Shown here: positions 1 to 64,000 of the stretch, piece by piece
How positions within the stretch are numbered: the stretch's first letter is position 1
How the letters are laid out: every line of letters starts with the position of its first letter
NCBI GenBank assembly: GCA_015061055.1
Contig: SUXH01000006.1
Coordinates: 60,923-124,922 of the forward strand
Direction: 5' to 3'
Origin: Bacteroidales bacterium
Lineage (GTDB): Bacteria > Bacteroidota > Bacteroidia > Bacteroidales > Muribaculaceae
Length of the DNA: 64,000 nt
Made by a program: the position numbers and the translations under genes
Notes under the pieces: generated by a model
Told to the model about the DNA's origin: nothing
Database searches by the model: none
What the model saw: only the letters and a program-made list of their open reading frames with translations

Positions 1-1338
1 GTCTTTTAGCACATCGGTGAAAAGTAGTGATGGTTGGATTTCACCTCTTCCTCCGCATGATGGGCAAGACTCAAAGGTCTCTATGTCGAGCGCAGGTCTA
101 ACCCTCTGTCGGGTGATTTGCATTAGCCCAAATTTGCTTAGAGGCAAAATATTATGCCGGGCTCTGTCGTTTTGCATAACCTCTTTCATATGGTCGTAGA
201 GGGCTTGTCGGTGCTCGGCTTGTGCCATATCAATAAAATCGATAACAATGATGCCTCCCATATCTCTTAGGCGAAGCTGTCGTGCTATCTCGTCGGCAGC
301 GCGCAAGTTTACATCAAGTGCGTTGCTTTCTTGGTTTGACGAACTTTTTGAACGGTTTCCTGAGTTGACGTCGATGACGTGTAAAGCTTCGGTGCTTTCG
401 ATAATAATATATGCACCCGATTTGAATGAAACTGTTCGTCCAAAAGATGTCTTTATCTGCTTCGTAATGCAGAAGTGGTCGAAGATAGGTGTTTCTTTTG
501 AATAAAACTTCACGACATCTTTTTTGTCGGGAGCTATAGAACTCACATAATTTTGAATTTGTTGATACACCTCTTCGTCGTTCACGTAGATATTCTCAAA
601 TGATGGGCTGAAGATGTCGCGAATAAGGTTCACGGCACGGCTTTCTTCTTCGTAGAGTAGAGAGGGTGCTGTAGCTCTTTGAGCTTTAGCGATACTGTCT
701 TCCCAGTACTTAACGAGTGTCTTGAGTTCATTGTTTAGCTCAGCGACACGTTTACCTTCGGCTGAAGTGCGGATAATTACTCCGAAGTTTTTGGGGCGAA
801 TGCTTTCAATCAGTTGTCTCAATCGTGAACGTTCTTCAGAAGAACGAATTTTTTGTGATACAGAAATCTTGTCGCTGAACGGTATTAATACGAGTAGTCG
901 TCCTGTGAAAGAAATTTCGGTTGTGAGACGTGGCCCTTTTGAAGAAATTGGTTCCTTTGCGATTTGTACAATCAACTCTTGTCCGCAAGTAAGTAGGTCT
1001 GTTATCGAGCCGTGTTTGTCGATGTCGCCTTGAAACTTAGTCATACTGATGTTAGGGATTGTACGTTTGTCTTCAAGAGAGTCTTTTAAATATTGTGAGT
1101 AGGTCTTGAAGTTTGCTCCTAAATCGAGATAGTGCAAAAATGCATCTTTCTCATATCCTACATTCACAAATGCTGCGTTTAGCCCCGGCATTAACTTTTT
1201 TACTTTAGCAAGGTAAAGGTTACCCACAGTGTAAGATTCATCACGAGTCTCTTTTTGCAATGACACAAGTCGGGTGTCTTCGAGTAGAGCCGTAAGAATC
1301 TCGTTGGGTTGTACGTTAACTACGAGTTCGCTTCTCAT
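1..1338 (-). CDS. rng: ribonuclease E/G family protein (RNase G-like); 3' end runs off the window
   Basis: Absent from the ORF track because it has no stop in the window. My reverse-complement translation from ATG 1338 gives MRSELVVNVQPNEILTALLEDTRLVSLQKETRDESYTVGNLYLAKV... and stays open to base 1 (...SCGGRGEIQPSLLFTDVLKD). The N-terminus is typical of RNase G/CafA. Confidence 0.8.
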   Translation of the reverse strand, partial: MRSELVVNVQPNEILTALLEDTRLVSLQKETRDESYTVGNLYLAKVKKLMPGLNAAFVNVGYEKDAFLHYLDLGANFKTYSQYLKDSLEDKRTIPNISMTKFQGDIDKHGSITDLLTCGQELIVQIAKEPISSKGPRLTTEISFTGRLLVLIPFSDKISVSQKIRSSEERSRLRQLIESIRPKNFGVIIRTSAEGKRVAELNNELKTLVKYWEDSIAKAQRATAPSLLYEEESRAVNLIRDIFSPSFENIYVNDEEVYQQIQNYVSSIAPDKKDVVKFYSKETPIFDHFCITKQIKTSFGRTVSFKSGAYIIIESTEALHVIDVNSGNRSKSSSNQESNALDVNLRAADEIARQLRLRDMGGIIVIDFIDMAQAEHRQALYDHMKEVMQNDRARHNILPLSKFGLMQITRQRVRPALDIETFESCPSCGGRGEIQPSLLFTDVLKD

Positions 1339-1382
1339 TTTAGAAATAAAAAAATAAAAATGTAATGCCCTTATTGGGTCTT

Positions 1383-1473
1383 TATAGCCACTCTCTTGTG
1401 GCTATATAAAAACACAAAGAACAAACGTAATGAAGTAAAGTCTTTTTGCTATGCACTCATTATGTTTGTTCTT
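1383..1473 (-). other. two stem-loops in the hup-rng intergenic region
   Basis: Perfect 9-bp palindrome tatagccac/gtggctata (1383-1391 with 1398-1406). A 17-bp stem pairs 1417-1433 (aagaacaaacgtaatga) with 1457-1473 (tcattatgtttgttctt), with one G-U pair. Confidence 0.5.
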
Positions 1474-1640
1474 GATATGACTTAAATTTAGAAAGTTATA
1501 CTATAAGAAAATTATTTTTTCTTATGTCTATTCTTTCTAAGTCTCTTTTTGCGCTTGTGCGTAGCCATCTTGTGTCTCTTATGTTTCTTTCCGTTTGGCA
1601 TAATGAACTTAGTTTAAAAAGATTAATAATATATTTAATT

Positions 1641-1925
1641 TTATTTTTCAACTTGCTTTACTTGTTCCATAAACACTTTAGCCGGCTTGAATGCAGGGAT
1701 ATTATGTTCTGGGATAATAATAGTTGTTCCTTTAGAAATGTTGCGAGCTGTTTTTTGTGAACGAGTCTTCACAATGAAGCTACCAAATCCTCTCAAAAAA
1801 ACGTCTTCGTTATTAGCAAGAGAGTCCTTAACAATTTCCATAAACTTTTCTACTGTAGTAAGAACCGATGACTTATCTATACCAGTAGATTTTGAAATTT
1901 CGTTTACTATTTCTGCTTTAGTCAT
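1641..1925 (-). CDS. hup: HU family DNA-binding protein
   Basis: 94 aa; MTKAEIVNEISKSTGI...FGSF..K.R....RN pattern of HU/IHF. Confidence 0.9.
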   Translation of the reverse strand: MTKAEIVNEISKSTGIDKSSVLTTVEKFMEIVKDSLANNEDVFLRGFGSFIVKTRSQKTARNISKGTTIIIPEHNIPAFKPAKVFMEQVKQVEK

Positions 1926-2141
1926 TTTAGTTTAAAACTTTATAGTTATTTTTAATATATATGAATTTTAATTGTAAATAGTGTTTTTTCTAAAAACATC
2001 TAAAATGTTGTAAAAAGACAAGATTCCCTTGTTTTTTTCGAATAGTTGTGCAAATATCGGAATAATTTTTGAAATATGAATGACTTAGTCTGATTTTTTT
2101 GCAGTTAAAATGCTTTTTTGTTGAATTTATCAACGAAAAAT

Positions 2142-2180
2142 AAAAAACCGCACAAAAATGAATGCTTGTACGGTTTTTTT
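2142..2180 (-). terminator. candidate intrinsic terminator downstream of the DoxX gene
   Basis: On the minus strand, ccgtacaa / ttgtgcgg (8 bp, one G-U) is flanked by an A-run and a T-run. Confidence 0.5.
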
Positions 2181-2229
2181 GTATGTTGTGATTACAAAAT
2201 AATGTTCTATATAAAGATGTGGTAAGATG

Positions 2230-2682
2230 TTATGTAAGAGAATAATGATGTTGCTTTTTGTATTGAGAGGAAATAATGTAGTCGAAAGAAATTTTTCCCG
2301 GTCCTGTTACAAAAAGTATTAAAAACATTGTGAGGTAAACAAAAGCCAATTCTCCTCCTTGTGAAATGCTTCCACTATGTACGATGAAGAATGCTACAGC
2401 CATAGTGGTAATCATAGGTATAAGTACAAGCCTATAGAGAAATCCAAAGATGAAAAATATAGAACAAAATAGTTCGGCAAAAATGGCTAATAACAGTGAT
2501 ACTTGTGAGCCGATTCCTAATGGGTCGGGGAAAACGGTGATGAGGGTCTCGTAATTAGCCCATTTTACAACTCCATGCCACATAAGCAGAATGCCAAATA
2601 ATAAGCGTAGTGAGAGAAGGAATATAGACCGTCCGTTGCTTGATAAGTTGGTCGGGAAAAGAAAACGATAAATGTATTTCAT
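2230..2682 (-). CDS. DoxX family membrane protein
   Basis: 150 aa, about 4 TM helices, with a LLRL..G..L..HG..K-type N-terminal region. Confidence 0.6.
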   Translation of the reverse strand: MKYIYRFLFPTNLSSNGRSIFLLSLRLLFGILLMWHGVVKWANYETLITVFPDPLGIGSQVSLLLAIFAELFCSIFFIFGFLYRLVLIPMITTMAVAFFIVHSGSISQGGELAFVYLTMFLILFVTGPGKISFDYIISSQYKKQHHYSLT

Positions 2683-2827
2683 AACTTTATAACTTCATTT
2701 TTATTTGATAACAAAATATAATTAAAAAAGTTAGAAGTTGTGAGATGAAATTAGAGAGAGCTAATATTGGTTTATTTTGCAAGAGCTGAAAGATTGTGTA
2801 TATTTGCGTAATTTAAAATAGAGTAGT

Positions 2828-3538
2828 ATGGAATTGAACGGAATAAAGACTGTGTTTGTAGATCTTGATGATACAATATGGTGGTTTACTGAAAACAGTA
2901 AATTAGCATTGCGACATGTATATGATAAATTTGAATTGTCGAGGTATTCACCTGATTATGGAAACTTTCGTGATATATATGCTGCGAAGAATCTTGAATT
3001 ATGGGACTTGTATCATTATGGAAAAATTGGCAAAGATTATCTTGTTACTGAACGATATAGATATACTTTGGAACAAATTGGTGTGCGGGGTGATATCGAA
3101 GAAATGGCAAAGGATATTGATGATGAATATTTGTTTTATTTGTCATCGCTGGATAAATTGATACCCGGTGCTCGCGAGTTGCTTGAATATCTTGTAAATA
3201 AATATGATGTTAATGTGTTGAGTAATGGCTTTCAGGAAGTGCAACGTAGGAAGTTACACAGTTCTAATATAGAGAGGCTTATTCATCATCTTGTGTTGAG
3301 TGATGATTGTGGAATTACCAAACCATTGCGTGGTATATTTGATTATGCACTTGAACGTACTGGTGCTACTGCTGATACTACTGTGATGATAGGAGATAAC
3401 TATGATGCTGATATAGAGGGTGCAAAAAATGCCGGTTGGCACACAATCTTATTTAATATAAAGTGTTTTGATAAGAGTAAGGTGCCGGCTGCCGATGTGG
3501 TTGTAGATAGTTTAAAAGATATTATGAATGTGCTGTAA
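2828..3538 (+). CDS. HAD family hydrolase (YjjG-like nucleotidase type)
   Basis: Motif I VDLDDT, and a C-terminal IGDN..D..GA motif. A TAtaTTTG box lies at 2799-2806. Confidence 0.7.
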   Translation: MELNGIKTVFVDLDDTIWWFTENSKLALRHVYDKFELSRYSPDYGNFRDIYAAKNLELWDLYHYGKIGKDYLVTERYRYTLEQIGVRGDIEEMAKDIDDEYLFYLSSLDKLIPGARELLEYLVNKYDVNVLSNGFQEVQRRKLHSSNIERLIHHLVLSDDCGITKPLRGIFDYALERTGATADTTVMIGDNYDADIEGAKNAGWHTILFNIKCFDKSKVPAADVVVDSLKDIMNVL

Positions 3539-3540
3539 AA

Positions 3541-4137
3541 TTATTCTTCAATGTTTACACCATCGATGTCGATGAGGCGATTTTTAAAAGGTGGGATGTC
3601 GTCGGCATTGGTTTCAATTGTCATAGAGCAGTCGTTGTCGAATATTTGGCTGATGATATTCACACCTCTGTCTTTTACCAATTTCATTACGTTATTCATT
3701 GACAAATAGGGAAATGTGAATGATAGTTGAGCTTGTTCGTGACATTCAATTATCTCTCCATTTTCAATTGCATCGGCGGCAGCAGCTTTGTATGCAACGA
3801 TTAATCCGGATGTTCCCAACTTTATTCCCCCAAAATATCGAATAACAACAATTAATATATTGGTGAGTTCGTAGGAATTGATTTGTCCCAAAATGGGTTT
3901 GCCCGCAGTTCCTGATGGTTCTCCATTGTCGTTGCTGTAGAATTCTGTGCGATTGGTTCCAATCATATATGCCCAACATACATGTCTTGCGTCGTAGTAT
4001 TTCTTTTGGTATGACTTGACAATTTCTTTGGCTTCTTCGGAAGATGATACAGGGATTGCAAATGAGATAAATTTACTCATTTTCTCTTTGTATAATCCTT
4101 CGGATGTGTCTTTTATTGTTTTAAAGAAATCAGCCAT
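3541..4137 (-). CDS. yigZ: YigZ / IMPACT family protein
   Basis: 198 aa; DDGEP.GTAG.P-like block (NDNGEPSGTAGKPIL) and VVRYFGG.KLG. Confidence 0.75.
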   Translation of the reverse strand: MADFFKTIKDTSEGLYKEKMSKFISFAIPVSSSEEAKEIVKSYQKKYYDARHVCWAYMIGTNRTEFYSNDNGEPSGTAGKPILGQINSYELTNILIVVIRYFGGIKLGTSGLIVAYKAAAADAIENGEIIECHEQAQLSFTFPYLSMNNVMKLVKDRGVNIISQIFDNDCSMTIETNADDIPPFKNRLIDIDGVNIEE

Positions 4138-4432
4138 ACCTTTTATCTTCGAAAAAATACGTTTTAGAAGTTATAATACGAATTTTGCTATTAAAACTTT
4201 TTCTTTGTTATGCAAAGATAGCGATTAAATCCGATATAATTGATATTTGTGGTTGATTGGTTTATTTAATAGAGATAAACAAGAGCTTTGTTGTGTATAT
4301 ATATTGATAAATTGTTTCTGTTTTTTTGAACTTTTTATGGAGATATTATGTGTATTGCTAAAAAATGGTGTAATTTTGCAGTAGAACAAAAAAGAAATAA
4401 ATAATTAAACAAATAAAATAAACTGAATAATT

Positions 4433-4882
4433 ATGGCAAGTTGGTTTGAATGTAAAATTAGCTATCATAAAGTATTGGAAAATGGATTGCAAAAGAAAGT
4501 TACCGATCCGTTTATTGTAGATGCTTTGACATTTACTGAGGCTGAAGCTCGCGTAATAGAAGAGGTGTCGCCTTACGTAACAGGAACTTTTGATGTTACT
4601 GCAGTGAAAAAGGTGAAAATCTCGGAGGTTTTCTATGATGAGACAGGTGATAAGTGGTATTATGTGAAATATAATATGAATACTGTCGATGAGAAAACTG
4701 CAGTTGAAAAGAAACAGACAATATTGACATTGGTTCAAGCATCGGGCTTCCAAAAGGCAATAGATAACTTTATGGAAAATATGAAATCGACTATGGTGGA
4801 TTTTGAAATTGCTTCGGTAACTGAAACAAATATTTTAGACGTGTATCCAATGGATTACTCAAAGGGTAAAAAAGAAGAATAA
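4433..4882 (+). CDS. DUF4494-like conserved Bacteroidota protein
   Basis: 149 aa; the MASWFECKISY... N-terminus is characteristic of this family as I recall it. Confidence 0.55.
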   Translation: MASWFECKISYHKVLENGLQKKVTDPFIVDALTFTEAEARVIEEVSPYVTGTFDVTAVKKVKISEVFYDETGDKWYYVKYNMNTVDEKTAVEKKQTILTLVQASGFQKAIDNFMENMKSTMVDFEIASVTETNILDVYPMDYSKGKKEE

Positions 4883-4902
4883 AATCAAGATAAGATATTT
4901 TT

Positions 4903-5574
4903 ATGTCGAATATAGGTGATAGAATAACGACAATAGTTAATGCTTTACCTAAGGGGGTGAAGCTTGTGGCAGTGTCGAAATTTCACCCAATAGATTCCTT
5001 GCAAGAAGCATATAATGCAGGGCAACGTATATTTGGCGAAAGCAGAGTACAAGAACTCATGCAAAAATATCCCCAAATGCCTGCCGATGTGGAATGGCAT
5101 TTTATAGGACATCTGCAGACTAATAAGGTGCGTCAAATAGTGCCGTATGTAAGTCTTATTCATAGTGCTGATTCGAGAAAACTACTTGTGTGTATTGATG
5201 ATGAGGCACGACGTGTGGGTAAAGTTGTGAATGTGTTGTTGCAACTTCATGTTGCTGAAGAAGAAACCAAATTTGGCTTTACTTGTGAAGATTGTGTGGC
5301 AATGGTGACTGAAGGTGTGTTAGATGAACTTAAGAATGTGCGCGTGTGTGGCGTAATGGGAATGGCTACGAATACTGATGATGCAGATGTCGTACGTAGT
5401 GAATTTAAGGTGATAAAAGCTGTGTATGACACACTTAAGTCAGGATATTTTTACGACAAACCCTATTTTGCAGAGGTAAGTATGGGAATGAGTGATGACT
5501 ATGGTATTGCTATTGATGAAGGTAGTACGCTTGTGCGTATTGGATCGTCGATTTTTGGCGAGAGAAACTATTGA
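4903..5574 (+). CDS. yggS: YggS family pyridoxal-phosphate homeostasis protein
   Basis: 223 aa; LVAVSKF (PLP lysine), HFIGHLQTNK, SMGMS.D. Confidence 0.85.
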   Translation: MSNIGDRITTIVNALPKGVKLVAVSKFHPIDSLQEAYNAGQRIFGESRVQELMQKYPQMPADVEWHFIGHLQTNKVRQIVPYVSLIHSADSRKLLVCIDDEARRVGKVVNVLLQLHVAEEETKFGFTCEDCVAMVTEGVLDELKNVRVCGVMGMATNTDDADVVRSEFKVIKAVYDTLKSGYFYDKPYFAEVSMGMSDDYGIAIDEGSTLVRIGSSIFGERNY

Positions 5575-5635
5575 GACAATGCTAACTATAGTTGCAGAGA
5601 AAACCGAAAAAACATAAACTATAAAATTAAATAAA

Positions 5636-6940
5636 ATGAGTACAAAAACTAAATCAAATGGTAATGTCGTTGCGATAGTGGCGATGTTCTTCTTATTTGC
5701 AATGATTTCATTCGTTACCAATTTGGCATCGCCAATGGGTGACATTCTAAAAAGCCAATTCAGTATTCCAAACTGGCAAGGAACACTTGGTGTGTTTGCC
5801 AATTTTATTGCATATGCGATAATGGGGTTACCTGCAGGTAATCTGTTGCAAAAAATGGGCTATAAGAAAACGGCTCTTATTGCAATTTCAGTAGGATTTG
5901 TAGGTGTAGCTATTCAAACTTGCTCGGGAGTTGTTGGAAGTTTTGGAGTATATTTGCTTGGTGCGTTCATTGCCGGCTGTTCAATGTGTTTGCTTAACAC
6001 TGTTGTGAATCCTATGCTTAACAGCCTTGGTGGCGGAGGAAATAAGGGTAACCAATTAATTCAATTGGGAGGCTCGTTTAATTCGCTTGCAGGAACTATT
6101 GTGATTATTCTTACAGGTATTTTGATTCCTTCGATAGCAAAAGCTCAAATCAGTGATGTGTTCCCGTTGATGTATGCTGCATTAGCTATATTTGCATTTG
6201 CCTTTGTGGTGATTTTGGTGTCATCAATCCCCGAAAAAGAAAAAGAAGAAACAAAGAAAGAAGATTCACAATATGGTCCAATGTCATTCCGTCACTTTAT
6301 GTTGGGAGCATTTGGTATTTTTATATATGTAGGTGTAGAAGTTGGTATACCAAACGTGCTTCAGAAATGGTTGCAAAATCCGGATTTGAATGTGCTTGGT
6401 CTTACTGCCGGAGCAGAGGCTGTAGCGGCATCGGTGGCTGCTACGTATTGGTTGCTGATGCTCGTGGGACGTTTGCTCGGAGCTGCAGTGGGTAGCAAGG
6501 TGTCGGCAAAAGCTATGTTGGCAACAGCATCGCTTGTGGGAATATTGTTGGCTCTTGGTGCTATCTTTGCCGATACATCTGTAATGGTGAATATGCCTGT
6601 GTTTAAGAATAGTACAGATGGCTTGTTTGGGCTGGTGAATGTGCCTGTTAATGCGATGCTTCTTGTGCTTGTGGGATTATGTACTTCAGTAATGTGGGGT
6701 GGTATCTTTAACTTGGCAGTAGAGGGCCTTGGAAAGTATACAGAAAAGGCTTCGGGTATCTTTATGGCACTTGTGTGCGGTGGTGGCGTGTTGCCATTGT
6801 TGCAAAATGCAGTTGTCGATATGCAATCGGGAATAGGATATCAAGTGAGCTACTGGGTAGTTGTGGCAGGTTTGGCATATTTATTGTACTACGCTTTGTT
6901 GGGTAGTAAAAATGTAAATAAGGATATTCCTGTTGAATAA
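5636..6940 (+). CDS. MFS sugar transporter (FucP / glucose-galactose transporter family)
   Basis: 434 aa, about 12 TM helices. The N-terminal FF.FA.I....L.P pattern is typical of the family. Confidence 0.7.
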   Translation: MSTKTKSNGNVVAIVAMFFLFAMISFVTNLASPMGDILKSQFSIPNWQGTLGVFANFIAYAIMGLPAGNLLQKMGYKKTALIAISVGFVGVAIQTCSGVVGSFGVYLLGAFIAGCSMCLLNTVVNPMLNSLGGGGNKGNQLIQLGGSFNSLAGTIVIILTGILIPSIAKAQISDVFPLMYAALAIFAFAFVVILVSSIPEKEKEETKKEDSQYGPMSFRHFMLGAFGIFIYVGVEVGIPNVLQKWLQNPDLNVLGLTAGAEAVAASVAATYWLLMLVGRLLGAAVGSKVSAKAMLATASLVGILLALGAIFADTSVMVNMPVFKNSTDGLFGLVNVPVNAMLLVLVGLCTSVMWGGIFNLAVEGLGKYTEKASGIFMALVCGGGVLPLLQNAVVDMQSGIGYQVSYWVVVAGLAYLLYYALLGSKNVNKDIPVE

Positions 6941-6983
6941 AAAACTTTAGAGGATTAAAGAGATTGTAAGGTGATAAATTGAT

Positions 6984-7032
6984 GCACCTGTCGTGATTTT
7001 TGAATAAAAACAAGAATTATGACAGGTGTTTT
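6984..7032 (+). terminator. candidate terminator after the MFS transporter gene
   Basis: gcacctgtc ... gacaggtg followed by tttt. The loop is large (about 28 nt). Confidence 0.4.
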
Positions 7033-7089
7033 GCGTGTAGATATTGTTAATAAGAAACATTTTTTGTATCTTCGCTCAATATTTGTAAA

Positions 7090-9138
7090 ATGAATATCAT
7101 TAACGATAATATGAACGTAAAATTGATGAGAAAAGCTGCTGATAATATTCGTATATTATCGGCGACTATGGTGGAAAAAGCGAAATCAGGACACCCTGGC
7201 GGTGCTATGGGTGGGGCGGATTTTGTGAACGTGTTGTTCTCGAAATATATGGTCTATGATCCAGCGAATCCGATGTGGATAGCAAGAGATCGTTTCTTCT
7301 TGGATCCGGGGCATATGTCGCCAATGTTATATAGTGTGTTGGCTCTAACGGGTAAGTATACTATTGAAGAGTTGCAGCAATTCCGTCAATGGGGAAGTGT
7401 TACACCGGGGCACCCTGAAGTGAATCCAATGCGAGGCGTCGAAAATACTTCAGGCCCACTTGGTCAAGGACATGTGATGGCTGTAGGTGCTGCGATTGCT
7501 GAACGATTCTTTGTGGCTCGCTTTGGTGAAACGGTAGCACATAAGACATATGCATTCATTTCGGATGGCGGTATTCAAGAAGAAATTTCTGCTGGTGCAG
7601 GCCGTATCGCTGGTTATTTGGGCTTGAATAACTTGATTATGTTCTATGATAGTAATGATGTGCAGCTTTCTACAGATGTAAATGAAGTTACTGATGAAGA
7701 TGTTGCCGCAAAATATCGTGCTTGGAATTGGAATGTACTTGAAATTAATGGTAATGATGCAGAAGAAATAGCGGGTGCTATTGAAAATGCTTTAGTTGAG
7801 CAGGCGCGTCCTACGTTAATTATAGGTAAAACAGTGATGGGGCTTGGCTGTGTCACCCCTAATGGTGATAATTTTGAAGGAATGTGTAGTACACATGGTC
7901 AACCATTGAGTAAATCGGGTGCAAGCTACGAAAAAACTGTTGAAAATCTTGGTGGTGATATGAATGATCCATGGAAGATTTGGGAAGATGTTGCCGGTTT
8001 GTATGCTGATAGAAAGGCTGAACTTGAATCAATTGTAGCGGCACGTCATTCGGCTGAAAAAGAATGGGCAGCAGCAAACCCTGAATTGGCTCAGCAATTG
8101 GAAAATTTTATTGAAGGGAAATTACCTGAAATAGATTATGAATCAATTACCTATAAGCCAAATGTGGCAACTCGCACAGCTTCGGCAGCAGTGTTGTCTG
8201 TTCTTGGTGAAAAAGTGAAAAATATGATAGTTTCATCGGCCGACCTTGCAAATAGTGATAAGTCGGAGGCGTTCTTGAAGAAGGTGGGTGCATTGAAACA
8301 TCACGATTTTAGCGGAGGCTTCTTACATGCTGGTGTGGCAGAACTTACAATGACTGCTATAATGAATGGTATTGCATTGCATGGTGGTATGTGGGCTGCT
8401 TGCGCTACATTCTTTGTGTTCTCTGATTATATGAAACCGGCTATAAGAATGGCGGCATTGCAAGAATTGCCGGTTAAATATATATGGACTCACGATGCAT
8501 TCCGTGTTGGAGAAGATGGCCCAACACACGAACCGATAGAACAAGAAGCGCAAATAAGATTGCTTGAAGATATTAAGAATTCGAAAGGCTTAAATAGTAT
8601 GCTTGTTCTTCGTCCGGCCGATAGTGCAGAGACTGTAGTTGCATGGAAGATGGCGATGGAAAATAAACAAACACCAACAGCATTGATTTTAACACGTCAA
8701 GATGTTAAAGATTTGCCAAGTGTAAGTGGTAGTCGTTATCAAGATGCTTTAGCGATGGAAAAGGGGGGATATGTGGTCGTTAAGGCTGAAAATCCTGTAA
8801 TAACTCTTGTGGGTAATGGCTCGGAAGTTAGTGCATTGACCGATGCTGCTGAAATATTGAAAGCTGATGGAATAGAATGTAACGTAGTGTCGGTTCCTTC
8901 AGTGGGATTGTTTATGGAGCAACCTATTGAGTATCGTCAAACAGTGATACCAACTGAGATTCCTGCATTCGGCCTTACTGCAGGCTTGCCATGTGTGTTG
9001 CAACGAGTAGTGGGTTGGAATGGCTATGTAAAAGGACTTGAAAGATTTGGTGCTTCGGCTCCATATAAGGTGCTTGATGAAAAGTTTGGTTATACTCCAA
9101 CTCAAATAGCGGAAGACATTAAAGCTTTTTTAGGTTAA
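7090..9138 (+). CDS. tkt: transketolase
   Basis: 682 aa; SGHPGGAMGGADF and GEDGPTHEPIEQ motifs. Confidence 0.95.
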   Translation: MNIINDNMNVKLMRKAADNIRILSATMVEKAKSGHPGGAMGGADFVNVLFSKYMVYDPANPMWIARDRFFLDPGHMSPMLYSVLALTGKYTIEELQQFRQWGSVTPGHPEVNPMRGVENTSGPLGQGHVMAVGAAIAERFFVARFGETVAHKTYAFISDGGIQEEISAGAGRIAGYLGLNNLIMFYDSNDVQLSTDVNEVTDEDVAAKYRAWNWNVLEINGNDAEEIAGAIENALVEQARPTLIIGKTVMGLGCVTPNGDNFEGMCSTHGQPLSKSGASYEKTVENLGGDMNDPWKIWEDVAGLYADRKAELESIVAARHSAEKEWAAANPELAQQLENFIEGKLPEIDYESITYKPNVATRTASAAVLSVLGEKVKNMIVSSADLANSDKSEAFLKKVGALKHHDFSGGFLHAGVAELTMTAIMNGIALHGGMWAACATFFVFSDYMKPAIRMAALQELPVKYIWTHDAFRVGEDGPTHEPIEQEAQIRLLEDIKNSKGLNSMLVLRPADSAETVVAWKMAMENKQTPTALILTRQDVKDLPSVSGSRYQDALAMEKGGYVVVKAENPVITLVGNGSEVSALTDAAEILKADGIECNVVSVPSVGLFMEQPIEYRQTVIPTEIPAFGLTAGLPCVLQRVVGWNGYVKGLERFGASAPYKVLDEKFGYTPTQIAEDIKAFLG

Positions 9139-9158
9139 ATAGATTTCATTGATAGTAT

Positions 9159-9680
9159 ATGAGAGTAGCTGTAGTTAGTGCGGTTTTGTGTGCTTTATTT
9201 GGTGTGAGTATGATGAATGCTCAGTCGAAGTACACCGATGCTGAAGGTGATGCTTTGATACAGAGACTGAATCAAGCAGATACAAAGATTTTAGAATTGG
9301 AACAAAAGCTAAGGGATTGTACTATGAAATGTGAGGAAGAGTCTCTTAAAGCAAATGTACCATTGGCGACAATTTATTTTTCTATAGGTTCGTCTGAGGT
9401 AACTAATTTGGGCAAAACGATATTGGATGCAGTAGCAAATGTGATAAAAACTACTGATGATAGATATGTCGTTACCGGGTGGGCTGATGATTATACCGGA
9501 AGTGAAGCGATTAATGAAAAACTTCGGAAATATCGTGTAGAGAACGTAAAGAGATTGCTTGTTAAAGCCGGTGTTGATGAAAATAGACTCAAAGTTGTTG
9601 TTAAAGATGGAAATCTTGTTGGGCGTGGCGAAAAAAGTGCAGCTCTTGATAGGGCAGTGACTATAAAAATCGATAAATAA
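9159..9680 (+). CDS. OmpA-like (peptidoglycan-binding) domain protein with an N-terminal coiled coil
   Basis: 173 aa with a signal peptide. The C-terminus (VTGWADDYTGSEAINEKL...R...V) resembles an OmpA C-terminal domain. Confidence 0.6.
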   Translation: MRVAVVSAVLCALFGVSMMNAQSKYTDAEGDALIQRLNQADTKILELEQKLRDCTMKCEEESLKANVPLATIYFSIGSSEVTNLGKTILDAVANVIKTTDDRYVVTGWADDYTGSEAINEKLRKYRVENVKRLLVKAGVDENRLKVVVKDGNLVGRGEKSAALDRAVTIKIDK

Positions 9681-9698
9681 TAATATAAATATGTGATG

Positions 9699-9736
9699 AA
9701 AATGCGAGATTGTTTTTGCGATTTCGCATTTTTTTG
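9699..9736 (+). terminator. intrinsic terminator
   Basis: aaaatgcga ... tcgcatttt stem running into a T-run. Confidence 0.65.
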
Positions 9737-9818
9737 TGAGGCGTAATTTGTTTTGTGTGAAATAGTTTATTTACTATAATATTTTTTTTAAAAAATTGTA
9801 AAATAGGATTATTTGTGC

Positions 9819-9826
9819 TATTTTTG
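9819..9826 (+). promoter_or_regulatory. Bacteroides-type -7 promoter box (TAnnTTTG)
   Basis: tatttttg lies about 90 nt upstream of ATG 9917. Confidence 0.4.
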
Positions 9827-9916
9827 CATATTAAAATATTGCGTAACTATTTTTTAATTCGTCAAATGAATATAGATAAATAAACTCAAATAATTATTAA
9901 CTAAATTAAAAGTTCA

Positions 9917-12871
9917 ATGAAACAGAAATTTTACAATGGAGTACTTTTAGTGGCTATGTTATTTGCTACTATGGGATCTTTTGTTTCTTGTAAGGACTAC
10001 GATGAAGATGCGTATGCTGAATTACAAGGACAGTTAATAGATCAAAATTCTACGCTATTGGAGGCTCTTGAATCTCAAAAGCAGTCAATGCAAGCGCAGA
10101 TTGATGCATTGAGACAAGCACAAGAGGCTTGTCAAACAAACTGCCAATTGTGGCAACAACAAATGGAGATCTGGAAAACTCAGATTGAAAATTGGCAGAA
10201 AGAAATCAATGAATGGAAATCTCAACTTGATAATCACTATGTAACAAGAGAAGAGTACAATGCAAAAGTTGCAGAATTGGAAGGCAAGATTAGTTCATTG
10301 ACAAATCAAATGATTGCTTGTACTGAAGATATTGCAAACTTAAAGGCAAGAGACGTTCAATTGGATAGCGCTATTAATGCTGTTGATGCAAATCTTAAAG
10401 ATCTTATTAAGCAGGAAGATGATAAAATCTGGGATGCATTAAGAGCTTTGGAAAGTTCAGTAGCAACAACTGTTTATGTTGATTCGCTTGCAAATAGCAT
10501 TGTAAATCAAATCCAAGATTTGAAAACTGATTTGCAAAATGCAATTGATACAAACACTGCAATGTTGGCTGATTCTATTGGTGATGTTAAGACTGAGTTG
10601 GTTGCTTTGATAAGTGACTTAGAGCAAAGAGTTGCCGCAAATGAAACTGCTATCGAGTCATTGAATAGCACTGTAACAAACTTGAGAACTTCAATTGTTG
10701 GTATTGAAGTATTGTTGAATGAAACAGTTTTAGCTGTAGAAAAAGTTCAAGCACTTGCTGAAGCTGATTCAATCAGAATTGATGCTTTAGTATCTGAATT
10801 TGAAACTTTGTCGGAAACACTTGGTGAACTAAAGCAACAGCATAAGGAAGATGTTGACAGTATCTGTGATGAATTATCTTCAATTAAAGATAGTGTAGAT
10901 GCAGTTGCTGCACTTGCACGAGAAAACTTAGTGTTGGCTAATAATTATACCGATAACCGTATTGAAGTGTTGCGCACTGAAATGTTGGATTCTGTTGCAG
11001 GTCTAAATGTGAAAATTGGAGCTTTGGAAGCTGCATACAAAGAAGCTGATGCCAAACTTCAAGAACAAATCGATGACTTGGCTGATAGATTAGATGATTT
11101 GGAACCTCGAGTTGAAGCTAACGAAAAAGCAATTGAAACAATTTCAGAAAAGATTGCTGAATTGGCTGATAGAGTAGATAAGGTTGAGGAATCGATGAAG
11201 CAATTTATTACCGGTATAATTCTTCAAGGAACAGAAAATCCTGTATTTGGTTCATTTGCATTGCCGTTTAATATCAAGAGTAATGTGTTGATGGCTTATT
11301 ATGGTTACGCAGGAAGCTACGGAATTGAATTCCCAACAAAATATCCTCGTTACTATGTAAACGATGCGGAAGTCCTTTCTGAAAAGGATCTTGAAATGCT
11401 TGGTGTAGCATCTGAAAGGTTGGCTGAAGATGGTGAAGCCATTGTAAGCGGAGCAGGTAAGGTTTATGTAACAGTAAATCCATCAAGTGTAAACTTTGAA
11501 GGACAAACTCTTCCTATCGTAAATAGTATTGAAGAAGAATCGGGAATCAAACTATCTCCACTTCAATATTCAGATAAAAAACTTACATTCGGATATTCAA
11601 GATCGGAAGAAAATGGACTATATGAAGCAGAAGCTACTTTAGCTACTGAAGATATTGAAAAGGTTAGTATGAAGTTTGACTTTGACGCGGCTGATATTAA
11701 AGCTACAGTTAAAGATATACTTAACCCGACTGATGGTGTAAATGTAACTAATGTAGCTAATACAATGGTTGACGTGTTAAATCAGTTTAATCAAAAGCTT
11801 GATGCAAATGCGTTGAAAGCTTCATGGACCGATTCATTAGGTGTAAAGCGTAATGTTTATTCAGAGTACAATATTGCAGCTACAGCTATTAAGCCATTGT
11901 CATATAGTTTCTTGAAGGATTATAAGGTTAGTTCATTGCCAGGAATTGAAAGAGCTGAAAGCTTTATCAATAAAGTAGCTGATAAGGTTAAGGTTAATTT
12001 ACCGGACTTTAATCTAAATATAGAAGTTCCAACAATCAAGAAAATTGAAATTGTAGAATTGTCGGATGAATTACTTGCCGAGTTTAAGTTCTTGATAGAT
12101 ATGGATACTACAATCACAATTCCGGTAGATACAATTAAAATTGATGCTTACGACAAAAATGGAAATAAGGTTGATGTTAAACCTGTAGTTGTAGGTGGAC
12201 AATCTGTTGAAATTTGGGTAACAGAAGTTATCGATATGAGAGATGAAGTTGAGGACTTCTATGCTGAAATAGAAAAGCCTATAGAGGATGTAAATCAAAT
12301 CTTGGAAGATCTTGAAGCATTTATGGATGATGTTAACGATCTTCTTGATGAAATTAATAAGTTGAACGATTTCATTGTAGATATCGAAACCGGTGTTAAT
12401 AAAGTACAAGACAAATTGATTTCATATTTGAACAAGTTTAATAACAAGATGTGTGATTTGATAAATTCAGCAAATAAAGTTCTTCAACCAACTCTATTAG
12501 TAAAGAGTGAAGGTTCATTTGCAAAATTGAGTCAATCATTGAATTATCCATCAAAGATTAATGGCACAGACTTTACACTTGTTCCAACATCATATACAGC
12601 AGAAATTATAGCTCCAGCATATAAGAAACTGGTAGGTGTAACAAATGTATATTCAATGGATTATACTAAGAATGCACAAGTAAATGGCGGTGAATATTTA
12701 ACTGCATTGAAAGATGCAAATGCTAAGGAAGGTGTTGCTGAAATCTTAGAAGGAGATACTAATTTAGTAAACTTCTCTATTAAGCCAGGATATATTTACG
12801 AAGTAACTTACACAAGTGTAGACTTTAGCGGTATGGTTGCTGCTAAGAAGTTCTATGTAACTGTAAAGTAA
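9917..12871 (+). CDS. 984-aa lipoprotein with an N-terminal ~420-aa coiled coil and an uncharacterised C-terminal region
   Basis: Lipobox FVSC. Long heptad-like stretches (QLWQQQMEIWKTQIENWQKEINEWKSQL...). I recognise no catalytic motif. Confidence 0.6.
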   Translation: MKQKFYNGVLLVAMLFATMGSFVSCKDYDEDAYAELQGQLIDQNSTLLEALESQKQSMQAQIDALRQAQEACQTNCQLWQQQMEIWKTQIENWQKEINEWKSQLDNHYVTREEYNAKVAELEGKISSLTNQMIACTEDIANLKARDVQLDSAINAVDANLKDLIKQEDDKIWDALRALESSVATTVYVDSLANSIVNQIQDLKTDLQNAIDTNTAMLADSIGDVKTELVALISDLEQRVAANETAIESLNSTVTNLRTSIVGIEVLLNETVLAVEKVQALAEADSIRIDALVSEFETLSETLGELKQQHKEDVDSICDELSSIKDSVDAVAALARENLVLANNYTDNRIEVLRTEMLDSVAGLNVKIGALEAAYKEADAKLQEQIDDLADRLDDLEPRVEANEKAIETISEKIAELADRVDKVEESMKQFITGIILQGTENPVFGSFALPFNIKSNVLMAYYGYAGSYGIEFPTKYPRYYVNDAEVLSEKDLEMLGVASERLAEDGEAIVSGAGKVYVTVNPSSVNFEGQTLPIVNSIEEESGIKLSPLQYSDKKLTFGYSRSEENGLYEAEATLATEDIEKVSMKFDFDAADIKATVKDILNPTDGVNVTNVANTMVDVLNQFNQKLDANALKASWTDSLGVKRNVYSEYNIAATAIKPLSYSFLKDYKVSSLPGIERAESFINKVADKVKVNLPDFNLNIEVPTIKKIEIVELSDELLAEFKFLIDMDTTITIPVDTIKIDAYDKNGNKVDVKPVVVGGQSVEIWVTEVIDMRDEVEDFYAEIEKPIEDVNQILEDLEAFMDDVNDLLDEINKLNDFIVDIETGVNKVQDKLISYLNKFNNKMCDLINSANKVLQPTLLVKSEGSFAKLSQSLNYPSKINGTDFTLVPTSYTAEIIAPAYKKLVGVTNVYSMDYTKNAQVNGGEYLTALKDANAKEGVAEILEGDTNLVNFSIKPGYIYEVTYTSVDFSGMVAAKKFYVTVK

Positions 12872-12892
12872 TCGCTAAAAAGAACAATAATT

Positions 12893-12913
12893 AAGTGGGG
12901 CTTGTCCCCACTT
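12893..12913 (+). other. 8-bp GC-rich hairpin between co-directional genes
   Basis: aagtgggg cttgt ccccactt with no T-run. It could be a partial terminator or an RNA-processing site. Confidence 0.35.
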
Positions 12914-12947
12914 GATTGAAGAAATAATAATTTTAATAAAGAGAATT

Positions 12948-14102
12948 ATGAAAATCAATAAAACATTATTGGCAGGTTTGTTGATGATGGGTTGTTTTTC
13001 TGCTACAGCACAAGATGAAGGTAAATCTGTGAGAGTAGAAAACGAATTCAATCCACATTGGTATATACAAATTCAGCCATTAGGTGCACAATATACATTA
13101 GGAGAAGGTTCTTTCGGTGATTTGTTGTCATACAATCTACAACTTGCCGGTGGTTATAACTTCAACAAATTGATTGGTGCGCGTCTTGCTATCAATGCTT
13201 TCCAAAGCAAAGGTGGTTGGGAAATGAATAATAACAAAGAGACTTGGAAGTGGAACTATGTAGCCCCTGCGGTTGATGTAACATTGAACCTCTCTAACTT
13301 AATGTTTGGTTATAATCCTGATCGTTTGTTTACCCTAAGTGCATTTGCCGGAATAGGTGCAAATGTGGCGTGGAATAACGATGAGGCTGCAGCCGTAAAG
13401 GGTCAATTGGGAACTGATTACGGACATAACCAAAATCTACGCTATTTGTGGGATGGTACTAAGGTGAAGTTCCTTGGTCAAGCCGGACTTATGGCAGATT
13501 TCCGCCTAAATAGCAATTGGAGTATAGGACTTGAATTGCAAGCTAATACATTGAGTGATAAATATAACTCAAAGAAGGCTGGCAATGCTGATTGGTACTT
13601 CAATGGTCTTCTTGGTGTGAAATATGTATTTGGAAAGAGTAACATAAGAAAAGAAATTAAGATTGAAGAACCTTATAAAGAAAAGATAGTAGAAAAGGTT
13701 GTAGAAAAAATTGTAGAAAAGGAAGTAGAAAAGAAAGTATATGTAGAAACTACAATTTATGAACTAAGCCGAGCTATATTTTTTAAGGTTGCAGGAAAAA
13801 CAGTAATTCCAAATTCAGAAATGTACAAAGTTAAGGAAGTTGCTGATTTCTTGAATGAATATCCTGATGCTAATGTCACATTATGTGGTTATGCTGATAG
13901 AGGTACCGGTAATCCAACCATCAATGCACGATTGGCAGAACAACGTGTTAATGCAGTAGCTGATGCTTTGGTTAATAAGTATAATATTGACCGTTCACGA
14001 ATTTCTACTGATCACAAGGGTGATGTAGTTCAACCTATGGAAGGTACTGATAACCGTGTAACAATTGCTATTGCTAAGTCAAAAAAAGTGATTGAAAAGT
14101 AA
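12948..14102 (+). CDS. OmpA family outer-membrane protein (beta-barrel plus C-terminal OmpA domain)
   Basis: I prefer the ATG at 12948 (MKINKTLLAGLLMMG.. signal peptide) over the track's TTG at 12912. C-terminal block: LCGYADRGTGNPTINARLAEQRVNAV. Confidence 0.8.
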   Translation: MKINKTLLAGLLMMGCFSATAQDEGKSVRVENEFNPHWYIQIQPLGAQYTLGEGSFGDLLSYNLQLAGGYNFNKLIGARLAINAFQSKGGWEMNNNKETWKWNYVAPAVDVTLNLSNLMFGYNPDRLFTLSAFAGIGANVAWNNDEAAAVKGQLGTDYGHNQNLRYLWDGTKVKFLGQAGLMADFRLNSNWSIGLELQANTLSDKYNSKKAGNADWYFNGLLGVKYVFGKSNIRKEIKIEEPYKEKIVEKVVEKIVEKEVEKKVYVETTIYELSRAIFFKVAGKTVIPNSEMYKVKEVADFLNEYPDANVTLCGYADRGTGNPTINARLAEQRVNAVADALVNKYNIDRSRISTDHKGDVVQPMEGTDNRVTIAIAKSKKVIEK

Positions 14103-14113
14103 TGCAATAAATT

Positions 14114-14168
14114 AAAAACTCTGCCTTGGTTGTGTGTTAATGTGCATATAGCAAAGGCAGAGTTTTTT
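14114..14168 (+). terminator. intrinsic terminator
   Basis: aaaaactctgcctt ... aaggcagagtttttt. Confidence 0.75.
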
Positions 14169-14183
14169 GTATTTTAAATAGGT

Positions 14184-16799
14184 ATGAAAAAAATTACGGT
14201 ATTTACGTTAATGCTTGTTGTCGTTTATACTGCTTTTGCGCAGTATAACGGCAAGGGGTATTATAGAGTACAAAATAAGGTAACGGAACGCTTCATAAGG
14301 GTAATTGATAATAAAGGGAGCGTGAATCTTGCTACGACAGATGCTGATTTAGGTGCTCTTGAGACAAAGAAAAAATTTGAGAATGTAGTTTCCGACCCTG
14401 CATCAATTATTTATATTACTGAAGCCGGTGATGGATATGATTTTAAAGCACAAGGAACAAGTTCATATAGTATAATAGGGTATTATGTGAAATTGTATAA
14501 AAATAGTGATGGAACATATCGCGCGTATGCACAGAATAGTGGTATGGTAAAGTATTTGTGTGATGAAAATACAACTTATGATGAAGGGGTCGTTCTTACA
14601 AATAGCACAAAAACTCGTGATTGGTATATCAAACCGGTAAATCAAAATGATGGGCAATATTTTGCTCTAAAACCTACAGTAACGATTGGAGGAGAATATT
14701 ATACTACGATATATGCGGCTTTCCCATTTACTCTACCGGCAGGAATGACTGCTTACTATGTTAGCACAGTTTCTGATGGTCAGGCTGTATGGAAAGAAGT
14801 GAAAGATGGAAAGGTTCCGGCTTCTACAGCAGTGTATGTGAAATGTAAATCTTCAAATTATACTGAGAATAAGGTGACACTTGGAGATAATGGTGTCACT
14901 TCATTATCGGGAAACTTGATGAAGGGGGTCTATTTCAATAATGGAACTAAGAAACACAATAATCAGAAAGCATATGACTCTAAAACGATGAGAGTTTTAG
15001 GGGTAATGTCGGATGGCAAACTTGGTTTTATTACTGCAAATCTTGATTATATTCCTGCTAATACGGCTTATCTTGTGGTTCCAGAGAATACACCAAGTGA
15101 GATAAAACTGGTGTCGGAGAGTGAATATAAACCAAATGTTGCAGTACAATCTGTGTCATTGTCTCAAAATACATTAACTATGTATGCAGGCGATAGCCAT
15201 CCTTTGACAGCTACGGTACTTCCTGAGGATGCAACAGACAAGAGCTTGCAGTGGTCAAGTTCAGATAATAATGTAGTAACTGTTGATACCAATGGTGTAT
15301 TGAAGGCGGTAGGCTACGGAAAAGCTACAATAACGGTGTCTTGTGTGGCAAATAGTGCAATTAAAGCTACTTGTGAAGTTAATGTATATGCGCGTTGTAC
15401 AGGAGTTGAACTTTCTGCAACAAATGTTCAGCTATATGTAGGCGAAAGTTTTACACTTACGGCAAATACATTGCCACTTGCGACAACAGACGGTCAAATC
15501 GAATGGAGTGTAAGCAATGAATCTGTAATTAAGCGTAATGCAGATGGTTCGATTATAGCTATTGGTGCCGGAACAGCAGAAGTGATTGCAAAATCTACTG
15601 ATGGAGGTCATATTGCAAAATGTACAGTAACAGTTAAAGCAATAGTGATGGCAGAATCTGTAACATTGAATATGAAATCGTTGACAATGTATGTAGGCGA
15701 TACTAAGACGTTGACAGCTACAGTACTTCCTGAGGATGCAACTGACAAGAGCCTGCAGTGGACAAGCACAAATAATAATGTTGTCACAGTAGACGCTAAT
15801 GGTGTATTGAAGGCGGTAGGCTACGGAAAAGCTACAATAACGGTGTCTTGTGTGGCAAATAGTGCAATTAAAGCTACTTGTGAAGTTAATGTATATGCAC
15901 GTTGTACAGGAGTTGAACTTTCTGCAACAAATGTTCAGCTATATGTAGGTGAAAGTTTTACACTTACAGCAAATACATTGCCACTTGCGACAACAGACGG
16001 TCAAATAGAATGGATCGTAAGCAATGAATCTGTAATTAAACGAAATGCAGATGGAACTATTATTGCTTTAGCGGAAGGAATAGCAGAAGTGATTGCAAGG
16101 TCGGTTGATGGTGGCTATATTGCAAAATGTATTGTTACCGTTAAGGCTGTTACAGTCGCAGAGAAGGTGATAATGAGTGATGAGTCTGTGATTTTGTATG
16201 CGGGTGATAGCTATACTTTGACAGCTGAAGTTATTCCTGATGATGCTGTCGACAAGTCTTTATCGTGGGTAAGTAGCAGTGATGCAGTGGCAAGTGTAGC
16301 AAATGGTGAAGTGAAAGCTAATTCTTATGGAAATGCTAAAGTAATTGCTTTTGTTTCATCAAACAACGCAATAGCCGATACTTGCTATGTTCAAGTATAC
16401 GAACATACAACAGGTGTTGAACTTTCGGCTACAGTAATCGAGCTGAATGTTGGTGATAAGGTATTACTTACAGCAAATACATTACCACTTGCGACAACAG
16501 ACGGTCAAATCGAATGGAGTGTAAGTGATGAAACTATTGTTAATCGTGGTACAGATGGAAATATTGTTGCTAAAGCGGTAGGGACAACTGAGGTTATTGC
16601 AAAATCTATCGATGGAGGTCATATCGCAAAGTGTGTTATTACGGTGAAAGAAAACAGTGGTATTGAAGATTTACTATACGGAAAGAATCAGTCGTTTAAA
16701 ATTTACAATTTACAAGGAGTATTGTTGGATAAACTTCAACATGGTGTAAACATTGTGATATTTGAAGATGGTACTACACAAAAGGTAATAGTGAAATAA
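14184..16799 (+). CDS. T9SS-sorted surface protein with six Big_2-like Ig domains
   Basis: 871 aa with a signal peptide and repeated Big_2-like modules. The C-terminal KIYNLQGVLLDKLQHGVNIVIFEDGTTQKVIVK resembles a T9SS type A sorting domain. Confidence 0.75.
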   Translation: MKKITVFTLMLVVVYTAFAQYNGKGYYRVQNKVTERFIRVIDNKGSVNLATTDADLGALETKKKFENVVSDPASIIYITEAGDGYDFKAQGTSSYSIIGYYVKLYKNSDGTYRAYAQNSGMVKYLCDENTTYDEGVVLTNSTKTRDWYIKPVNQNDGQYFALKPTVTIGGEYYTTIYAAFPFTLPAGMTAYYVSTVSDGQAVWKEVKDGKVPASTAVYVKCKSSNYTENKVTLGDNGVTSLSGNLMKGVYFNNGTKKHNNQKAYDSKTMRVLGVMSDGKLGFITANLDYIPANTAYLVVPENTPSEIKLVSESEYKPNVAVQSVSLSQNTLTMYAGDSHPLTATVLPEDATDKSLQWSSSDNNVVTVDTNGVLKAVGYGKATITVSCVANSAIKATCEVNVYARCTGVELSATNVQLYVGESFTLTANTLPLATTDGQIEWSVSNESVIKRNADGSIIAIGAGTAEVIAKSTDGGHIAKCTVTVKAIVMAESVTLNMKSLTMYVGDTKTLTATVLPEDATDKSLQWTSTNNNVVTVDANGVLKAVGYGKATITVSCVANSAIKATCEVNVYARCTGVELSATNVQLYVGESFTLTANTLPLATTDGQIEWIVSNESVIKRNADGTIIALAEGIAEVIARSVDGGYIAKCIVTVKAVTVAEKVIMSDESVILYAGDSYTLTAEVIPDDAVDKSLSWVSSSDAVASVANGEVKANSYGNAKVIAFVSSNNAIADTCYVQVYEHTTGVELSATVIELNVGDKVLLTANTLPLATTDGQIEWSVSDETIVNRGTDGNIVAKAVGTTEVIAKSIDGGHIAKCVITVKENSGIEDLLYGKNQSFKIYNLQGVLLDKLQHGVNIVIFEDGTTQKVIVK
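15139..16659 (+). repeat. three tandem 507-bp (169-aa) coding repeats
   Basis: Units start at about 15139, 15646 and 16153. Units 1 and 2 share about 100 nt of perfect identity (15291-15392 vs 15798-15899) and only a few mismatches over about 230 nt. Confidence 0.9.
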
Positions 16800-16820
16800 T
16801 CAATATACATATCAAGAAAG

Positions 16821-16861
16821 GAGGCTGTGCAAAAATATAAGATTTTGACACAGCCTCTTTT
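16821..16861. terminator. hairpin terminator after the Big_2 gene
   Basis: gaggctgtg ... cacagcctc followed by tttt. Confidence 0.6.
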
Positions 16862-16888
16862 AATTAAAAATTGATTGGAAGAATATAG

Positions 16889-16934
16889 AAAAATGAGACT
16901 GAATACTACAATCCGAAGAACTTTTTATTCAGTC
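16889..16934 (-). terminator. intrinsic terminator of purT
   Basis: On the minus strand, gactgaata ... tattcagtc (9 bp) is followed by tca-ttttt. Confidence 0.6.
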
Positions 16935-16952
16935 ACATTATATGTGTGATGG

Positions 16953-18149
16953 TTATTCGCCGCGTGAAAGGACGTTGACTGTAAGGGCATTGTAAGCACG
17001 TTCAGCCTTGGCGCGAGCAGCTTCAACAGATTCATCGGTTGCTAAAATCACACCCATACGGCGATGTCCGTTGATTTCAGGCTTACCGAAGATGCGCATT
17101 TGGACTCCCGGTTCTTCCAAAACCTTTTCTAAGTTGTCGAATTCGATACGGTTAGTTTCGCCTTCAACTACGATAGCGCGTGAAGCCGATGGTCCGTAGA
17201 AACGGATAGAAGGAATAGGCAGACCGAGTAAAGCACGTGCGTGTAAAGCAAATTCGCTTTGGTCTTGTGAAATCATAGTTACCATACCTGTGTCGTGTGG
17301 ACGAGGTGATACTTCGCTGAATATGACGTCATCGCCTTTGATGAACATTTCTACGCCAAATATACCGTATCCACCTAAAGCATCGGTTACCTTCTTTGCT
17401 ATTTCTTGAGCCTTAAGTAGTGCAGTTGGCGACATTGGTTGAGGTTGCCATGAATAGCGGTAGTCACCATCAATTTGAATGTGTCCTACCGGTTCGCAGT
17501 ATTGTGTGCCAAGTATGTTTCGTACCGTAAGGAGTGTTATTTCGTAGTCAAAGTCAACAAATCCTTCCACGATAACACGTCCTGCGCCTGCGCGTCCACC
17601 TTCTTGTGCGTTACGCCAAGCGGTAGCTACGTCCTCTTGTTTTTTTATGGTACTTTGTCCATGTCCTGAGGAACTCATAATAGGTTTAACAACGCAAGGG
17701 ATGCCAATTTCTTCAACAGCATTGTAGAATTCTTCTTCGGTAGACGCAAATTTGTAGCGAGAAGTGGTGATGCCAAGTTCTTCGGCTGCAAGACGGCGAA
17801 TGCCTTCACGATTCATAGTTAGCCAAGCTGCGTTGGCAGTAGGAGTTACGTTGTAACCTTCTTTTTCAAGTTCTACAAGTACGGGGGTAGCTATAGCTTC
17901 CACTTCGGGTATAATGTGGTCGGGTTGTTCGAGTTCGATTACTTCACGAAGTTTCTTTCCATCGAGCATATTGAATACGTGGAAATGGTGTGCTACTTGC
18001 ATTGCAGGAGCATTGGGGTACTTATCGCAAGCCACTACTTCGACACCAAGACGCATCAACTCGATAGCAACTTCTTTTCCAAGTTCTCCGCTACCAAGAA
18101 GCAGTGCTTTACGACCTACACCAGTCATTAATGAGCCTATTTTAGCCAT
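16953..18149 (-). CDS. purT: phosphoribosylglycinamide formyltransferase 2 (formate-dependent GAR transformylase)
   Basis: ATP-grasp protein. I prefer the start [27 protein letters not shown] at 18149. Confidence 0.9.
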
Positions 18150-18276
18150 AGGTAAGTTTAATTTATTTGAATGATTAATGTTTTGTGCAAAAATACGAAA
18201 TAATAGTGTATAAAACAAGAAAGGGAAAACTTGATGTTTCCCCTTTCTCAGTATAAAGTGTTGTTTGAAATCTAAA

Positions 18277-18477
18277 TTAGATAAGTGAAATTACAATTTC
18301 TTCTTCAGTTTCGTTGATGTTAAGCTTGCCTTCGCGAGCCAACCAACCGATAGCTGCATAAAGTTCTTTTTCTTTAAGCTTAGTAGCTTTTTTCAAACCT
18401 TTCATACTCAAAGCGCCTTGTTCGTTTAGAGCTGTCCATGCTTTACCAGCCCATTCTCCAATAATTTCTACGTTCAT
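18277..18477 (-). CDS. small winged-helix-like protein (DUF2582-like)
   Basis: 66 aa. The WTAL...G.LS...L.K.T.L...[12 protein letters not shown] pattern is as I recall it for this family. Confidence 0.4.
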
Positions 18478-18675
18478 TTTAAAATAAAAAATAGTTAATA
18501 AAAAACTTATTAAAATAGTATTTTCTCAAATATGGGCGCAAAATTACATATTTTCTGCAAAATAACACAAATTTTCGAGTTAAAAAATGTCGTTTTTCAT
18601 TGAAAATCTGGTTTTTGCAATTGTAAAGAATGCTTTTTTATGTACTTTATTCTTATTTGTTGTATCTTTGTGGTG

Positions 18676-19608
18676 ATGAATGGACTTGTAGTAAAAAATA
18701 CGGGCAGTTGGTATGTCGTCAAACTTGAAGACGGCACAATCGCCAATTGTAAGATAAAGGGGAATTTCCGATTAAAGGGGATTCGCACCACTAACCCTGT
18801 GGCTGTGGGTGATGAGGTGAGTGTGGAGGTGAAAGACGGAGCTTCGTATATTGTGAGTATTGCTCCGCGCCGTAATTATATAATACGTCGAGCGTCAAAC
18901 TTGTCGAAAGAATCACAGATTCTTGCAGCCAATATTGATCAAGCATTACTTATAGTAACACTGAAAGAACCTATAACCAATACTACTTTCATAGATCGTT
19001 TTCTTGCTACTGCCGAAGCCTATAATGTTCCGGCAGTGATAATAATCAATAAAGTGGATTTGCTTGCCGACGATGATGAGAAAGAGTATCTTGAGGCTGT
19101 GAAGATGCTATATGAGACAATAGGCTATAAGGTGATAAAGATGAATGCGCTGAAAGGTGAAGGTGTTGATGAATTAAAATCGGAGCTTATTGGTAGAACG
19201 ACGTTGCTCTCGGGTAATTCGGGCGTGGGAAAGTCATCTATTATCAATTGTGTGTTGCCCGGTCTTAATTTGAGGACGGGTAGTGTGTCGGAATCGCATC
19301 ACACAGGAATGCATACTACGACATTTTCTGAAATGTTTGAACTGCCTGAAGGTGGGTGTGTGATCGATACTCCCGGTGTTAAGGGATTCGGGACAATTGA
19401 CTTTGATAAGGCTGAAGTGGCTCATTATTTTAAAGAAATATTTGCTGCTTCGGCAAATTGTAAATATAACAATTGTACTCATACCCATGAGCCAGGTTGT
19501 GCTGTATTGGCTGCAGTGGAAAATCATTATATAAGTCAATCGCGCTATATTAGTTATTTGAGTATTCTTGAGGATAGCGTAGATGATAAGTATCGCAAGC
19601 CGTTTTGA
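18676..19608 (+). CDS. rsgA: ribosome small-subunit-dependent GTPase A
   Basis: [10 protein letters not shown]-loop and Zn motif [15 protein letters not shown] prefer the start [10 protein letters not shown] at 18676. A TAtcTTTG box lies at 18663-18670. Confidence 0.9.
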
Positions 19609-19709
19609 TATCGAAAACAAACAAAAAAAAGAGTTTTTGCAACTTTGCAAGCAAAAAAGTTGTGAAATGTACGAAAAGTAGCTATATTTGTAAAAAATTG
19701 GATTAAAAG

Positions 19710-20006
19710 ATGGCAGCCGATTTGCATTCTACTATTCAACGTATTCTAGGTAAGACAAATGTGCTTGTGGAGAAGTATCAAGCACTCGCAGAAGAGTTGG
19801 ATAGGGTAGAGGCTGAAGTAAGGACGTTAAGAGGAGAAAATGCAAGTTTGACGAAAGAAAATCAAATGTTGCGCCAAGAGAATGATTATCTTAAATTAGC
19901 TCGCTCGATAGTTCCTTCACAAGAAAGCCTTGAGGAAAGTAAAGCCATCATAAACCAATTAGTGCGGGACGTAGATAAATGCATCTCTCAATTAACTTGT
20001 AAGTAA
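19710..20006 (+). CDS. small coiled-coil protein, translationally coupled to zapA
   Basis: 98 aa with leucine-zipper-like heptads. Its stop overlaps the zapA ATG (TAATG). Confidence 0.5.
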   Translation: MAADLHSTIQRILGKTNVLVEKYQALAEELDRVEAEVRTLRGENASLTKENQMLRQENDYLKLARSIVPSQESLEESKAIINQLVRDVDKCISQLTCK

Positions 20007-20317
20007 TGGCCGGAGAAGAAAAAGATACAATAACGCTACATTTGGGAGGCGCGAAGGAGTTTAAAATGATAATAAAACCTTCGGAAAAACGAATCTGTCA
20101 AATGGCGGAAGAATCGGTTAACAAGTTTTGGGGAGCATGGAGAACGAGATATGACGGATTGACTTCGGAGGAGGTTATGTCAAGAATTGCATTTCAATTT
20201 GCACGTTTTTATATAGAAGCGAAAATGAGAAATGCAGAAGTAAATGATGCTCTTGAAGCGTTTGAAGAAAAACTTAACGAATTGCTCGTTAAAGTGAAGC
20301 GTGAAGAGGAATCGTGA
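20006..20317 (+). CDS. zapA: cell division protein ZapA
   Basis: 103 aa. Its size, its position upstream of rny and its coiled-coil C-terminus match Bacteroidota ZapA annotations as I recall them. Confidence 0.6.
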   Translation: MAGEEKDTITLHLGGAKEFKMIIKPSEKRICQMAEESVNKFWGAWRTRYDGLTSEEVMSRIAFQFARFYIEAKMRNAEVNDALEAFEEKLNELLVKVKREEES

Positions 20318-20368
20318 CCACTTGAATAGCATTATGCTGTGATAGTGAGCTAAACTAAGAGAGTTCCT

Positions 20369-20423
20369 GCACTATTTAATAGGATCGCCTTGTGAGGTGT
20401 ACCTATTGAAGAGTGCATTTTTT
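20369..20423 (+). terminator. intrinsic terminator after zapA
   Basis: gcact/agtgc plus aatagg/cctatt form an interrupted stem, followed by tttttt. Confidence 0.55.
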
Positions 20424-20454
20424 ATATATTAATTTTTAAAAAACTATAAACAAA

Positions 20455-22002
20455 ATGACATTAGGTATATTACCCGTAGTGTTGATAGCTGTAGCCACAT
20501 TGGCTGTGGGTGTCTTTGGAACACTAATTATAAGTCGAATGATATCCAAGTCGCGAGCAAATGGCATTATAGAAGAAGCTAAACTCGAGGCTGAAGTTAT
20601 CAAGAAAAATAAGATTATTGAGGCTAAAGAGGCTGAAATGGCCATTAAGACTGAGGCCGAAAAACAGGCTAGCCAAAGATTGTCGAAAGTGCAATCGGCA
20701 GAAGCTAAGTTGAAACAACGTGAATTGCAGTTGAACCAACAACAGTCGGAAAATCAACGACGCAAGAATGAAAATGATGCTTTGAAAGCAAATCTTGAAA
20801 GTCAGTTGGCTCAAGTAGAAGGTAAAAAAGCCGAGCTTGATAAGTTGCAAAAGAATGTACAGGAAACTCTTGAGCACGTGTCGGGATTGTCGGCCGAAGA
20901 GGCAAAAGAAAAACTTGTGGAATCATTAAAAGATGAGGCAAAGACAGCCGCTGCGTCTTATATCAACGATATTATGGACGAGGCAAAAATGACAGCCAAC
21001 AAGGAAGCAAAGCGTATTGTAGTGCAATCGATTCAGCGTGTAGCTACTGAAACTGCAATAGAAAATGCTGTAACAGTGTTCCATATCGATAGCGATGAAA
21101 TAAAGGGACGTATTATCGGTCGTGAAGGACGTAATATTCGTGCACTTGAAGCAGCAACAGGTATTGAAATTATCGTTGATGATACTCCGGAAGCTATAGT
21201 GCTTTCAGGATTTGATCCTGTGCGTCGTGAAATAGCACGTTTGGCATTGCACCAACTTGTAGCCGATGGTCGTATTCACCCTGCACGTATTGAAGAAGTA
21301 GTTGCTAAGGTAAAAAAACAAGTTGAAGAAGAAATTATTGAAACCGGTAAGCGTACTGCAATCGATTTGGGTATTCATGGCTTGCACCCTGAATTGATTC
21401 GCTTGGTAGGTAAGATGAAATATCGTTCAAGTTATGGACAAAATTTGTTGCAACACTCTCGCGAAACTGCAAATCTTTGTGCTATTATGGCCTCGGAACT
21501 TGGCTTGAATCCTAAGAAAGCTCGTCGTGCGGGCTTGCTACACGATATAGGTAAGGTGCCTGATGAAGAACCGGAACTACCACACGCATTGCTTGGTATG
21601 AAACTTGCTGAAAAGTATAAGGAAAAACCGGATATTTGTAATGCTATCGGAGCGCATCACGATGAAGAAGAAGCTACCAGCCTTCTAGCTCCAATCGTAC
21701 AAGTGTGCGATGCTATTTCTGGAGCTCGTCCTGGAGCTCGTCGTGAAGTCGTAGAAGCATATATCAAGCGTTTGAATGACCTTGAACAACTTGCACTTTC
21801 TTACCCCGGCGTTATCAAAACTTATGCTATTCAAGCCGGTCGTGAATTACGTGTGATTGTGGGAGCCGATAAGATTGATGATGCTCAAACAGAACAATTG
21901 TCGGCAGAAATAGCTAAGAAGATTCAAGATGAAATGACTTATCCGGGTCAAGTGAGAATTACTGTGATTCGTGAAACTCGTGCTGTAAGCTTCGCAAAAT
22001 AA
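20455..22002 (+). CDS. rny: ribonuclease Y
   Basis: N-terminal TM helix, coiled coil, KH domain ([12 protein letters not shown]) and HD domain (LLHDIGK). Confidence 0.95.
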
Positions 22003-22015
22003 ATAGTAGGTGATT

Positions 22016-23344
22016 ATGGAAAGCAATGACTCAGAAGTAAAGAAAGAGTGTTGCGGACAATGCACCGGCAATAACGTGGAACCTCGTAGCAAATTACATA
22101 GCTATAATTGGCTTGCTGATGTGCCAGGAGGTTACAATGACTTCGAAATTGTAGAAGTTGCGTTTAAGAATACTCGAAAGGGATTCTATAAGAATAGTTC
22201 GCACATTCCGCTACAAATAGGCGATATGGTGGCAGTTGAAGCCAATCCCGGTCACGACATTGGTCGTGTATCGATGGTGGGCAAACTTGTGAAACTGCAA
22301 ATGAAACGTGCCAATTTGCGTCCTGATTTGGAAATATTGCGCGTGTTCCGTAAAGCGAAGCAGAGCGATTTGGAACGCTATGAAGAGGCCAAGTCAAAAG
22401 AAGTGGATACGATGATTCGTTCACGAAAGATTGCCGAGGACTTAAAATTGAATATGAAAATCGGTGATGTAGAGTATCAAGGAGATGGAAATAAGGCGAT
22501 ATTCTACTATATAGCCGATGAGCGTGTGGATTTCCGTCAGCTCATCAAAGTGCTTGCCGAAGTGTTCAAGGTGAGAATCGAGATGAAACAGATTGGTGCT
22601 CGTCAAGAGGCCGGACGTATTGGAGGAATTGGTCCATGTGGACGTCCGTTATGTTGTTCGAGTTGGATGTCTAATTTCGTGTCGGTGGCAACAAGTGCTG
22701 CACGCTATCAAGATATATCATTAAATCCGCAAAAACTTGCAGGTCAATGTGCAAAACTTAAATGCTGTATGAATTTTGAAATTGATTCATACGTTGAAGC
22801 GGTGAAACAGTTGCCCGAAAGAAACGTTGTACTTGAAACAAAGGATAATTTATATTATCACTTTAAGACTGATATATTTAAGCGCGAGATTACGTATTCT
22901 ACCGATAAAAATATTGCTGCTAATCTTGTGGTGTTGAGTGCCGAGCGTGTGTTTGAGGTGATGGCACTCAATAAAAATGGTGTTAAGCCTGATAAACTCA
23001 ATATCGATAGTGATGAACGCCAACGAGAATACAGTATGTATGGCGACATAATCGGGCAAGATAGTGTAACACGCTTTGATAAGAATAAGAAAAAGAAAAA
23101 CAAGAATCGCAACAATCGGGATCGCCATAATTTTGATAAAAACGATGGTGTAAGTGATGAACAACAAGTAGAAGGCGAAAATAAGAGCGAAAAAAGACGT
23201 AATCACGATAAATCACAGCGTAATTCGTGGAATAATAATCGTCGTTCTAAAGGTGAAAATCGTAATGGGAACGACTCAAGAAATGTTGCTAATAACGAAA
23301 AGAATGAACAAAGCACCCCAAGAACTGATGAACATAATGCGTAG
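22016..23344 (+). CDS. PSP1 domain protein (RicT/YaaT-like) with a long N/K/R-rich C-terminal tail
   Basis: PSP1-like core (GPCGRPLCCSSW). I prefer the ATG at 22016 over the GTG at 22010. About the last 100 aa are low complexity. Confidence 0.75.
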   Translation: MESNDSEVKKECCGQCTGNNVEPRSKLHSYNWLADVPGGYNDFEIVEVAFKNTRKGFYKNSSHIPLQIGDMVAVEANPGHDIGRVSMVGKLVKLQMKRANLRPDLEILRVFRKAKQSDLERYEEAKSKEVDTMIRSRKIAEDLKLNMKIGDVEYQGDGNKAIFYYIADERVDFRQLIKVLAEVFKVRIEMKQIGARQEAGRIGGIGPCGRPLCCSSWMSNFVSVATSAARYQDISLNPQKLAGQCAKLKCCMNFEIDSYVEAVKQLPERNVVLETKDNLYYHFKTDIFKREITYSTDKNIAANLVVLSAERVFEVMALNKNGVKPDKLNIDSDERQREYSMYGDIIGQDSVTRFDKNKKKKNKNRNNRDRHNFDKNDGVSDEQQVEGENKSEKRRNHDKSQRNSWNNNRRSKGENRNGNDSRNVANNEKNEQSTPRTDEHNA

Positions 23345-23813
23345 TTATTATGGTTTAGGCTTGGTTTTCGTGTTCTTGATGATACTATGCTTAGGGGGGT
23401 GTACCCCTAAGCATTCTTCATATAGTGAGTTTAAGGACTTAGCTATAGATGGTTGGGTGAAGAACGATGCTTGTGAATTTGTTCCGGATTACAGCGATTC
23501 ACTATCTTTGTATGATGTAGATGTAGCTTTGTGCTTGTCGCATAACTATGAATATCGAAATATCAGTTTGGTAGTAGATTTTGTGAAAGGTGATTCTCTG
23601 GTAAACCGAAAGGTTGTGGATTGTGTTTTGACTGATGCTAATGGAAACTGGCTTGTATCGGGTTTCGGTGTGTTGTATCAAGTGAGAATAGATGTGACTA
23701 CAGGAGTGCGTTGTGAAGATTTTGACCGATTGCAAGTGTGGCAAGGTCTTGATTGTGACACATTGAAGAATGTGGAAAGAGTGGGCGTTTTTGTTGAAAA
23801 GACAGCGCATTAA
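23337..23813 (+). CDS. gldH: lipoprotein, probably GldH
   Basis: The internal ATG at 23337 gives MRSYYGLGLVFVFLMILCLGGC (lipobox). It overlaps the PSP1 stop by 8 nt. Size and synteny with PSP1 fit GldH as I recall it. Confidence 0.5.
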   Translation: MRSYYGLGLVFVFLMILCLGGCTPKHSSYSEFKDLAIDGWVKNDACEFVPDYSDSLSLYDVDVALCLSHNYEYRNISLVVDFVKGDSLVNRKVVDCVLTDANGNWLVSGFGVLYQVRIDVTTGVRCEDFDRLQVWQGLDCDTLKNVERVGVFVEKTAH

Positions 23814-23841
23814 TAATGTATAACCGAATTAAATAAATAGG

Positions 23842-25002
23842 ATGATTAACAATTCTTTAAAATCAGAAATAGATATAAGAATAAGTCGGATTTCAGCACT
23901 TATCGCTGAAGCGGGATATGATTCGATGTTGGTAACAAGTAATGCGAATCTATATTATACGTCGGGCAGAGTGTTCAGCGGTTATACATATATAACCAAA
24001 GATGCTGAGGTGATTTATTTTGTGAAGCGTCCTGTGGGTTTGCAAGGCGACAATGTAAAGTATGTAAGAAAACCTGAACAGATAGCGGAAATTCTTGAAA
24101 GAAAACCACAAAAAATTGCCTTTGAATTAGACTCTCTTACGGTGAATGATTGCAAACGATTGACGAAAGTGTTTGCTGAGAGTGAAGTGTGCGATGGAAG
24201 CGGAGTGTTGCGTCGTTGTCGTGCAGTTAAGACTCCTTATGAAATCTTGAAGATGAAGGAGAGCGGTGTGCTTCATGATGAAGCATATAAGCGTATTCCG
24301 GAAATGTATCGTAAGGGAATGACCGATATAGAATTGCAAGTGGAGGTGGAACGTGAATTGCGATTGAAAGGTTCGTTGGGTATTTTTCGTATTCATGGCG
24401 AGAGTATGGAGATATTCATGGGTAATGTGTTGTGTGGAGATAATGCTGATGCACCATCGCCATATGATTTTGCTATGGGAGGAGCCGGACTTGATGAATC
24501 ACTTCCTGTGGGTTGTAATGGAACGGTAATAGAACCCGGTATGACAGTGATGGTGGATATGTGTGGCAATTTCAATGGATATATGACCGATATGACACGA
24601 GTATTCTATGTGGGTACACTTGATGATATGGCAAAGAAAGCACACGAGTTGTCGATACAAATACATCATCGTCTTGTCGAGGAAGGTAAACCCGGAGTGC
24701 CCGCAAGTCGCTTGTATGAGATAGCTATGGAGATGACAAAGGAAGCAGGTCTTGAAGCCTATTTTATGGGGCATAAGCAGCAAGCCGGCTATATTGGTCA
24801 TGGTGTGGGAATAGAAGTAAACGAATCGCCTGTGCTTGCGCCACGTAGTCGTGATATTCTTGAAGAAGGTAATATAATTGCACTCGAACCAAAATATGTA
24901 ATACCCGGAGTGGGTGCAGTGGGTGTGGAAAGTACATATATTGTAACTGCCAACGGGCTTGAATGTGTTACAAATTATCCCGAAGAAATAGCACAATTGT
25001 AA
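23842..25002 (+). CDS. M24 family metallopeptidase (Xaa-Pro aminopeptidase-like)
   Basis: 386 aa; pita-bread metal ligands D..D...H.GHG.G...E..E. Confidence 0.75.
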   Translation: MINNSLKSEIDIRISRISALIAEAGYDSMLVTSNANLYYTSGRVFSGYTYITKDAEVIYFVKRPVGLQGDNVKYVRKPEQIAEILERKPQKIAFELDSLTVNDCKRLTKVFAESEVCDGSGVLRRCRAVKTPYEILKMKESGVLHDEAYKRIPEMYRKGMTDIELQVEVERELRLKGSLGIFRIHGESMEIFMGNVLCGDNADAPSPYDFAMGGAGLDESLPVGCNGTVIEPGMTVMVDMCGNFNGYMTDMTRVFYVGTLDDMAKKAHELSIQIHHRLVEEGKPGVPASRLYEIAMEMTKEAGLEAYFMGHKQQAGYIGHGVGIEVNESPVLAPRSRDILEEGNIIALEPKYVIPGVGAVGVESTYIVTANGLECVTNYPEEIAQL

Positions 25003-25015
25003 TTAGAAATATTTA

Positions 25016-26458
25016 ATGACTGAGTTGTTAAAGGAAAAAATAAATAAGCATTTAGAACGCAATGTGTTCCGTATCGTTGGTGAAGTAGCCGACTCGATGA
25101 ATCGTGAATGCTATGTGGTGGGAGGATATGTGCGAGATATTATACTTGAGCGCACATCGAAGGATATTGATTTTGTTACAATCGGTAGTGGCATAGAAGT
25201 GGCTGAAATGGTTGCCAAGACAATGGGCAAACGTACGTCGCTTGCAGTATATCGCACATATGGAACAGCACAAGTGAAGAATGCGGATTATGAATTGGAG
25301 TTTGTGGGAGCACGTCGTGAATCCTATAACAGAGAAAGCCGAAATCCAATCGTGGAAGATGGAACACTCGAGGAGGATCAATGTCGTCGTGATTTTACGA
25401 TAAACGCTATGGCTATATGCGTTAATAAAGATAATTATGGGAAGTTGCTTGATCCATTTGATGGATTGGGTGATTTAGAACGCCGTATTATTCGCACACC
25501 GCTCGATCCTGATGTAACTTTTTCGGACGATCCGTTGAGAATGATGCGTGCAGTACGTTTTGCCACTCAATTGGGTTTTGATATTTATCCCGAAACCTTC
25601 GATGCGCTGGTGAGAAATAAAGAGCGTATAAAGATTATCACTCGTGAACGTATTGTTGATGAACTGATGAAGATAATGAAGTCGGCAAAGCCTTCGCGAG
25701 GTTTCAGATTGCTGAAGGATTGTGGATTGCTTGAATTTATAATGCCAGAATTGAATGCTCTAAGTGGAGTTGAGGTAATGAATGGTAGAGGTCATAAGGA
25801 TAATTTTGAACATACCCTTCAAGTGCTTGATAATGTTGCCGACAAGAGTGATTATGTGTGGTTGCGATGGGGCGCTTTGATGCATGATATAGCTAAGCCG
25901 ATTACAAAGCAATATGATAACAAGCTCGGATGGACATTCCATAATCATAACTTTGTTGGAGCAAAGATGATTCCTCGTATTTTCAAAAAAATGAAGATGC
26001 CGATGGATGCCAAAATGAAATATGTGCAAAAACTGGTGGAACTTCATATGCGACCAATAGCACTTGTGGAGGAAACTGTAACAGATTCGGCGGTTCGTCG
26101 TTTAATTTTTGATGCCGGAGATGATATAGAGGACTTGATGTTGTTATGTGAGGCAGATATAACCTCAAAAAATCAAGAAAAGGTGAAACGATTTCTCGAT
26201 AATTTCCAATTGGTGCGAGAAAAAATGAAAGAGATAGAGGAGAAAGATAGAATTCGTAATTTTCAACCTCCTATAGATGGGTTGGAGATAATGCGTGTGT
26301 TCGGTCTTGAACCTTGTTCGGAAGTAGGACAACTAAAAGAGAAAATCAAGAATGCAATTCTTGATGGAGAAATAGGAAATAATCACGAAGAAGCATTTGA
26401 ATATATGCTTATCAGAGCTGCTGAGATGGGTTTGGCACCATTAGAAAACAAGCAATAA
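25016..26458 (+). CDS. CCA-adding enzyme / poly(A) polymerase-family tRNA nucleotidyltransferase with HD domain
   Basis: GGYVRD...DID head-domain motif and RDFTINA, with a C-terminal HD region. Confidence 0.75.
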   Translation: MTELLKEKINKHLERNVFRIVGEVADSMNRECYVVGGYVRDIILERTSKDIDFVTIGSGIEVAEMVAKTMGKRTSLAVYRTYGTAQVKNADYELEFVGARRESYNRESRNPIVEDGTLEEDQCRRDFTINAMAICVNKDNYGKLLDPFDGLGDLERRIIRTPLDPDVTFSDDPLRMMRAVRFATQLGFDIYPETFDALVRNKERIKIITRERIVDELMKIMKSAKPSRGFRLLKDCGLLEFIMPELNALSGVEVMNGRGHKDNFEHTLQVLDNVADKSDYVWLRWGALMHDIAKPITKQYDNKLGWTFHNHNFVGAKMIPRIFKKMKMPMDAKMKYVQKLVELHMRPIALVEETVTDSAVRRLIFDAGDDIEDLMLLCEADITSKNQEKVKRFLDNFQLVREKMKEIEEKDRIRNFQPPIDGLEIMRVFGLEPCSEVGQLKEKIKNAILDGEIGNNHEEAFEYMLIRAAEMGLAPLENKQ

Positions 26459-26504
26459 TCAACAAAGAAGCTAAACTCAATCGAGCTTAGCTTTTTTGTT
26501 GGTA

Positions 26505-27590
26505 TTATTTTATCTTAGCACCAAATAGATAGTGAGCAAGTATTGGACTCAGGCGAATAGTGTTGCTTATAATAAGGCAAACGATTATAACCATAAGTGA
26601 AATGATGATATTTGTGAAGAGTCCGACAACGGTTGACGACGAGCCCATAAATTCGCCCATAAACTTCAAATCGGGTAATAGGAAGTAGTGTAACAGATAG
26701 ATGTCGAGAGTACGGCGTCCGATGTATTGCAGATATTTGCCTAATGTTTTCTCTTGTGTGAATGAATTTTGGTGTTTTTGGAAGAATTTGTAAACAATAG
26801 TAATACCAAGAATTCCATTGAATCCCATTGCAAGTTTGATATATAAGTCGTATTGAGCTACAATATGTTCAGGTTGTTGTAGAAAAAGAATACGAGTTGT
26901 GGTGATTGCAATGAACAGAATGAGAATAGAAGTGATAACGTATTTGTTGTCGGTAATTTGCTCGAAACTTTTCTTATACATTGAAGCAATAATCCCAAAT
27001 ATGAAGAATGGGAAATAAGATGATAATTGAGAGAAAGAAAGAATGTCGTAAGTAAGTGCTAGAGAAGGAAAAATCTTTAGGAATAGTTTTTCGGAAACGA
27101 GAACCACTCCGACAAGACCGATTAAAAGGATTGCGTATATATTCTTTTTGTTGTCGATATAAACTTCTCCCTTCGGAAGTGCTATTTTAGCATATAGAAA
27201 TGATGTGGTGTAATAAATCAAGAACATTGATAACAGCGTGATTGTGAACCAATATCCTAATTTTAATGGGTCTGTTAAGAATGTTGTGATGTTTGATTGG
27301 TCAATCAAATAAGTAAAAGTGAGTCCAAAAACTATTGTTGGAATGAGTTGTACTTTGATTTTCTTAAAGCAGTCGAAAACGTAAGAATTTATGTTCCACA
27401 CTTTATTCGCTTTATATGCGATGTAGCCACTTATAAAGAAAAATAATGGCATACGAAATGTCATAAGTATTCGACCGATAACCGATGGGTCGTTGTAGAA
27501 ACTATGGCTCTCGATGTGACAAAATACCACCAAAATCATAGTGAAGCCACGAAGAGCATCGATGTATTCTATTCGTTTAGATTGAACCAT
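26505..27590 (-). CDS. acyltransferase family 3 membrane protein
   Basis: 361 aa, polytopic. The N-terminal IDALRGF....VV..H motif is typical of the family. Confidence 0.7.
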   Translation of the reverse strand: MVQSKRIEYIDALRGFTMILVVFCHIESHSFYNDPSVIGRILMTFRMPLFFFISGYIAYKANKVWNINSYVFDCFKKIKVQLIPTIVFGLTFTYLIDQSNITTFLTDPLKLGYWFTITLLSMFLIYYTTSFLYAKIALPKGEVYIDNKKNIYAILLIGLVGVVLVSEKLFLKIFPSLALTYDILSFSQLSSYFPFFIFGIIASMYKKSFEQITDNKYVITSILILFIAITTTRILFLQQPEHIVAQYDLYIKLAMGFNGILGITIVYKFFQKHQNSFTQEKTLGKYLQYIGRRTLDIYLLHYFLLPDLKFMGEFMGSSSTVVGLFTNIIISLMVIIVCLIISNTIRLSPILAHYLFGAKIK

Positions 27591-27596
27591 ATCGAA

Positions 27597-28262
27597 TCAA
27601 ATTAAATTAAAAGTGATATAATCGCGAATGTATCCGATGTATATTATCAGAGAAAGAAGATACAGCGCGACAGTGTTATATAAGAACCTATGATTGGCAG
27701 TAATATCGCGTTTATTTCGTGTGAGTTGGTATAGGTGAATGGCAATCCAACATAATACAAATATCGACCAGAAAGTCCATCCTTGACTAATACTTATAAC
27801 ATAGCCTGCAATCTCTAACGAATATCCCGATTTCAAGTATATAAATGTAGCAGCACCCGTAGCTGCGATAGTTGCGATGATACGACCTATCACGAGTAGG
27901 GTAGTAGGGTGATTCTTAAAATAGTTTAAAGTCCAATGTACTATGTAAGGGGTAAACAGAAATAAGCCTATTACAATTAATATCCCGATTATCTGTTTGA
28001 ATAATGGGAGCGATAGATATATCGAACTATAAATGTTATCGAGAGTGAGAGCACTTGCTATAAAAATCAATGAAGATAGAAAAGAATTATTTAAATTACC
28101 TTTTCTGCTGTCGAAAAGAAAAACGCCTATCGACAATATCGTGAGAGTTAGTGCATTTACAATGCTGATGTCAATCCTATCAATAATAGGAAGAATAATG
28201 AGTGCTATTATGCATATAAGCACAAATGTCAGCGCTTTTTTAGATTCTATTTTTTTTGCCAT
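27597..28262 (-). CDS. polytopic membrane protein, function unknown
   Basis: 221 aa, about 6 TM helices. It sits 6 nt from each neighbour, so it is probably in an operon. Confidence 0.5.
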   Translation of the reverse strand: MAKKIESKKALTFVLICIIALIILPIIDRIDISIVNALTLTILSIGVFLFDSRKGNLNNSFLSSLIFIASALTLDNIYSSIYLSLPLFKQIIGILIVIGLFLFTPYIVHWTLNYFKNHPTTLLVIGRIIATIAATGAATFIYLKSGYSLEIAGYVISISQGWTFWSIFVLCWIAIHLYQLTRNKRDITANHRFLYNTVALYLLSLIIYIGYIRDYITFNLI

Positions 28263-28268
28263 AGCAGT

Positions 28269-28898
28269 TTATTTGCTGTTATCTTTGTTGTCGTTTCCAA
28301 GTACGGGTAAACTCCAATTATAAATTACTGAAAGAATTCTAACAATGATGATAATAGCGGCACAACTTACTTGTTGCAATACGACAGAGCCACCCAATTT
28401 ATGTATCAGCCAATAGCTTATACCTCCGGCCAAACAAGCTGTGGCGTATACCTCTTTGCGGAAAATTAATGGTTCTTCGTTGATGAGAATGTCACGTAAT
28501 ACTCCACCGAAAGCACCGGTGATTGTACCCATAATAATGGCTACCCAAATTGGGAACCCAAAATCGAGTGATTTTTGCATACCGATAACTACGAAAAGGG
28601 CAAGACCGATGGTGTCGAATATGAATACAGTGTGGTCAAGTCGCACAAGGTAACGCTTGAACATAATTACGAGTACAAGAGCAACGGCAGTAACTACAAG
28701 ATACCAGTAGTTAAGCATCCAAAATGGAGTTGTACTTAAGAATAGGTCGCGTATAGTACCACCACCAATAGCAGTGACAAGTCCAACAATATAAGCACCA
28801 AACCAATCAAATTTTTTTACGGCAGCAAGGCGTATTCCACTTATGGCAAACGCCAAAGTACCTATAATTTCAACTATTAGTAGGAAAGATATATCCAT
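28269..28898 (-). CDS. trimeric intracellular cation channel / UPF0126 (YadS) family membrane protein
   Basis: 209 aa with two repeats carrying GGG..RD motifs (IGGGTIRD, AFGGVLRD). Confidence 0.75.
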   Translation of the reverse strand: MDISFLLIVEIIGTLAFAISGIRLAAVKKFDWFGAYIVGLVTAIGGGTIRDLFLSTTPFWMLNYWYLVVTAVALVLVIMFKRYLVRLDHTVFIFDTIGLALFVVIGMQKSLDFGFPIWVAIIMGTITGAFGGVLRDILINEEPLIFRKEVYATACLAGGISYWLIHKLGGSVVLQQVSCAAIIIIVRILSVIYNWSLPVLGNDNKDNSK

Positions 28899-29037
28899 TA
28901 AAATATATTTTCTAAATTGTATTGCAAAATTAATAAAAAAGGAGTAAAAATGTGACCCATAAAATGTAAAAAAACATCGTTTTCGTAATTTGAAAACGAT
29001 GTTTCTTGATAATATAACAAATTAGAATATTCTATAA

Positions 29038-30369
29038 TCAGAATTTTATGCTTGTACCGAATGCAAGATTGAATTTAGCGGCGTCAATAGGGATAAATTG
29101 CTTACTATATTTAGCTAAAATGTAATCGGCTCCAATGAAGAAATTTCCTAATGCTATAACTCCACCCAATGAGTTGTGAGTGTTGGATACGGAACCATTT
29201 ATGGTAGCTTTGAAATATTTAAATGGTTTGAAATTTACACATAGCATACCCTCGGTGTAGGTCTTAGGTGTTCCGATGCGTGTTGTGCCTAAGAATCCGA
29301 AAGACATTTTGTTGTTAATTATGCTATATTCCACGCCTGCGCGGAAAGTTGTGTGCAGTGAAGATGAAGCCGATGTTGTGGTTGCATCTTTCTCGTAGTG
29401 AGTAAGTTCTTCCAAACGATCTACAATATCATCAGCAGCATCTTCAAATTTTTGGCTGTTTTCATCGGCAATATTGTCAAAACCAGTGTATTCAAAGTTG
29501 TCTTCAATGTTACGATGAACTGAAGCATCGTTCCAATTGATAAAACCAATGTCGGTGATAGCAAATGATACATTCAGATTGTCTTGAATTTTATAAGCTG
29601 CTCCAAGGTCTAATCCAATTCCAAAACCATCAAGTCCGAAGGAGTAATCGAAATCATCGATTTCTCCGTTGTTTTTTGTTATAAGTTCCAAACTCTTTGA
29701 AGATGTGAAAGAACTATTTTGATGAATCATCCACTTTCCGCCACTCATATATATTCGCATATCTTCAATATTAGCATTGGCATATCCTGCACCGAGTAAT
29801 AACTTGACTTTTGCACCCACAGAAAGTCGGTTGTTGATTTTTCGAGAGTGTCCGAGAGCTATTTCAGCATAATTTTTTGCTACAATATTAAAATCGCTGA
29901 TGTTATATTCTGTGATGTCGTATTCTTGACCTGCTTTAAGGAATGTGAAGACATCTTTAGGAATATATGCACCTACTCGATTGTGAATACTAACTCCGAT
30001 AGAGTTTACACCACCGAAAGCTTTGAATCCAACGTTCAAAAGTGCGTAATCTAAATTTGTTTCGATAGTGTTGTTGTCGTCAAACTTAGACAGAGCTTCA
30101 TTTGTGGAAATAGAAGGGTGCAAGAATGTTATCATTTCATCATTGTAAGGTTGCATAAAAGCACCTAATCCAAGATTACTATTTGCACCAACCGATATAT
30201 TCAGAGGAGTTTCGACCCATCCACACTCACACGCAAGTGCCGGATTCAAATAATGGCGTTGAGTGATGCCATCGAGGAAATAAAGTGAATTAGGAGCTTG
30301 AGCGAATGCTGCAATTCCCGTTGCTGTTGCAATAATTGCCGATAATATGTATTTAAATGAAGTTTTCAT
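29038..30369 (-). CDS. predicted outer-membrane beta-barrel protein, family unknown
   Basis: Signal peptide ...AAFAQA, alternating beta-strand pattern and a C-terminal ...FGTSIKF with terminal Phe. Confidence 0.55.
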   Translation of the reverse strand: MKTSFKYILSAIIATATGIAAFAQAPNSLYFLDGITQRHYLNPALACECGWVETPLNISVGANSNLGLGAFMQPYNDEMITFLHPSISTNEALSKFDDNNTIETNLDYALLNVGFKAFGGVNSIGVSIHNRVGAYIPKDVFTFLKAGQEYDITEYNISDFNIVAKNYAEIALGHSRKINNRLSVGAKVKLLLGAGYANANIEDMRIYMSGGKWMIHQNSSFTSSKSLELITKNNGEIDDFDYSFGLDGFGIGLDLGAAYKIQDNLNVSFAITDIGFINWNDASVHRNIEDNFEYTGFDNIADENSQKFEDAADDIVDRLEELTHYEKDATTTSASSSLHTTFRAGVEYSIINNKMSFGFLGTTRIGTPKTYTEGMLCVNFKPFKYFKATINGSVSNTHNSLGGVIALGNFFIGADYILAKYSKQFIPIDAAKFNLAFGTSIKF

Positions 30370-30401
30370 TTTAGTGTATGATTTTAATGAATAGAATTCT
30401 G

Positions 30402-32153
30402 TTATAGTTCTGTTGTGATACCATCAGGTAATTTTGCTATACCATTCTTCAGAACGATGTATTGTGATGATTTTAAAACAATATCTTTATTTACAGGATT
30501 TTTTGCCTTGATATTATACTTTAAAATATCTAATTGTTCTAATTGATTGCTACCGCTTTTCTCCTCGATAGTGAGGGTGATGTGTGTTGTAGATTCTTCT
30601 CCGTTTTGTGAAGCATTGATAAATACTTTGTTGGCTTCTTGACCGGAAACAGAGATTTCATTAAGAATATTGCCGTAGCTATCGTATAATTCAACACTTG
30701 CTTCAAGGTCGACAGGAATAGTGGTGACTGCGTCACATTCAACAATTATTTTATTTGTAAGATCAGCAATATCATTGAGGTCACTATGTAAATCTGTTAC
30801 TTCATCGGTGTATTTGATAGATAGTTGTGAGAATGAGAATGGTACGTTTACTTTATAATTTCCCACAAGGTTGTAGCTATTCCCAAGCTCAAGCCCATTA
30901 TGACCGGTTCCATCGGCAGTGATTTTATCGGTTGAAATCTTATAAGAATCAGGAATTGTGGCAAGCAATTCGGGCAGATTTTCATTAACAATATTGATAG
31001 TGCCATATTCAACTGCATAAGGCTTGTTGGAAATGACATATTTTGTAGTAGCTTCCGACTTTAGAACATTATCACCTAAAAGAGGAATGCTGATAGTGTT
31101 GCCGATAGCTGAGTTTGTAGAGTTATCCCAAGGAGTGATGTTAATGGTTGTCCCCAATTCCATTCCAATTGGGTTGGTTAATGTAAATTCAAAGGTGATA
31201 TCATTAGGAGTGAAAGAAGATTCTTTGTCCTTGATGAAATCAGGAATATCGTTAAGCGATAGAGTTTCATTAATAGAAACTTCGGGAGAAACGATACCAT
31301 TCACTCTTGTGATAGAAGCAGGTTCGATAGAGTAATCAAAAGCAAAGTGCATCTTAGTATTCTGAATTTGAGAAGGAATAAGCTTAATTGTTGTTTTTGC
31401 TTCAAAGCTAATTTTCTCATGTAAGTAGAAATACTTTTTACCATTTGCGTCTATAATATATTTGCTTTGTTCTTCTTCGCTAATCTGTAAATCATGGATA
31501 TTAATAGGAATGTCCACTGAGAAATTATTAGCCGGATTAAGAGTTATGTTTGTTCTATTTAGTTCGTGAGTTCCATCTTGTAGTGTGAAAATCATAGGGA
31601 ATTTTATATGAACATCGTTCATACTAATCTCTGTGATACCATTAGTACCATTATCTGTACTTGGAACTGATATTGTTATGTGTGATATAGCTCCGTTACC
31701 ATTGTTAAATTCAGCAAAGAAAAGAGCTTCAACTTCTGAAGGCAATTCGGTTTTTGTTTCAGCAATTTCGTAAGTTGCTTTAGATTCAATAGTTACAGGC
31801 ATTTCTTGCTCAATAGGGATATTTACCATAGGAAGATTGTCAATAACGAAATCTGTAAATTGAGGGTTAAGACCATTAATGGAGAAAGGATCTACATCAG
31901 TAATGTGAGAGTCGAAAGAACCTTCGGTGTGAAGTTCGTATGTACCCTCATGGTTTGTAGATATGTCTTCTCCTTCTTCGATTATTCGATTTAAAGGAAT
32001 CTGAACTGTTTGTCCTACAGGAACTTGAAGGTTTTTACCTACGTTGATAGTAGTGTTGATGTCTTTGGAAAGGTCATATTCCTTATCACATGATGTAAGA
32101 AATATACAACCTGCAATACAACTCAAAAAGAGCAGTCGATTAATTTTTTTCAT
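30402..32153 (-). CDS. 583-aa lipoprotein, function unknown
   Basis: Start MKKINRLLFLSCIAGCIFLTSC (lipobox). It lies 32 nt upstream of the beta-barrel gene. Confidence 0.55.
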   Translation of the reverse strand: MKKINRLLFLSCIAGCIFLTSCDKEYDLSKDINTTINVGKNLQVPVGQTVQIPLNRIIEEGEDISTNHEGTYELHTEGSFDSHITDVDPFSINGLNPQFTDFVIDNLPMVNIPIEQEMPVTIESKATYEIAETKTELPSEVEALFFAEFNNGNGAISHITISVPSTDNGTNGITEISMNDVHIKFPMIFTLQDGTHELNRTNITLNPANNFSVDIPINIHDLQISEEEQSKYIIDANGKKYFYLHEKISFEAKTTIKLIPSQIQNTKMHFAFDYSIEPASITRVNGIVSPEVSINETLSLNDIPDFIKDKESSFTPNDITFEFTLTNPIGMELGTTINITPWDNSTNSAIGNTISIPLLGDNVLKSEATTKYVISNKPYAVEYGTINIVNENLPELLATIPDSYKISTDKITADGTGHNGLELGNSYNLVGNYKVNVPFSFSQLSIKYTDEVTDLHSDLNDIADLTNKIIVECDAVTTIPVDLEASVELYDSYGNILNEISVSGQEANKVFINASQNGEESTTHITLTIEEKSGSNQLEQLDILKYNIKAKNPVNKDIVLKSSQYIVLKNGIAKLPDGITTEL

Positions 32154-32291
32154 AATATACAATATATGTTATGTGATTAAATTCGATATATTGTGCAAAA
32201 ATAAGAAAAATTGTAAATAAAATAAAATTCTAACTAATAAGTCTTAAATTGTATGAGTCGTAGTTGAGAAAGAAGTATTGTAGAGCTGTGT

Positions 32292-32933
32292 CTATTTGTG
32301 ATTCTGAGAGTAGTGCTTGCAGAATGGTTTTAGACCGCAATTTAGACAGTCGGGTTTTCGAGCAGTACAGACATATCTACCATGAAGGATAAGCCAATGA
32401 TGTGCAGTGGCAATGAGTTCTTCGGGAAAGTGTTTAACTAATGTGCGTTCGGTTTCTATAGGTGTTTTTGAATTGTTGGTAAGTCCGATACGATTTGATA
32501 CGCGGAAAACGTGAGTGTCGACAGCCATTGCAGCTTGATTAAACACTACGGAAAGAATTACGTTGGCAGTTTTGCGCCCAACGCCCGGAATTTTAACAAG
32601 TTCGTCAATGCTCGAAGGAACTTCACCATTATAGCAATCTACAAGCATATTAGCCATTCCGAGTAATGATTTTGCTTTGTTGTTAGGGAACGTTACACTC
32701 TTGATGTAATGAAAAATATCGTCGATAGATGCTTTTGCTAAATCAAAGGGAGACGGATAAGCCTTGAATAGTGCAGGAGTGACCATATTTATTCGCTTGT
32801 CGGTACATTGAGCCGATAGAATAACAGCCACAAGTAGTTCGTATGGGTTGCTATAATGCAACTCGGTTTGTGGCGCCGGCATATTTTCTTTGAAATATTC
32901 TATAACTCCGTTGTAACGTTCTTTTATGGTCAT
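32292..32933 (-). CDS. nth: endonuclease III
   Basis: HhH motif PGVGRKTANV and Fe-S cluster motif CTARKPDCLNCGLKPFC. I prefer the internal start MTIKERYNG over the TTG at 33017. The coordinate is inferred from the track frame. Confidence 0.9.
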   Translation of the reverse strand: MTIKERYNGVIEYFKENMPAPQTELHYSNPYELLVAVILSAQCTDKRINMVTPALFKAYPSPFDLAKASIDDIFHYIKSVTFPNNKAKSLLGMANMLVDCYNGEVPSSIDELVKIPGVGRKTANVILSVVFNQAAMAVDTHVFRVSNRIGLTNNSKTPIETERTLVKHFPEELIATAHHWLILHGRYVCTARKPDCLNCGLKPFCKHYSQNHK

Positions 32934-33000
32934 AACAATTGTATTAAAAATTAAAAAAGAGGCTTCAGTGTGATACTTGAGAGCCCCTTTGATGATTTGG

Positions 33001-34023
33001 TTAGTGTGCTGATTCAAATTCTTCGAGGAATCGTACGTCGTTCTCTGAGAACATACGTAAGTCTTTTACTCGATATTTGAGGTTGGTGATACGCTCAATA
33101 CCCATACCAAGAGCATATCCGGTGTATTGTTTGCTGTCTATACCACAAGCTTCAAGAACATTAGGATCAACCATACCACAACCAAGAATTTCTACCCAAC
33201 CGGTATTCTTACAGAATGCACAGCCTTTACCACCACATAGGTTACAAGAAATATCCATTTCGGCAGATGGCTCAGTGAATGGGAAATAAGAAGGGCGAAG
33301 GCGGATTTGAGTTTCGGGTCCGAACATTTCACGAGCGAAGTATAGAAGTACTTGTTTCAAGTCGGTGAATGAAACATTCTTGTCGACATACAATGCCTCA
33401 ACTTGGTGGAAGAAGCAGTGTGCGCGATAAGATATGGCTTCGTTACGATACACACGTCCCGGACAGATGATACGTATAGGAGGTTGAGAGTTCTCCATTA
33501 CTCGGCTTTGTACCGAAGAAGTGTGTGTGCGAAGCAATACATCGGCAGGATTACGTTGAATGAAGAATGTGTCTTGCATATCGCGTGCCGGGTGATCATC
33601 AGCAAAGTTCATTGCTCCAAATACGTGCCAATCGTCTTCCACTTCGGGTCCTTCGGCAAGAGTAAAACCAAGACGAGAGAAAATGTTGATAATTTCTTCG
33701 CGTACAAGAGAAATAGGGTGGCGAGTTCCAAGAGGAGTCGGCGCAGCCGAACGAGTTAAATCGATAGTGTCGTCATCGTTCTTCTTTTCATCGAATGCTT
33801 CACGAAGTGCATTAATCTTGTCGGTTGCAAAAGTTTTTAGTACGTTAAGTTTTTGCCCTATTTCTTTCTTTTGTTCGTTTGGAACATTACGGAAATCATT
33901 GAAAAGTAAAGGAATTTCACCCTTCTTACTCAAATATTTAATGCGAAGTACTTCCAATTCTTCAGCATTGGCTACCTGCAATGATTCAATCTCAGCTGTG
34001 AGTTTCTCTATTTTTTCTAACAT
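33001..34023 (-). CDS. pheS: phenylalanine--tRNA ligase alpha subunit
   Basis: 340 aa; class II motifs FTEPSAE and GMGIERI. Confidence 0.95.
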   Translation of the reverse strand: MLEKIEKLTAEIESLQVANAEELEVLRIKYLSKKGEIPLLFNDFRNVPNEQKKEIGQKLNVLKTFATDKINALREAFDEKKNDDDTIDLTRSAAPTPLGTRHPISLVREEIINIFSRLGFTLAEGPEVEDDWHVFGAMNFADDHPARDMQDTFFIQRNPADVLLRTHTSSVQSRVMENSQPPIRIICPGRVYRNEAISYRAHCFFHQVEALYVDKNVSFTDLKQVLLYFAREMFGPETQIRLRPSYFPFTEPSAEMDISCNLCGGKGCAFCKNTGWVEILGCGMVDPNVLEACGIDSKQYTGYALGMGIERITNLKYRVKDLRMFSENDVRFLEEFESAH

Positions 34024-34085
34024 TGTTTATAGTCAAGTTAAATTTTTGTGCCACAAAGTTAAGAAAAAAATGTATCTTTGTCGTT

Positions 34086-35477
34086 ATGATTGCTTGGAAA
34101 ATTGAAGAAAAGGTTGCGGAATACGCAAAAGAACGTAATCTATGTACAAAAGGTGATAGAGTAATTGTGGCATTAAGCGGAGGAGCTGATTCTGTCGCTT
34201 TGCTACGTGTTTTACTCTCGATAGGCGTAGAGTGCAGTGCGCTACATTGTAATTTTGGTCTTCGAGGAGCTGAATCCAATCGTGATGAAGCTTTTGTGCG
34301 GAACCTGTGCAATCAATGGGGAGTTGCCCTAAAGGTGAAGCAATTTGATGTGGCAAGTTATGAGCGAGAGCATAAGGTATCGACCGAAATGGCTTGTAGA
34401 GAATTGCGTTATATGTGGTTTGAAGATGAAAGACGTGAGCAAGGAGTTAAGGCTATAGCTGTGGCACATCATTATGATGATAACGTAGAAACGTTTTTCT
34501 TAAATATGTTGCGAGGAACAGGTATTCAGGGATTGACAGGTATTCGAGCAAGGAATGGTTATGTGATACGTCCATTATTGTGTGTGTCGCGAGAAGAAAT
34601 TGAGGCTTATCTTAACGAAATCGCTCAGGATTATATGGTTGATAGTACAAACCTTGAAAATGATTTCAAACGAAACAAGATTCGTAATGTGTTGATACCT
34701 ACTTTAAATAAATTATTCCCCGAATATGCTGCCGGCGTGTCGCGAACTTTGCAAAACTTGCAAGGGTGCAATGAGTTTTATCAAAATGCTGTCGATGCGT
34801 TGCGAGCCAAAGCCGTTGAATATGAGGATGATAATGTAGTGAAAATCAAAACAGAACCTTTAAGAGAAATGAAATGTGGTCGTGAAACGGCAATTTTTGA
34901 ATTGATAAAAGGCTTTGGTTTTAATTCTTATACGGCTGAGCTGATAAATCGTGCAATTGATGATTCTCGGAATGTGGGTATTCAGTTTTTGAGTGATAGT
35001 TATTGCTTGACAATAGGGCGCGAAGAGTTGGAAGTGTTCCGAGTAGAAGATGAAGATTACACTGAGGTTAGAGTGAATTTGAATGATTTACTCCAAGCCG
35101 ATGATGATAGAGTGGGGTTTACAGCTTCGCTTGAATCGAAGAAAAAAGGCGAGAAACGAATAAATGGTATTGACGGGAAAAGAACGGTGGCTTTAAGCGT
35201 GAAAATTCTTGAAGAAAATCCCGAAATGATTATACGTCGGTGGTTAATCGGTGATTTTATCAGTCCATTTGGTATGAATGGGTCGAAGTTGCTAAGTGAC
35301 CTATTTGCAGATAATAAATACAGCGCATACCAGAAGCAAAAAGCGCGTATCCTTACGTTGGCAAATGATGAAATATTTGGCGATAGGACTGTGTTGTGGG
35401 TGATGAATCTTCGTGCGTCGCGCCATTATGCAGTGGGTGCTGATGATGAGAGTTATGTAAAATTGACGATGAAATAA
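34086..35477 (+). CDS. tilS: tRNA(Ile)-lysidine synthetase
   Basis: PP-loop SGGADS. I prefer the ATG at 34086 (MIAWKIEEK...). Confidence 0.9.
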   Translation: MIAWKIEEKVAEYAKERNLCTKGDRVIVALSGGADSVALLRVLLSIGVECSALHCNFGLRGAESNRDEAFVRNLCNQWGVALKVKQFDVASYEREHKVSTEMACRELRYMWFEDERREQGVKAIAVAHHYDDNVETFFLNMLRGTGIQGLTGIRARNGYVIRPLLCVSREEIEAYLNEIAQDYMVDSTNLENDFKRNKIRNVLIPTLNKLFPEYAAGVSRTLQNLQGCNEFYQNAVDALRAKAVEYEDDNVVKIKTEPLREMKCGRETAIFELIKGFGFNSYTAELINRAIDDSRNVGIQFLSDSYCLTIGREELEVFRVEDEDYTEVRVNLNDLLQADDDRVGFTASLESKKKGEKRINGIDGKRTVALSVKILEENPEMIIRRWLIGDFISPFGMNGSKLLSDLFADNKYSAYQKQKARILTLANDEIFGDRTVLWVMNLRASRHYAVGADDESYVKLTMK

Positions 35478-35551
35478 CGACGATTACAGATGATTTTGAC
35501 GATAAGATGAGAACTTTTGTAAGAAGTGTTTGTTTTTAATAAAAAATGTAG

Positions 35552-35559
35552 TAAATTTG
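35552..35559 (+). promoter_or_regulatory. Bacteroides-type -7 box (TAaaTTTG) upstream of rho
   Basis: taaatttg. It implies a ~270-nt AT-rich 5' leader before ATG 35838. Confidence 0.35.
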
Positions 35560-35837
35560 TCGTCGATATTCAAGATAATATGTTTCTTTAGCAAGCGAAA
35601 AAAGAAACTTTCCAATTTCTAAAAACTATTTTTTATTAGCTGATTTTTGAAGTATTAAAAATCGAAATCAATGTATGACATACTTGTTTTGTATCCAAAA
35701 AGTGTGTTAAGGTATTAATAAAAGTAGTTTTTCAATTATTCGACTAAATAAGATTAGAGATTGCATTACATTAGCGAAATTGTGTCGACTAATATTGTAA
35801 TTGTATCTCAATTAAATAGAATTTCATAAAATTTTAT

Positions 35838-37787
35838 ATGTATAAATTAGAGGATTTAAATCTAAAAGAAGAATCAGAACTTCAATCTATCGCTGAGTCG
35901 TTGGAATTAAAGAGAACATCATCGATGGACAAAGAATCGTTGATATACGCAATTCTTGACAAACAAGCAGAAGTGGGCTCGAAAACATTGTCAGCAAAAG
36001 GTGGTGAAAAGAAAAAACGCACCAAGAAGAATGTTGACAAACCGAAGGATGACAAGCAAGCTGATGCGAAGAAGGAAGATAAAACGGTTCAAACAGAAAA
36101 TGAGGATAAAGAATCAGTGTCTACGGAAATAGTTGAAACCACAGAAACAAAGCCTAAAAAGAGTAAGAAGAAAAAGACGGCTACTGTAGAACCTGAATCT
36201 CCACAGCCTAATAAAGATAATAAGGTGGAAACTGCAACTGAAGATAAACTTGATAAAGAGAAAGAAGTTGGAGAGAAGGAACCTGTTGTAATAGATAATA
36301 GTCCTGTTATTGCTGAATCACAATCGGAAAAAGATGTTGAAAAGCAAAAGGAGAATGAAAAAGAAAATGATAAAGAGGCTAAGAAGCCCGAAATTTCATT
36401 AGGCTCGTTCTTTAACACTTTTGAACGACAAACATTTAAACCTCGTAGTAAAGAAGAACGTGAAGAGGCTGAAAGAATCGCTGCAGAAAAAGCCGCTCAG
36501 TCAACTATAATTATTAAAGAACCGACTCCACAGCCTGAACCTCAAGTTCCGCTTCAGCAACAACAGTCTCAGCAACAAGGTAAAAGCAAAAAGAAAAAAC
36601 AAAAACAACAGCAACAACAAGAACAAAAGAAACAAGAACAACCTATAGCTCAGCAAGAAGCATTCAGTTTTGACGGAATATTAAAAGGCGTAGGAGTACT
36701 TGAAGTGATGCCTGATGGTTATGGATTCTTGCGTTCGAGTGATTATAACTATCTAAATTCGCCAGATGATATTTATGTATCTCAAGCTCAAATCAAGAAT
36801 AATGGTTTGAAGACAGGCGATGTGGTGGAAGGTTTTATTCGCCCACCAAAGGAAGGCGAAAAATATTTCCCTCTAAGTAGAATAGAGAGTGTAAATGGCA
36901 GAACAATTGATTTTATACGTGATCGTATTCCATTTGAGCACCTCGTTCCACTTTTCCCAGAAGATAAATTTGACCTTACAAGTGGTAAAACTTGTAATAT
37001 CTCAACTCGCGTGGTGGATATGTTTTCGCCAATAGGAAAAGGACAGCGCGGACTTATCGTGGCACCTCCTAAGACAGGTAAAACTGTTCTGTTGAAAGAT
37101 ATTGCAAATGCAATTGCTGAAAATCATCCGGAAACGTATATGATGATTCTTCTAATCGATGAACGCCCTGAGGAAGTAACCGATATGGCACGCAGTGTGA
37201 ATGCAGAAGTAATTGCGTCAACATTTGATGAACCGGCTGAACGCCATGTGAAGATTGCAGGGCTTGTGCTTGAAAAGGCGAAGAGAATGGTAGAGTGTGG
37301 GCATGATGTTGTGATTCTGTTAGATTCGATTACTCGTCTTGCACGTGCTTATAATACAGTGTCTCCTGCATCGGGTAAAATATTGTCGGGTGGGGTGGAT
37401 GCAAATGCTCTACAACGTCCAAAACGATTCTTTGGAGCTGCTCGTAATATTGAAAATGGTGGTAGCTTGACAATTATTGCAACTGCACTTATCGAAACCG
37501 GATCTAAGATGGACGAAGTGATATTTGAGGAATTTAAAGGAACCGGTAATATGGAATTGCAACTTGATCGTAAATTGTCGAATAAACGTATATTCCCGGC
37601 TGTGGATATTATTTCGTCAAGTACTCGTCGCGACGACTTGTTGTTAAACCAAGAAACATTGAACCGTATGTGGATTATGCGTAGGTTCTTGGGCGATCGC
37701 ACATCAATAGAAGCTATGGAATTCATCAAGGATAGAATGGAACGCACTCGTTCGAATGAAGAATTGCTTCTTTCGATGAATGACTAA
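35838..37787 (+). CDS. rho: transcription termination factor Rho with a ~250-aa low-complexity N-terminal insertion
   Basis: Walker A PPKTGKT, and a Rho RNA-binding and ATPase core from about aa 290. Residues ~45-290 are K/E/Q-rich. Confidence 0.95.
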
Positions 37788-37807
37788 GAATCAATAAATA
37801 CTCAATA

Positions 37808-37852
37808 AAAACAGATTGTCGGGATTAGATTCCTAACAATCTGTTTCTTTTT
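37808..37852 (+). terminator. intrinsic terminator of rho
   Basis: aaacagattgt ... acaatctgttt followed by cttttt. Confidence 0.75.
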
Positions 37853-37869
37853 ATAATAAGGTTGGATTA

Positions 37870-38622
37870 TCATCGATTTTTCCACACAGCATTGTTGATG
37901 GTCTTAGCAGTCTTGATGTCAATCTTGCCATGATATTTCTTTGCATCGGCTTTCTTGTTGTAAATATGGGAGAATATTACGCTTGTAGCAAGATAAGAAC
38001 CATTGTAACCAGGATGGGAACCGTCTTTGCCATATAGGTAGATTTCAGGGTGCTTGTTGCGCATATAAGACCATACTTTGCCCACATCAACAACTCCGTC
38101 GGCATTGAATATGTGAGCCATGGCACGAGTTCCTTTGTCGAGAGCATACTGCATAGATTGGTAACTTGTGAATATTTCAGGATATTTTGTGTAGTAGTCC
38201 TTTTTTTTAAAGCCGTCGTTGCCATGTTCTCGTCCCCAAGTGATTTGAAGGAGGACTTTTGCAGTTGGATTATGCTTTTTTACATAATTAATCATATTCA
38301 TCATTTCTTCCATAATAGGCATCCCGTCAGGAGTGCCTACCAATGCTGGTTGAACGCTCTGACTTTGCAGAATAATATAGTCATATCCTCCTTTTTCGAC
38401 AAGAGAGTTGCATTCGGCATTGTTTATGTGGTATTTCATTGTAGCACCCCCTTTTGTGAACTTAGTGATTTCAGGGGTAAAGCCATGCGCTCTAGCCATA
38501 GAGTCCATCATAGCAGGGGTGTCGTTGAGATATGTATAACTATTTCCAATGTAAAGGATTTTTTGCGCTTGAGAGTATCCTATAATAAAAAACAAGCAGA
38601 AAAAAGTAATATAGGCTTTCAT
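37870..38622 (-). CDS. secreted SGNH/GDSL-like hydrolase family protein
   Basis: Signal peptide followed by ILYIGNSYT (a GDS-like block I). Confidence 0.55.
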   Translation of the reverse strand: MKAYITFFCLFFIIGYSQAQKILYIGNSYTYLNDTPAMMDSMARAHGFTPEITKFTKGGATMKYHINNAECNSLVEKGGYDYIILQSQSVQPALVGTPDGMPIMEEMMNMINYVKKHNPTAKVLLQITWGREHGNDGFKKKDYYTKYPEIFTSYQSMQYALDKGTRAMAHIFNADGVVDVGKVWSYMRNKHPEIYLYGKDGSHPGYNGSYLATSVIFSHIYNKKADAKKYHGKIDIKTAKTINNAVWKNR

Positions 38623-38734
38623 TATTGTATTAATATTGGTTTAATGATACAAAGTTAGTGTTTTTGATTGCTGTTTTGGCTGTTTTACGGAAAAAGTTCT
38701 TAATTTTGTAGTTAAATAAAGCATTAAAACACTC

Positions 38735-39238
38735 ATGGCAGGAATTAGCAAAACAAATGTTGCTCGACTACTTGATAAAGCAAAGATTGCTTATGAACTT
38801 ATTCCATACGTGGTGGATGAGAACGATCTTGCAGCAACACATATAGCAGAGCAACTTAAAGAGGATATTAAGCAAGTGTTCAAGACTCTTGTGTTGAAAG
38901 GCGATAAGAATGGTCATTTTGTGTGCGTGATTCCAGGCGATGAAGAGGTGAATCTAAAAAAGGTAGCCAAGGTGAGTGGTAATAAGAAGGCAGACCTTAT
39001 TGCGATGAAGGATTTGCTACCAACAACGGGCTATATAAGAGGAGGTTGTTCGCCGGTGGGTATGAAGAAGCCTTTCCCAACTTTTTTTGATGAATCGTGT
39101 GAGAAGTTTGAATATATATATGTGAGTGCCGGTGTGCGTGGACTGCAATTAAAGATTAATCCTAAAGACTTGGTGAATTATGTAAAAGCCAGTATTGCAT
39201 TGCTTACCGATAGCTTGGAAAGTCAAAATGAGAAATGA
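38735..39238 (+). CDS. ybaK: Cys-tRNA(Pro)/Cys-tRNA(Cys) deacylase YbaK
   Basis: 167 aa, YbaK/EbsC pattern (KTLV.K, GGCSPVG). A TAatTTTG box lies at 38701-38708. Confidence 0.8.
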
Positions 39239-40320
39239 ATGTGATGAGGAATAGATTTGGAAATGTATTCAGTCTCACCAGTTTCGGTGAATCGCATGGT
39301 GTTGCGCTTGGTGGAGTGATTGATGGTATGCCTGCAGGGATAAAGATTGATCTTGATAGAGTGCAACAAGAACTTGATCGTCGTCGTCCGGGACAATCAT
39401 CAATAGTTACCGCACGCAACGAGAAAGATGAAGTGAAAGTGTTGTCCGGTATATTTAACGGAGTAACGACAGGCACTTCAATAGGTTTTATTATCGAGAA
39501 CACAAATCAGCATTCCAATGATTATTCAAATATAAAAGATGCATATCGTCCGTCGCACGCCGATTATACATATTCATCAAAATATGGAGTGCGTGATTAT
39601 CGTGGAGGAGGGCGTTCGTCGGCTCGTGAAACAGCAGTACGTGTTGTAGCAGGAGCATTTGCTCGTCAAGTGTTGGAGCAATTAGGTATCGAAATATATG
39701 CTTATACTTCTCGAGTGGGCGATATTGCCCTCGAAAAAGATTACAGATTGTATGACAAAACTGATATCGAAACCAATATTGTGAGATGTCCCGATGCTGA
39801 AAAAGCTCAGCAGATGATAGACTTAATATCGGCAGTAAAGGCAGAGGGCGACACTATTGGAGGTGTGATTACGTGTGTTGTGAAAGGAGTTCCTGTGGGA
39901 CTTGGTGAACCTGTGTTTGGTAAGTTGCATGCGCAACTTGGTTCAGCTATGTTGAGCATAAATGCAGTGAAGGGGTTTGAATATGGTCTTGGTTTTGATT
40001 TTGCAGCAAAACGTGGAAGTGAAGTAAATGATGAATTTGTGTGCAGTGATGGTAAGATGTCGACTATAACAAATAACTCGGGTGGTATTCAAGGTGGAAT
40101 TTCCAACGGTGAAGATATTTATTTCAGAGTGGCATTTAAACCGGTTGCTACATTGCTTCGTGATATGAAAACAGTGGATGTAAATGGAGAAAACATAACA
40201 TTGCACGCCAAGGGACGACATGACCCATGTGTATTACCTCGTGCGGTGCCAATAGTGGAAGCTATGGCAGCTATTGTAATACTGGACAATTACTTGATAA
40301 ATAAAACCACCAAATTGTGA
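39235..40320 (+). CDS. aroC: chorismate synthase
   Basis: FGESHG and RPGQS motifs. It overlaps the ybaK stop. The real start may be the ATG at 39244. Confidence 0.95.
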
Positions 40321-41246
40321 GTATAGAAAAAGGTTATTACGACTTTGCAGAGTTTTTGGCAAAGCATTTCTCTTATAAAGTTCAAAAAATATCTATAAAT
40401 GCAGGTTTTTCTTGTCCTAACCGTGATGGCAGTAAGGGTAAGGGAGGTTGCACTTATTGTAATAACCAAACATTTAATCCGGATTATTGTCGTCCTGTGA
40501 TGAGTGTAACAGAGCAACTCAATCAAGGAAAACAATTCTTTGCACGCAAGTATCCGCAAATGAAATATCTTGCGTATTTTCAAGCATATACAAACACATA
40601 TGGTGAACTTGAACATTTGAAATCACTCTATGAAGAAGCGTTGAGGGTTGAAGATGTTGTAGGAGTTGTGATAGGAACTCGTCCTGATTGTATGCCTGAA
40701 GAGTTGTTGCAATATCTGCAAGAATTGAGCAAAAAGGTGTTTGTCTTAATTGAATATGGCGTAGAAACATCAAACAACGAAACACTAATCACCATTAATC
40801 GAGGTCATACGTGGGAAGATGCAGTAGATGCTGTGATGCGTACAAAAGCACATAATATCCTATGTGGAATTCATTTGATAATAGGGTTGCCCGGAGAAAC
40901 AATTGATGATATACTTGCTACAGCCGATGCAGTGTCGTCATTGCCTATTGATACGGTGAAATTGCATCAGTTGCAACTGATACGCGGTACACGACTTGCT
41001 CAGCAGGTTGCTGTTGGAGAGTTTAATATCCTGCATTGGAGCGCGGAAGAATATATTGATGTATGTTTGAAATTTTTGCGAAGACTCTCACAAAATATTG
41101 CTGTGGAACGATTTGTGTCGCAATCGCCGGCAGAGTTGCTCATTTCTCCAAAATGGGGGCTAAAGAATTATGAATTCACCAATTTGTTGATGAATAAAAT
41201 ACGAATTACGGGCACACGCCAAGGGTGTGACCGGATTAATAAATGA
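40317..41246 (+). CDS. TIGR01212-type radical SAM protein
   Basis: [16 protein letters not shown] cluster. The GTG start overlaps the aroC stop. Confidence 0.75.
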
Positions 41247-41733
41247 TTTTATCTGCTTTAGAAGCCCAAGCTTGGAAAGCAAGTGGAGCATCTGAGTGTT
41301 GCATATGAATGCAAGGGATGTGTCTGTCTTCGGGTGCTAATTCAATTTCATCGTAAATAAAACTGTCATCGAAGTTTATTGCAGCAGCGTCGGCTTTAGT
41401 ATTGCAATAAATAATTTTTTTTACACCTGCCCAATATAAAGCACTAAGACACATAGGGCATGGTTCGCACGAGCAATATACAATACAATCGTTTAGCTTG
41501 AAGTTCCGGAGTTTCTTACAAGCAGAACGTATTGCATTGATTTCGGCATGGGCTGTGGGATCATTGTGTAAGGTTACAGTGTTGGTCCCGGTAGCAATAA
41601 TGTTGTTATCTTTTACAATTACAGCGCCAAAAGGTCCACCACCATTGGCGATGTTATCAAATGCAAGGTTGCAAGCTAATTTTACAAACTGCATATCGAT
41701 ATCGGTAATTTTTTTGTTTTGATATGTTGTCAT
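41236..41733 (-). CDS. CMP/dCMP-type zinc deaminase (guanine deaminase-like nucleoside deaminase)
   Basis: HAE ... CEPCPMC zinc motif; 165 aa. Confidence 0.75.
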   Translation of the reverse strand: MTTYQNKKITDIDMQFVKLACNLAFDNIANGGGPFGAVIVKDNNIIATGTNTVTLHNDPTAHAEINAIRSACKKLRNFKLNDCIVYCSCEPCPMCLSALYWAGVKKIIYCNTKADAAAINFDDSFIYDEIELAPEDRHIPCIHMQHSDAPLAFQAWASKADKIIY

Positions 41734-41745
41734 AGTATTATAGTG

Positions 41746-43227
41746 TTATGCTATAGGTAGCGTGAATTTGAATTCTAATCCGCCATTAGGTCGATTATGC
41801 GCTGTTATAGAACCTCCGCATAAGTTGATTGACTCTTGCACGATTGGTAATCCTAATCCCGTACCACTTTTTTTGTTTTTGTCTTTTTCTAAACGATAGA
41901 AACGATTAAAAAGTTTATCGATTGCATCTTGGGGAACTCCCGTTCCATTATCGTATAATGAGAAGATGATGAATTTATTATTACGAGACAATTCGCAAAG
42001 CACAATGTCAGTGCCATGAGAATAGAAACAACTATTTTTGATAAGGTTGCAAAATACATTATATAAAAGCATTTCATTTGCTCTTACAAAAGTGTCGTGT
42101 TCTATTTCAATTTTAAAGTTCATATTATATTCGCTTAAAGTGAATTTTAAATCCTCTTTGGCGTGATTCACTACTTCGTAAATGTTTATATCTTCAAGCG
42201 CAATATTGCTACTACCATCTTCGATACGATTGATTACGGCTATGTTAACCACCATATTTTGCAGTCGTTGAGTGTTAAGAAGGCATTTCTTTAAGAAATT
42301 CTGTCGGGTATTAAGATCAATGTCGGGGTGGTTGATAAGAGTGTCTAAGTATCCAATAATAATACCGATGGGTGTTTTGATTTCGTGATTTAAATTGTTG
42401 GCTAGAGTGTGTTTGGATTGAAGTTTCTCTTTTTGTTTTTTTATTGCTTGATCACGTTCAAGGTCGTGTTGGCGAATAGTGTCGAGTTGTTTCTTAAAAA
42501 GAGTGTAAAGGTCTTCGGTAATATTGTTGATACCACTCTTGTTTTGCTTTGTTGAGTCATTTGCAAGATCGTTCTCGTCGCTTAGTTGGAGGATGAATCT
42601 CTTTAGGCGGTCAATATTGTTGATGTGTTTTCGCATAAGACTAATGCATGTTATAGCAACAAATGATATAAGTATGACGAGGGTGATCTTTAACGACATT
42701 TCAGACAGAAATCCGGTAAATGTGGTAGTGTCATCGATAGTACATTCGGATATTATATATCGGTCATATTGATCACAGAAAGTAGTACTAACTATACACT
42801 TTTGGTCGAGTATATTATCGTGTATTGTTTGGCTGATAGTGTAGCTTGAGTCTTTTTTGCTCTTGAGTAAATTCTGGATTTCTTTGAATGATAGAATTGA
42901 TGAATTACGCCCAGCCGATGCATTGGAATAAAGTCGTGTTCCTTTACTATTATATATACTTAGAAATACATGTGTGATAGGAGTATTGCTACATTTGAGC
43001 AATATTTTAGGAGCATTATTTATCGCTGATGTGTCGTTGGGGTTGATAGAAAGCAGATAATTATTATATATTTCGAGTTGATTTTTTGCGACATTAATAC
43101 TTGTGTTGGAGTATTTATTCCATAATGCAACAAGGAGTGCCAAAATGACAATCCAAAAAGCGATAAATATTCCGTAGAGGGCTTTGTGGGTGTTGTTAGA
43201 TATCTTGTTCTTGAAATCCATATCCAT
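41746..43227 (-). CDS. sensor histidine kinase
   Basis: Two TM helices flank a sensor domain. H-box HEIKTP, G1 DNGTGV, G2 GTGLGL. It overlaps the response-regulator stop. Confidence 0.85.
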   Translation of the reverse strand: MDMDFKNKISNNTHKALYGIFIAFWIVILALLVALWNKYSNTSINVAKNQLEIYNNYLLSINPNDTSAINNAPKILLKCSNTPITHVFLSIYNSKGTRLYSNASAGRNSSILSFKEIQNLLKSKKDSSYTISQTIHDNILDQKCIVSTTFCDQYDRYIISECTIDDTTTFTGFLSEMSLKITLVILISFVAITCISLMRKHINNIDRLKRFILQLSDENDLANDSTKQNKSGINNITEDLYTLFKKQLDTIRQHDLERDQAIKKQKEKLQSKHTLANNLNHEIKTPIGIIIGYLDTLINHPDIDLNTRQNFLKKCLLNTQRLQNMVVNIAVINRIEDGSSNIALEDINIYEVVNHAKEDLKFTLSEYNMNFKIEIEHDTFVRANEMLLYNVFCNLIKNSCFYSHGTDIVLCELSRNNKFIIFSLYDNGTGVPQDAIDKLFNRFYRLEKDKNKKSGTGLGLPIVQESINLCGGSITAHNRPNGGLEFKFTLPIA

Positions 43228-43975
43228 ATCCTAAACGTGTTGTAATACAACTTCCGTATTTACCTAATTTCTTGCGAAGTCGTGTGATATTAGTGTCGAT
43301 TGTTCGATTGGAAACTCCGCTTGAGTTGTTCCATATCTTTTCGAGGAGTTCTTTTCGTGAGTATATGTTGTTGCGGTGAGTCAGGAAGAAAGAAAGCATT
43401 TCGTATTCTGTCTTGGTAAGATTCACAACAACATCGTTTATATAACATTGCTTAGTGTTTTCATCAATTCGAAGTTCTTTGTAGCTTAATAATGATGTGT
43501 CGGGTGCAGAGTGTGTGATAGGTGCTTTTACTTCGATATGTGTTATAGGTTTCTGTTTTACAGGAGGTTGTTGTATTTGTTTTGAAAGCTCTTTAGTGAC
43601 TCTTGCTCTACGAAGTACGCTTTTTACTCGAGCAATAACCTCGCGAGTACGGAAAGGTTTGGTAATATAATCATCGGCGCCTATGTTGAGTCCCATAATG
43701 TGTTCGTCTTCTCCGCTTAGTGCAGAGCAGAATATGATAGGAGTGTACATTGTGTCGGGGTTCGTTTTTAGTTTTCGAGCCAATTCGAATCCGTCAATGC
43801 TGTCCATCATAATGTCAAGAATAAAAAGTGAATAGCAAGATAAATCAAGTTTTAGAGCATCGACAGCGCTATATGCAATCTCGGTGTCATAACCTTCAAG
43901 CATAAGGTTATATTTCAATATCTCGCAGATTTCTTGTTCGTCGTCTACAATGAGAATTTTAGTTCCAATATTCAT
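43196..43975 (-). CDS. OmpR/PhoB-type response regulator with an extended inter-domain linker
   Basis: Receiver domain (DDE...D...K) and a winged-helix C-terminus (T.TEYE.L..., R.LRKKL). Confidence 0.85.
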   Translation of the reverse strand: MNIGTKILIVDDEQEICEILKYNLMLEGYDTEIAYSAVDALKLDLSCYSLFILDIMMDSIDGFELARKLKTNPDTMYTPIIFCSALSGEDEHIMGLNIGADDYITKPFRTREVIARVKSVLRRARVTKELSKQIQQPPVKQKPITHIEVKAPITHSAPDTSLLSYKELRIDENTKQCYINDVVVNLTKTEYEMLSFFLTHRNNIYSRKELLEKIWNNSSGVSNRTIDTNITRLRKKLGKYGSCITTRLGYGYGFQEQDI

Positions 43976-44125
43976 AGTTTTTTATTGTGTTTGTAATACG
44001 ATTGTAAAATTAGTGATATTTTTGTTAGGATGGTGTTAAAAAAGTATAATATTTAAGGTTTGTGTAACAAAAATATGTTGAAATGATGACTTGTTGTATT
44101 TAAACTGTGTTTTTAGAGGTGTTAT

Positions 44126-44168
44126 AACGAAAAGAAGTTGAGCCAAATGATGAAATGCCCAACCTCTT
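44126..44168 (-). terminator. strand-specific intrinsic terminator of ettA
   Basis: On the minus strand, aagaggttgggc / gctcaacttctt pair over 12 bp with two G-U pairs. These would be A-C mismatches on the plus strand. T-rich sequence follows. Confidence 0.6.
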
Positions 44169-44193
44169 TATAACAGGATAAAATGTAATTATA

Positions 44194-45879
44194 TTATTCA
44201 ATAAGTTTCTTGTAACGAATGCGAGTAGGTTGAGTATCTCCGAGTCTTGCTTTTTTGTTTTCTTCGTAGTCGGAATAAGAACCTTCATAATAGAATACTT
44301 TGCTGTCACCTTCGAACGCAAGAATGTGAGTGCAAATGCGATCGAGGAACCAACGGTCGTGTGATATGATGACTGCGCAACCTGCAAAGTTTTCAAGGCC
44401 CTCTTCGAGCGCACGAAGAGTGTTGACGTCGATGTCGTTGGTTGGTTCGTCAAGCAAAAGTACGTTTCCTTCTTCTTTTAGAGCCATAGCGAGGTGTAGA
44501 CGATTACGTTCACCACCAGAAAGCATACCTATTTTCTTTTCTTGGTCGGCGCCTGTGAAATTAAATTTAGACAGATATGCTCGTGCGTTCATATCTTTGC
44601 CTCCCATACGGAAAGTCTCACAACCTTGTGATACAACTTCATAAACGCTGCTTTCAGGGTGGAGATCTTTGTGATTTTGGTCGACGTAAGCCACTTTTAC
44701 TGTTTCACCTATATCGAATGAACCCTTGTCGGCTTTTTCAAGCTCCATAATAAGGCGGAACATAGTGGTTTTACCAGCACCGTTAGGACCAATGATACCT
44801 ACTATGCCGTTTGGAGGAAGCATAAAGTTGAGGTCGTCAAACAGTACCTTGTCTCCGAATGCTTTTGCAACGTGTTGAGCTTCAATAACCTTGTTCCCCA
44901 AACGAGGACCATTAGGAATGAATATTTCAAGTTTTTCTTCGCGCTCTTTTTGGTCTTCGTTGAGAAGTCTGTCGTAAGATGACAAGCGGGCTTTACCTTT
45001 GGCTTGACGCGCTTTAGGAGCCATACGCACCCATTCAAGCTCTCGTTCGAGAGTCTTGCGACGTTTGCTAGCTTGTTTCTCTTCTTGAGCCATACGTTTG
45101 GTCTTCTGGTCGAGCCATGAAGAATAGTTTCCTTTCCAAGGAATACCTTCACCGCGGTCGAGTTCAAGAATCCATCCGGCAACGTGGTCGAGGAAGTATC
45201 GGTCGTGAGTGACTGCGATTACTGTACCCGGATATTGTTGAAGGTGTTGTTCGAGCCAATCGATAGATTCAGCATCTAAGTGGTTGGTAGGCTCGTCAAG
45301 AAGAAGAATGTCGGGTTGTTGAAGCAATAGTCGACATAGAGCAACACGACGACGTTCACCACCCGAAAGAGTGCCAATTAATTGTTCTTCAGGAGGACAA
45401 CGAAGAGCATCCATAGCTCTTTCTAGCTTGTTGTCAAGATTCCACGCATCTACTGCATCAAGTTTGTCTTGGAGTTCGGCTTGACGTGCAATGAGTTTGT
45501 CCATTTTATCGGGATCTTCAAGAACATCCGGATCTCCGAAACTTTCATTTACTTTATCGAATTCGGCAAGTAGGTCGAGAGTGGGTTGCATACCTTCTTG
45601 TACGATTTCTTTTACTGTTTTGTCGGGATCGAGTTTTGGTTCTTGTTCAAAGTAGCCTACTGAATATCCTGGAGAGAATACCACTTCTCCTTGATATTGT
45701 TTGTCAATACCGGCAATAATCTTGAGCAGTGTAGACTTACCCGAACCGTTAAGACCGATGATACCAATCTTAGCTCCATAGAAGAAAGAAAGGTAGATGT
45801 TTTTAAGAACTTGTTTTTGTGGCGGGTAAATTTTGTTTACTCCCACCATTGAGAATATTACTTTCTTGTCGTCAGCCAT
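44194..45879 (-). CDS. ettA: energy-dependent translational throttle protein EttA (ABC-F)
   Basis: 561 aa; two ABC cassettes (GLNGSGKST, GPNGAGKTT, LSGGE). Confidence 0.9.
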   Translation of the reverse strand: MADDKKVIFSMVGVNKIYPPQKQVLKNIYLSFFYGAKIGIIGLNGSGKSTLLKIIAGIDKQYQGEVVFSPGYSVGYFEQEPKLDPDKTVKEIVQEGMQPTLDLLAEFDKVNESFGDPDVLEDPDKMDKLIARQAELQDKLDAVDAWNLDNKLERAMDALRCPPEEQLIGTLSGGERRRVALCRLLLQQPDILLLDEPTNHLDAESIDWLEQHLQQYPGTVIAVTHDRYFLDHVAGWILELDRGEGIPWKGNYSSWLDQKTKRMAQEEKQASKRRKTLERELEWVRMAPKARQAKGKARLSSYDRLLNEDQKEREEKLEIFIPNGPRLGNKVIEAQHVAKAFGDKVLFDDLNFMLPPNGIVGIIGPNGAGKTTMFRLIMELEKADKGSFDIGETVKVAYVDQNHKDLHPESSVYEVVSQGCETFRMGGKDMNARAYLSKFNFTGADQEKKIGMLSGGERNRLHLAMALKEEGNVLLLDEPTNDIDVNTLRALEEGLENFAGCAVIISHDRWFLDRICTHILAFEGDSKVFYYEGSYSDYEENKKARLGDTQPTRIRYKKLIE

Positions 45880-45912
45880 ATTGTTTAAATAATTATATAG
45901 GGTTGATAACTG

Positions 45913-46479
45913 TTATTTCTTGGCGCTGAAAGCTCGTGTGCGGTAGCTGCAACGTACTTTACCGTCGACGATGTTACGCAATTTGTTACGAATGAGTTGC
46001 TTTCGTATTGCGGAAATGTGGTCGATGAATACTTTGCCTTCCAAGTGGTCGTATTCGTGTTGGAATGCGCGTGCAAGGAATCCTTCGATAATTTCTTCGT
46101 GTGGCTCGAAGTTTTCATCGAGCCAAGTGACTTTGATTTTTTCGATGCGAGGAACTGATTCATGAATGCCTGGCAAGCTTAAACAACCTTCTTCCCGATT
46201 GATTTTCTTTCCGTCCTCGATTATTTCGATTTTAGGATTGATAAGCGTAAATTGTTTTCCTTCAAGTTCGGGATAATAGTCTTTAAGAACATCGACATCA
46301 ATACATATAAGGCGAATGTTAAGCCCAACTTGTGGTGCAGCTATGCCGATTCCGTCGCTGTCGTACATTGTTTCTTTCATATTTTCAATCACCTCTTTCA
46401 ACTTTGGATAGTCGGGAGTGATGTCTTCTGATACTTTTCTAAGTACAGGGTGTCCATAAAGATAAATTGGTAATATCAT
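45913..46479 (-). CDS. def: peptide deformylase
   Basis: GIAAPQ, EGCLS and HEYDH motifs. Confidence 0.95.
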
Positions 46480-46485
46480 ATTCGT

Positions 46486-46902
46486 TTAAAATTGATTACT
46501 TTGTAAATAGTCGTTAAGAATTATAGTAGCTGCAATGGAATCGACGATTTCTTTGTTTTGACGATCTTTCTTTTTCATTCCACCATCGAGCATTGCTTTG
46601 TGGGCGAGTGTAGACGTGAAACGTTCATCGTACATCACCACCGGTATTTGTGGCAGAACCTTTTTCAATCGGTTTAGAAACGGCGTGATGTATTGCATAC
46701 TTTCGCTGTCTTGTCCGTTGAGCTGTTTAGGCAGACCAACTACAATTTTTTCTACGTTTTCTTTTTCAATATATTTCAACAAGAAATCGATTACGGTGTG
46801 TGAAGGCACCGTAGTAAGTCCATTTGCAACGATTTTAAGCGAATCGGTAACAGCAATACCTGTCCGCTTTCGTCCATAGTCAATTCCTATAATTCTTCCC
46901 AT
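46486..46902 (-). CDS. ruvX: Holliday junction resolvase-like nuclease RuvX (YqgF)
   Basis: GIDYGRKRTGIAV. I prefer the ATG at 46902 over the TTG at 46911. A TAtcTTTG box on the minus strand lies at 46909-46916. Confidence 0.85.
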   Translation of the reverse strand: MGRIIGIDYGRKRTGIAVTDSLKIVANGLTTVPSHTVIDFLLKYIEKENVEKIVVGLPKQLNGQDSESMQYITPFLNRLKKVLPQIPVVMYDERFTSTLAHKAMLDGGMKKKDRQNKEIVDSIAATIILNDYLQSNQF

Positions 46903-47023
46903 ATTTTGCAAAGATAACGAAAATTATTAGGAACTATCAATAAGATTAATTACAAAAATAATGTTTCTTGAAAAAGTAAATTGAAAATGTGTGATAAATT
47001 TTGTGTTAATAAGAAAATATTGT

Positions 47024-47031
47024 TAATTTTG
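47024..47031 (+). promoter_or_regulatory. Bacteroides-type promoter: -7 box TAatTTTG with an upstream TTTG at 47000-47003
   Basis: taattttg. It sits immediately 5' of the GC-rich non-coding segment. Confidence 0.45.
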
Positions 47032-47037
47032 CGGTAA

Positions 47038-47341
47038 CTCAGTCGTCCGGAGGGGCGGAGGGGTTAGATAATTTATTGAAAAGGCGTTTACAAAGCGTTT
47101 ATCTTCCGGTAGCCAAATCTCGCAAATTTGAACCACGCAGGAGGAAAATGGCAACAGTAAGCGTCCACTTTGAGATGATGTATCCGCAAGGCACGTCGCA
47201 TTGTTGTGCGTCGTGGAATATTGTATATATACATTCGTCTTGGCGTGGGCTGGCTGAGTTGCTTATCCTTTGTGTGGTGGGCAATGCGAGAGCCTGGTTA
47301 CCAAGGATGAGTGAAGAGTACAGTTTCCACGTCCTTTTTTT
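47038..47341 (+). ncRNA. unclassified ~300-nt GC-rich structured leader or sRNA upstream of the Cys-repeat operon
   Basis: A GC-rich island in AT-rich intergenic DNA with no credible ORF. There is a local hairpin at 47192-47215 (cacgtcgca/tgcgtcgtg). Nested complementary segments pair 47118-47124 with 47285-47291 and 47133-47138 with 47243-47248. It ends in a T7 run (47335-47341), 55 nt before ATG 47396. Confidence 0.4.
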
Positions 47342-47395
47342 ATCCAAAAAGTAATACTCTGAATCCGGGAAACTATAGGAAAAAATAGATTTATT

Positions 47396-49168
47396 ATGAA
47401 ATCGTTTGTGAAAAGTGTGTTTCCTTTGTTCGGGTTGTTGATGTACCTAACATTTATATCTTGTTCCGATGACCCCGAGATTGAAAAACCACAGTTTGAG
47501 ATGTCGATGAACAAAACCACTTTGGCTCTCGAAGTGGGAACATCAGAAACTTTGGTAGTGTCTTATAATCCTTCTGATACACCCAATCAAGGTCACACTT
47601 GGGGCAGTAGCAAACCGGAAATTGCAACAGTAGATGAAACAGGTAAGGTGACGGCAAAAGCGATAGGGGAGTGTACCGTTACAGCGAGAAGTTTATCAGG
47701 CAATGTAACAACTACTTGTAAAATTCAGGTGGTGGATAAAATTATCAGAGTTACATCGGTAAGCCTGAATAAAATAGCAGCAGAAATCGCTACGGGGGAA
47801 ACGTTGGCTTTGGAAGCAACCATACTTCCAAGCAATGCCACAAATAAAGGAGTTAAATGGACATCAAGTTCCAATGAAGTGGCAACAGTGGATGCGAAAG
47901 GTGTGGTTTCAGCCGTAGCAGAAGGTGAAACAACCATCACCGTGACCACAGATGATAATAACAAAAAAGCAACTTGCAAATTAACCGTTGTTCCTGTGGG
48001 TGTAAAATTTTCTGAGCCAAAGATAGAAAACGTTACCTCTAATTCAGCTTTGATAATAGGCAGTATAGAGCCGAGAGGTGTAAAAATAACAGAAGCGGGT
48101 ATTTGCGTAGCCACAACATCTACACCTACTGTGGATAATGGAAAAATGATGTTATTGCAGGGCGGTTGCACTATATCAACGGTATTAAAAGATTTAAAAG
48201 CAGAAACGACCTATTATCTTCGTTTCTATGCTATTGTAGATGGTAAAGTAAGATATGGAAATCAAACGGTGTTTGAAACACTTCCTGCAGTAACCATTTC
48301 AGCTCCAACTTTCACTGATATATTGGCACATTCTGCTACTGTTAATGGTACAATTTCAGCTAATGGCTCTAATTTAACTGAAACCGGTATCGTATATTCA
48401 AAAACGTCAATGCCCACTATTGCTGACACAAAAGTAGCTGTTTCATCAGAAAAAATTTCATATTCGTTGATGGAACTTGAGGCTTCAACCACATACTATG
48501 TGCGAATATACACAGTTATAGGTGATAAAACGTATTATGGAGAACAAGCAGAATTAGTAACGTGTGATGAACTTATCACACATTTTGAACCATATAGTTA
48601 TAGTTTTGAAGATCATACTAATGACCAATGGGGATATATACATGAATACGGTTATCAGACAATATATATGAAATCTAAAGCACCGAGAGGTTATAAAACC
48701 GTAAATATTTGTTATGCACCAACCAATGAACCTAAAATTACGCATTATACAAAGGCTTTAACTGTAAGCGATGATGGCTATATATATTTTGAGTTACGGA
48801 TTTATTCAGAATATAATCAAGATTATATGGGATTTGATAGTGTATGGAGAATTAGATCATATACAATTACTGGATCTAAGGTAGAATATTCAGATGATAT
48901 GGTAACAATAGCTCCTGTTCTATTTAAGTTTGAATCAATTTTGCCTGATATAGGAAATCGGATGTGTATAGCTGGATTAAGATCTTCTTCAGGTTGCGTT
49001 TATTATAAAAATTTACCGGAAGGATTATATGAATTAATTAAATCTGGAATAACTAACAAAGAATACGAAGAAGGACCTTCTGGTTATTGGTATAAGCATG
49101 AAGAAAGAAACTTCACTTTAAAGCATTTGGAATCGGGAATAACATTTGAATATAAAAAATCTGAATAA
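47396..49168 (+). CDS. 590-aa lipoprotein: two Big_2 Ig-like domains, two Fn3-like repeats and a unique C-terminal domain
   Basis: Lipobox FISC. Big_2-like modules at about aa 30-200, then two ~90-aa repeats ending ..TTYYLRFYA / ..TTYYVRIYT. Its stop is 9 nt before the next gene. Confidence 0.65.
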   Translation: MKSFVKSVFPLFGLLMYLTFISCSDDPEIEKPQFEMSMNKTTLALEVGTSETLVVSYNPSDTPNQGHTWGSSKPEIATVDETGKVTAKAIGECTVTARSLSGNVTTTCKIQVVDKIIRVTSVSLNKIAAEIATGETLALEATILPSNATNKGVKWTSSSNEVATVDAKGVVSAVAEGETTITVTTDDNNKKATCKLTVVPVGVKFSEPKIENVTSNSALIIGSIEPRGVKITEAGICVATTSTPTVDNGKMMLLQGGCTISTVLKDLKAETTYYLRFYAIVDGKVRYGNQTVFETLPAVTISAPTFTDILAHSATVNGTISANGSNLTETGIVYSKTSMPTIADTKVAVSSEKISYSLMELEASTTYYVRIYTVIGDKTYYGEQAELVTCDELITHFEPYSYSFEDHTNDQWGYIHEYGYQTIYMKSKAPRGYKTVNICYAPTNEPKITHYTKALTVSDDGYIYFELRIYSEYNQDYMGFDSVWRIRSYTITGSKVEYSDDMVTIAPVLFKFESILPDIGNRMCIAGLRSSSGCVYYKNLPEGLYELIKSGITNKEYEEGPSGYWYKHEERNFTLKHLESGITFEYKKSE

Positions 49169-49177
49169 ATTTAATCT

Positions 49178-49732
49178 ATGGATTTACTAAATCGTCGTAA
49201 ATTTTTTAGAGAAGCAGGAAAAAGGGTGTTACCGATTCTTGGGGCTATAGCCTTTGGTGGGAGTTTTTTGTCTTGTGAGAAAGATGAACCTACTAGTTGT
49301 GGCAATTCATGTATGGGCAGTGCTCAAAAGGGATGTGGGACGAGTTGTAGCAGTTCGTGTATTGGCTCTGCTAAGAATGGCTGTGGAAGTGGTTGCATGA
49401 CAACGTGTAATGACGGTTGCTCCAATTCATGCCTAAATACAGCAAAAAGCAGTACATGTTCCAATTGTTCATCGTCATGTAGTAGTTCGTGCAGTACTAC
49501 TTGCGAAGGTAATTGTAAGGGAACTTCAACATCATCGGGTTGTAGTGGCTGTAGCAATGCTTGCAGTGAGGCTTGCTCGCAAACGTGTGATCACACTTGC
49601 CGAACAGGCTGTAAGGTATCGTGTCAATTAGCATGTACGACTTCTTGTATTGGAGGTTGTGATACGTCATGTCTTGGCACTTGTAACAGAACATGCCAAT
49701 ATACTTGTAAAAACTCTTCGATGTTTGAGTGA
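49178..49732 (+). CDS. Cys-repeat (CxxxC array) protein A with a twin-arginine signal and lipobox
   Basis: NRRKFFREAGKRVLPILGAIAFGGSFLSC, followed by about 31 Cys spaced mostly every 4th residue (..CGTSCSSSCIGSAKNGCGSGCMTTCNDGCSNSC..). Confidence 0.75.
   Translation: MDLLNRRKFFREAGKRVLPILGAIAFGGSFLSCEKDEPTSCGNSCMGSAQKGCGTSCSSSCIGSAKNGCGSGCMTTCNDGCSNSCLNTAKSSTCSNCSSSCSSSCSTTCEGNCKGTSTSSGCSGCSNACSEACSQTCDHTCRTGCKVSCQLACTTSCIGGCDTSCLGTCNRTCQYTCKNSSMFE
49298..49708 (+). repeat. 12-nt periodic TGY codon array (Cys every 4th codon)
   Basis: TGT/TGC recur with a 12-nt period. The intervening codons are diverse, so this is not a recent slippage array. Confidence 0.8.
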
Positions 49733-49743
49733 GTTAAATAACG

Positions 49744-49806
49744 TTTGGCAGTTCTGGGTGGCTGAAAATATCACTATTATAGTTGCGAAGGACTGCCAAC
49801 CTGCTA
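49744..49806 (+). pseudogene. remnant of the 5' end of a radical SAM maturase gene
   Basis: tttggcagttctgggtggctgaaaatatcactattatagttgcgaaggactgccaacctgct aligns at about 80% identity with 50237-50299 of the intact maturase. That segment encodes SWQSGMAKNITFIVTKDCQLA. The remnant frame reads ..NITIIVAKDCQPAKNK-stop. Confidence 0.7.
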
Positions 49807-49850
49807 AGAATAAATGATTCATTAGTACAAAATAATAAATAATAGGGATT

Positions 49851-50195
49851 ATGGAAGAGAATAAAAAGAAAAAAGAATTACAATCTCGTCGTGAATTCTT
49901 TAAAAAAGCAGCTAAAAAGGCATTACCTATTCTTGCAACAATGGCTCTTGCTAATGTGCCACAAATTATGAAAGCGAGTGAAGAAGCACCTTCGGATTGT
50001 AGATATGGTTGTGCTTATAGTTGTTTGTATGGGTGTTCAGGTTCTTGTAATAATTCATGTTCAGGTTCTTGCAATATTTCTTGCGTAGGAACTTGTAGTG
50101 GAGGTTGTCAAGGGTGTTATACCGGGTGTCAAGGTTCTTGTAAATTAGGATGTAGAGATAACTGTTCTGTTGGTTGTTATTTATATTGTGGATAA
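49851..50195 (+). CDS. Cys-repeat (CxxxC array) protein B with a twin-arginine signal
   Basis: SRREFFKKAAKKALPILATMALANVPQIMKA, followed by 17 Cys in the last 65 residues (CRYGCAYSCLYGCSGSCNNSCSGSCNISCVGTCSGGCQGCYTGCQGSCKLGCRDNCSVGCYLYCG). Confidence 0.8.
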   Translation: MEENKKKKELQSRREFFKKAAKKALPILATMALANVPQIMKASEEAPSDCRYGCAYSCLYGCSGSCNNSCSGSCNISCVGTCSGGCQGCYTGCQGSCKLGCRDNCSVGCYLYCG

Positions 50196-50200
50196 TTTTA

Positions 50201-51385
50201 ATGAATAAAATAAAAGAACAGAGTTTGTCATGGCAGTCCGGAATGGCTAAAAATATAACTTTTATAGTTACGAAGGATTGCCAACTTGCTTGCAAGTATT
50301 GTTATCTTGTGGGCAAGAATGAAAAAGAAAGAATGTCGTGGGAGGTCGCCAAACAAGCTGTCGATTATATTCTTGATAATGAATATGATGAAAATTTCAA
50401 TTATGAATCGGTTGTGTGGGACTTTATCGGTGGTGAGCCGTTCCTTGAAATTGAACTTATTGATAAAATATGCGATTATATAAAAACGGAGATGTTCCAT
50501 AGAAATCATCATTGGTTTGATTCTTATCGTTTCAGTTTTTCTACCAATGGAATAAACTACGATTCAGAGAAAGTACAGAATTTCATCAAGAAGAATCATT
50601 CTCATTTATCGATAGGGATAACTATAGACGGTACACAGAAGAAACACGACATGAATCGTATATGGAAAAGCGAGGGTAGCGAGGAAAAAGGCTCATATGT
50701 CGATGTGGTGCGAAACATACCGTTGTGGTTAGAGCAATTTCCCAATGCCGGTACGAAAGTGACGATAAGCAGTGCCGATATTCCATATATAAAGGAAAGT
50801 GTGCTACATTTGTATTCGCTTGGTATTCATGAAGTGAATATAAATGTGGTGTTTGAGGATGTGTGGAATGAAGGTGATGACGTCTTGTTTGAAAATCAAT
50901 TGATTCAACTTGCTGATTCCATTATAGAGAACGAGTATTACAAAGACTTTGCCTGTTCGTTTTTTACCGAGAATATGGGTAAACCTATGGATTGCGTGTT
51001 GGAGAATCAAAATTGGTGTGGTGCCGGTAAAATGTTATCTATTGATGCTGCTGGTAATTTCTATCCATGTACCCGTTTTGCTCAATACTCATTACGTGAT
51101 AAAAAAGCGTGGATTATCGGTAATGTACGTTATGGAATAGATAAAAATAAGTTGCGTCCGTTCTTAACACTTGACCGTTGTACACAATCCACACAAGAGT
51201 GTATCGATTGTGAGGTGGCAGGCGGTTGTGCATGGTGTCAAGGTGAAAACTATGACGTAGCCGATACCCCTACGATATATCAACGTTCTACAGCTATATG
51301 CAAAATGCACAAAGCACGTGTGAGAGCCAATAACTATTATTGGAACAAACTTTATCGCAAACTTGAACTTGAAAGCCATGATTAA
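50201..51385 (+). CDS. radical SAM / SPASM-domain peptide maturase (CXXX-repeat target type)
   Basis: I prefer the ATG at 50201, 5 nt after the stop of protein B. CQLACKYC (CX3CX2C) motif. C-terminal SPASM-type cysteines: CGAGKMLSIDAAGNFYPC and CIDCEVAGGCAWC. Confidence 0.85.
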   Translation: MNKIKEQSLSWQSGMAKNITFIVTKDCQLACKYCYLVGKNEKERMSWEVAKQAVDYILDNEYDENFNYESVVWDFIGGEPFLEIELIDKICDYIKTEMFHRNHHWFDSYRFSFSTNGINYDSEKVQNFIKKNHSHLSIGITIDGTQKKHDMNRIWKSEGSEEKGSYVDVVRNIPLWLEQFPNAGTKVTISSADIPYIKESVLHLYSLGIHEVNINVVFEDVWNEGDDVLFENQLIQLADSIIENEYYKDFACSFFTENMGKPMDCVLENQNWCGAGKMLSIDAAGNFYPCTRFAQYSLRDKKAWIIGNVRYGIDKNKLRPFLTLDRCTQSTQECIDCEVAGGCAWCQGENYDVADTPTIYQRSTAICKMHKARVRANNYYWNKLYRKLELESHD

Positions 51386-52343
51386 ATATTTAGTGATATT
51401 GCTTGATGATACTTCAGTATCATATTGTCATTATGAGAACAATAAGGCTGAACGTAAACTTATTTCACTCGAAGACTTGAATGAAGGGATATTTTATGCA
51501 ATGAAAGAAAATCTGTCCATTCAGTTTGTATATCCTGATTATGAGTTACCGGCAGAATATAAGGACGCAATTAATACAGTAGACCATAGTTGCGTGAAAC
51601 CATACGCCAAGGGAGTGAAAGCCGATGTATTGGTTATTAATGATATAGATAAACTTGGTAATGTGGATTGGCAACAAGATACAGCCTATGTTCTTCGTGT
51701 TGATAAGTCTAAACTATTTGCTTTTTACCAGAATATAATTTCTGTTTTGCCTAAGGTTATGCGTTTAAATGTGGTACTTACTGATGTTGAGACATTTACA
51801 GAATGTGATTTTGATGCATATAGAAAACTTTTGACAGAATTGGCTGATGTTGTAAAAACGGAATACGTAAGAGGGCGAATAGTGCAATTTAATTTGCTTT
51901 CTGATCGCATTATGCTAGATGCAATGAATAATTGCAACGCAGGGGTGGAAAATATTACTCTTGCGACCGATGGAAGATTTTATATTTGTCCCGGATTCTA
52001 TTTTGCTGAGGATGATGCAGATTTTGGATTAGGAAAAGCAAAGTTTAGTGTAGGAGATTTAAAAAATGGGCTTGATATAAAAAATTCACAATTATATCGC
52101 ATGACACATGCTCCTATTTGCAGAAAATGTGACGCATATCAATGCAAGCGTTGTGTGTGGTTGAACCGTAAGACAACGTATGAAGTAAACACACCAAGTC
52201 ATGAACAGTGCGTAGTGGCTCACCTTGAACGTAATGTATCTAGAGAGTTGTTGAAAGGTATTCGTGAATATGGAGAGTTTATGCCCGAAAAAGAAATTAA
52301 AGAGATAGATTATATAGACCCGTTTAATATTGTAAAAGACTAA
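51378..52343 (+). CDS. SPASM-only paralogue lacking the CX3CX2C motif (pseudo-radical-SAM accessory protein)
   Basis: The ATG at 51378 overlaps the maturase stop (ATGATTAA). The N-terminal region has a single Cys (SVSYCHYEN). The C-terminal cluster is kept: CNAG..DGRFYIC, CRKCDAYQCKRC, EQC. Confidence 0.7.
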   Translation: MIKYLVILLDDTSVSYCHYENNKAERKLISLEDLNEGIFYAMKENLSIQFVYPDYELPAEYKDAINTVDHSCVKPYAKGVKADVLVINDIDKLGNVDWQQDTAYVLRVDKSKLFAFYQNIISVLPKVMRLNVVLTDVETFTECDFDAYRKLLTELADVVKTEYVRGRIVQFNLLSDRIMLDAMNNCNAGVENITLATDGRFYICPGFYFAEDDADFGLGKAKFSVGDLKNGLDIKNSQLYRMTHAPICRKCDAYQCKRCVWLNRKTTYEVNTPSHEQCVVAHLERNVSRELLKGIREYGEFMPEKEIKEIDYIDPFNIVKD

Positions 52344-52349
52344 ATCGAT

Positions 52350-52622
52350 ATGAGAAAAGTTGTAGGCAGTGTAACTGTAGAAGAAAAGAATGAAATTCAG
52401 GCTCTATTTGAGCGTAGAAACGGATTGAATGAACTTGCTAAGATTCTTACCGTAGAAAATACCGAACTTTATGAGAAACTCGTAAAAGATATGGGTGAAA
52501 CCGGTACTAAGTTTCAGAATTGGTGGAATCGTATGAGTTCAAAATACCAATGGGAAAGCATTGAAGGTGGAAATTGGGAAATTGATTTCGAGACATGTGA
52601 AATCTATTTGATTAAGCCGTAG
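52350..52622 (+). CDS. 90-aa acidic Trp-rich protein, last gene of the Cys-repeat operon
   Basis: It starts 6 nt after the previous stop and has no signal peptide. Sequence includes ..FQNWWNRMSSKYQWESIEGGNWEIDFETCEIYLIKP. Confidence 0.6.
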   Translation: MRKVVGSVTVEEKNEIQALFERRNGLNELAKILTVENTELYEKLVKDMGETGTKFQNWWNRMSSKYQWESIEGGNWEIDFETCEIYLIKP

Positions 52623-52671
52623 TCTTAGATATACGAGGAATAAGATTTCTCTGGGGAGTGGATATAAGGTA

Positions 52672-52704
52672 AGTGCCGACTGTCGCGAGACAGTCGGCAC
52701 TTTG
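52672..52704 (+). terminator. strong hairpin terminator closing the Cys-repeat operon
   Basis: agtgccgactgtc gcga gacagtcggcact is a perfect 13-bp stem, followed by ttgtg. Confidence 0.75.
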
Positions 52705-52879
52705 TGTAATAATTAAATTTATAAGGGATATTGTTTTATATTGTGTTATGATTCTTTTGTTGATAAAGGTGTGTGGTATTTATTTTTGTTCTTAATGTTT
52801 TAGGAGCTATTATTAGGTGATAAAAGTAAAAATATTTGGAAGTGTTTTATACACATATAGTAGCTGTCTAATTTTTTGC

Positions 52880-52887
52880 TATCTTTG
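52880..52887 (+). promoter_or_regulatory. Bacteroides-type -7 box (TAtcTTTG)
   Basis: tatctttg lies about 40 nt upstream of ATG 52926. Confidence 0.4.
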
Positions 52888-52925
52888 CAGTGCGTTTAAG
52901 TAAAGCGCATTGTTATATATAAGTA

Positions 52926-55253
52926 ATGTGTAGAAAGATAAATATATTTTTTATTATTTTTTGTGTGAGTGTGGCTATGGTCGTATGTGGCTGTAGTTCA
53001 ACAAAGCATGTACAAGGCAGTGATTTGCTCGTGGATAAGGTGAGCATAAATGTTCTTGATAATAAAGAATTTAAAGAAGCCGATTTGTATAATTACCTTC
53101 GTCAGGTACCAAATCACTCGGTTCTTGGAGGATTGAAATTACAGTTGGGACTGTATAATTTGTCGGGGCGTGATAGCACAAAGCGAGTGAATCGTTGGCT
53201 TCGTGGTATGGGTGAAGCTCCTGTTATATATAATTCTAAACTTACTGAAGCATCTAAAAAGGAAATAACCCGATATTTTGTGAATAAGGGGTATCTGAGT
53301 GCGACTGTAGAAGTGGATACTATGGTTGATGTAAACAAGCGTAAAGTGGAGGTGGTATATAATGTAACAACGGGAAAACCACATTACATAGCATCGATAA
53401 ATTATGATATTCCGAATGATGCGTTAAGGGAAATAATCCTATCGGATACGGTGAGAGCAAAACTTAAGCCTAATATGCTGTTTGATCGTAATGTTATGAG
53501 TGAGCAGCGAGATGATTACACGAGAATGTTGCGTGAGAAAGGGTATTATGCTTTTGACAAGGAGTATATCACGTTTGTAGCTGATACAACAGAAGGTAGT
53601 AACGAGGTGGAGCTTACGATGAAAGCTACTAATCCTCGTGAAAACAAGAACTTGCCATTCTATACAGAACATAAACCGTTCTATGTGAGAAACATTGTGT
53701 TTGTTACCGACTATGATCCATCAAAGTCATACGAAATAGACTCCAATAGTGTTGTCGATTCGTTGTTATATCAAGGAATAATTGTCCTTTATGGTGACGA
53801 TCGTTATATCAGAAGGCGAGCATTGAAAGAGTGTTGCTTTCTTGAGCGTGGTGGATTATATAATTCGGCCGACGTAACAAAAACATATCAAGCATTGAGC
53901 CGTTTAGGGATTTTGAAATTTGTAAATATAGAGATAAAACCTGTGGGTGAAATCGCCGGAAAGGCTTGGCTTGATGCTTATGTGTTACTTACACCGGGTA
54001 AGTCTCAGTCGGTATCGTTGTCACTAGAAGGAACTAACTCCGAAGGAGACCTTGGTTTTGGTGTCGGTGCGGGATATCAGCATCGAAATATATTTGGGGG
54101 CTCGGAAGTGCTTGATACTAAGTTTCGTGCATCGTACGAAAGTTTGTCGGGAGATTTTAGCGGTCTTATCAATGATAATTATTCAGAGTATTCGGGTGAG
54201 GTGGGAATCACTTATCCTAAGTTTAAAGCACCTTTCTTGAGCAGTAAGTTTAAACAGAAAATACTTGCTTCGACAGAAATATCTTCTCAATTTAATTATC
54301 AAGAGCGACCTGAATATACCCGTATCATAGCGGGAGCCGCGTATAAATATATATGGAAAGAACGTAGCCGAAATACTCGTCACACAGTAACATTGCTTGA
54401 TGTAAGTTATGTGTATTTGCCTGAGAGTAAGATTAATTTTCTTGATAGTATACAGAATCCGTTGTTGAGGTATTCTTACGAGGATCACTTCATTATGCGA
54501 TTGGGTTATTCGTTCTATCATAGTAATAAGAAAGAGCGTGACCTTTTGACTTCGTTGTTTCAAGAGAATGTGTATACTGTGAGGGCCGGAGTGGAAACGG
54601 CAGGTAATGTACTGTACGGAATATCGAATATGATAGGTAGTGAGAAGAAAGATGGTGCATATGAAGTGTTTGGAATACGTTATTCCCAATATGCGAAATT
54701 TGACTTTGATTATTCGTTGACACATAATTTCAATAGAAAAAGTTCGGTTGCATTCAGAGTGGGATTAGGGGCTGCTGTACCATACGGAAATTCAACGGTA
54801 CTTCCATTTGAGAAACGATTTTATGCCGGAGGGGCAAACAGTGTGCGTGGTTGGGGAGTGAGAACACTTGGTCCCGGTAGCTATAATGGAGTAAACTCAG
54901 TGAATAGTTTTATATATCAATGCGGTGATGTGAGATTTGATATAAATTTGGAATATCGAACAAAATTATTTTGGGTGATTGAACTTGGTGCGTTTATTGA
55001 TGCAGGAAATATATGGACAATAAAGGATTATGAAGACCAACCCGGAGGTGTGTTTAAATTCGATGAATTTTATAAGCAGATAGCAGCGTCTTACGGACTT
55101 GGACTTCGATTGGATTTTGATTATTTCTTGCTTCGATTTGATGTGGGTATGAAGGCTTATAATCCTGCACAAGGACAAGAGAGGTGGCCATTGTTTGAGC
55201 CACGATTGAAACGTGATGCTGCATTTCATTTCTCGGTAGGTTATCCGTTCTAA
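52926..55253 (+). CDS. BamA/TamA (Omp85) family outer-membrane protein with a lipoprotein-type signal (TamL-like)
   Basis: 775 aa. N-terminal ...VAMVVCGCSS lipobox, POTRA-like region, and a C-terminal Omp85 barrel (RFYAGGANSVRGW ... FHFSVGYPF). Confidence 0.75.
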   Translation: MCRKINIFFIIFCVSVAMVVCGCSSTKHVQGSDLLVDKVSINVLDNKEFKEADLYNYLRQVPNHSVLGGLKLQLGLYNLSGRDSTKRVNRWLRGMGEAPVIYNSKLTEASKKEITRYFVNKGYLSATVEVDTMVDVNKRKVEVVYNVTTGKPHYIASINYDIPNDALREIILSDTVRAKLKPNMLFDRNVMSEQRDDYTRMLREKGYYAFDKEYITFVADTTEGSNEVELTMKATNPRENKNLPFYTEHKPFYVRNIVFVTDYDPSKSYEIDSNSVVDSLLYQGIIVLYGDDRYIRRRALKECCFLERGGLYNSADVTKTYQALSRLGILKFVNIEIKPVGEIAGKAWLDAYVLLTPGKSQSVSLSLEGTNSEGDLGFGVGAGYQHRNIFGGSEVLDTKFRASYESLSGDFSGLINDNYSEYSGEVGITYPKFKAPFLSSKFKQKILASTEISSQFNYQERPEYTRIIAGAAYKYIWKERSRNTRHTVTLLDVSYVYLPESKINFLDSIQNPLLRYSYEDHFIMRLGYSFYHSNKKERDLLTSLFQENVYTVRAGVETAGNVLYGISNMIGSEKKDGAYEVFGIRYSQYAKFDFDYSLTHNFNRKSSVAFRVGLGAAVPYGNSTVLPFEKRFYAGGANSVRGWGVRTLGPGSYNGVNSVNSFIYQCGDVRFDINLEYRTKLFWVIELGAFIDAGNIWTIKDYEDQPGGVFKFDEFYKQIAASYGLGLRLDFDYFLLRFDVGMKAYNPAQGQERWPLFEPRLKRDAAFHFSVGYPF

Positions 55254-55263
55254 TAAAGAAAAA

Positions 55264-55938
55264 ATGATTATGAAAAGATTAGCTATTTTTGATCTTGATG
55301 GTACATTGCTTAATACAATAGAAGATTTAGGACAGTCGGCAAATTATGCTTTGGCTAAGTGTGGCTATCCTATTCATAATATGGCATCATATCCTTTCTT
55401 AGTGGGAAATGGTGTAAAGAATTTGTTGTTGAGAGCTATGCCTGAAGATACTCGCAGCGAAAGTGCCATAACACAAGTGATGGCAGTTTTCAAGGAATAT
55501 TATAATGAGCATAATTGTGATCGTACGGTACCATACGAAGGACTGCCGGAGTTGCTTGACACATTGGTAGCTATGGGGGTGAAAGTCGCTGTAGCATCGA
55601 ACAAGTATCAAGAGGCAACGGAAAAAATTGTGCGTCATTATTTCCCTCATATCGATTTCGTGGCAATAAATGGTCAACAAGATGGCGTGCCTGTAAAGCC
55701 TGATCCTTCGATAGTGTTTGACATATTATTAAAGTCGGGAATGACTAAAGGTGAAACAGTGTATATAGGAGATTCCGGAGTGGATATGGAAACAGCTCGT
55801 CGTGCTTGCATAGACTCGATAGGGGTAACGTGGGGATTTCGCCCCGAAAAAGAACTTATAGATACCTATGCTGTGAATATAGTGCATAGCCCGTTGGAAA
55901 TCTTAGAAATTATCAAGTCTCATCACAGATTACCGTAG
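55264..55938 (+). CDS. HAD family hydrolase (phosphoglycolate phosphatase-like)
   Basis: FDLDGTL, SNK and GDSGVD motifs. Confidence 0.75.
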   Translation: MIMKRLAIFDLDGTLLNTIEDLGQSANYALAKCGYPIHNMASYPFLVGNGVKNLLLRAMPEDTRSESAITQVMAVFKEYYNEHNCDRTVPYEGLPELLDTLVAMGVKVAVASNKYQEATEKIVRHYFPHIDFVAINGQQDGVPVKPDPSIVFDILLKSGMTKGETVYIGDSGVDMETARRACIDSIGVTWGFRPEKELIDTYAVNIVHSPLEILEIIKSHHRLP

Positions 55939-56104
55939 AATTGCGATAAACTATAATCGATACATTCTGCTTTTTTATTGACGAAAAAGATGCTAAGTGA
56001 TTGCGCTGGGGTGAAAATTGTAAGCAAAACAGGCGGAATGGTAATAAAATGTAAGTTTTTTGAATTATTTTGTGGATTTTCTTTGTGGATTACAGAAATA
56101 CATT

Positions 56105-56112
56105 TATCTTTG
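56105..56112 (+). promoter_or_regulatory. Bacteroides-type promoter for the ilv leader (-7 TAtcTTTG; TTTG at 56082-56085)
   Basis: tatctttg lies 33 nt upstream of the leader-peptide ATG. Confidence 0.45.
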
Positions 56113-56144
56113 CGGTATAAAGATGAAACAAAAAGAAAGAATTT

Positions 56145-56222
56145 ATGAATACTTCTGTTATTAATATCCTGAATGTGGTGCTGGTGGCATTGGTAAATGT
56201 CGTCGTGGTCATTATTGGATAA
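56145..56222 (+). CDS. ilv operon leader peptide (25 aa, rich in Val/Ile/Leu)
   Basis: My translation is MNTSVINILNVVLVALVNVVVVIIG-stop, and 16 of 25 residues are Val, Ile or Leu. It is below the ORF-track length cutoff. Confidence 0.7.
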   Translation: MNTSVINILNVVLVALVNVVVVIIG

Positions 56223-56285
56223 ATTAATGTATAGGAGGATTTGTAAATTATTAATAGAGAAGAATATTATAAAGATGTATATTAA

Positions 56286-56317
56286 CCTTTCCTCCTAATG
56301 CGCAGGAAAGGTTTTTT
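56286..56317 (+). terminator. attenuator terminator upstream of ilvD, with a competing antiterminator arm at 56232-56239
   Basis: cctttcct (56286-56293) pairs with aggaaagg (56304-56311), followed by tttttt. taggagga (56232-56239) can instead pair with tcctccta (56290-56297). Confidence 0.7.
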
Positions 56318-56332
56318 AATTGAAATTATATT

Positions 56333-58156
56333 ATGAGCATACCATTAAGAAGTTCGATATCGATGAACGGTCGCCGAATGGCAGGAGCACGCGCTTTGTG
56401 GCGCGCAAACGGAATGAAGGTAGAACAAATGGGTAAACCGGTGATTGCTATAGTGAATTCATTTACACAATTTGTTCCCGGTCATACACATCTTCATGAA
56501 GTGGGCCAGTATGTAAAAAGTGAGATAGAGAAGTTGGGCTGTTTTGCTGCCGAATTCAATACCATTGCTATTGATGATGGTATTGCAATGGGACACGAAG
56601 GTATGTTATATTCATTGCCATCACGCGATTTGATAGCTGATAGTGTGGAATATATGGTAAATGCACATTGCGCCGATGCGATGGTGTGCATAAGTAATTG
56701 TGATAAGATTACTCCCGGAATGATGATGGCAGCAATGCGTCTGAATATCCCAACTATTTTTGTGAGTGGCGGACCAATGGAAGCCGGTTGGCTCGGTCGT
56801 CGTGCGCTTGACTTGATTGATGTGATGATTGATTCGGCCGACCCTACGGTAGATGATACCACTGTGTCTAAACTTGAAGAATTGGGTTGTCCTACTTGTG
56901 GTAGCTGTTCGGGAATGTTTACGGCAAATAGTATGAATTGCTTGAATGAAGCAATAGGTCTTGCTTTGCCCGGAAATGGAACAATCCTTTCCACTCATGA
57001 AAATCGTCGAGAATTGTTCCGTAAGGCAGCATTGCAAATAGTGGAGAATTGTCGTAAATATTATGAGGAAGAGGACGAAAGTGTTCTTCCACGCAGTATT
57101 GCTACTCGTGAGGCAATGTTGAATGCTATGTCGCTCGATATCGCAATGGGTGGTAGTACCAATACAGTGTTGCACTTGCTTGCTGTGGCTAATGAGGCAG
57201 GAGCCGATTTTACGATGAAAGATATCGATGCTTTGAGCCGAAAGACACCGGTGTTGTGTAAGGTAGCTCCTAATGGTCATTATCACGTACAAGATGTGAA
57301 TCGTGCCGGTGGTATTATGTCGATTATGTATCAACTTGCAATACAAGGACTGCTTGATACTGAGGTGAAACGAGTAGACGGTCTTACACTTGGTGAAGCT
57401 ATCGAGAATTATGCTATCGAAGGCAAGAAGTTTGGCGATGAAGTGAAAAAGTTGTGGCTTAGCGCACCTTGCAATGTGAGAAACATTAAGTTTGCGTCGC
57501 AAGCTAATTATTATAAGGAACTCGATGTCGATAGAACTGCCGGATGTATAAGAAATTTTGAACACGCATACGTGAAAGATGGTGGAATTGCTGTGCTTTA
57601 TGGAAATATTGCTCAAGATGGTTGTGTAGTAAAGACTGCCGGAGTAGATGAAAGTATTTTCCATTTTGAAGGAACAGCAAAAGTGTTTGAGTCGCAAGAT
57701 GATGCAGTAGAAGGTATATTGGGCGATAAGGTGCAAGCAGGCGATGTTGTGGTAATCACACACGAAGGTCCTAAGGGTGGCCCGGGTATGCAAGAGATGC
57801 TTTATCCAACTTCTTATATAAAATCAAAACACTTAGGTAAAGCGTGTGCGTTGATTACAGACGGACGTTTCTCCGGGGGTACATCAGGTTTGTCAATAGG
57901 ACATATCTCTCCCGAAGCTGCATCAGGAGGAAGTATAGGTCTTGTGCAAGATGGCGATGTAATTGTTATAGATATTCCTTCTCGCAGTATCAACGTGAAA
58001 TTGAGCGATGAAGAGCTTGCTGCTCGTCGTGCTGAAGAAGAAAAACGAGGTAAAGACGCATTTACGCCTAAATATCGTAACCGAGTAGTATCGAAAGCAC
58101 TAAAAGCATATGCATCAATGGTAACATCTGCCGACAAGGGGGGTGTGCGTGAGTAA
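56333..58156 (+). CDS. ilvD: dihydroxy-acid dehydratase
   Basis: 607 aa; CDKITPGM and SGGP motifs. Confidence 0.95.
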
Positions 58157-58189
58157 AATCAAATAAGAATAATAATTAAGAATAGATAT

Positions 58190-59914
58190 ATGAGTGAAAA
58201 GATAACAGGTGCAGAAGCGATGCTCAGAGCTATTGAAGCAGAGGGCGTGGATACGATATTCGGTTATCCCGGCGGAGCAATAATTCCGGTATTTGATCGC
58301 CTATATGATCATGGAAGCAAGTTAAAACACATCTTGGTTCGCCATGAACAAGGGGCTACTCATGCAGCGCAAGGGTATGCACGAGTGAGCGGAAAAACCG
58401 GAGTGGTGATAGTGACTTCGGGTCCCGGAGCAACAAATGCAATTACCGGTATTAGTGATGCTATGATGGATAGTACACCAATGGTGGTGATTATGGGACA
58501 AGTGTCGAGCGAATCGTTGGGTAGTGATGCTTTTCAAGAAACTGACGTAATCGGTATCACTCAGCCTGTAACAAAATGGAGTCATCAGATACGATCTGTT
58601 GAAGAGATTGCATGGGCAGTGTCGCGAGCATTCTATATAGCTTCTACCGGTCGTCCAGGTCCTGTTGTCCTTGACTTTGCCAAAAATGCGCAAAATGAAC
58701 TTGTGGAATGGGATAATGATTATAAGAAATGTAAGTTTATTCGTAGTTATATACCTTATCCTGAGGTTAAAGAAGAAGACGTGGATGTAGTAGCCGAAAT
58801 CATCAATGCAGCAGAACGTCCATTGATAATTTCAGGACACGGAGTTATGATTGCAGAAGCTGAAAAAGAACTTGTCGCATTTGCCGAAAAGGCAGATATC
58901 CCTGTGTCGACAACGTTGCTTGGATTGTCAACTATCCCGACAACACATCCACTTAATAAAGGTATGCTCGGAATGCACGGAAATGTAGCACCCAATATGG
59001 CAACAAATCGTTGCGACGTGATGATTGCGATAGGAATGCGCTTTGATGACCGCGTAACGGGTGATGTGAACGAATTTGCTAAACAGGCGAAGATTGTTCA
59101 TATAGATATCGATGAGTCGGAATTTAATAAGAACGTGAAGGCTGATGCAACTATTCACGGTGACGCAAAGACCGTACTTGAGATGCTTTTACCTAAGATA
59201 AACGAAACGAAACATAGCGAATGGCTTGCAAGTTTTGAGTATGATGAAGAATTGGAACGCACCAAAGTAATTAATAAAGAGGTGTATCCAAAAGAAGGCG
59301 ACTTGAAGATGGGTGAAGTGGTGAATAAGGTATCGGAAATGGCAGGTGACAGTGCAGTGCTTGTAACCGATGTGGGACAGAATCAAATGATGTCGTCGAG
59401 ATATTTTCAATATGGAGCTCCTAAAGGAATTGTAACATCCGGAGGTCTTGGAACGATGGGATTCGGTTTGCCTGCAGCAATTGGAGCCAAGATTGGAGCG
59501 CCGGAGCGTCCGGTGTGTTTCTTCGTGGGCGATGGAGGTATTCAAATGACGATAGAAGAGCTTGGTGTTATATTGCAATATGGCGTGGCTGTAAAAATTA
59601 TCATATTGAATAATAATTTCTTAGGAATGGTGCGCCAATGGCAAGATATCTTTTATAAGAAGCGTTATTCACAAACTCCAATGGTAAATCCTGACTTTGT
59701 AACTATAGCAAAGGCTTACGCAATTCCAGCAGAAGATGTTACCGAACGTTCGCAATTAGATGCTGCTATTGACCGAATGATGAAATATGAAGGTGCGTAT
59801 GTATTGAATGTGAAGGTGGAAACCGAAGGGTATGTATTCCCAATGGTTCCGGCAGGAAGCACTATGCTTAACACTATATTGGCGCCGGGAGAAAAGTATC
59901 AACCTGAAAACTGA
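58190..59914 (+). CDS. ilvB: acetolactate synthase, large (catalytic) subunit
   Basis: 574 aa; TPP-binding GGLGTMGFGLPAAIGA ... GDGG. Confidence 0.95.
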   Translation: MSEKITGAEAMLRAIEAEGVDTIFGYPGGAIIPVFDRLYDHGSKLKHILVRHEQGATHAAQGYARVSGKTGVVIVTSGPGATNAITGISDAMMDSTPMVVIMGQVSSESLGSDAFQETDVIGITQPVTKWSHQIRSVEEIAWAVSRAFYIASTGRPGPVVLDFAKNAQNELVEWDNDYKKCKFIRSYIPYPEVKEEDVDVVAEIINAAERPLIISGHGVMIAEAEKELVAFAEKADIPVSTTLLGLSTIPTTHPLNKGMLGMHGNVAPNMATNRCDVMIAIGMRFDDRVTGDVNEFAKQAKIVHIDIDESEFNKNVKADATIHGDAKTVLEMLLPKINETKHSEWLASFEYDEELERTKVINKEVYPKEGDLKMGEVVNKVSEMAGDSAVLVTDVGQNQMMSSRYFQYGAPKGIVTSGGLGTMGFGLPAAIGAKIGAPERPVCFFVGDGGIQMTIEELGVILQYGVAVKIIILNNNFLGMVRQWQDIFYKKRYSQTPMVNPDFVTIAKAYAIPAEDVTERSQLDAAIDRMMKYEGAYVLNVKVETEGYVFPMVPAGSTMLNTILAPGEKYQPEN

Positions 59915-60471
59915 TGAAAGATATGGAAGAAAAACAATTATACACAGTAACTATATTCTCGGAAAATCGAGTGGGGCTCCTAAATCAGATTTCAATTATT
60001 TACACTCGTAGAAAATTGAATATAGAGAGTCTTTCCGTTTCGCCTTCGTCAATAAAAGGTATACATAAGTTTACAATTACTTCGTATAGCGATCGTGAGA
60101 CTATAGAAAAACTTGTAAAACAAGTTGAAAAACGAATAGGTGTGTTGAAATCATTTTTCTACACCGATGATGAAATTATCTATCAAGAAATTGCTCTTTA
60201 TAAAGTGCCAACAAGCAATCTTATAGAAGAACCAAATCTCGAAAAGATAATAAGAAAATATAATGCACGCATTCTTGAAATGGCTAAGGATTATACAATT
60301 CTTGAAAAAACCGGTCATCCGGAAGAGACTGAATCTCTATTTGAAGAGTTGAAACGTCATGATATACGTCAATTTGTGCGAAGTGGTCGTGTAGCTGTTA
60401 CAAAAGATATTAACGAATATGTAACAATGTTCCTTGAAGAAAGAAGATTAAAAAAGGAGACGTTGATCTGA
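59914..60471 (+). CDS. ilvN: acetolactate synthase small (regulatory) subunit
   Basis: ACT domain (ENRVGLLNQIS). TGATG overlap with ilvB. Confidence 0.85.
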   Translation: MKDMEEKQLYTVTIFSENRVGLLNQISIIYTRRKLNIESLSVSPSSIKGIHKFTITSYSDRETIEKLVKQVEKRIGVLKSFFYTDDEIIYQEIALYKVPTSNLIEEPNLEKIIRKYNARILEMAKDYTILEKTGHPEETESLFEELKRHDIRQFVRSGRVAVTKDINEYVTMFLEERRLKKETLI

Positions 60472-61223
60472 TGGAAAACTTAAAATTATATACTCATGAA
60501 TTCTTTATGACGGCAGGAGAGTGTACTCCCCAAAAAGAAATGCCGTTGCCATTGCTTGTGTCCCGATTGATAGAGGTAGCCACCGAACATGCTAATATAT
60601 GGGGCGTGGGATATGCTAAACTGAAAGAGCTGAATCAAGCTTGGGTGCTTTCAAGAGTAACGATAGAAATGACAGGTTATCCACGAGTGAATGAGAGTTA
60701 TACTATACGTACATGGGTGGAAGGTTATAATCGATATTTTTCACAACGTAATTTTGAAATCGTTAATTCGAATGGTGATACTCTCGGATATGCTCGTACT
60801 ATATGGCTTGTAATTGATAGTGAGAAACGTGAAATGGTGGATATCTCCAATCTTAGCTATGTGATAAGCAATATTTATGACAAAGATTGTCCGATAGAGC
60901 CTCAATCAAGATTGAAGCCTTTAGTAGAAGGAAGGGTGAGACAACATAGATTCCTATATACAGATACCGATATAAATTGTCATGTAAATAGTGTCCGTTA
61001 TGTGGAAGCATTGCTCAATCAGTGGGATTTGGAACACTATGATAAGTATATGGTGAAACGCTTTGAAATAGCATATGTGAAAGAATGTTATGGAGAATGT
61101 GGCTATGAAGTGACAGTGAACGAAGACGAAGAACTTGACGCAAAGCTTGAAATATCTAAGCTGGTAGGTGATGGTAGGTATGAAATAAATTGTCGAGCAA
61201 GAATAGTTTTTGAGAACAGATGA
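60471..61223 (+). CDS. acyl-[acyl-carrier-protein] thioesterase family protein
   Basis: 250 aa with a double hot-dog pattern (..NQAWVLSRVTIEM.. / ..DINCHVNSVRYVEA..). TGATG overlap with ilvN. Confidence 0.7.
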   Translation: MENLKLYTHEFFMTAGECTPQKEMPLPLLVSRLIEVATEHANIWGVGYAKLKELNQAWVLSRVTIEMTGYPRVNESYTIRTWVEGYNRYFSQRNFEIVNSNGDTLGYARTIWLVIDSEKREMVDISNLSYVISNIYDKDCPIEPQSRLKPLVEGRVRQHRFLYTDTDINCHVNSVRYVEALLNQWDLEHYDKYMVKRFEIAYVKECYGECGYEVTVNEDEELDAKLEISKLVGDGRYEINCRARIVFENR

Positions 61224-61269
61224 TAATAATTAATAATTAACTAATATATAAAACTAAAATTTATTTATT

Positions 61270-62316
61270 ATGGCAGTAATGAATTTTGGCGGGGTAGAAG
61301 AAAATGTAATGACCCGCGAAGAATTTCCATTGGAAAAAGCAAGAGAAATTTTGAAAGATGAAACAATTGCAGTAATTGGATATGGAGTGCAAGGTCCGGG
61401 TCAAAGTATGAACCTTCGCGATAATGGCTTTAATGTAATTGTTGGACAACGTAAAAACAGTAAGAGCTGGGATAAGGCTGTAGCTGACGGTTGGGTACCC
61501 GGTGAAACACTTTTTGAAATTGAAGAGGCTGCTGAACGTGCAACTATCATTGAGTATTTGCTATCGGACGCTGCGCAAATTGCAGTATGGCCTGATTTGA
61601 AGAAGCACTTGACTCCAGGTAAGGCTCTTTATTTCTCACATGGTTTCGGTATCACATATAAGGAAAGAACAGGTATTGTACCTCCTGCTGATATCGATGT
61701 AATCTTGGTTGCTCCAAAGGGCTCGGGTACATCATTGCGTACAATGTTCCTACAAGGAAGAGGATTGAATTCAAGTTATGCAATTTTCCAAGATGCAACA
61801 GGCCGTGCAAAGGATCGTTGCTTGGCTCTTGGTATTGGTGTAGGTTCGGGTTATTTGTTTGAAACTACATTTAAGCGTGAGGTATATAGCGATTTGACAG
61901 GTGAACGTGGTACATTGATGGGTGCAATTCAAGGTCTTCTTCTTGCACAATATGAAGTGCTTCGTGAAAATGGTCATACTCCATCGGAAGCATTTAATGA
62001 AACCGTTGAAGAGCTTACACAATCTCTTATGCCACTTTTTGCAGAAAAGGGTATGGATTGGATGTATGCAAATTGCTCAACAACAGCTCAACGTGGTGCG
62101 CTTGACTGGATGGGTCCATTCCATGATGCTACAAAGCCTGTATTTGCAAAACTATATAGCGAAGTGGCTTGCGGAAATGAAGCTCAACGTTCGATTGATA
62201 CAAACAGTCAGCCTGACTATCGTGAAAAGTTGAATGAAGAATTGAAGGCATTGCGTGAAAGCGAAATGTGGCGTACAGGAGAAGTTGTTCGCCGTCTTCG
62301 TCCTGAAAACAACTAA
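61270..62316 (+). CDS. ilvC: ketol-acid reductoisomerase
   Basis: GYGVQGPGQSMNLRDNG Rossmann motif; 348 aa. Confidence 0.95.
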   Translation: MAVMNFGGVEENVMTREEFPLEKAREILKDETIAVIGYGVQGPGQSMNLRDNGFNVIVGQRKNSKSWDKAVADGWVPGETLFEIEEAAERATIIEYLLSDAAQIAVWPDLKKHLTPGKALYFSHGFGITYKERTGIVPPADIDVILVAPKGSGTSLRTMFLQGRGLNSSYAIFQDATGRAKDRCLALGIGVGSGYLFETTFKREVYSDLTGERGTLMGAIQGLLLAQYEVLRENGHTPSEAFNETVEELTQSLMPLFAEKGMDWMYANCSTTAQRGALDWMGPFHDATKPVFAKLYSEVACGNEAQRSIDTNSQPDYREKLNEELKALRESEMWRTGEVVRRLRPENN

Positions 62317-62341
62317 TAGTAAGACTGAAATTGATGTTTTT

Positions 62342-62378
62342 CGGTGGGCAAACATTGAGTTTGCTCACCGTTCTTTTT
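62342..62378 (+). terminator. intrinsic terminator of the ilv operon
   Basis: ggtgggcaaa / tttgctcacc form a 10-bp stem (one G-U), followed by ttcttttt. Confidence 0.75.
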
Positions 62379-62537
62379 CTAAATTGTTTGCGATTTGTTG
62401 TTGTGATTTTTAGTTTTGGAAAACTTTTTTCTAATTTGTAAAAATTAAAATGCAGATAATCAATCGAATAGAAAAAAATGTTGATAACTTTATGGAAAAT
62501 AAAATTAAAATAGTTGTGTGTTATGGTTCTTTCTTCA

Positions 62538-62545
62538 TATATTTG
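62538..62545 (+). promoter_or_regulatory. Bacteroides-type -7 box (TAtaTTTG) upstream of the RNR gene
   Basis: tatatttg lies 37 nt upstream of ATG 62582. Confidence 0.4.
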
Positions 62546-62581
62546 TAGTCGCAAATGAAAAACAAATAGCAAACTATACTA

Positions 62582-64000
62582 ATGGAACAACAGAGTTATA
62601 CTTACGAACAAGCTTACGAAGCTTCTTTAAAGTATTTTGAAGGAGATGAACTTGCTGCGCGTGTGTGGGCGAGCAAGTATGCGTTAAAAGATTCTTTCGG
62701 GAATCATTTTGAGTTGACACCAGACGATATGCATCGCCGTATCGCTCGTGAAATTGCTCGAATTGAAAAGAAGTACCAAAACCCGATGAGTGAAGATGAA
62801 GTTTTTGATTTGATTAAAAACTTCAGATATATTGTACCTCAAGGCAGTCCAATGTCGGGAATTGGAAATGAATATCAGGTGGGATCATTGTCTAATTGTT
62901 TTGTGATTGGACTTGATGGAACCCCCGATTCATATGGTGGTATTATAAAGATTGATGAAGAGCAAGTTCAATTGATGAAGCGCCGAGGTGGTGTGGGACA
63001 TGACTTGTCGCACATTCGTCCAAAAGGTTCTCCTGTGAAAAACTCTGCATTGACATCAACTGGTTTGGTTCCATTTATGGAACGATTCTCAAACTCTACA
63101 CGTGAAGTAGCTCAAGATGGACGTCGTGGAGCTTTGATGCTGAGTGTAAGTATTAAGCACCCTGATTCAGAGGCATTCATTGATGCAAAGATGACCGAAG
63201 GAAAAATTACCGGAGCAAATGTGTCGGTGAGGATTGATGATGATTTTATGAGGGCAGCTGTGAATGGAGAACAGTATGTTCAACAATATCCTATTGATGC
63301 AGTAGAACCTAAATATAAAAAGGAAATAGATGCAGCTACGTTGTGGAACAAGATTATTCACAATGCTTGGAAAAGTGCTGAACCGGGTGTGCTATTTTGG
63401 GATACTATTACTCGTGAATCAGTCCCTGATTGTTATGCCGACTTAGGCTTTAAGACTATTTCAACCAATCCTTGTGGAGAAATTCCATTATGTCCTTACG
63501 ATAGCTGTCGCCTTCTTGCGATTAATCTATATTCTTACGTCGTGAATCCATTTACAAAGGATGCATATTTCGATTATGAGTTGTTTAAGGCTCACGTAGC
63601 AGCAGCACAACGTATTATGGATGATATTATCGATCTTGAAATGGAAAAAATCGATAAAATTATCGCAAAAATTGAAACTGACCCGGAAACAGAAGAAGTT
63701 AAAAAGACTGAACGTCATTTGTGGGAAAAAATCCGCACAAAAACACTTAAGGGACGTCGTACCGGTGTGGGAACAACAGCCGAAGGTGATATGATTGCCG
63801 CAATGGGATTGACTTATGGAACAGAAGAAGCTACTGCATTCTCGGAAAATATTCACAAGACACTTGCAGTGGCTGCTTATGGTTCGTCGGTAAATCTTGC
63901 AAAGGAACGTGGAGCATTTGAAGTGTTTGATGCTGAACGTGAAAAAAATAATCCATTCATATCTCGTATCAGAGAAGCTGCACCTGAGGTGTATGAAGAA
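62582..64000 (+). CDS. nrdJ: adenosylcobalamin-dependent (class II) ribonucleotide reductase; 3' end runs off the window
   Basis: Absent from the ORF track because it has no stop in the window. My translation is MEQQSYTYEQAYEASLKYFEGDELAARVWASKYALKD..., with LSNCFV and the active-site block STNPCGEIPL. Confidence 0.85.
   Translation, partial: MEQQSYTYEQAYEASLKYFEGDELAARVWASKYALKDSFGNHFELTPDDMHRRIAREIARIEKKYQNPMSEDEVFDLIKNFRYIVPQGSPMSGIGNEYQVGSLSNCFVIGLDGTPDSYGGIIKIDEEQVQLMKRRGGVGHDLSHIRPKGSPVKNSALTSTGLVPFMERFSNSTREVAQDGRRGALMLSVSIKHPDSEAFIDAKMTEGKITGANVSVRIDDDFMRAAVNGEQYVQQYPIDAVEPKYKKEIDAATLWNKIIHNAWKSAEPGVLFWDTITRESVPDCYADLGFKTISTNPCGEIPLCPYDSCRLLAINLYSYVVNPFTKDAYFDYELFKAHVAAAQRIMDDIIDLEMEKIDKIIAKIETDPETEEVKKTERHLWEKIRTKTLKGRRTGVGTTAEGDMIAAMGLTYGTEEATAFSENIHKTLAVAAYGSSVNLAKERGAFEVFDAEREKNNPFISRIREAAPEVYEE

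Follow-up and report, generated by a model that had tools for sequence, protein, structure and literature searches.

Twin-arginine signals on Cys-x-x-x repeat proteins and linkage of their maturation genes to tatA-tatC in Bacteroidales

In most relatives of the locus described here, tatA and tatC lie inside the conserved gene block of a radical SAM/SPASM system that accompanies Cys-rich target proteins, a linkage which is a new finding. In the 64-kb window, by which we mean the whole stretch of DNA analysed, two such targets (precursors A and B) carry Cys-Xaa-Xaa-Xaa repeats and are encoded directly upstream of the radical SAM gene. With a probability of roughly 0.7, both are CXXX-repeat substrates that are modified in the cytoplasm and exported by Tat, after which B would be cleaved by signal peptidase I and A would be lipidated and sent to the cell surface. 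The Tat signals on the substrates and the presence of tatAC in the cluster of relatives make modification inside the cell, followed by Tat export, the probable order of events.

By its family matches, the locus is a member of the catalogued "CXXX-repeat peptide modification system" (NCBIfam/TIGRFAMs): TIGR04115, TIGR04119 and TIGR04116 were all matched far above cut-off, with Cys-x-x-x targets directly upstream. RefSeq gives homologues of the window proteins these family names, and the family itself is defined by computation only. No experimental paper on the system was found in the literature searched, and a Bacteroidales RiPP-mining paper makes no mention of it; Tat export, a lipoprotein class and tatAC linkage are absent from the family names as well as from that literature. 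Among the scanned species genomes, 524 encode a relative of the system, the carriers being dominant gut Bacteroidales (Segatella copri, Prevotella, Muribaculaceae, Bacteroides and Alistipes).

The precursors and their operon

The features of the locus are collected in Table 1. The N-terminus of precursor A, MDLLNRRKFFREAGKRVLPILGAIAFGGSFLSC, runs from NRRKFFR through a hydrophobic region (VLPILGAIAFGGSFLS) to FLS-C33, while that of precursor B, MEENKKKKELQSRREFFKKAAKKALPILATMALANVPQIMKA, followed after the predicted cleavage point by SEE, runs from SRREFFKK through its own hydrophobic region (ALPILATMALANVPQI) to IMKA and Ser. A preliminary description of this DNA had reported both ORFs, the position of Cys33 and an N-terminal pattern common to the two proteins, RR.FF...A.K..LPIL; the ORFs and the cysteine are present as given, and the pattern was confirmed by alignment. 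The difference in array length that it noted also holds (~137-145 residues in A vs 64 in B). Its "strict" period of four is nearly kept in precursor B, where 15 of the 16 gaps between 17 cysteines equal 4, and was overstated for precursor A, whose 32 cysteines are spaced 8,4,8,4,4,8,4,4,4,4,9,3,4 and so on, a gap of 4 being dominant (23/31).

Table 1. Features of the CXXX-repeat locus, in window coordinates
Feature	Position	Strand	Basis
Big_2-domain lipoprotein, 590 aa	47396..49168	+	signal ...LTFIS-C-SDDPE
Precursor A, 184 aa	49178..49732	+	ORF and translation
Precursor A, twin-arginine motif N-RR-KFFR	49190-49210	+	
Precursor A, lipobox F-L-S-C, Cys33	49274-49276	+	
Precursor A, LES-like E-K-D-E	49277-49288	+	
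Precursor A, Cys array C41-C177	49298-49708	+	
Non-coding relic of the rSAM gene 5' end	49750..49808	+	~85% identical to 50228-50290 (alignment)
Precursor B, 114 aa	49851..50195	+	ORF and translation
Precursor B, twin-arginine motif S-RR-EFFK	49884-49904	+	
Precursor B, predicted signal peptidase I site M-K-A/S, after Ala42	49974-49976	+	
Precursor B, Cys array C50-C113	49998-50189	+	
Radical SAM/SPASM maturase (rSAM), CXXX-repeat target family	50201..51385	+	TIGR04115
"CXXX repeat peptide maturase", 321 aa	51378..52343	+	TIGR04119
CXXX-repeat system accessory protein, 90 aa	52350..52622	+	TIGR04116
Hairpin, perfect 14-bp stem, 4-nt loop	52671..52702	+	repeat search

On the target model TIGR04117 ("Syntroph_Cxxx"), precursor A scores 45.7 bits and precursor B 46.6, both below the cut-off of 50; they are related to the targets of this narrow model and lie outside it. 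An exact-sequence look-up found neither window precursor in the collection, and two homologues carry the RefSeq names "Cys-Xaa-Xaa-Xaa repeat radical SAM target protein" and "hypothetical".

The genes for the 321-aa and 90-aa proteins follow directly 3' of the rSAM gene on the same strand, the 321-aa protein of the earlier account being the ATG-start form (51378) of a 326-aa ORF. The hairpin stands 49 nt 3' of the 90-aa gene, at the place where most relatives have tatA-tatC, and is the likely end of the operon; a promoter/terminator consensus scan gave no excess over chance. The relic, which lies between the two precursor genes, resembles a scar left by duplication or insertion of the precursor cassette. 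Upstream, the gene for the Big_2 lipoprotein stops 9 nt 5' of precursor A and is possibly co-transcribed with it. Homologues of this lipoprotein are also encoded directly 5' of lipobox-class precursors at two related loci, L079 (an A-type orthologue) and L039.

Twin-arginine signals, cleavage classes and tatA-tatC linkage

A Tat signal combines (S/T)-R-R-x-F-L-K in a charged n-region with a moderately hydrophobic h-region and a c-region that holds the cleavage site. Both leaders fit the expression RR.[FGAVML][LITMVF], which we take to be that of TatP, with Phe at motif position +4 in A and B vs Leu in the consensus. Their h-regions are 15-16 residues long, with a mean Kyte-Doolittle value of 1.2 in precursor B and 2.0 in precursor A. 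The generic models TIGR01409 and PF10518 gave no match to the full proteins nor, even at E <= 10, to the isolated N-termini, HMMER filters being such that short weak matches are dropped.

Conservation was assessed in 135 unique precursors from 80 related Bacteroidales loci and the window. The leader consensus S-R-R-(E/D)-F-F-K-K-A-A-K-x-A-L-P-I-L-G is nearly invariant in this set, and precursor B agrees with it at nearly all positions. All 135 precursors have R0 and 133 of them R+1, the remaining two having RK; F+3, F+4 and K/R+5 are each found in 130, L+12 in 120 and P+13 in 128 precursors, S/T-1 in 115 of 134, and a Lys or Arg occurs in the c-region of 90/135 homologues. The preliminary description had proposed aligning homologues to see whether the leader stays constant as the arrays vary in repeat number, and the alignment shows that it nearly does: twin arginines are kept in 133/135 precursors while array size ranges from 9 to 47 Cys. 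A gap of 4 accounts for 87.6% of the 2270 spacings within these arrays.

A wider search and a scan of the related loci gave the same picture. A leader profile built from two sequences retrieved 547 representatives (50% clustering), and RR is present in 148 of the best 149 of these, the remaining one being N-terminally truncated. Across 934 kb of related loci, RR.[FGAVML][LITMVF] stands 5' of the array in 135 of 143 Cys-array ORF segments; the 8 exceptions are one RK variant, one scan artefact and, for the rest, fragments that are truncated or carry frameshifts, and all remaining ORFs together yielded just 6 weak Tat-like matches. The twin-arginine motif upstream of the Cys arrays is not due to chance.

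The two cleavage types first noticed in precursors A and B are recurrent classes among the 135 precursors and not one-offs. A lipobox Cys lies at RR+26 to RR+29 in about 25/135 (at RR+27 in 21, as in precursor A), and most members of this class have 2-4 acidic residues at +2 to +6 after the Cys; a further 17 lipobox-class precursors were found among the 50%-clustered representatives. Most of the other ~105 precursors have (V/S)-K-A just before the array. A Cys at RR+17 in Segatella-type precursors (LPILG-C) was also considered as a lipobox and dropped, because the hydrophobic region continues beyond it. The optimal form of the Bacteroidetes surface-export signal (LES) is C-X-K-(D/E)2-X (PMC5080379), to which C-E-K-D-E-P of precursor A is an exact fit, so that this protein combines the two marks of Bacteroidetes surface lipoproteins, lipobox and LES.

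Of the 72 loci that could be evaluated, 61 have tatA and tatC behind the 90-aa gene, in the same orientation and at a median gap of 24 nt. At locus L030, for example, tatA reaches 60.1 on TIGR01411 (cut-off 53.9) and tatC 152 on TIGR00945 (cut-off 132.7). Genes outside the conserved block are each common to 1-5 loci only and the outer flanks differ; likewise, flank synteny is not conserved between the window and related loci. The 64-kb window contains no tatA or tatC nor other Tat substrates, and ten other loci are likewise without adjacent tatAC; for this reason, the dependence on Tat is, for this host, an assumption. TatA and TatC do occur in Bacteroides species (PMC6281302). The view of the preliminary description that the N-termini are Tat signal peptides is thus strengthened by S-R-R-x-F-F-K in essentially all homologues, by the tatA-tatC pair in the block of most relatives and by the recurrence of both cleavage types.

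The RR N-terminus could also be a cytoplasmic RiPP leader that resembles a Tat signal, its products being exported otherwise or kept in the cell. Such a reading would suit the silence of the generic Tat HMMs (subject to their filtering of short weak matches), the lack of tatAC in the window operon and the RefSeq names, which are just "radical SAM target protein" or "hypothetical". It is made highly improbable by the tatA-tatC linkage in relatives, by the complete n-, h- and c-region architecture, and by signal peptidase I sites or lipoboxes at a fixed distance from RR which, together with acidic LES-like tails, suit exported proteins only.

The maturation system and the role of the leader

The maturation system would consist of rSAM, a SPASM paralogue devoid of the SAM cluster and the 90-aa accessory protein. 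rSAM scores 631.2 bits on TIGR04115 (cut-off 350) and has an intact radical-SAM core; its homologues form >8000 clusters at 90% identity and are 79-99% identical across Bacteroidales families. PapB is its second-best NCBIfam match, with 193.4 bits on model NF047865, below the cut-off of 340. Among relatives of solved structure, CteB is the best match (5wgg, E = 3e-22), query residues 14-375 being aligned to chain residues 94-443. Since the alignment begins at CteB residue 94, the N-terminal domain of CteB (residues 1-93), which we take to be an RRE, has no counterpart in rSAM.

The 321-aa protein (TIGR04119, 241.6 bits; cut-off 150) matches rSAM by BLASTP with E = 5e-5, residues 133-238 vs 212-314, which identifies it at the sequence level as a paralogue of the C-terminal (SPASM) half. 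A single Cys (SYCHY) stands at the CxxxCxxC site of the SAM cluster, and therefore the protein probably does not cleave SAM; the SPASM cysteines are kept. Its AF2 model has a mean pLDDT of 58, with a beta/alpha N-terminal half at 70-94 and a low-confidence, disordered SPASM half, and Foldseek returned weak TIM-barrel, anSME and CteB matches only. Model and matches fit a degenerate rSAM paralogue and allow no further conclusion.

The 90-aa protein (TIGR04116, 106.2 bits; cut-off 50) has 7130 homologue clusters (E <= 0.001), with 79-100% identity among the 120 matches listed. It may bind the leader or act as an escort, and was modelled by AF2 with pLDDT 76 and a beta-alpha4-beta2 topology for which Foldseek found no match in the PDB at E < 1. 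The preliminary description had drawn an analogy with chaperones of the TorD or NapD type. Structural kinship of the 90-aa protein with NapD, TorD or PqqD is not supported, there being no Pfam match and only Foldseek matches with E > 1, and it was rejected as a demonstrable member of these families; it may have an analogous function. A PqqD-like RRE was likewise found neither by Pfam in the 90-aa or 321-aa proteins nor by Foldseek at E < 1 in the 90-aa protein. The N-terminal half of the 321-aa model is beta/alpha. The models are of moderate quality, which leaves room for a divergent RRE.

In the proposed pathway, the precursors would be synthesised with a twin-arginine signal peptide and their Cys-x-x-x arrays modified in the cytoplasm. 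By analogy with PapB, CteB and QhpD, this modification would most likely consist of many intramolecular thioether-type cross-links. The Cys-X3-Asp link of PapB is ruled out as the main reaction because Asp (2.9%) and Glu (2.1%) together make up just 5% of the cores, in which residue i+4 is Cys. The rigid product would then leave through the Tat translocon, which accepts folded cargo. Signal peptidase I would free B after M-K-A, whereas the lipoprotein pathway would lipidate A at Cys33, its C-E-K-D-E tag directing it, as we infer, to the cell surface.

Cys accounts for 21% of the residues in the cores, and Gly, Ser and Thr separate the cysteines; this composition also invites comparison with metal- or Fe-S-binding modules such as metallothionein or Csp1, a Tat-exported copper storage protein. 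The arrays would then be exported cofactor-loaded, as is typical of Tat cargo, and the SPASM proteins would load or remodel clusters, a role which the second "maturase", with its SPASM cysteines and without a SAM-cluster motif, might fill. This alternative is improbable given that the radical-SAM core of rSAM is intact, that PapB, CteB, SCIFF maturases and QhpD, the closest characterised relatives, all make Cys thioethers, and that a dedicated rSAM conserved at 79-99% favours covalent substrate chemistry.

Returning to cytoplasmic modification before Tat export, the question arises of what the maturase recognises. Signal peptides normally diverge fast. Here, the conservation of AAKxALPILG (P+13 in 128/135) appears to go well beyond the needs of Tat targeting, and between signal peptide and array no further conserved segment was found in the 135 precursors. 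It is plausible from these alignments that the leader is a maturase-recognition element; in our judgement, the odds are about even that the maturase complex also uses this over-conserved signal peptide to recognise its substrate and to retain it up to the point of modification. AAKxALPILG conservation, the lack of any other conserved leader, an rSAM without the CteB N-terminal domain and the precedent of bufferins lend such a double duty indirect support.

Alternatively, the N-terminus may be a Tat signal and nothing else, with the maturase reading the Cys-x-x-x core itself without a leader. Anaerobic sulfatase-maturating enzymes offer a parallel, their target being a short motif in the core of sulfatases that bear signal peptides. 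The extra conservation of AAKxALPILG would in that case stem from common descent, or from a preference of Tat or signal peptidase that is specific to the lineage; all precursors are homologous, and the apparent leader conservation is inflated because of this shared ancestry. In addition, an RRE-like domain was found in none of rSAM, the 321-aa and the 90-aa proteins, and high promiscuity towards the core has been described for PapB (PMC9413430), which NCBIfam scores place nearest among the characterised relatives. This simpler explanation is nevertheless rather unlikely, since, across at least six families, the cargo varies far more than the leader does, the LPIL core is identical in lipobox-class and SPase-I-class precursors, and the bufferin precedent favours the signal peptide as recognition element.

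A more far-reaching and tentative version of the double-duty reading, which we rate somewhat below even odds, is Tat-coupled maturation. The signal peptide would first serve as a RiPP-style leader, held by a complex of rSAM, pseudo-rSAM and 90-aa protein during the formation of dozens of Cys cross-links, and export would then proceed via operon-encoded TatAC. A large share of the gut Bacteroidales, Segatella copri among them, would in this way make heavily cross-linked proteins of the periplasm and lipoproteins of the cell surface. If true, no radical-SAM "RiPP-protein" class before it would have had a Tat route of its own. The system also points to a possibly abundant, protease-resistant class of surface or periplasmic proteins in the gut microbiota. 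The conserved Tat signals, the LES-tagged lipoprotein subset and the travelling tatA-tatC turn what was an annotation label into a testable pathway.

Comparison with known systems

In concept, the system is akin to those of TorD, NapD and DmsD, in that a small cytoplasmic protein encoded alongside its substrate could keep the Tat signal bound for as long as maturation lasts; NapD is also similar in size to the 90-aa protein. The 90-aa protein differs from them in having no sequence-family or fold similarity, and their maturation consists of cofactor insertion, whereas the CXXX-repeat system would, as proposed, perform covalent peptide chemistry.

Among surface lipoproteins with an LES, the neighbouring Big_2 lipoprotein has a tail of the same type (C-SDDPE) as precursor A. 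The LES lipoproteins known so far have ordinary Sec-type lipoprotein signal peptides, while in precursor A the lipobox belongs to a twin-arginine signal, a pairing known mainly from actinobacteria and haloarchaea.

The closest analogies in chemistry are the ranthipeptide systems PapA/PapB (freyrasin) and CteA/CteB, where a SPASM radical-SAM enzyme acts repeatedly on a Cys-rich ribosomal precursor, as may be the case here. PapB forms six thioethers in Cys-X3-Asp/Glu motifs (PMC9413430), the same i/i+4 register as in CXXX-repeat arrays. By contrast, rSAM stays under the NF047865 cut-off, the Asp/Glu acceptors of PapB are rare in the CXXX-repeat cores, and the CteB segment 1-93 has no equivalent. 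PapA and CteA are short leader-core peptides, whereas CXXX-repeat substrates are proteins of 83-416 aa with Tat signals, and the system adds two conserved partner proteins and tatAC.

Bufferins are the nearest parallel for the leader, as in both cases an export signal peptide replaces a classical one. These Cys-containing RiPPs are modified by an MNIO and bear Sec signal peptides; lipoproteins make up about 16% of Buf2, certain precursors are long or domain-fused, and preliminary evidence is reported that the signal peptide lies within the recognition sequence (PMC12452194). Bufferin maturation differs in relying on an MNIO plus DUF2063 instead of radical SAM/SPASM proteins, in Sec export with no translocon genes in the cluster, and in having 6 or 12 Cys as opposed to long period-4 arrays. 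Only with these Sec-dependent precursors has the idea of an export signal doubling as a RiPP leader come up so far, and the CXXX-repeat system offers a clean test of it.

The twin-arginine leader of the Cys-repeat precursors

Precursor A, the first of the two putative radical SAM substrates, starts with MDLLN-RR-KFF-REAGKRVLPILGAIAFGGSFLS-C33 (Cys33 at 49274-49276), and precursor B with ...LQS-RR-EFFKK-AAKKALPILATMALANVPQIMKA-S; a check of both ORFs, the Cys33 coordinates included, confirmed the N-termini as read in the preliminary description. Relatives of the accompanying radical SAM/SPASM enzyme (rSAM) were collected with one genome per species, which gave 524 stretches encoding them, and the best 80 of these formed the locus set. 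They are nearly all Bacteroidales (Muribaculaceae, Prevotellaceae including Segatella copri, Bacteroides, Alistipes/Rikenellaceae, Paludibacteraceae, Lentimicrobiaceae), the nearest relative among them being a Muribaculum MAG with 93% identity. All 143 Cys-array ORF segments of this set lie on the rSAM strand, and 135 carry RR.[FGAVML][LITMVF] upstream of the array; the motif is missing from fragments with a truncation or frameshift, from one RK variant, and from one scan artefact.

Conservation was counted over 135 unique full-length precursors, with positions relative to RR. The twin arginine itself is nearly invariant (position 0, R 135/135; +1, R 133/135 and K 2/135), preceded by S (105/134) or T (10/134) at -1 and followed by F at +3 and at +4 (130/135 each), K (119/135) or R (11/135) at +5, L at +12 (120/135), P at +13 (128/135), and G at +16 (92/135). 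A natural RK variant, L032 345, has S-R-K-EFFKK in place of RR in an otherwise canonical precursor. A profile built from the two window leaders alone and run against 1.84 billion representative proteins returned 547 matches at E <= 0.001. Among the best 149, at least four CxxxC motifs occur in 101 (the rest are mostly short fragments), and RR is kept in 148, the remaining one being N-terminally truncated, so that the leader passes the comparison of homologues proposed in the preliminary description, while the arrays vary.

The "strict" period-4 Cys spacing claimed earlier holds for B (15 of the 16 gaps between its 17 array Cys) but not for A (23 of 31 gaps, 32 Cys). Over the whole precursor set (83 to 416 aa, 9 to 47 Cys), spacing 4 accounts for 87.6% of 2270 Cys gaps, and S, G, or T precedes Cys in 71% of cases.

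Twelve precursors are encoded between the genes of the 321-aa and 90-aa proteins and not upstream of rSAM (L002 8540, L003 7486/7793, L008 9208, L015 8693, L017 8693, L025 6328/6678, L034 7398, L040 8531, and others). Several diverge more in the leader (e.g., RRDFFSKKILPII) and share a conserved tail at the C-terminus, ...YSGKCD(E/Q)CSDICKGSC.GSC....(K/S)DTI.FK(W/R); the between-gene precursors look like a distinct subfamily. Six loci (L024, L036, L042, L047, L060, L075) belong to MAGs that bear the labels Ruminococcus, Clostridium, Agathobaculum, or Clostridia. Their rSAM shares 81-84% identity with that of Bacteroidales, and their precursors are of typical Bacteroidales type; probably they reflect faulty binning and not true membership of the Firmicutes.

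Gene string and linkage to tatA-tatC

By ORF reading, six genes form a tight series on the + strand at 47396-52622.

Features of the Cys-repeat operon and its downstream flank
Feature	Position	Strand	Remarks
Big_2 lipoprotein, 590 aa	47396-49168	+	signal FIS-C-SDDPE
Precursor A, 184 aa	49178-49732	+	starts 9 nt past the Big_2 lipoprotein end
Precursor B, 114 aa	49851-50195	+	
Radical SAM/SPASM enzyme (rSAM)	50201-51385	+	TIGR04115
321-aa protein	51378-52343	+	ORF open from TTG at 51363; TIGR04119
90-aa protein	52350-52622	+	TIGR04116
Hairpin, perfect 14-bp	52671-52702		3' of the 90-aa gene, between operon and TamL gene
TamL gene	52926-55253		next gene after the operon; NF052279, 770 bits

TamL is the lipoprotein counterpart of TamA in Bacteroidetes, and its neighbourhood downstream of the operon is not kept in related loci. 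The spacer 3' of precursor A contains a stretch (49750-49808) about 85% identical to the 5' ~60 nt of the rSAM coding sequence (50228-50290), with the translation WQFWVAENITIIVAKDCQPAKNK* against SWQSGMAKNITFIVTKDCQLACKYC in rSAM; it looks like a scar of precursor cassettes duplicated or inserted jointly with the rSAM 5' junction.

A scan for Tat components placed a TatA-like ORF directly 3' of the 90-aa gene in most loci. In Segatella copri (L030), this ORF scores 60.1 bits against TIGR01411 (cut-off 53.9), and the following ORF 152 bits against the TatC model TIGR00945 (cut-off 132.7). With tblastn, tatA was found on the same strand in 61 of the 72 loci with enough downstream sequence, at a median distance of 24 nt from the 90-aa gene, and tatC is also present in those 61 save where the locus is cut. 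Genes that flank the precursors upstream or lie past tatC are each common to only 1-5 loci; therefore, the block precursors-rSAM-321-90-tatA-tatC moves as a unit. This linkage is strong guilt-by-association evidence for use of the RR leaders by Tat. Adjacent tatAC are absent in the window, in L001, which is closest to it, and in nine further loci, and no tat genes were found within the 64-kb window; TatA and TatC are generally present in Bacteroides species (PMC6281302). Mainly from leader conservation and the tatAC linkage in relatives, the earlier reading of the A and B leaders as Tat signals is well supported. In L075, a second tatA-like gene (10504-10740, - strand) lies about 1 kb past the operon-linked tatC and in opposite orientation; the operon-linked tatAC may be either the housekeeping copy or a dedicated one.

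Two cleavage classes

In about 25 of the 135 precursors, a lipobox Cys lies 26-29 residues past the first Arg (exactly 27 in 21, A included); (L/F/I/V)-(T/S/L/M)-(S/G) stands before it and acidic residues come after it, as in C-EIDEP, C-SKDDEE, C-DKEDDE, and C-ERDDDE; a further 17 members of this class were found among representative proteins. In most of the other ~105, including B, the hydrophobic region ends in (V/S/M)-K-A, followed by (A/S)-E and the array. The tail of A, C-E-K-D-E-P, exactly matches C-X-K-(D/E)2-X, the optimal Bacteroidetes lipoprotein export signal, which drives surface exposure (PMC5080379). With its Cys at RR+27 as in the recurrent class and this acidic tail, the lipobox proposed for A stands: A is a well-supported predicted lipoprotein, probably exposed at the cell surface.

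Some lipobox-class members have a non-Cys domain of ~130-150 aa inserted between lipobox and array, or extra domains (representatives P0319, P0348, P0389; L055 4739, 240 aa; L037 4717, 416 aa; L038 4010, 366 aa); thus, the same leader would export folded domains too. P0364 has a C-terminal domain without Cys. Long precursors of a Segatella/Prevotella subgroup contain a Cys within the hydrophobic region (LPILG-C-MMLP), at RR+17 in L019, L030, L044, L061, L062, L070, L071, and L078 and at RR+18 in L042, which resembles a lipobox but is located too early. Homologues of the Big_2 lipoprotein in L079 (1688-2875) and L039 (1403-2215), with 35% and 28% identity, lie directly upstream of lipobox-class precursors, the L079 precursor being an A-type orthologue; the Big_2 lipoprotein may act at the surface as a partner of Cys-array proteins of the lipoprotein class.

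Modification enzymes and a possible double duty of the leader

On their NCBIfam scores, rSAM (TIGR04115, 631 bits, cut-off 350), the 321-aa protein (TIGR04119, 242 bits, cut-off 150), and the 90-aa protein (TIGR04116, 106 bits, cut-off 50) belong to the "CXXX-repeat peptide modification system"; A and B (45.7 and 46.6 bits) fall slightly below the cut-off of 50 of the target model TIGR04117. The family was already catalogued, and this locus is one of its ordinary members. Homologous precursors are named in databases only "Cys-Xaa-Xaa-Xaa repeat radical SAM target protein" or "hypothetical protein", and no experimental work on the family was found in the literature searched; its export biology appears so far undescribed and lends itself to direct testing.

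The 321-aa protein shares homology (E = 5e-5) with the C-terminal half of rSAM, the part containing SPASM. It has one Cys (SYCHY) at the place of the CxxxCxxC motif, and the most fitting reading is a paralogue without the SAM cluster. Across Bacteroidales families, identity is unusually high for rSAM (76-99%) and the 90-aa protein (62-100%), and far lower for the 321-aa partner (43-95%). The closest solved structure to rSAM is CteB (5wgg, E = 3e-22). Residues 14-375 of rSAM align with CteB 94-443, and since the alignment begins only there, rSAM lacks the N-terminal domain of CteB, which is the RiPP-recognition domain (RRE) of that enzyme.

It is reasonable to propose that the leader may serve both as Tat signal and as recognition element for the maturase. 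AAKxALPILG is conserved far past generic Tat needs while the cargo diverges rapidly, the lipobox class is otherwise unconserved from the signal peptide to the first array Cys, and no RRE is detectable in rSAM, the 321-aa, or the 90-aa protein. Bufferins offer a precedent: preliminary evidence is reported that their signal peptide belongs to the recognition sequence, and ~16% of Buf2 bufferins are lipoproteins (PMC12452194). Against such a double duty, shared ancestry of the precursors inflates the apparent conservation, and PapB is highly tolerant towards core sequence (PMC9413430). The chaperone analogy to NapD/TorD drawn in the preliminary description is functional speculation only, as the AF2 model of the 90-aa protein (pLDDT 76, topology beta-alpha4-beta2) matched no PDB fold below E = 1.

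The characterised enzymes nearest to rSAM form Cys thioethers; among them, the PapB model gives 193 bits, under its cut-off of 340. Asp and Glu make up only 5% of the cores and residue i+4 is another Cys, which excludes the Cys-X3-Asp reaction of PapB as the main one here; Ser, Thr, Gly, and Asn, which are abundant, may provide the acceptors, or other Cys chemistry may operate.
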